Assembly (NCBI GenBank): GCA_020137815.1
Contig: CM035356.1
Location: 8,122,001-8,186,000, forward strand
Length of the DNA: 64,000 nt
Origin: Hormiphora californensis
Taxonomy: Eukaryota; Animalia; Ctenophora
Direction: 5' to 3'
Positions 1-64,000 of the stretch are shown piece by piece. The notes under the pieces were generated by a model, which did not search any database, was not told the DNA's origin, and was given only the letters and a program-made list of their open reading frames with translations. The position numbers and the translations under genes were made by a program. The number at the start of each line of letters is the position of its first letter. Position 1 is the stretch's first letter.

Positions 1-1291
1 TATCCACCCTGTATTCGTCTGCCATTCGACCCGCTATGATTCCTATTACTCGTTCTTCAAGCGCGGGAACATACCTGGACGAGAGGGAGATTTAGAACGA
101 GAGAGGGACGGAGAGAGAGAGAGAGAGATGGGGAGGGAGAGGAGGGGGGCCGGCTGAAGTTTTTGAAGTTTTTGAAGTGAACTTCAAAAACTTCAAAGAG
201 AAACTTAGGGTGGAAAACTTCAAAAACTTCAAAAACTTCAAAAACTCATATCTCCTTAACCGTTGGAGATATGCCCTATGTTGCTTCATAACTCGTATAT
301 AAAGTTGCATATTCCGAACAAGATACACCCCTTTAAAAAGCCTATAGTCACTCATAAACCATTAAAACTGGTCTAGCCCAAAAAAGTCATGCGCACACAC
401 AAAATTATGAAAATATCCCATTATCCCTCGAATTAGATGAGGTGGAGACTTCATTTTGGCACGTACCCCCACTAACTCGAGGCCGCTGATGATTTTAGTG
501 TCCATATTTTTTTCACTACTCCCTTCATAAAAAATTTGCATTTTGTGAAACTGGCAAAAAGGGTGTGGCCCCAAAAAAAATTTTGAAAATTTACTTTATA
601 ATTTTTTTAACACTTTCTTAGCATTTTCTAGGCAATTTTTTGAGTTATAGAATGAAAATAAAATCAGTTTTTACAAAAAATTTAAACTTTTTACACCAAA
701 TTGTGCCATGGATTTCACGGCTAGGAATCATTGTAAATATCCTAATTTGCGGTGGAAAAAGGGCAGACAAGGACGGATAACTTTGCCACACTATGTATTA
801 AGCATGAAACTAACCTAAACAAGTGTAATAATAGTCACTGATAGCATATAAAAGTAGTTTAGAGTTTTTGAAGTTTTTGAAGTTTTTGAAGTCAACTTCA
901 AAAACTTCAAAAACTCAAAAAGTAGGGTGGAAAACTTCAAACTTCAAAAACTTCAGCCGGCCCCCCCCCCCGAGGGAGAGAGAGAGACGAGTTTAGATGG
1001 TACTGGTAAGTTTGGGATAGATCAACATGTGATAACCCTAAAATGTACCAGACTGTACAATAGTAGGGGATGAAATGGGTTATGAAATGTTCACACATAC
1101 CTCCTACTGTTTCTGTCAATCCAAACTGATTTCCCAGTTGACCTAATAACACCAGGTTTTGTACAACTAATCTGATCGTTGATGTATCTCAATCCTGGAC
1201 CCACTTTCAGGTTCTTATCTTTGGGGAGAGAGAAAGTGTCTCCACACATGACAATAGCAGGGGAGGGCGGTAGAGACCTCCCCGTCTCCAT
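1..1291 (-). CDS. EXOSC3: Exosome complex component RRP40, 5' part; exon 1 at 1101-1291, exon 2 at 74 to beyond the window start
   Basis: Joining exon 1 (..VMCGDTF..KVGPGLR..CTKPGVIR..VWIDRNSRR) across a GT..AG intron (75-1100) to exon 2 gives RYVPALEERVIGIIAGRMADEYRVD. This matches the RRP40 N-terminal domain and the start of its S1 domain. Confidence 0.88.
142..971. mobile_element. Non-autonomous DNA transposon (MITE-1) with poly-G/poly-C ends, probably Mutator-like, in EXOSC3 intron 1
   Basis: TIR GGGGGGCCGGCTGAAGTTTTTGAAG / CTTCAAAAACTTCAGCCGGCCCCCC. 9-bp flanking duplication GAGGGAGAG at 133-141 and 972-980. Internal GAAGTTTTT 9-mer arrays. Confidence 0.8.
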
Positions 1292-2031
1292 ATCTTGATA
1301 ACTTGGCTAGAAGGGGAAGGTGAGAGGTCAGGTATCTGGATATAACAGATCACATATCTGAGGCGGGGGAGACAGCTCTAAGAAGAGGGCGCGCGGCGCG
1401 AAACACTACCGAAAAAGTGTTTACTCGCTTTAAGTTTAAAGTTCCTACACAGTGCGAATATTCGCGCGTGCGCACCAGTCTCCCCTAACTGTGGCAATGT
1501 CGGTCACAAAATCCTGCAGTTACACGCACAACAGAAGGGACAGCTGCAACCGCTGTCGAAAGTTCACTTTTTCAAACAATTCGGGCAAGCAAAAGTCGGG
1601 AAAAAGAGAGAGACAAAATAAACTATTCATGACCATCAAGGAATCGGCAAAAAGTAGTCTCAGCTGGCAACATATGGCCCTACGAATACACTACATTAAT
1701 ACATAACACGGCCAATTTGCAGTACAAAACCTGAAACGATAAGTGATATCGAATGTTCACACAACATTCAATCGGGATGTTTAATAAGATACACCATACA
1801 AGTTTAGAGGTTTAGTTACTGCTTGGAAAACAGGTCTGAGTAATGCAAAATGAATTATATGTTAAAAAGCTGAAAACAACCAGGACGCAAGGGTTACTAA
1901 ACAAACTTCCAATAATTTAGAGTGGGACAGGGTGGACACTATTTCACCTGCATTAAGTGTATTACTGACAGCATGTGGACCTGCACAAGTAACAATATGA
2001 TGAACCAGGACCCTGTTGCAGCAGAGGATAT

Positions 2032-2313
2032 GGGGGGGGGGGGGACAAATGGTGACATATGGTGACAAATGGTGATGGTGACATGACCAAAATTTTGAGA
2101 TGAGTCACCATTTGTCACCATTCTCTCTGGAGCTTCCTACAGGCATAATATGATGTTATGGGACATAATATGATGTTATGGGACACTGGGGGACACTTCT
2201 ACCAAGTTTCAAGTCGATTGGATGTAATTAAGGGCCACAGGTGGTTAATTGCGCTTTTATGTGTTGTGCGACGGAGGTACACCCTCAACGTGACTTTTGG
2301 GAAGTTTTAGCGG
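2032..2313. mobile_element. Left part of MITE-3 (duplicated copy in unit 1)
   Basis: Poly-G start followed by ACAAATGGTG sub-repeats; essentially identical to 6434-6714. Confidence 0.7.
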
Positions 2314-2545
2314 CTGGCACACTCAGCTTATGTGATAGGAGTTAGCAAGGAATGGTCGTTTCTCACAAGAACAACCCCGGGAATCTCATGCTATCTTCAA
2401 GAAATAGAGGATGCTATTCTTCACAAGCTCCTACCAGCCATAACGGGACAGCCTTTCATCGATGACAACCTTCGTAACATCATGGCCCTGCCTGCACGCC
2501 TGGGTGGACTAGGTATCGACAATCCCGTCATTATGGCGGACCTGG
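2314..2545 (+). mobile_element. 5' fragment of CRE retrotransposon A (duplicated copy)
   Basis: Translates to LAHSAYVIGVSKEWSFLTRTTP..ALPARLGGLGIDNP, homologous to the CRE ORF at 3506-5223. Confidence 0.8.
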
Positions 2546-3392
2546 GGGGGGTTCAACCTAAAAATTTCCATTTCCATTTGCCAAAATCCGGGTATCGATG
2601 GAAATTTTTAGAAATTTTTAGAAGTTTTTAGAAATTTTTAGAAGTTTTTAGTACTAAAAATTTCCAAAAATTTCTAAAAATTTCCAAAAATTTCCATTAA
2701 TTTCTAAAAATTTCCATTGACCAAGAAAAGAAAAATTAACAAAAACTTGAAAATATATAAACACAGTTGTCGAAGAACTGGTTCCTTTTCCTTACCTCTT
2801 GTGACAACTGAGCATCAATAAGTTATTGAATGATAGATAAGACATCGATATCATATATTTTTGGGCAATCCGTACAATTTCTTCAGAAATCATAGCTTCA
2901 TTGGACAACTAAGGACGCGGACGTCTCGAAAACTGATTTAAAAGTAAGTTACCAAATAGCACAAGATACCTTATGTACTTATATAAGGTGCTATTTGGTA
3001 ACTTACTTTTAAATATTCCTTCGGACGGGTCCTTTTACCATGACTAATGCTTAATACCGTAGTAGATCAGGTTTCTTAGCATACAATATAGAAACTTAAA
3101 CTCTTTTTTAAACTCGATAAGGGATATAGCGAGAATAAGTACTAACTTACTGTCGAAAACATGCATAGATTACCTGTCATTACCTTGGAATTGGGTTACC
3201 GACGAACTTATATAAACTTCTAAAAGTTTCTAAAAACTTCTAAAAATTTCTAAAAACTTCTAAAAATTTCTAAAAATTTCCATTTACTAAAAACTTCCAA
3301 AAATTTCCATTGTCCATAAATTTCTAAAAATTTCTAAAAATTTCTAAAAATTTCCAAAAAATTCTAAAAATTTCCAAAAATTTCCAAAAATT

Positions 3393-5223
3393 AATAAGGG
3401 GGGGGTCGGCCGATATTGGCCTTGAATATAAATAGTGGTACACACACTTACAATGTCAATAATAAATTAAACAAACGGGGTCAATAAATTATATAAATAA
3501 AAGATTTAGTCTATTTGGTAGATACTGTCATCCCGACCGCTGCTGCCTTCTGCCCTCAGTCGTCCGCGGTGCCCCCTGATGGAAATGGTGACGGAGCGGA
3601 CCATGGCAAATGACAACCTTAGCCTCAGGTACCGGATACACTGATCGTATGAATATCCTGTTTTAGTCGCCTTCTTCTCAGCCAATTGTTTCAAAGTCTT
3701 ATTAAATTCCCTTCCAAGGCCCCCTGTAGTTGACATGACCAGTGGTGTGAATGTTGACTTTTCCACCTCTAGGACACGGTGGAGGTAGGATGTTTTCTTC
3801 TCTCTCTCGTGTTTTTCATATGTTTTGGCGATGGTCTGGTTTGAGTTGGACGATATCCTTGGATTGAAAATCCTTACATCGAAATAGATATTGTCCATAT
3901 CCGACCAAAAGCCGCGACTACTGATGTCAAGTCTGGCGCCATCGGCTGTTATAGTGCCAGCCGGAAGATTCACCCCTCTAACATTTAGGAGATGGGGTTC
4001 GATCTTAGTGTCGACACATACTTTATTCAGTTCGTGGCCAATGAAATCTCTCACGTTGTTGTGTCGGAAACATACAAAACCTCCGAGTTTACAGGATATG
4101 AGGTGATCGATGGTGTTTTCTTCCCCACATGCACAATGCTGAGGTAAGGCCTGTCCGACGAGAGGCAGGTTATAACGGGCTGACATGGCGTCGTGCCACT
4201 CCTGTCTGTTGAGGGTGAAGTTCAAAGATTGGAGAGGGAGACATGTTAACCAGGATGAGGCCCCCTTTTCCATGAGTAGGTCCAGGTTTCTGATTTCAGC
4301 TGTAGTCATCATGTTTTTGATCTCGTCGATTTTCTTCTGATGAATATCGTTCTTGGTTCGGTGGATGAGGGTTTTCTTCTCTGCTCGTTCCTTTTGGTTG
4401 ATTTTGAATGTTTCCTGTTGAGCTAGGACTGCAACTGAGAGCTCTTCAGTAACAAACTTTGAGAAACTGTAGTCTGAGTCTGATGATATTTGAGGGTTGT
4501 CTACTCCTAGTCCTCCGAATCTTACAGGGAGGGCTGCAACCAATCTCAAGGTTTCATTTACAACTGGCTGACCGGTTATCGCCGGGAGGAGCTTCTGATG
4601 AATTTTCTCCTCAATAGTGCCTAGTTGGTCCGAAATCCCAGGAGTGGTTCTCATGAGATAGCTCCAACGTTTTGATAGTCCGATGTTGTATGCAGTGTAT
4701 GCAAGCTGAGGTTCGTTCAGGGCAATATCACAAATCTGATCAATTTCACTCTCCCATTTCGCAACTTCGTTCCTCACAAACTCTGCCTGACCTTCCTCCG
4801 TACCAATGTATGAACCCAGGTAACGCTGGCCCTGAGAAGTGATGTTTACATCAGGGAACATGGATCGAGCAGCTTCTTCAAATTCTGGTTTCACAATCAG
4901 CCAGGATTTCCCTGGATTTGGGAGATAGCCATAACCAGGTCCATCTTGTTTAACTTTCTCCCACCAGGTTTTTACAGTACTGAGAGTGCCCCCGCCAAGG
5001 CCGTCGTCTGCGTAAAAGATTTGAGTCAATTTAGAGTCCTTATCCTCAACAGACCGTATAAGCGGCATTAGGCAGCAAGCGTACATATGCATAGCAGCAG
5101 TATCTCCCTGGGTTGTCCCTTCAGACGACTTCAAAACTTCATTGTTCTCGCCATCGCATAAAAATAAGTTCGCGGTTAGTCCATATGTATTTTGTAAATA
5201 AATCTTAAATTCAGGGCAAGTGT
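3393..5223 (-). mobile_element. 5'-truncated CRE-clade non-LTR retrotransposon B (RT + zinc knuckle + restriction-like endonuclease)
   Basis: Open frame with EGTTQGD, YADD, CxCG..HLISC, RHNNVRD and RLDI..DV..EREKK..Y. 13-bp TSD ATTTCCAAAAATT at 3380-3392 and 5224-5236. Confidence 0.92.
3506..5223 (-). CDS. CRE B polyprotein, C-terminal about 570 aa (RT-RLE), 5' truncated
   Basis: ORF 3506..5275; its first ~17 residues are read from MITE-2 repeats and do not belong to the element. Confidence 0.85.
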
Positions 5224-5512
5224 ATTTCCAAAAATTTCTAAAAATTTCTAAAAATTTCCAAAATAAAATTTCCATTTGCCAAAAAAGTGGGTATCAATGG
5301 AAATTTTTGAAGTTTTTGAAGTAAACTCAAAACTCAAAAACCAAAAGTGGTGAAAACTTCAACTTCAAACTTCACCGGCCCCCCCCCCCGAGGGAGAGAG
5401 AGAGACGAGTTTAGATGGTACTGGTAAGTTTGGGATAGATCAACATGTGATAACCTAAATGTACCAGACTGTACAATAGTAGGGGAGAATGGGTTATGAA
5501 ATGTTCACACAT

Positions 5513-5700
5513 CCTCCTACTTTTTCTGTCAATCCAAACTGATTTCCCAGTTGACCAAATAACACCAGGTTTTGTACAACTAATCTGATCGTTGATGTAT
5601 CTCAATCCTGGACCCACTTTCAGGTCTTATCTTGGGGAAGAGAAAGTGTCTCACACATGACAATAGCAGGGGAGGGCGGTAGAGACCTCCCCGTCTCCAT
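5513..5700 (-). pseudogene. EXOSC3: Orphan duplicate of EXOSC3 exon 1 with single-base deletions, a damaged donor and no downstream exon
   Basis: Copy of 1101-1291 with frameshifts; the donor GTATGT is reduced to GATGT; downstream sequence is MITE and CRE B. Confidence 0.7.
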
Positions 5701-6714
5701 ATCTGATAACTGGCTAGAAGGGAAGGTGAGAGTCAGGTATCTGGATATAACAGATCACATATCTGAGGCGGGGGAGACAGCTCTAAAAGGGCGCGCGGCG
5801 CGAAACACTACCGAAAAAGTGTTTACTCGCTTTAAGTTTAAAGTTCCTACACAGTGCGAATATTCGCGCGTGCGCACCAGTCTCCCCTAACTGTGGCAAT
5901 GTCGGTCACAAAATCCTGCAGTTACACGCACAACAGAAGGGACAGCTGCAACCGCTGTCGAAAGTTCACTTTTTCAAACAATTCGGGCAAGCAAAAGTCG
6001 GGAAAAAGAGAGAGACAAAATAAACTATTCATGACCATCAAGGAATCGGCAAAAAGTAGTCTCAGCTGGCAACATATGGCCCTACGAATACACTACATTA
6101 ATACATAACACGGCCAATTTGCAGTACAAAACCTGAAACGATAAGTGATATCGAATGTTCACACAACATTCAATCGGGATGTTTAATAAGATACACCATA
6201 CAAGTTTAGAGGTTTAGTTACTGCTTGGAAAACAGGTCTGAGTAATGCAAAATGAATTATATGTTAAAAAGCTGAAAACAACCAGGACGCAAGGGTTACT
6301 AAACAAACTTCCAATAATTTAGAGTGGGACAGGGTGGACACTATTTCACCTGCATTAAGTGTATTACTGACAGCATGTGGACCTGCACAAGTAACAATAT
6401 GATGAACCAGGACCCTGTTGCAGCAGAGGATATGGGGGGGGGGGGACAAATGGTGACATATGGTGACAAATGGTGATGGTGACATGACCAAAATTTTGAG
6501 ATGAGTCACCATTTGTCACCATTCTCTCTGGAGCTTCCTACAGGCATAATATGATGTTATGGGACATAATATGATGTTATGGGACACTGGGGGACACTTC
6601 TACCAAGTTTCAAGTCGATTGGATGTAATTAAGGGCCACAGGTGGTTAATTGCGCTTTTATGTGTTGTGCGACGGAGGTACACCCTCAACGTGACTTTTG
6701 GGAAGTTTTAGCGG

Positions 6715-9026
6715 CTGGCACACTCAGCTTATGTGATAGGAGTTAGCAAGGAATGGTCGTTTCTCACAAGAACAACCCCGGGAATCTCATGCTATCTTCA
6801 AGAAATAGAGGATGCTATTCTTCACAAGCTCCTACCAGCCATAACGGGACAGCCTTTCATCGATGACAACCTTCGTAACATCATGGCCCTGCCTGCACGC
6901 CTGGGTGGACTAGGTATCGACAATCCCGTCATTATGGCGGACCTGGGGGGGGTTCAACCTAAAAATTTCCATTTCCATTTGCCAAAATCCGGGTATCGAT
7001 GGAAATTTTTAGAAATTTTTAGAAGTTTTTAGAAATTTTTAGAAGTTTTTAGTACTAAAAATTTCCAAAAATTTCTAAAAATTTCCAAAAATTTCCATTA
7101 ATTTCTAAAAATTTCTAAAAATTTCTAAAAATTTCTAAAAATTTCTAAAAATTTCTAAAAATTTCCAAAAATTTCCATTGACCAAGAAAAGAAAAATTAA
7201 CAAAAACTTGAAAATATATAAACACAGTTGTCGAAGAACTGGTTCCTTTTCCTTACCTCTTGTGACAACTGAGCATCAATAAGTTATTGAATGATAGATA
7301 AGACATCGATATCATATATTTTTGGGCAATCCGTACAATTTCTTCAGAAATCATAGCTTCATTGGACAACTAAGGACGCGGACGTCTCGAAAACTGATTT
7401 AAAAGTAAGTTACCAAATAGCACAAGATACCTTATGTACTTATATAAGGTGCTATTTGGTAACTTACTTTTAAATATTCCTTCGGACGGGTCCTTTTACC
7501 ATGACTAATGCTTAATACCGTAGTAGATCAGGTTTCTTAGCATACAATATAGAAACTTAAACTCTTTTTTAAACTCGATAAGGGATATAGCGAGAATAAG
7601 TACTAACTTACTGTCGAAAACATGCATAGATTACCTGTCATTACCTTGGAATTGGGTTACCGACGAACTTATATAAACTTCTAAAAGTTTCTAAAAATTT
7701 CTAAAAATTTCTAAAAATTTCTAAAAACTTCTAAAAATTTCTAAAAATTTCCATTTACTAAAAACTTCCAAAAATTTCCATTGTCCATAAATTTCTAAAA
7801 ATTTCTAAAAATTTCTAAAAATTTCCAAAAAATTCTAAAAATTTCCAAAAATTTCCAAAAATTTCTAAAAATTTCTAAAAATTTCTAAAAATTTCCATTT
7901 GCCAAAAAAGTGGGTATCAATGGAAATTTTTAGGGTTGAACCCCCCCCCCCCCCCCCGGACCTGGAGTATGCCAACTCTGTTGCAGTTACATCCAAGCTT
8001 TGTGAAGCTATTGTGAAACAGAAGAAGGAATACAAACAGAAACCAGAGGAACAACGGGAAGTGCTTGCATCAATCAAGAAAATAAAAAACGATCTCTTGA
8101 AGAGTATGGCGGAGAAGATAAAACAGAAGCTAAGTCCCAAAGAACAGAGAAACCTCGACTGGATTAGCGAGAAAGGGGCCTCTTCATTTCTCACGTGCTT
8201 GCCACTTGAGAAACTCCGATTTCATCTTACGAGACAAGAGTTTCACGATGCAATGTCTGTTAGGTATAACATGCCGATAGTTGGGGATCCGAGGCCTGAA
8301 ACATGCTGCTGTGGGGAGAAAAACACTATCGAACATGCATTATCATGTAAGAAAGGTGGATATGTTTCTCTCCGACACAACCGTGTTCGAGACTACATTG
8401 CAGGGGAACTGGACAGAGTATGTTACAACAATCAGATTGAACCTCGCCTTCTTTCCACCAACGGGCGGGCTCTTCCGGAAGGATCACGCTCGACTGGACA
8501 TTTCTACACGGGACTTCTGGACACCAATGGACAAGGCATTCTTCGACGTAAGAGTATTAAACTCCCAAGCCACATCCAATGCTGTCCAGTCGATCCCCCA
8601 GACATTCATCAAGCACGAGAAAGAAAAGAAGACGGGATACAACCATAGAGTGTTAGAAGTGGACGGTGGAGCATTTACTCCCCTGGTTATGGCAACAACT
8701 GGCGGTCTGGGGCGTGAGTTCTCCCGCTTCGTAAAGCATCTTGCAGAAAAGAAATCAGACAAGAGTGGCAACAGATACGAAGAGTGTGTGAGATATATTC
8801 GCCTAAGATTGTCCTTCTCGATGGTGAGGAGTGTCACTCTTTCACTTCGAGGGTTCAGAGGAAGACTGAGAGAGGACACTACTGAAGATTTATATCTGAT
8901 GTAATTGATTGTTGTAGTGCCTTATAGCACAGATTTCCTTTGGCGCCAGAGAGCGCATGCATCATGTACATCCGAGTACTCTCGGAACCAAGGTTTTAAT
9001 ACGGGAGCGCTCTCCCCCCAAAAAAA
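6715..9026 (+). mobile_element. 5'-truncated CRE retrotransposon A, split by MITE-2, with one frameshift near 8490
   Basis: Removing MITE-2 restores GIDNPVIMADLEYANSV. Downstream motifs CCCGEKNTIEHALSC, RHNRVRD and RLDI..EKEKK..Y; stop at 8904. C-run plus A tail; 12-bp TSD AAGTTTTAGCGG at 6703-6714 and 9027-9038. Confidence 0.9.
6947..7956. mobile_element. MITE-2, complete copy, Mutator-like
   Basis: TIR GGGGGGTTCAACC / GGTTGAACCCCCC; TSD up to 9 bp, CGGACCTGG (6938-6946 and 7957-7965); 10-mer arrays. Confidence 0.88.
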
Positions 9027-9539
9027 AAGTTTTAGCGGTCCAAAACACTACTAGCCGATCCGGAATGGCCATGTTAACAACTTATGAACAAATATATCGG
9101 TCTAAGGAAATTAATAAATTTTATCAAATTTTTAAAGAAATTCTGCCGAAATCCGCATATTTCGTCAAAAAATGGTGATGGTTACATACCCTAAATGGTC
9201 AGATGAGTCACCATTTGTCAGCAAATGTCACCATTTGTCACCATGATTACCCCCCCCAGGATATCATCTTTTAAACCCTTCGACAACCTTAGTGGGTGTA
9301 GCAACTAGCATAGGCATTGTGTTAGGACACGGGGATATGAAGGGAAGAGAGAGACACACAATACGAGTGGCTCGGTACAAGTTTTGTGTGTGTGTGTGGT
9401 CACACTCTTTTCCGGGTATCAAGAGAGGAAAAATGTGTGGTCCCATTTCTTAGACTTATTGGGGTAAACCACTGGTTTAAAACCAGTGAGATTGTTTTAG
9501 TTCAAACACAATGTTCTTGTAGAAACATCAACCTAGGAT

Positions 9540-9824
9540 ATCCATTCTCCGGTGAACATGTTAGGAACGTAATTACGCGTAATTAACGAATGTATTTTAT
9601 GAGGTAGATTCTCTGGATAAAAGGCTCAATTATTTGGACCCATTTCTGAGTTGGTGCCTGACATGTACATCAACAGGAAATCCATTCTCCAGTGAACATG
9701 AATAAACATGTTAGGAGCGTAATTAAGCGTATGAATTTTATGAGGTAGATTCTCTGGTGGATGACCATGGATAAAAAACTATAAAAGTTGGGAGAGGACC
9801 CATTTCTGAGTTAGTGCCTCACAT
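9540..9824. repeat. Two diverged direct copies of a ~140-bp unit
   Basis: ATCCATTCTCC..GAGGTAGATTCTCTGG..GGACCCATTTCTGAGTT occurs twice. Confidence 0.7.
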
Positions 9825-9919
9825 CTGTATTTCTTTGTTGTTCTAACTCTCCCTTTACGGGGGCGCCCGAAACACAGTCTAGCCAGGCAAGTATTTCTAG
9901 TGTGGAATCGACATTTAAT

Positions 9920-10685
9920 AAATGTGTTAGAAATGAAGTAGCTACAAAATGTGTGTTAGAAATGAAGTAGCTACAAAATGTGTGTTAGAAATGAAGTAGC
10001 TACAAAATGTGTGTTAGAAATGAAGTAGCTACAAAATGTGTGTTAGAAATGAAGTAGCTACAAAATGTACCTAACTCTGCCAACCTAGTATTTCAACAGC
10101 ACGCTAGACTGGGTATGCGGATAGTCCCACCACCTTACCCCTATAGAGCAGAAACGAAACGAGCTAATCAATTTCACTGCTCATTTGGTCCAAGAGCAGC
10201 TCATTTATGGAACACTCTACCTGCTGCTGTCAATTCTTGTGTGAGCTTGAATCAGTTCAAATCATCATTGGGCAATTACTTGACAGGATTTCACGATCGT
10301 CCTCCAGTCAGAGGGTACCCGCCACTTCCAAATGACCTTTCGCCTCAATGTGCTGTGCTGTGCTGATGAGTGTGAGTGTGAAGGGATAGTTTTTCAACAT
10401 GATTTTATTTAGGTGGACCCATTCAGGGAAGGCCTGTTTCTTTATAAATAAAACTTTAATTGTAAACTTGTAAACTTGTAAACTTGTAATGTGTGTTAGA
10501 AATGAAGTAGCTACAAAATGTGTGTTAGAAATGAAGTAGCTACAAAATGTGTGTTAGAAATGAAGTAGCTACAAAATGTGTGTTAGAAATGAAGTAGCTA
10601 CAAAATGTGTGTTAGAAATGAAGTAGCTACAAAATGTGTGTTAGAAATGAAGTAGCTACAAAATGTGTGTTAGAAATGAAGTAGC
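9920..10685. repeat. 29-bp minisatellite AATGTGTGTTAGAAATGAAGTAGCTACAA, about 12 copies, split by a LINE fragment
   Basis: Perfect copies at 9920-10067 and 10488-10685. Confidence 0.95.
10068..10489 (+). mobile_element. 5'-truncated CR1/L2-type LINE 3' end
   Basis: Encodes an ORF2 C-terminus, SFGPRAAHLWNTLP..NSCVSLNQFKSSL..DRPP, then AATAAA and a (GTAAACTT)n tail at 10462-10489. Confidence 0.8.
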
Positions 10686-10902
10686 GAGAGATTTAAAAAC
10701 TGTTGATCTAAATCTATCTGCCATGACAGGTCTTATGTCTCATGGAGAAGCAGGACCAGCCCGTTGCCTGTGTATGCTTTGTGCCCCCGGCTCATATCAG
10801 AGCAAAGCACAATAAAGAGTTCAACATAAGAGTATCCCCTGGCTTGCGGTAGATGAGCTATATCACTTGTCATCACCTTACAATTTACTAGTATAACGTT
10901 AA

Positions 10903-11352
10903 AGGTTGACAAGATACCTAAAACTTTTCGTATATCGTCTTATTTTGATTTATCAATAATTTTCAGCATTTTTTCAGAATTTTTTGTCGGCTAGAAAAAA
11001 AATCGAAATAGGGGGTCTACCGATATTGTCAGCACTGGTTTTACTGGGCACACTCACTGCGTCTCGCAAATTGAAATTCACGTTTCCGGTTCCTCAAAAG
11101 ATAAAGACTTGATCTTGGTTGCGTTGGATTGGTCTCAATAAGACCTTTCCAACGCTACCAAAACGGTTTCTGTATCTCATCAGGAACCGGAGATATTACG
11201 TTATCAATTTTAAAAAAGGCACACTCATTTGTCAGTAGACCCCCTATTTTGCACATATTTCTAGCCGACAAAAAATTCTGAAAAAATGCTGAAAATTAAT
11301 GATAAATCAAAATAAGACGATATACGAAAAGTTTTAGGTATCTTGTCAACCT
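10903..11352. mobile_element. TTAA-flanked MITE (Kolobok-like, AG ends)
   Basis: About 95-bp TIR beginning AGGTTGACAAGATACC; TTAA at 10899-10902 and 11353-11356. Confidence 0.88.
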
Positions 11353-11584
11353 TTAATCGACACTCCCGGCCTCCTTCACCCATTTTGGGAGCGTCCCATA
11401 GTTTGCCCAAAAACCGAAAGAGTTTTCAAACATAGTCGACGTGCGCCATATGACTGAAATTAGGGATAACTACCAGTGGCACAAAACAAGGAGGGGTGTC
11501 CTCCTTTTGAGCTAGTTGGAGTGTGTGCGGAGGTCATATTGCAGTTGTACAAATTTACGGCCTGTTCTAGAATACTACTGTCCA

Positions 11585-11624
11585 TTCAAACTTTTCAACA
11601 CTACTTTAAACAAATTAATTTGAG
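11585..11624 (+). other. Ctenophore spliced-leader exon copy (retroposed, not an SL RNA gene)
   Basis: TTCAAACTTTTCAACACTACTTTAAACAAATTAATTTGAG matches the Pleurobrachia-type SL as I recall it. It is followed by GATAAA, not by a GT donor and SL intron. Confidence 0.85.
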
Positions 11625-11664
11625 GATAAAGCTGATGTAACAGCCCACGAGGGGCAGAAAGAAA

Positions 11665-12684
11665 ATGGTAAATACTGATAATGAAGAAGAAGCAACTCCT
11701 CGGATTTACCTGGTAGCTCATCCTGGGAAACCGGCTACTGATATTGATAGGAGGAATGTCAACGACTGCCAACATGATACAGTATATTGGGTAAAAGACT
11801 TGTTGTCGGAGTGTTCAGGGTTTGGATACAGTAACCCAGAGGCAGTGAGATATGGAACTGGTCCTCCACCAAGGTCTACCTGGGATGATTTGGAGGTTCC
11901 GTCTGCGAGCAAGCTTAATACGCTGACGAAGAAAAAGCTGTTAGATTTTACTAAGAGGGCGTGTGGTATTTTGCTTGAACAGACATTCCCACTAATTCAA
12001 AAGTTGTGTGACAAGGGTTGTGAAAGTATGATGGTTAGAGAGTGCAAAGAGGAGCTCAGACAGCACGGAAAGGAGCTAATTAAAGCTCAACGAGACCTAG
12101 TAGCGGCACAAGAGGAACTACTCAATATCCAGAGGCAGTTGCTTGAAAAGAGGGAGGTTGAGATTACAGCTGTGCAGTCAACGGCACAGCAAGAACTGAA
12201 GAGCTTCTCCTCCGTTTTGAAGGAAGAATGTGCCTCGGCACTGGCGCCAAAGAAAATTCAATCAGCTATTGTGGCAGCCTCTGAGGACCGTGGATGCAAC
12301 ATCATCATCCATGGCCTGGAAGAGTCAATAAATAGTAGTGTGGAGCTTGAAACTCAAGTAGAGTCTCTTCTTGTTGAGCTAGGAGAGACTCAGAACGTGA
12401 AATCAGTGGAGCGCTTGGGAAGGCAGTCTTTAACTGTCAGGCCAGTGAAAGTCGTACTGAAGAGCAGAGACGCTCAGATGTCGATCCTGTCGAAAAAATC
12501 CCGACTAAAAAGGACCGGCAAGTTCGATAAGGTCTTCATTTCGCCTGACAGGACTTTGGAGGAACGAAATGAGAGAAGACAGCTTGTTGATCGACTGAAG
12601 GAAATGGTTCAAAGGTATCCTGGAAAACACTACTTCATTCGTGGGAAGGAGGTGGTGGAAGCACCAGGGACCACTGAGAATTGA
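11665..12684 (+). CDS. LINE ORF1-like protein (coiled coil + RRM-like + C-terminal domain), 339 aa, intact
   Basis: Heptad region ELIKAQRDLVAAQEELLNIQ; motifs NIIIHGLEES, VERLG..RPVKVVL and KVFISPDRTLEERNERRQLV, typical of CR1/L2-type ORF1p. Confidence 0.82.
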   Translation: MVNTDNEEEATPRIYLVAHPGKPATDIDRRNVNDCQHDTVYWVKDLLSECSGFGYSNPEAVRYGTGPPPRSTWDDLEVPSASKLNTLTKKKLLDFTKRACGILLEQTFPLIQKLCDKGCESMMVRECKEELRQHGKELIKAQRDLVAAQEELLNIQRQLLEKREVEITAVQSTAQQELKSFSSVLKEECASALAPKKIQSAIVAASEDRGCNIIIHGLEESINSSVELETQVESLLVELGETQNVKSVERLGRQSLTVRPVKVVLKSRDAQMSILSKKSRLKRTGKFDKVFISPDRTLEERNERRQLVDRLKEMVQRYPGKHYFIRGKEVVEAPGTTEN

Positions 12685-14088
12685 AATTAAATTTGTTGAG
12701 TTTAGAAGTGATGAGCGAGGAAAGGACAGTTGAGTTGAAAGGTGGTCATTTGTTTGATAGCCTCAATTATTTTTCAAGTTTCAAGTTCAAGTTTCAAAGT
12801 CAGGGATATCAAGACAATTGAAAATGTCCAGCGGTCTTTCGCCAGAAGACTTGAAGGAATGAAAGAGTTAGATTACTGGGCCAGACTCAGAAAACTCTAA
12901 TGATGTCATTCATGCCTGGAAGACTCACCATGAGCTGGTTCCAGACTAAGCTGATAATATCTTCCTAACGACCCTAGGGCACGGGCTTTCCCAACACTAC
13001 CCTGAAACTAAACGGACCAAACAGCTCTTTAACTCATCCAACTGCGTATTTGTGGAACTGTCTATCGAAAACGGTTAACTCTTGTAAATCATCGGGTGAA
13101 TTCAAATCGGATCTAGTGAAGTTCCTTAACACCTTCAGTGAATGTCCCCTCCCCCCGTCCACCACGTTACAAAGATCCTCCTGCATATTGGAGTGATCTA
13201 GGATTCTTCCAACTTACAGTGCGGTAACCTAACTCTGTTAAGAAGAAATGAGGCCACGGAAAGAAAAGGGAGGGGGCACATATCTAGAGAATCACCCTAT
13301 GCTTTGCGGAAAATTCTGTAATTCCGCGGATTGCACATCTAAGGCACAGCTAAATCAAACTGCTGGCCTCCTTGTAGAGGATGGGTACACATTCTCATTC
13401 ATACTGGATCGTGAGCGGTGAGACCACAGTTGCCGTATCTCGTCGACATAAAACCGGTCGTAAGTTACCTCTCCAAATTGCGAGTCAAACATGTTTAACA
13501 GCGTAGGGTAAATCTCCTAGAATTAGACTTGATGGGCGAAAGTATAGTTTGGGCGATAAACAGATCAAGTTCAATTCTTCGGGTTTAAGCCAGGGGACAG
13601 ATTACATACATGCTTTTGTGATAGTAGATTTATTTGCTCGATGCCATAAACTATCAATAGCGGTTAAACCATTAAAATTGATCTTTCCAACTTTAGAAAG
13701 GACTTAGAGCAGTCTAAGAACGCCAATAAATGGGGACAGAGGGTCAAATAACCAGCGTGTTGCACTTTAGGCTGCTTAGCATGAATCTTAAAGGTAGAAA
13801 AGGCATTATAATTTACTGAAAAGGGGATGCAGCTGTGAAAAAAAGCGACCTCAAACGTGGCCAAATCTCGTAACCTTTTTCTGAAACAGCGCCCGCGCCA
13901 CAAGAAAATCAAAAAAATATTTTAAAATTCTAGTTTTTTATGCGCGCGCCCTCTGCGCGTTCATATTTTGTTTGTTGCGGCGCTTTGTTGAATTTTTCGC
14001 GTCCGCGCAAAAATATTTTCTGTGATCCACAGGGTGATAGGATCATCCGAAAATATTGTTTTCCACTCAAACTGTGGCAAATAGGTTA

Positions 14089-14250
14089 ACTAAAGTCCAT
14101 TTTTATTCAACTGTTCACCCCTCAACTCATGCGCGTCCGATATTTTAATTTACGCTGCGCGCGCTACACGTTAACATGTGATAAACGCGCAAAACAATTC
14201 CGCGCACGACTTTGGGGGGTGAACAGTTGAAAAAAAATGGAGTATAATAA
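14089..14250. repeat. Dispersed repeat with internal inverted repeat; related copy at about 25994-26155
   Basis: Both copies share ACTAAAGTCCATTTTT..CAACTGTT and GCTACACGTTAACATGTGATAAACGCGCAAAACAATTCCGCGCACGACTTTGGGG. Confidence 0.7.
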
Positions 14251-14770
14251 CGCTAATTTGCCATAATTACACCCTACACGTACAAAAACGAAAATAAAAA
14301 GCAGCATTCGAATTTTAAAATTTAAAATTAAATGAAACAGCTTTTATACTTTAAAATAAAACAGTTGATGTCATTTAAATAATAATATCAATTATTAAAC
14401 ATGACAACTAACAAGAGCTTAGAGCTGAGTAAGACACTGACAATTGTTTGTAAATAACATGTACTGGGAACTTGTCAAATCAGTGGCTGATTTGACTTGT
14501 TCCCCCTTACTCAACAAGATTTGACATGTTATTGTTCCCAGTCTGTCGGCTCTCACACCGGACTGAAGGCTTCAGTGAATTAGCGATCAAGGCCGAAGCG
14601 ATTGTTTCAAAGCGCGACAGCGAAAGACAGTATGGTAAGTGTAGACCCTCAATTGTACTTCAGTCTCTCAGTGAGACTCAGAGAGTGTCTGAGAGTCTCA
14701 GACACTCTCTGAGTCTCGTGGAACATATGATTCTCAATCCCCAGTTGCAGTAGTTGTTGTTGTACAGTGT

Positions 14771-26276
<11,506 letters not shown>

Positions 26277-26610
26277 GGCTAAAAATAGATTTGAGAGTTT
26301 TTTAGGATATCATGGCAACTGCAAAAATAGATTTGAAGAGTTTAGGGTAAGATGACAGCTGCAGACTGCAGAGCTGCAGAGTTTCAAAACCTGAACGATA
26401 AGAATCGGTCGTCAAAAGCAAAACTAACGCACTGAAACATTTCGAAAGTAGAAATTGCGACATGGTAAAACTATGAAATAACGCAGGAAATTAATTTTGC
26501 AGTGCACGGTAGATGGGATACAGGCTTTGAGTAGATCGAGCTCAATTTGTGAGATTACAAGACCTTCGTTCTGATGATATTATACGTCCTACGGCAATCA
26601 CAGAGAGGGA

Positions 26611-26790
<180 letters not shown>

Positions 26791-27744
26791 AAACAGAAAC
26801 AAGAACAAAACAAAACAAAATATAGAAGAAGATAGAATAAAAAAAATAGAGATAATAAATAGAATAAATATAAAAAATAGAATATAACCGAGACAAGAAC
26901 AGCTAGACAAAACAAGAAATAGAGAGGGAGATAGCTGCAATAGAGACCAACAGGTTGAGTTAGGTGTAATACTCATGCATAAAATGATCTTGGCACAAGC
27001 ATTTTATGCACGGATAACATACCGCGTACGGTATAATACTTATCTGGTAGCTATATGGATTAATACATAACTAACTCATCTCCATGGAGGTTGTGCTGTC
27101 AGGCCAATGCTCTGACCACAGTTCTCGCGCGCTCCGCTCTTATTTGAGAGAAACGAGAATGGGTCAGGCCAATGCTCTGACAGAGGTTGTGAGTATATTA
27201 CAGCTGAAGTAGGTTGAGTAACCCCTTACTCAACAAGCTAAAATGGGTTAGTTCCCAGATTTACCCGGAGCCCATGTTCATTATATAATGGGCCATAACT
27301 GGATAGTACGTGGCCAACTGGATATATGAGAACCTTGCTCACGGACATAACTACAGCGTATTAGCTAGGGGTGACTTCGTAACCAAGCTCGTATGTCTGG
27401 CGGCTCCGACCCCGTTTTCCACAGAGCGCTCAGATCGTAAATAACCTCCCGCAGTATATGCTATATTGAGATTGCAAGGATTCATCTGTCAAGATTATAG
27501 AGATCTGGACTGACACAAGATTGCTGCTTGATTCATCATAGCCCACATGTCATGTAAATGAATAGAATGTATGAGTGGGATATGATTACAAATTACATAT
27601 CAAGTTATTCGTTGAATGCTCATCGCATCGTGTTTATTTGGTCAAATAAACAATACTCAACCCAATCTAAACCTTTCAAACATATGGAATAAAGCGACCC
27701 TTCTCGAGTCGACAATTTAGAGTACAATTCTTCATTTTAGGCAT

Positions 27745-29640
27745 ACCTCGACCAAAACGCGGAGTTTTTACGTCAGCCGACCCGAAACCGGATTAAATTT
27801 TGCCACCCGCTGGTCTCAGGGCCTCCAAATATGTCAAAATATGTCTGAATTGTCATTTGGGGTCATTTAGACCTTTTAATTACATGTAATTACCCTTTAA
27901 TTACATGTAATTACATTTTAATTGCATGTAATTACTTCCAATTACATTCCAATTACTTCAGTACCTCGAGAGCTTTCGAACGCACCCTAGAACACCTTTC
28001 TACTCCTTCTAATTGCCGAGTTCTGTATACCCCTTATTTTGACTGTTTTTCGCGTCCTACCCCTTATGGGTTTGGGCACACCCATCGCCACACCCCCTAT
28101 ACGTCGCGGGACCTCGAGACCTTTCCAACGAGCCATAGAACACCTCTCTACTACTTCAGGGGGCTTCAAAACTTTCACTCTAAAAATATCTATGGTTTTA
28201 TGGTTTATGGTTATGGTTTATCTCGACCAAAACGCGGAGTTTTTACGTCAGCCGACCCGAAACCGGATTAAATTTGGCCACCCGCTGGTCTCAGGGCCTC
28301 CAAATATGTCAAAATATGTTTAAATTATCATTCTGGGTCATTTAGACCTTTTAATTACATGTAATTACCCTTTAATTACATGTAATTACATTTTAATTAC
28401 ATGTAATTACTTTCAATTACATTCCAATTACTTCAGCACCTCGAGAGCTTTCGAACGCACCCTAGAACACCTTTCTACTCCTTCTAATTGCCGAGATCTG
28501 CATACCCCTTATTTTGACTGTTTTTCGCGTCCTACCCCTTATAGGTTTGGGTATGGCCATCGCCACACCCCCTATACGTCGCGGGACCTCGAGACCTTTC
28601 CAACGAGCCATAGAACACCTCTCTACTACTTCAGGGGGCTTCAAAACTTTCACTCTAAAAATATCTATGGTTTTATGGTTTTATGGTTTATGGTTACCTC
28701 GACCAAAACGCGGAGTTTTTACGTCAGCCGACCCGAAACCGGATTAAATTTTGCCACCCGCTGGTCTCAGGGCCTCCAAATATGTCAAAATATGTCTGAA
28801 TTGTCATTTGGGGTCATTTAGACCTTTTAATTACATGTAATTACCCTTTAATTACATGTAATTACATTTTAATTACATGTAATTACTTCCAATTACATTC
28901 CAATTACTTCAGCACCTCGAGAGCTTTCGAACGCACCATAGAACACCTTTCTACTCCTTCTAATTGCCGAGTTCTGTATACCCCTTATTTTCACTGTTTT
29001 TCGCGTCCTACCCCTTATAGGTTTGGGTATGGCCATCGCCACACCCCCTATACGTCGCGGGACCTCGAGACCTTTCCAACGAGCCATAGAACACCTCTCT
29101 ACTACTTCAGGGGGCTTCAAAACTTTCACTCTAAAAATATCTATGGTTTATGGTTTTATGGTTACCTCGACCAAAACGCGGAGTTTTTACGTCAGCCGAC
29201 CCGAAACCGGATTAAATTTGGCCACCCGCTGGTCTCAGGGCCTCCAAATATGTCAAAATATGTCTGAATTGTCATTTGGGGTCATTTAGACCTTTTAATT
29301 ACATGTAATTACCCTTTAATTACATGTAATTACATTTTAATTACATGTAATTACTTCCAATTACATTCCAATTACTTGAGCACCTCGAGAGCTTTCGAAC
29401 GCACCCTAGAACACCTTTCTACTCCTTCTAATTGCCTAGTTCTGTATACCCCTTATTTTCACTGTTTTTCGCGTCCTACCCCTTATGGGTTTGGGTATGG
29501 CCATCGCCACACCCCCTATACGTCGCGGGACCTCGAGACCTTTCCAACGAGCCATAGAACACCTCTCTACTACTTCAGGGGGCTTCAAAACTTTCACTCT
29601 AAAAATATCTATGGTTTATGGTTTATGGTTTATGGTTTAT
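27745..29640. repeat. About 475-bp tandem repeat, 4 copies
   Basis: Units start CTCGACCAAAACGCGGAG near 27746, 28222, 28697 and 29166; internal TAATTACATG arrays. Confidence 0.95.
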
Positions 29641-30307
29641 GGTTTTTTTTTCATCTGGTATTAAGGGCCTGTCGGCTCGGCCCCGTTGTTTTAGTTTTAG
29701 GGGGGATGTTTTAGGGGGGATGGGTTGAGTTTGGGTTATATTCGGGTCGGGGGGCCTTGCCAGGCCCCGAATGGTTTTTTTTCATCTGGTATTAAGGGCC
29801 TGTCGGCTCGGCCCCGTTGTTTTAGTTTTAGGGGGGATGTTTTAGGGGGGATGGGTTGAGTTTGGGTTATATTCGGGTCGGGGGGCCTTGCCAGGCCCCG
29901 AATGGTTTTTTTTTCATCTGGTATTAAGGGCCTGTCGGCTCGGCCCCGTTGTTTTAGTTTTAGGGGGGATGTTTTAGGGGGGATGGGTTGAGTTTGGGTT
30001 ATATTCGGGTCGGGGGGCCTTGCCAGGCCCCGAATGGTTTATGGTTTTTTTTTTCATCTGGTATTAAGGGCCTGTCGGCTCGGCCCCGTTGTTTTAGTTT
30101 TAGGGGGGATGTTTTAGTGGGGATGGGTTGAGTTTGGGTTATATTCGGGTCGGGGGGCCTTGCCAGGCCCCGAATGGTTTTTTTTTCATCTGGTATTAAG
30201 GGCCTGTCGGCTCGGCCCCGTTGTTTTAGTTTTAGGGGGGATGTTTTAGGGGGGATGGGTTGAGTTTGGGTTATATTCGGGTCGGGGGGCCTTGCCAGGC
30301 CCCGAAT
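29640..30307. repeat. About 130-bp G-rich tandem repeat, 5 copies
   Basis: Unit TTTCATCTGGTATTAAGGGCCTGTCGG..GCCAGGCCCCGAATG. Confidence 0.95.
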
Positions 30308-31143
30308 GAAACATGGATAACATTCGCCTGAATCTGAGGACCCAAATTCTGTCATAAGCATGCTATAATTGTAGTACTTGTCATATTGACATTGTGTCAG
30401 CTAGTATGAGTTTATCAAGAATGATCAAGGACGATCCCATTAACGAGCTCATCACGGGGCCATTTCATGAGTCATGGTATCCCTGTCAGACCAATGCTCT
30501 AACAGTGGTATCCGGTATGGAGTCACGATATGGAATGATTTTACATGATAATGAAGTGCTAATTTCACCCACAATATAATATCGGGGGGGGGGGGGGGGG
30601 GACAGAAGATCACATTTTCCAGTTGTCGAGACCCATATTAATCATTTGACATGTTCCCAGTCTGTATCCGGCTTTCACACCGGCCCTATGTGAAATTAGT
30701 TCGTGATATGAATCGTGAACCCGAATTAGGCGTTTCATCGTACAAAAGACAGCCTTCCATCAATCGTTATCTCTATACCTACTTAAGATGTTTGAAGGGC
30801 TTCTCTGTTTCAATCACTTTGAAACATTTTGAATTGATTTTAACATCAAGTATCACTACATCACCTCCTTCTCCCTTTGATGCTCTCCCATGACCAACTT
30901 TATAATAACTGAGAGCTAGATCTCACCGGACAATAGAACATGCTAGATTTCTTTCTCCCGTACTAGAGGATGGGCGTACCCACTATATATGTGGGAGAGA
31001 TAGAGAGGGTCTAAGGGCAATCCATTCTCATTCTTCTTGTCGGGGATTCTCTCCTATGGTTTCCGGGTCGTTCTGTATATAGCAAGTTAACAAAGGTCAG
31101 AGCTTGTCACGTGATTGAAACGGAGAGAGAGGGAGAGAGAGGG

Positions 31144-31175
<32 letters not shown>

Positions 31176-31509
31176 ATCTATTGTCAGAAAGTGATCGTTC
31201 TCTGCTATTCAAGCACTATCGTCGCCGGATCAGATTGAAGTATTTCATCGCAGAACACAGACCTGCTGCTCACATCCGGGTATTAAAGAAGAGGTCAGAG
31301 GGAGAGATAGAGAGAGATAAAGAGAGATAGAGATAGAGAATGAGATAGAGAGATAGAAGTAAACAAAAAGGCAACCACGTGTTCGATCGGCCTGATCCAA
31401 TAGAAAAATCCAATAAACCAGGACAGAATTAGACCATTGTCAAGAGTAGAGGTGAGTTGCCCGGCAAGGAAAGATAAAGGGAAGAGAGAGAAAGAGAGCT
31501 GAGAGAGAA

Positions 31510-31580
<71 letters not shown>

Positions 31581-32830
31581 TAAAGGGAGGGAGGGAGAAG
31601 TGATATATTGTGGATGGATAAGGAAGTGAGTTCAATCACTCATTTGAACTCTTGTGATATTTGATTTTGCCTCGAGTGAGCCATAAATTGATACTGTCAT
31701 TGAATTTGATTTCAGATTTGCATGTTGCAACCTTTGAAGATTAAACCAGTCTTAGTTTACTTAGACCTCTAACTATTCTAAACCCGTCTGAGGGTTTGGT
31801 TTGTCTGAGGGTTTGGTTTGTTTAAAACTAAACGAGGCGGTGTATTAGGGGGGGAGGGAGCTGCACCAATTATCAATGATTTTATGATTAAGTTCATAGG
31901 GTTCATAGGGTGTGAAATATAATTTCGTTTCTTGATTTAAATTCTCATACGCTTATATGCCATTCTCGGGCGTTCATGAGATTGAGAACCGTTCCGATTT
32001 CCGCTGAACTAATCTGACAGGAAAATGGCTCTTTTGATATTAATTTCTCGAGGTGTTACCTCTATGATGCCTCTTGTATAAATGTTCTACCCATATCATC
32101 TCTCCATTCTCAATTCCTCTCCATCTATCTTTATTTGTAACAATTATCTCTCCATCTATCTTTTTTCTCTGGTCCCCACTCCCCACCAGATGGTATAATC
32201 TTGAAGGTATAACCTCTCTCTCTCTCCATCTGATCACGCGTCAAAACTACCCAAATTTGGTCGGGATACTTGTCATAGAACCCGGGCGACAAGGTTAATT
32301 ATATGATTGTTTTTACCGAAAAAAGAACTCGTGTGGTATTATTGAGATAGGGTAGAAAGGGGTAAAATGGCACACTTTCTAACGTTTTAGGTTCTAAAAT
32401 ACTCAATTTATACAGCAAGAAGAAAAAAAATTATATAGGCTATCCAATGAAACGTTTTCCTTTCAGACGAGCTAAATTTTAAAATCTGAAAGTTTTATTT
32501 AATAGCTTAATTAATCAATTCAAAAAGTTTGGTAGGGCTTTTTTTGGAAATTTTGCACTGGGGTAAAATGGTCCAGCCAATAGCATTGCTCGATTTTTAT
32601 CACGTGCCTGGTGTTGTTAGAGCACTGGGGTAAAATGGTCCATGTTATCTTCAGTAATTTCTGTTCTGCTGGACCATTTTACCCCAGTGTGCTGGACCAT
32701 TTTACCCCAGTTGGTATCACGTGGTATTGGAGGCTCGATTTCATTGGTCCCAGGGTGAACCATTTTACCCCAGCGAGGGTGAACCATTTTACCCCAGTTT
32801 GACTAATTTGACAATTTAATCAACTTAATA

Positions 32831-33685
32831 CAGTCGGACCCCGATTTAACGGCCCCCGATTTAGCGGCACCCCGATTTAACGGCAGGATAAATTTCCCCC
32901 AAAATTTCTTGAATTTTTTTTTGAAATTTTTTTGAATTTTATTTTTGAAAATTTTTTTGAAAAACCACGTCCAAATCGTGTTTCGAATCGGTGCATCTTA
33001 TATTGCATGTCTTGCCGGTAATTAGACGGTTCGAAACGAACAGATATGTGATCCCCATAAGGCCCATCGAATCGCAATTTTGACGCTTGTTAAACTGGCC
33101 TTATGGGGATCACGTATCGGTTCGTTTCGAACCGTCTAATTAGCGACAGGACGTGCGATAAGATGCACTGATTCGAAACACGATTCGGACGTGGTTGATA
33201 AACCTTTGAAAAATTTTCATAACTTTTTTTGCAAAATTTTACAGAATGATTGTCAATGCTTTGATCGGTGCTCCCCGTGAATTTTCAGAGAAAAATATAT
33301 TTTGAAATTCAAATTCTTCCTCACCCCGCTTAAAGTGCCCCGATTCGGCATGGTATCACGTATCGGTTCGTCTAATTAGCAGCAAGACATGCGATAAGAT
33401 GCACTGATTCGATAAACGATTCGGACGTGGTTGATATAGAAACCTTAGAAAATTTTACAACTTATTTTGAAATGATTTTGAAATTACTTTCTTTTTCTAA
33501 TCAGAAATGATCATGTAATCAATACATGGACATTTCATTTAACACTTAGAGGTGTTTTAGTATATCATTTTGGACAAAAATAGGGTTTTATGGGCCAAGT
33601 ATGCTCTACCCCGATTTAACGGACACCCCGATTTAACGGACAAAACCCTTTCCCCCGAGGGTGCCGTTAAATCGGGGTCCGACTG
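32831..33685. mobile_element. Tc1/mariner MITE related to 23978-24828 in the opposite orientation, next to an element with GGGGTAAAATGG sub-repeats
   Basis: TA|CAGTCGGACCCCGATTTAACGG..CCGTTAAATCGGGGTCCGACTG|TA. Confidence 0.9.
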
Positions 33686-34190
33686 TAGTGGGTTTTTTGA
33701 AAAATTGTTATACCAAGTTTTAGAAGGATAAAAACCCTAACTGGCAGTTTTTGCAAAATTAAAATCGGCCAACTCAAACAGAAATTACAGCAGTTTTAAA
33801 GCATGTTCCTACGCTTCATTCTGTTAACAACCTCAACAAAACTTAGGTAACTCTTATCTTGGTGAGTGCAGCTGCACTGTTACCCCGTCACCATGAGGTT
33901 ACCTTGGTGACGTCAACTGGTTACCTTGGTGACGTCATATGGTTACCTTGTTGACGTCACCCGGATACGGTAACGCAATAAGGTAACGCGATATATTTGA
34001 GCTTCAAACCGACTTTACTAAATGAGAAGTGGGATCTAATTAAAGATGGTAGGGGTAAACAATAATTATAGCAAAAAACAGAGCATCTGTCATTTTGGAT
34101 TTTGGTACTCATTAGTGGGTGCATGGGGGCATCTAAATAATTATTGAAGGGGAGCACAGTCAGTTCATGCTGGTGAAGGTGTTAAAATGA

Positions 34191-34262
<72 letters not shown>

Positions 34263-34785
34263 AAGAGAGAGAAAGAGAGAGAAAGAGAGAGAAAGAGAGA
34301 GATTAGAGAAGACAGACCCTCTGGCGGCGGCGGGTGCATGTGGCCGTTTATGTTTACGGGTACGCGAAGAACAATAATTATTTAGAGAAAGGGGACACCG
34401 CAGCAAAAAACAGCACGTTTTAACCCAAAAAGAAAGAGATTGATGAACAGAGATAGAGCTAGTCGAACAGGTGTTATTCATTCAATTCAGCCCTATATTG
34501 TAGCTACTGCATGTACTAACAGTTTATACTAGGCGGCATGAAAACATTATGACACAAAGTTATTGCAAGAGGTAATAGGCACTTGGGGAGCTAGTGGCGC
34601 AACAATCCAGTTGAGAAAATCAACGAACATTTCCATTCCGATATGTAAACTCAATCGGAATCATACTTCTTATCTAGAATCATAACTCTTATATCTGGAA
34701 TCATGTATGAAAAAGATATCGAGACTCTCGATTCGAGAGTTATAACTCTTGATATAGATATATCGTATCTTTATCATCAACAATA

Positions 34786-54010
<19,225 letters not shown>

Positions 54011-54192
54011 CTGAATAGTAAACTGTCGTTTATTGCTACTCACACCCTGGACCCCCTAATCTCTGATCCCTGCTCTTGGTTTGAGTGTCGCGTGAGCACT
54101 GGATTTATCCCAAGAATTCTTCTCTCTTGATCCCATTAAGGGCCAAATGGTAATCGGGGGTTTATCGTATGTTAGTATTATATTAAGCGTGC

Positions 54193-54256
<64 letters not shown>

Positions 54257-54881
54257 TGAGAGAGAGAATTAGTCATGTTAAGGGAGTGGTCCATCACATC
54301 CCGCTCGCTCCTCGCTCCTCACTTCTCCCATTATCTCAATTTTGTTGTTTTGCTAAACTCATCATCACCAGGGGAGAGATAGAGAGAGCGAGAGAGATAG
54401 AAAGAGAAAGAGAAAGATAGAGAGAGAAAGAGAGAGATAGAGCTAGAGGAAGAGGTCAGAGGTCAGAGAGAAGGGGGGGTAGGAGTGGGACAAAATTCTC
54501 AGCTCTCTTGATCATCATGGTGGATGCGCTAATGGATTTTAGGGCGGTGATCGGAGCTGCACACGTTAGTGATAGCTCTTGTTACTACTACAACATGGGG
54601 GTCTAAGTGCTTGATAAAAAGCGATCAACGATCGTAAAGAGCCCACTAGGATCTGGATCAACACATTTGGGTACGGCGGGCGGGGGGGGGGGGGGGGGGG
54701 GGGTTTTGGACAGGGAGGGGTAACTTTCAGATTGACTTATCTCTGTTGGAGTCCAACTTGGACTAGATTTATTTAACATTACATGTCTTTTGTTATTTAA
54801 TTCGACATCTTTCTAAGGTCTTTCAATTTAGCAGATTTTTGGGTGTCACCTAGATGTTTTTCTTACTATTACACCCATGAT

Positions 54882-54987
<106 letters not shown>

Positions 54988-55774
54988 CTTTTATCCCCAT
55001 AATTTCTCGAGACTGATTATGATCTCCAAAATCAAGTGTAACAGATGTCCATGTGAAAATATCACGTGACACTTTTATCCCTTTCAAAAACTGACGATAA
55101 GTAGCTGCTAAATTGTCGCAGTACCATCACGCCAAATAAACAATGCAATTATAGTGTTCTTAGAATTCAGGGTTGAAGAGGGAGAGAGGTGGACGGTGGT
55201 GCAGACTTCACGATCAGACACCTGGCCGCTTTATCATATAATTAACCTGCCAATATTATAGCTGGATCATCCAGCAGCTGGGAGTTATTTTAGAGGATTG
55301 TGCCATGATCAATCCCCCCCCCCGGTAAAACTCTTCAATTCCATGTAACGGTACAATTATGCAGCAAAATGCACCATGTTGATTGGACGGCAGAGCTGCG
55401 ATCTCCTCTATTATCTTTCTCTCTATCTCTCTCTCTCTATCTTTATTTCTCTCTCTATCTCTCTCCATCTATTTTTCTCTTCGCACTATCCGGGCTCGGG
55501 GAACGCGTTTGGTCATTTAACGCGATGGATCAAGGATGCATTAGCAGTTTTCTCCGCCCAATAGCCCCCCCCCCTCTCTCAATCTACGTTTCTCTTTCTT
55601 TTTATACACCACGTGATCAGATCTATTCCTAAGATGCGCTGTTGTCGAGCTGAAGTTCTTCACTCCTCTCTCTCTCTCTCTTCTCTCTCTCTCCCTCTCT
55701 TTCTCTCTCTAGTTTCCCTCTCTTTCTCTCGCTTTCTAATGGTTTTGGGAGTCGGAATGGTGAGTGACCGAGAT

Positions 55775-55849
<75 letters not shown>

Positions 55850-56116
55850 TGAGAGGGAGAGAGAGAGAGGGGGAGGGCTAGAAAGGTAGAGGTTTGCAAC
55901 AAAACAATGGATAGGCATTAGCACGCAAGCCCTCACTTTGCCCCCTCTTCGTAATCTAAACCTTCGCTGAGTGGCTCCCTTCGTAGCTCTCTTCTGATTG
56001 GTCCTCAGACCCACGGTGCGCTCTCATTGGTCAGTCGTTGGGGAGCACATGATAGCATCACGTGACACAGCTATTCCCGTCAATAGCCAGAGGATTGACC
56101 AACCTCTCTCTCACTC

Positions 56117-56168
<52 letters not shown>

Positions 56169-56871
56169 CTCCCTCTCTCTCTCTCTCTGCTATCTTTATT
56201 TATATCATTGTAAACCCGTAGAGCAATACCACGTGATCACTAACGCTAAGAGAGAGAAAAAGATAGAGCGATAGAGAATTGCAACAAAACTTGCCCCCCC
56301 CCCATAAGTCGCAGTTACTTCGATCGGTATTTAAATTTTCAGTCGTAAAGCTTTTGTTTGTTTGATTTAGAAAAAAAAGTACTGATAACAGTTTGCTGGT
56401 GCGATGCGTAGAGAATGTTAGGGATAAAAAGTTAGAGAGAGAAAACAAACGATATAAATATAAGGCGATGCTTTTTATCGAACCCTCCTTGTTTGTATGT
56501 TACAAAACCAAGTCAAGCTCATTGCGAGGTCCCCAAGTTCTCCTTGAGCTTTGCTTCTTTATCTTTTGTACTTTATCTACCCCCTACTCTATTCCTTGTC
56601 TTCTTTTCTCTCTCGATCTCTCGTGGACTTCTTTTTATTCGTCGCCCCGCTACATATAATATAAATACATTTTTGTTATAAGATTTGTGTCTCTTATATG
56701 AGTTGTTTAATAGATCTATCTTAATTTCAAGCCATTTAATACTCATTTGAGTTGCCCAACGTCACAGTACCCCGCTAACCCACCTCTCCCACTCTAGCTC
56801 TAATAAATCGCAGCAAGATTGCAGCCACAGCAAGATCAACAACAACCCAGCAGAAATCCCCAGCTCCGACC

Positions 56872-59800
56872 ATGTCCCATTCAGCAAGTGCGGCAGCCAC
56901 CCTCGGTTCAGTTCAGAACCTGTTATCCTGCATGGCGGCCGCTGGAGGTGTTAGCCCTCACAAGGATGTAGGTTTACTTGGCGCTGACTCAATCTTCCTG
57001 CGACATGAGGTGTGCTGACAAACTGACAATCAGACAGACAGACAGAAGCGGACACACGTGACAAACAAACAGACAGACGGACATGGATGGACGCGAGGCG
57101 AACTGGCAGACAGAGAGGTAGACAACAGACGGACAAGTGATAATTCTCTGACCAACATGAACATATAACTATTGTTCTGACATGATGACTTTGCTGCTAT
57201 GTGTGTTAGCCCTGAAATTCCCCTCATGCTTTTGAAAGCCCCTGAACAGTTTTTGATTTAGATGCTTCCCTGCATACAAATATATTTTATTTTTTGCTAG
57301 AAATGAATTATGTAGCCCGTCCCAATCAGAACTAAACACACTAGTCTAAATGCGTGACTATGTTGGTAACGAAGTTACCCCTCCCTTGCTAGCACGCCAA
57401 GGTCTTGAAGCGACCTGAAAGGGGGTATTTCGTAACCTAGTGCAGACTAAGATCCCAGATAACACGTGTACATGGTTAACTCTGCATCCTATTAGATCAG
57501 CTATAACTACCCCACGCCCCCTCCCTGCAGGACGGACAACATGTGCTCCTCCCAACTGCCCTGGCCCAGCAACTAACACAGTACACACCTGCTGGAATCC
57601 TCCCATCCACCGCGTCTCTGATGAAGAAAGCTAGGAAAAGGGCCCCTAACTGGAGCAATGAAGAACAAGCCTGTCTGGTGAGTGTTATCATTCAGCTGAA
57701 TTCTGGGATAGAAATAATCCTTGTGTTTTCTCTATCATTGAATTCCGGGATAGAAATAATCCTTGTGTTTTTGATGTTCAGGTGAGTATCTGGTCGGCTT
57801 CAGACATGCAAGAAAAGTTCAAGAAGGCCACTCGAAAGTGGCCCCTGTGGGAGGAGATGGGTAAAATGCTGGAACGGGCCGGGTTCTATGGACGAGATGC
57901 GAAACAGTGCGAGGCCCTCATGCATCGGTATGTGATAGAATTGATAAAAGACATAATTTATAACAGGTCTTGCTTGATTTTATTTATTCCTGCTATGACT
58001 ATTTTATCCCCGTGAGACAGTTTTACATCCTAAATTTAACATCTCTCTTAGGTTAAAAAGCACATATTATCGATGTGTTAACCACAACAGACAACCCGGT
58101 AACGAGCCACAGTACTGCGCTTTTTACAGTGAAATCGATGCCGTTCTGTCCCAGAAAGATGCTTGCAAGGTTAGTCCCCTTAAAACCTAATCCTTGAGTT
58201 TTAAAAAACCTCAAATTTAGGGTCTTGGATTGGTCAACAATTGTGGCCTGTCATCAGAGCATTTTGCACCACCCCTTAAATTTAAGATTATCGTGATTTA
58301 TCTGTCAATCTCCCAGGTTCATAATCATTAGTGTTGTAGATAAAAGGAGAGGGAGAGACAGAGAGAGATAGAGAGACAGAGAGAGAGAGATAGCGAGATT
58401 TCAGTTTCGACCCACCATCTGGTTGCTATACTTGTCAAGATTTCTGTAGTTGGCCCAATGGGCACTGTGTGGTATACGGCAGATGGTGCTTTGTGCACAT
58501 GCGTGATTTCGCAAAAACAAAGTGACTAATAGAGACACTGAGAGAGAGAGAGAGAAAGAAGCACTTGCCCTATTTGAAAGTAGCAACAAATTATCTAATC
58601 ACGTGACTGCAACTAGAGCAGTAGAGCACAGCTGTCTGGTTGTTCCTACCAGAAATTGCTGTTTCTTTCCCTCTTTTTTACCTCTGTCCGTCTTTCTTTC
58701 GCTCTTCTATCAGTACCATCTCTATTATAATTTGGAGATGTCGCGTGATGGCCGTTCGTTCAGCGGTATCTAAGCGACAGACTGCTCCTTCATAAAACAC
58801 TTCATGTGCCCAAAGCTGTAAAGCTGCCATTTACACTTTTGGAACTTCCAGTGGGAGTTTGTTAATATTTTCGAATGACTTTCAACATGCCAGTCCACAT
58901 AGTTATCAATTCAGTTGCCATGGCAACCGTGTTATTGACGTGGAAAGGGGCGAAAAGAACCACCCGGCGAAGCCGGTTGGGTTATCAAAAAGCCTTTAGT
59001 TGAGGCGCACCCAATGGGTGCGCTAGTTTCAAAATATTTCCGTTTAGTACCAAGATTTGGATGAGAGTTTAAGTGTATGACTTCGTTTCACAGGTCTAAC
59101 CTTGTGTAGATCACACCGTGAGGGTTCAGTGGAGAGAGCAAGTCTAAGCTTCTCAAGTTGATATTGTTGGGCAACACACACATGCCCCTCGATCTAGCGA
59201 CCCTCATGAATCATGATAAGCACAATGAGTTTGTTTATAAATAGCAAAGCTAGACTAAGAGAAGATCAGCTGGGGGGAGGCTCATTTGACCAAAGTTAAC
59301 CCCAGCTCAAGCACAAAGACAGTATTATATTGAGAAAAACAGTACTCTAAGCTAGAAATATGTTCAATGTTTGACCCCCTTGATAAGCCCTTTTCTCGTT
59401 AAAGTGAGAGAGAACAGCCCCGATTTTGATGAAACTTGGTCAGAATAGTGTTTGGTGTCTAATTAGAAGTCAAAAAAAATTTTAGTGCTCAAATCCTAAA
59501 TTTAGGATTTTTAGGATTTTTAGGTTTTTCGGGTTTTATGGGTTTCAGAAACGTTCTAGAACAAAATGAATAAAACCATCTTTCTCGGCATTAAATTCTG
59601 CATCGATTATAGTGGTTATAAACCTTTCTATGACGTAAGGTTCAGAAGTTATCGCGAAAAAGCCCAAACGGGTACATGTGTTAGGGGCGGGTTCATGTTT
59701 TAGGCTAACCGGCGAACCTCTTGTCAGAACACCATGTTATAGGGTGTCAATCGACGCGTATTGATAAGGAGATCATTTTAGTGAAAATTATTTTGATCTG

Positions 59801-62800
59801 CGATGTCTGTGTAACGAATGAAACCTAAAAAACCTTACTGAATGAAGCATACCCGTTTGGTTAAAACATGTGGTAAGGTTTTTTAGGTTTCATTCGTTAC
59901 ACAGACATCGCAGATCAAAATAATTTTCACTAAAATGATCTCCTTATCAATACGCGTCGATTGACACCCTATAACATGGTGTTCTGACAAGAGGTTCGCC
60001 GGTTAGCCTAAAACATGAACCCGCCCCTAACACATGTACCCGTTTGGGCTTTTTCGCGATAACTTCTGAACCTTACGTCATAGAAAGGTTTATAACCACT
60101 ATAATCGATGCAGAATTTAATGCCGAGAAAGATGGTTTTATTCATTTTGTTCTAGAATGTTCCTGAAACCCATAAAAGCCGAAAAACCTAAAAATCCTAA
60201 AAATATAGTTTCAAAATATTTCCGTTTAGTACCAAGATTTGGATGAGAGTTTAAGTGTATGACTTCGTTTCACAGGTCTAACCTTGTGTAGATCACACCG
60301 TGAGGGTTCAGTGGAGAGAGCAAGTCTAAGCTTCTCAAGTTGATATTGTTGGGCAACACACACATGCCCCTCGATCTAGCGACCCTCATGAATCATGATA
60401 AGCACAATGAGTTTGTTTATAAATAGCAAAGCTAGACTAAGAGAAGATCAGCTGGGGGGAGGCTCATTTGACCAAAGTTAACCCCAGCTCAAGCACAAAG
60501 ACAGTATTATATTGAGAAAAACAGTACTCTAAGCTAGAAATATGTTCAATGTTTGACCCCCTTGATAAGCCCTTTTCTCGTTAAAGTGAGAGAGAACAGC
60601 CCCGATTTTGATGAAACTTGGTCAGAATAGTGTTTGGTGTCTAATTAGAAGTCAAAAAAAATTTTAGTGCTCAAATCCTAAATTTAGGATTTTTAGGATT
60701 TTTAGGTTTTTCGGGTTTTATGGGTTTCAGAAACGTTCTAGAACAAAATGAATAAAACCATCTTTCTCGGCATTAAATTCTGCATCGATTATAGTGGTTA
60801 TAAACCTTTCTATGACGTAAGGTTCAGAAGTTATCGCGAAAAAGCCCAAACGGGTACATGTGTTAGGGGCGGGTTCATGTTTTAGGCTAACCGGCGAACC
60901 TCTTGTCAGAACACCATGTTATAGGGTGTCAATCGACGCGTATTGATAAGGAGATCATTTTAGTGAAAATTATTTTGATCTGCGATGTCTGTGTAACGAA
61001 TGAAACCTAAAAAACCTTACTGAATGAAGCATACCCGTTTGGTTAAAACATGTGGTAAGGTTTTTTAGGTTTCATTCGTTACACAGACATCGCAGATCAA
61101 AATAATTTTCACTAAAATGATCTCCTTATCAATACGCGTCGATTGACACCCTATAACATGGTGTTCTGACAAGAGGTTCGCCGGTTAGCCTAAAACATGA
61201 ACCCGCCCCTAACACATGTACCCGTTTGGGCTTTTTCGCGATAACTTCTGAACCTTACGTCATAGAAAGGTTTATAACCACTATAATCGATGCAGAATTT
61301 AATGCCGAGAAAGATGGTTTTATTCATTTTGTTCTAGAATGTTCCTGAAACCCATAAAAGCCGAAAAACCTAAAAATCCTAAAAATCCTAAATTTAGGAT
61401 TTGAGCACTAAAAATTTTTTTGACTTCTAATTAGACACCAAACACTATTCTGACCAAGTTTCATCAAAATCGGGGCTGTTCTCTCTCACTTTAAGAAAAT
61501 CTACAAATCTCTGATCAAAACTAAATCCAATCCAAAAATGAAATAAAATTGACTCAATAATGAATATTCCTCCAGACGTATGTCGAAAGTGACGAGGAGT
61601 CGAGGGTTTCTGAGGGGGAGCTCCACTTGGCCCTTTCGGAACACAACCTTTCTAACAACACCCAACTAAACAACAGCGCTATCAGTGACAATGCAGACCA
61701 ATCACAACTAAACAGTCACCAAATAAAAGGTACCTACTCCTTCATAAATTATTCTGATGTGCTCCTTCATCAAACTAAATGTTATGCAACACTGTCTGTT
61801 ATACCAGGTGCTCCTTCATAAAACTAAAAACTCCTCACTTCAGGTACCAATGGAAATAATTCAGCAGCTGCAGCCGCACTAAGCCACGAGAATCTAAAAC
61901 ATTTTGTTGAGCAGCTTGCCGAGAGTCAAGCTTTACAGAACCAGTTCACCAAAGCCACAACCGGGTCCCCAGCTGTATCAGCAGCAGCGGCCGCTAACAT
62001 TGGCAATTATCCTGCTTCACTGTTGGTAAGAAATAGAGATAGAGAGGAAGATATATGGAGAGGGGAGTTGGTAAGCGAAAGAGGGGAGTTGGGTATGTTG
62101 TCTTGGTTACAGCTTTGTAGGGAGGTGGACGGGTGGGAGGTGGGAGGGTCAACATGATTTGTGTGCATGCAGGCCATGGTAAATGGGGTCAGGCAAATAG
62201 TCTGCAGCAGGGGGTGACATAACCTCTTCCTATATCTACAATCCTAAACATAACGGGTGATAACTAAAAGATGTCACAAATTTAAAACAGCTGTAGAATT
62301 TTTTCCTTTTGAGATACAGCTTCGGGCCAGTTATAAAACGATTTTTCAGACAATTTTGAATCGGAATAATATACCGGCAAAGACTAAACAGTTCGTTTTC
62401 ATTGTGATATCACATCATTTCCTTTTGCCCCACCAAAGCATTTAGTACGTGAAATTTACACACTTTTCTAGCACCTCTAGCACCTGTTCTGTTCAAGATT
62501 CAGCTTTGGGACAGTGATAGAATAATTTATCAGACAATTTTTAACGAAATTAACTTTGTTTCAAACTTCATAAATCTCAATTTCCTGATCAGAATCTTCT
62601 GTAACAAAGCGTAGTTTACAGGTAATTTGAGAAATCACCATTTCGACGATCTCTTGAAACATTAATGAACGTGAAAACCAATTTCTTAATGAGCTAAAAT
62701 GTTCAAACTTGGCAGTTATGTTGACTATAGCATGAACAACCAAACCTCCAATTACTAGAATTTTATCTCATCGGAAAAGTCATTTCTGATCACATAGAAG

Positions 62801-63267
62801 TTTCAAATCTCCGTACTACATGCTTTGGTGGGATAAGATGAAATGATCAGATATCGCAATAAAAATGAACTTTTTAGGTATTGCCGGTATACTATTCCGA
62901 TTCAAAATTGTCTGAAAAATCGTTCTATAACTGGTCCGAAGCTGTATCTCATAAGGGAAAAATTCTACAGCTGTTTTAAATTTGTGACATCTTTTAGTTA
63001 TCACCCGTTATGTCAATACTTATAACAATTATCCACTGATCTCAATTCCCCTCCTTCACGTCCCAATTATGATCCCCATCTGATTACTAACTCCGTCCCT
63101 CCCATTCAGCCGATCAGTGGGTCCATGGAACAACCGACAATAAAAGGGTCAGGATCCACAGCCACGATGGATTACTGTAGTTCTCTAATGAAACTTCTCA
63201 AACCTGAGTCCTTGACCATGAGCCCTCCTAAAACTTCCCCCAAAATGGCGGACAGCACTACCATGAG
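56872..63267 (+). CDS. Trihelix Myb/SANT-like DNA-binding protein (Myb_DNA-bind_4, MSANTD-like). Exons 56872-57009, 57531-57677, 57782-57927, 58052-58169, 61576-61729, 61844-62025, 63110-63267; continues downstream
   Basis: Spliced sequence KRAPNWSNEEQACL|VSIW..QEKF..RKWPLWEEMGKMLERAGFYGRDAKQCEALMH|RLKSTY..NHNRQPGNEPQYCAFYSEIDAVL. GT-AG phases are consistent; the true start may lie further upstream. Confidence 0.88.
58914..58927. promoter_or_regulatory. Perfect RFX X-box GTTGCCATGGCAAC (intronic)
   Basis: Exact palindromic consensus; function untested. Confidence 0.35.
59024..61385. repeat. 1182-bp near-perfect tandem duplication
   Basis: Units start TAGTTTCAAAATATTTCCG at 59024 and 60206. 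Confidence 0.95.
60585..61490. mobile_element. TTAA-flanked foldback MITE (Kolobok-like) with ~435-bp arms; truncated copy at 59403-60203
   Basis: TTAA|AGTGAGAGAGAACAGCCCCG..CGGGGCTGTTCTCTCTCACT|TTAA; spacer about 35 bp. Confidence 0.9.
62248..63013. mobile_element. Intronic MITE with ~200-bp TIRs
   Basis: ACATAACGGGTGATAACTAAAAGATGTCAC / GTGACATCTTTTAGTTATCACCCGTTATGT; gives mirrored pseudo-ORFs at 62257 (+) and 62816 (-). Confidence 0.85.
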
Positions 63268-64000
63268 GTAATTAGCGTTAATTAATTGGTACTTTAATTT
63301 AGCGTTAATTAGTTTCACAACTGCACCTAGGGTGAATGGTTAACTGCTTGCACTTCAGATTTAAGGGGGTAATATTTAATGCTTTTCAATCTTATATATA
63401 CTCGAGGGGGTAGAACACTTTTCGACACCCCTATAAGTCTTGTTTTTGAAAAGCTTTTAAAACCTAATGGGGGGTCCCTACCGTACTTTGTAAGTGGTTT
63501 TGTAGCTTCTACTATATTAATAGCTTTTAGTGTTGAAGAAGTAGCTAAAATGTACGTAAATACAGTGAGGGACGGAACCTGAAAGAGGGAGGGTTTGCCC
63601 CAAGGGGGTGGCATATTATAATTGGGGCCCGGGTATATAATGTAAAACCGCGATCGTAGCTTGGTACGGGAAATAGGGTTCGAGCTCCCATGACACAGGG
63701 CGGGGTCTCCCTCCATTGTATACCGTTTTATAATTGATCCAAGTATATGTTTATCAAATCCGGGCTCTCTCTCTCTCTCAGTTATAATGATGAGTTAAAT
63801 CGTTTTAGCAAGCATGTTCAGCTTGAACAAAACCCCATCACTTATCACCCAATTATCCTTTTATCTGTCCAGCTTATTATTCAATTGAATAGTTACGATC
63901 CTGTTTACAAGCTCATTAAATTTACTGATACATCTTCCTTCCGTCCTCAGCCCTCCACCATTCCACTAACCCTACTCTCCCTTCCTCAGCCCTCAGCCCC

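What the first reader, a model, noticed from the sequence alone, without database searches (positions are those of the whole stretch)
11585..12798. Spliced-leader-headed, ORF1-only retroelement inserted as a discrete unit
Seen: 40 nt of SL-like sequence with no GT donor, a 40-nt UTR, an intact 339-aa LINE ORF1, a ~90-nt 3' UTR and a TTTCAAG/TTCAAG repeat tail (12772-12794), with no ORF2. TTCAAA flanks both ends (11585-11590 and 12793-12798). Removing the insert rejoins an older LINE ORF2 in frame (..LEYYCP-F-KVRDIKTIENVQR), so the whole unit arrived as one retrotransposition. Known: ctenophores trans-splice an SL; CR1/L2 elements end in simple-repeat tails. Inference: a non-autonomous LINE whose RNA gets its 5' end by SL trans-splicing (or carries a captured SL), supplies only ORF1p, and borrows ORF2p in trans. 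This would be a trans-splicing-dependent or bipartite retroelement system.
Basis: partly seen in the sequence, partly recalled or inferred. Interest (0 to 1): 0.88.

Follow-up and report, generated by a model that had tools for sequence, protein, structure and literature searches.

The report
Spliced-leader-headed half-LINE in comb jelly
A comb-jelly genome carries many copies of a 1.2-kb jumping gene that begins with the host's spliced-leader tag and encodes only one protein, predicted to fold like the LINE-1 RNA-binding protein; this copy sits at a site that is empty on other chromosomes, and the family likely borrows another element's copying enzyme and likely gets its front end from the cell's leader-splicing machinery.

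Summary
Observation confirmed and extended. 11585-11624 equals the last 40 of the 44 bases of the published Hormiphora spliced leader (SL). The exact empty site, with one TTCAAA instead of two, exists in DNA runs of two studies, so this is a polymorphic insertion. The 339-aa ORF is predicted to fold like LINE-1 ORF1p and is under purifying selection (dN/dS 0.26). It is a family: SL-to-UTR junctions stand at roughly 13 and 17 times single-allele depth in two forms that differ by 6 bases ending in AG, and a relative with 0.55 synonymous divergence keeps the SL, 5' UTR and 3' end almost unchanged. No ORF2 follows ORF1 in 4 of 4 related loci, on short contigs. It works like HAL1 but is not one. 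Not shown: the partner enzyme, expression, and whether the leader is re-spliced each cycle or was captured once. Nine literature searches listed no such element; this scan noted SL-headed or ORF1-only elements before in sea squirt, dinoflagellate and Euglena DNA (unchecked notes). Verdict: new variant of a known kind.

The parts
11585..12798 (+). Whole insertion with both copies of the 6-nt repeat (1208 new bases plus the 6-nt target)
   Evidence: Empty-site joint 11584 to 12793 in runs X1 and X4
11585..11590 (+). 5' copy of TTCAAA: target duplication and at the same time bases 5-10 of the published leader (5' microhomology)
11585..11624 (+). Spliced-leader exon copy, last 40 of 44 published bases, ending at AG with no donor behind it
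   Evidence: PMC8527503 section 37; 40 of 40 identical in L002; GT follows the leader in an SL-gene contig of X6
11625..11664 (+). 5' UTR, invariant between subfamilies; many family copies carry 6 extra bases ending in AG between the leader and this UTR
   Evidence: 40 of 40 identical in L002; two junction forms
11665..12684 (+). Intact 339-aa ORF1: variable N-terminus, coiled coil about 122-192, RRM about 208-295, C-terminal domain; predicted L1-type (type II) ORF1p
   Evidence: Model; Foldseek ranks 1-9 all human L1 ORF1p; Z 10.5, rmsd 2.5 over 88 residues to 2w7a; dN/dS 0.26
12685..12771 (+). 3' UTR; its last part plus the tail (12721 onward) is 67 of 68 identical in L002, likely the signal read by the borrowed reverse transcriptase
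   Evidence: fold not better than shuffles (z -1.3 to -1.7)
12772..12792 (+). Simple-repeat tail of TTTCAAG/TTCAAG units; no poly(A)
   Evidence: same tail in L002
12793..12798 (+). 3' copy of TTCAAA (target site)
11516..11584 (+). Left piece of the decayed host element, read as a LINE ORF2 C-terminus from recalled motifs
   Evidence: Frame; not named
12799..13196 (+). Right piece of the decayed host element
   Evidence: Continues the frame; 40% identity over 50 aa, E 7e-6, to a second remnant at 10058-10363

Best explanation
This is a polymorphic copy of a multi-copy, 1.2-kb retroelement family of a pleurobrachiid ctenophore that starts with the host spliced leader and encodes only a protein predicted to be a LINE ORF1p; it likely moves by borrowing the ORF2 protein of another LINE, and its RNA likely receives the leader by trans-splicing. 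Steps: (1) inferred: a copy is transcribed, from a neighbouring promoter or from the invariant 5' UTR; (2) inferred: the host spliceosome adds a fresh capped leader at an AG at the head, either the leader copy's own last AG, which rebuilds the same head, or the AG 6 bases further on, which gives the shorter form found in the window; (3) inferred from purifying selection: ORF1p is made and packages the element's own RNA; (4) inferred: a partner ORF2p, likely of the CR1/L2 kind, binds the conserved 3' end, nicks DNA and primes where the tail pairs with TTCAAA; (5) shown in outcome, inferred in mechanism: the cDNA end, complementary to the leader's own TTCAAA, anneals to the target overhang, which leaves a 6-nt duplication and drops the first few leader bases.
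For: Empty allele with one TTCAAA in 2 of 4 runs laid, from two studies. The head is exactly the SL exon, ending where an SL gene has its GT donor, which a trans-splicing event explains and a random template switch would not. Two junction forms in genomic contigs of X1, depth 1331.8 (short) and 1768.4 (long) against 104.8 for one allele, about 13 and 17 allele-equivalents (an estimate). The long form also stands in X8 (depth 1421.1) and in X6, where it runs into this window's own ORF start (record 20; record 16, no other letters, 6 gaps). L002 has the same anatomy with the long form. Single-position depths in the 5' half of the ORF in X1 (1,593 to 3,625, table 3) are of the same size as the two junction forms together (3,100), which leaves little room for a large class without the leader. 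dN/dS 0.26 overall and 0.12 for residues 124-339 against L002, 0.17 against L001; 7 of the 18 shown within-family differences are non-synonymous against 78% expected. Termini 80 of 80 and 67 of 68 identical while 39% of synonymous sites differ. No stop-free run above 47 aa after ORF1 in 4 of 4 related loci (105-574 bases available). 7 of 15 listed members of the closest protein cluster are full length at 89-96% identity. The L2-clade element ZfL2-1 makes about 5-bp duplications and joins its 5' end by annealing (PMC4245944 passages; the clade label is recalled). About 30% of TE long reads in Hydra carry an SL (PMC12220107 passage).
Against: The 6 extra bases are a near-duplicate of the leader's last 6 bases, so one slippage deletion in DNA explains the two forms without repeated splicing. 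The invariant leader proves no renewal, since the UTR next to it is equally invariant. The high-depth junction contigs hold only 16-26 leader bases, under the tool's 31-base rule for bridging; only X8 record 27 (depth 16.4) meets the rule, and X6 record 20 has 30. Depth is not a copy number by the tool's own warning. The leader is shown in only 1 of 4 related loci: L001 is cut 25 bases before its ATG, and L003 and L004 (44% and 39% identity) show no leader in their upstream DNA. L001 has a different 3' UTR and tail. L002's ORF has a one-base frameshift. All related contigs are short, so ORF2-bearing members elsewhere are not excluded. No partner element was identified.
Confidence: 0.58

Rival explanations
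1. Same ORF1-only family, but the leader was gained by one ancient trans-splicing event and is now a fixed, captured head. The element is transcribed from an internal promoter, and the two forms differ by one DNA slippage.
For: The 6 bases are a near-tandem duplicate (alignment). The 40-nt UTR is invariant, as an internal promoter would be. The long form is shared by two subfamilies, so it is old. A promoter role for a retroposed leader has been proposed in dinoflagellates (PMC6050394 passage).
Against: The leader copy stays identical to a functional leader of another genus across 0.55 synonymous divergence. The lost piece ends exactly at an AG. A third head in X8 also has a pyrimidine run and AG right behind the leader (3 contigs, short loose ends; weak).
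Confidence: 0.27
2. The copies are dead-end retrocopies of a trans-spliced ORF1 mRNA made by one or a few master loci: a domesticated ORF1 gene (L1TD1-like) or an ORF1-only transcript of an autonomous LINE.
For: Purifying selection on ORF1 fits a host gene or a master. Alternative acceptors 6 bases apart fit an outron in a master locus. The leader is followed by many different sequences in genomic contigs (27 in X1, 22 in X8, agreement 0.43-0.45), so leader-headed retrocopying may be common here.
Against: The tail is a simple repeat, not poly(A), and is shared with a diverged subfamily. Several ORF1 subfamilies at 53-96% identity exist. Depth holds through the 3' UTR into the tail. No longer protein was found (weak).
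Confidence: 0.1
3. The family targets SL RNA genes: the tail unit matches the leader's 5' end, so copies insert there and use the SL gene's promoter. The window copy is an off-target insertion.
For: The tail repeat matches the first 7 bases of the head held in L002; chance 0.0006 at the 5' end, 0.023 anywhere in the head (post hoc). SL exons are known targets of non-LTR elements (PMC4640811 passage).
Against: Neither of the 2 copies with a known 5' flank lies in an SL gene (window: old LINE-like remnant; L002: AT-rich DNA). No tail-to-leader joint among the 15 joints shown (14 hidden).
Confidence: 0.05

Closest known systems
HAL1 (half-L1) of mammals (PMC5753468 passage; Bao and Jurka 2010 not read)
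   Same: Non-autonomous LINE derivative encoding only ORF1p; the protein is of the same structural type.
   Different: Ctenophore; SL exon as head; simple-repeat tail and 6-nt duplication instead of L1's about 15-bp duplication and poly(A) (recalled); partner unknown.
CR1 and L2 clade LINEs with type II ORF1 (PMC4120745 passages); ZfL2-1 (PMC4245944 passages)
   Same: Coiled coil + RRM + CTD ORF1 matching 2yko; short duplication; 5' joining by annealing; simple-repeat tail (recalled).
   Different: No ORF2; leader head. The clade cannot be fixed without a reverse transcriptase, and type II ORF1 also occurs in L1 and R1 clades.
DinoSL-tagged retrogenes of dinoflagellates (PMC6050394 passages)
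   Same: Genomic copy of a trans-spliced RNA with the leader fixed at its 5' end.
   Different: Here the copied RNA is a selfish, protein-coding retroelement family with conserved termini and its own tail, not a host mRNA.
HDV-like ribozyme heads of L1Tc/ingi and other elements (PMC4035085 abstract)
   Same: A functional parallel if the inferred step holds: a way to release the element RNA with a defined 5' end from a host co-transcript.
   Different: Self-cleaving RNA there; the host trans-spliceosome here (inferred, untested).
SL-exon-targeting elements NeSL, SLACS, CRE (PMC4640811 passages) and snRNA-headed SINEU (PMC4494074, search listing and one passage)
   Same: A link between retroelements and small-RNA genes.
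   Different: Those insert into SL genes and encode their own enzyme, or are SINEs; this one carries the SL exon, encodes ORF1 only, and both sites seen lie outside SL genes.

Membership tests
Non-LTR retro-insertion (target-primed) | Empty allele with a single copy of the flanking repeat | tested here: met
   Joint 11584 to 12793 with 6 shared letters in X1 and X4
Non-LTR retro-insertion (target-primed) | RNA-derived 5' end and a 3' tail, no terminal repeats | tested here: met
   SL exon without donor; tail; self-BLAST of the insert gave only the self-match
HAL1 | Encodes ORF1p only, no ORF2 | tested here: met
   Window and 4 of 4 related loci have no stop-free run above 47 aa after ORF1; contigs are short
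HAL1 | ORF1p of L1 type (coiled coil, RRM, CTD) | tested here: met
   Predicted model, mean pLDDT 67; Foldseek ranks 1-9, best E 1.8e-5; Z 10.5 against 8.9 for the best unrelated RRM. Pfam and PDB sequence searches found nothing.
HAL1 | Derived from and moved by mammalian L1 (poly(A) tail, recalled; about 15-bp duplication) | tested here: not met
   Ctenophore relatives; simple-repeat tail; 6-nt duplication
Autonomous CR1/L2 LINE | ORF2 with endonuclease and reverse transcriptase | tested here: not met
   None inside the insertion limits set by the empty allele
Autonomous CR1/L2 LINE as partner | Partner LINE sharing the 3' end and tail | not testable with these tools
   No genome is held; the tail motif occurs once in the window
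SL-trans-spliced transcript | Leader exon joined at an AG acceptor, ending at the donor position | tested here: met
   two forms 6 bases apart, both at AG
SL-trans-spliced transcript | Unspliced precursor or outron seen, and splicing shown in RNA | tested here: inconclusive
   No outron-type loose end among rows shown, 32 hidden; only contigs were available
SL-gene-targeting elements (NeSL, SLACS, CRE) | Insertion inside SL RNA genes | tested here: inconclusive
   0 of 2 copies with a known 5' flank; no genome-wide test
SL-gene-targeting elements (NeSL, SLACS, CRE) | Own reverse transcriptase with restriction-like endonuclease | tested here: not met
   Only ORF1 is encoded
Processed retrocopy of a host gene | One parent gene, poly(A) tail, copies decaying neutrally | tested here: inconclusive
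   No poly(A); several subfamilies with intact ORFs; a parent locus could not be searched for genome-wide

The most novel reading that the evidence does not exclude
A promoter-less retroelement that rebuilds its own capped 5' end in every cycle: read-through RNA is trans-spliced at the AG of the leader copy it carries, so each new insertion is again a substrate for the host trans-spliceosome, which takes the place of a promoter or ribozyme. Its tail mimics the leader's 5' motif so that both ends anneal to the same target hexamer and favour full-length insertion. Many of the hundreds of genomic 'leader' copies in ctenophores would then be heads of retroposed RNAs, not SL genes.
Probability: 0.3. 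Interest if true: 0.83.

Novelty: new variant of a known kind. Interest (0 to 1): 0.63.

Why it matters
It gives a living, polymorphic ORF1-only LINE derivative in a ctenophore, with ORF1 under clear selection, so the question of why half-elements keep ORF1p can be tested outside mammals. It ties host SL trans-splicing to the DNA copies of a retroelement, not only to its transcripts, as reported for Hydra. If re-splicing at the captured leader is real, it is a further way for non-LTR elements to define their 5' end, beside internal promoters and ribozymes. It also warns that genomic counts of leader sequences (718 in H. californensis) may include retroposed heads.

Tried and rejected
No whole genome is held, so no direct copy census. 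Pfam and a PDB sequence search did not recognise ORF1; only the predicted fold did. A search for longer, fused forms found none among 5477 candidates (weak). The one long hit tested, P0194 (768 aa), carries a glycosyltransferase domain, not ORF2; none of the 12 representatives scanned had an endonuclease or RT family. No relatives in viral contigs (51 stretches) or prokaryote genomes (100 stretches). Rfam gave one chance-level hit (E 0.56). RNA folds of the 3' and 5' ends were not better than shuffles (z -1.65, -1.33, -0.60, +0.73), so no stem-loop is claimed. The L002 subfamily's ORF start has no cover in the four runs. Loose ends before 12754 in X1 (3 contigs) first looked like a partner LINE sharing the tail; by eye they resemble a diverged 3' UTR of the same family, so I did not count them. 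The two LINE-like remnants in the window do not end in the element's tail. The host remnant could not be named. Contig lengths near 1.2 kb for the homologues fit an element-sized repeat, but most contigs of that collection are short, so this was not counted. An assembly artefact was considered and judged unlikely: exact empty allele, clean repeat, intact family-type insert. Literature: searches (0 papers) listed no SL-headed ORF1-only element or ctenophore case, judged from titles and abstract starts; Repbase, Derelle 2010 and the supplements of PMC8527503 could not be seen and may bear on novelty. PMC13343379 had none of six terms sought.

Full report
Setting. The window is eukaryotic and repeat-rich. 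No whole genome is held. The closest proteins include Pleurobrachia bachei gene models and the nearest Atlas clusters are mostly Ctenophora where a phylum is recorded. With the leader match below, the source is likely a pleurobrachiid ctenophore; I did not determine the species.

The observation. All coordinates hold. The 40 bases at 11585-11624 are the last 40 of the 44-base leader printed for Hormiphora californensis (PMC8527503, passages), where 718 genomic copies and 56% of long reads are reported to carry it. In the window the leader is followed by GA; in one contig of run X6 the same leader is followed by a GT donor, the context of a true SL gene. The head is therefore the exon alone, cut at the splice junction.

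It is a real, polymorphic insertion. Laying public contigs on 10700-13700 gave a joint from 11584 to 12793 that skips 1208 bases with 6 letters fitting either side, in X1 (244 + 321 bases, no differences, depth 104.8) and X4 (depth 209.6); these are two studies, and X1 may be the window's own source. X6 and X8 do not list it. Nearby unique contigs in X1 have depth 187-194, so the empty site looks heterozygous there (inference). The filled allele's flank junctions were not among the rows shown. The flanks read in one frame, but a paralogous contig has 15 more bases at this point (table 5c), which the empty allele also lacks, so the insertion caused no deletion. The host remnant is called LINE ORF2 from recalled motifs only (searches did not name it).

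The protein. Pfam and PDB sequence searches were blank. An AlphaFold model from 19 sequences (mean pLDDT 67) shows a long helix at 122-192 and an RRM-like and C-terminal domain. Foldseek's ranks 1-9 are all human LINE-1 ORF1p (best E 1.8e-5), and the second aligner puts five L1 ORF1p entries first (Z 10.5, rmsd 2.5, 88 residues; best unrelated RRM Z 8.9). This is the type II ORF1 found in L1, CR1, L2 and R1 clades (PMC4120745, passages). Residues 1-120 are poorly modelled and untested. A profile search finds 205 representatives at E 1e-30 or better.

It is a family. 18 protein clusters of 33-96% identity were found; 7 of the 15 listed members of the closest cluster are full length at 89-96%. 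Four DNA loci were retrieved. L002 has the same plan: leader, 6 extra bases ending in AG, identical 40-base UTR, ORF1 with one frameshift, the same 3' end and tail. L001 has ORF1, 188 bases and a different simple-repeat tail, and is cut before any leader could be seen. L003 and L004 (44% and 39%) show no leader upstream. After ORF1 none of the 4 has a stop-free run above 47 aa in 105-574 bases. Against L002, dN/dS is 0.26 (0.56 for residues 1-123, 0.12 for 124-339) at dS 0.55; the leader and 5' UTR are 80 of 80 identical and the 3' end 67 of 68 (neutral expectation about 1e-17 and 1e-13). A selected ORF between frozen ends is what a retroelement with cis signals at both ends would show; recombination between subfamilies could also homogenise the ends.

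Leader-headed copies are many. On L002:56-175, X1 has a contig with the leader joined directly to the UTR (depth 1331.8) and one with the 6 extra bases (1768.4), about 13 and 17 times the single-allele depth. X8 has the long form at 1421.1. X6 has the long form running into the window's own ORF start with no other letters (record 20; record 16). These are estimates: the tool warns that depth is no copy number, the high-depth contigs hold only 16-26 leader bases, and only X8 record 27 meets its 31-base rule. Depths at single positions in the 5' half of the ORF in X1 are 1,593-3,625, similar to the two forms together. The 3' half is several times deeper, from truncated copies or other subfamilies, and the depth holds into the tail. 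No outron-type end was among the rows shown (32 hidden).

Mechanism. Shown: insertion as a unit, leader exon at the head, ORF1 only, two head forms, selection on ORF1. Inferred: a borrowed ORF2p. The short duplication and non-poly(A) tail point to a CR1/L2-like enzyme; ZfL2-1 makes about 5-bp duplications and joins 5' ends by annealing (PMC4245944, abstract and passages). Here TTCAAA is at once target, near-match to the tail unit and part of the leader, so tail pairing could prime reverse transcription and leader pairing could close the 5' end, dropping the first leader bases. The tail unit matches the first 7 bases of the L002 head with chance 0.0006 at that place or 0.023 anywhere in the head (post hoc). 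At least one trans-splicing event made the head. Whether it recurs is open: because the leader ends in AG, RNA running through a copy could be spliced there again and regain the same capped head, or 6 bases further on and give the short form. Against this, the 6 bases are a near-duplicate of the leader's end, so slippage would give the same result. I put recurrent splicing at about 2 to 1 over a captured head.

Comparison. It works like HAL1, the ORF1-only derivative of L1 (PMC5753468, passage), but fails membership on lineage, tail and duplication length. It resembles leader-tagged retrogenes of dinoflagellates (PMC6050394, passages) but is a selfish family. Trans-splicing of TE transcripts is reported in Hydra (about 30% of TE reads; PMC12220107, passage), so a leader on element RNA is not surprising; a leader fixed at the head of a coding, multi-copy element is the new part. 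SL-targeting elements (PMC4640811, passages) differ in enzyme and site. Ribozyme-headed elements (PMC4035085, abstract and outline) are the functional parallel for the inferred step. PMC7986045 (passages) gave background only; PMC4494074 gave a listing and one reference passage; L1TD1 (PMC4161310) was seen in a listing only.

Novelty. Nine searches listed no such element, judged from listings; Repbase, Derelle 2010 and the Hormiphora supplements were not visible. The scan's earlier notes hold nothing by sequence or in this genome but several similar cases in other lineages by words; these are unchecked and not counted as support. Verdict: new variant of a known kind, interest 0.63; the promoter-less, self-renewing reading has probability about 0.3 and would merit about 0.83.

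Noticed in passing
window 2300-8900: Several pieces of another retroelement-like ORF (595 aa at 3509-5293 minus; a 48-61% identical copy at 7935-8877 plus; two short copies at 2311-2541 and 6712-6942) lie among arrays of a 10-base repeat. It looks like a reverse transcriptase with restriction-like endonuclease of the CRE kind from recalled motifs; Pfam and PDB gave no support. The arrays may be its target.
   Followed up: partly
window 10899-11356: A 458-base inverted-repeat element (74% self-complementary) with very high depth in X1, X4 and X8 and joints that skip it in X1 and X4: likely a MITE, just upstream of the finding.
   Followed up: partly
window 9560-10490: A second LINE-like 3' remnant (open frame 10058-10363), split by a 29-base array and followed by an 8-base repeat of 3.8 copies at 10460-10489, a possible tail of another family.
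   Followed up: partly
L002 56-95 and window 11585-11624, in runs X1, X4, X8: The leader is followed by many different sequences in genomic contigs (22-29 contigs per run, agreement 0.42-0.45, consensus not starting with GT), which suggests that many genomic leader copies are heads of retroposed RNAs and not SL genes.
   Followed up: no
L002 position 99, run X8: Three contigs continue from the leader with a pyrimidine run, an AG and a sequence resembling this family's UTR: possibly a third head form in another subfamily (short loose ends).
   Followed up: no
L001 1048-1236: A 53%-identical ORF1-only relative has a different 3' UTR and a three-base repeat tail, so sister families may use different partner LINEs.
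   Followed up: partly
window 27744-30309: Tandem arrays of 468 bases (4 copies) and 132 bases (5 copies), 96% alike.
   Followed up: no
window 20135-21165: Two similar open frames (188 and 174 aa) that look like a repeated extracellular domain; not examined.
   Followed up: no
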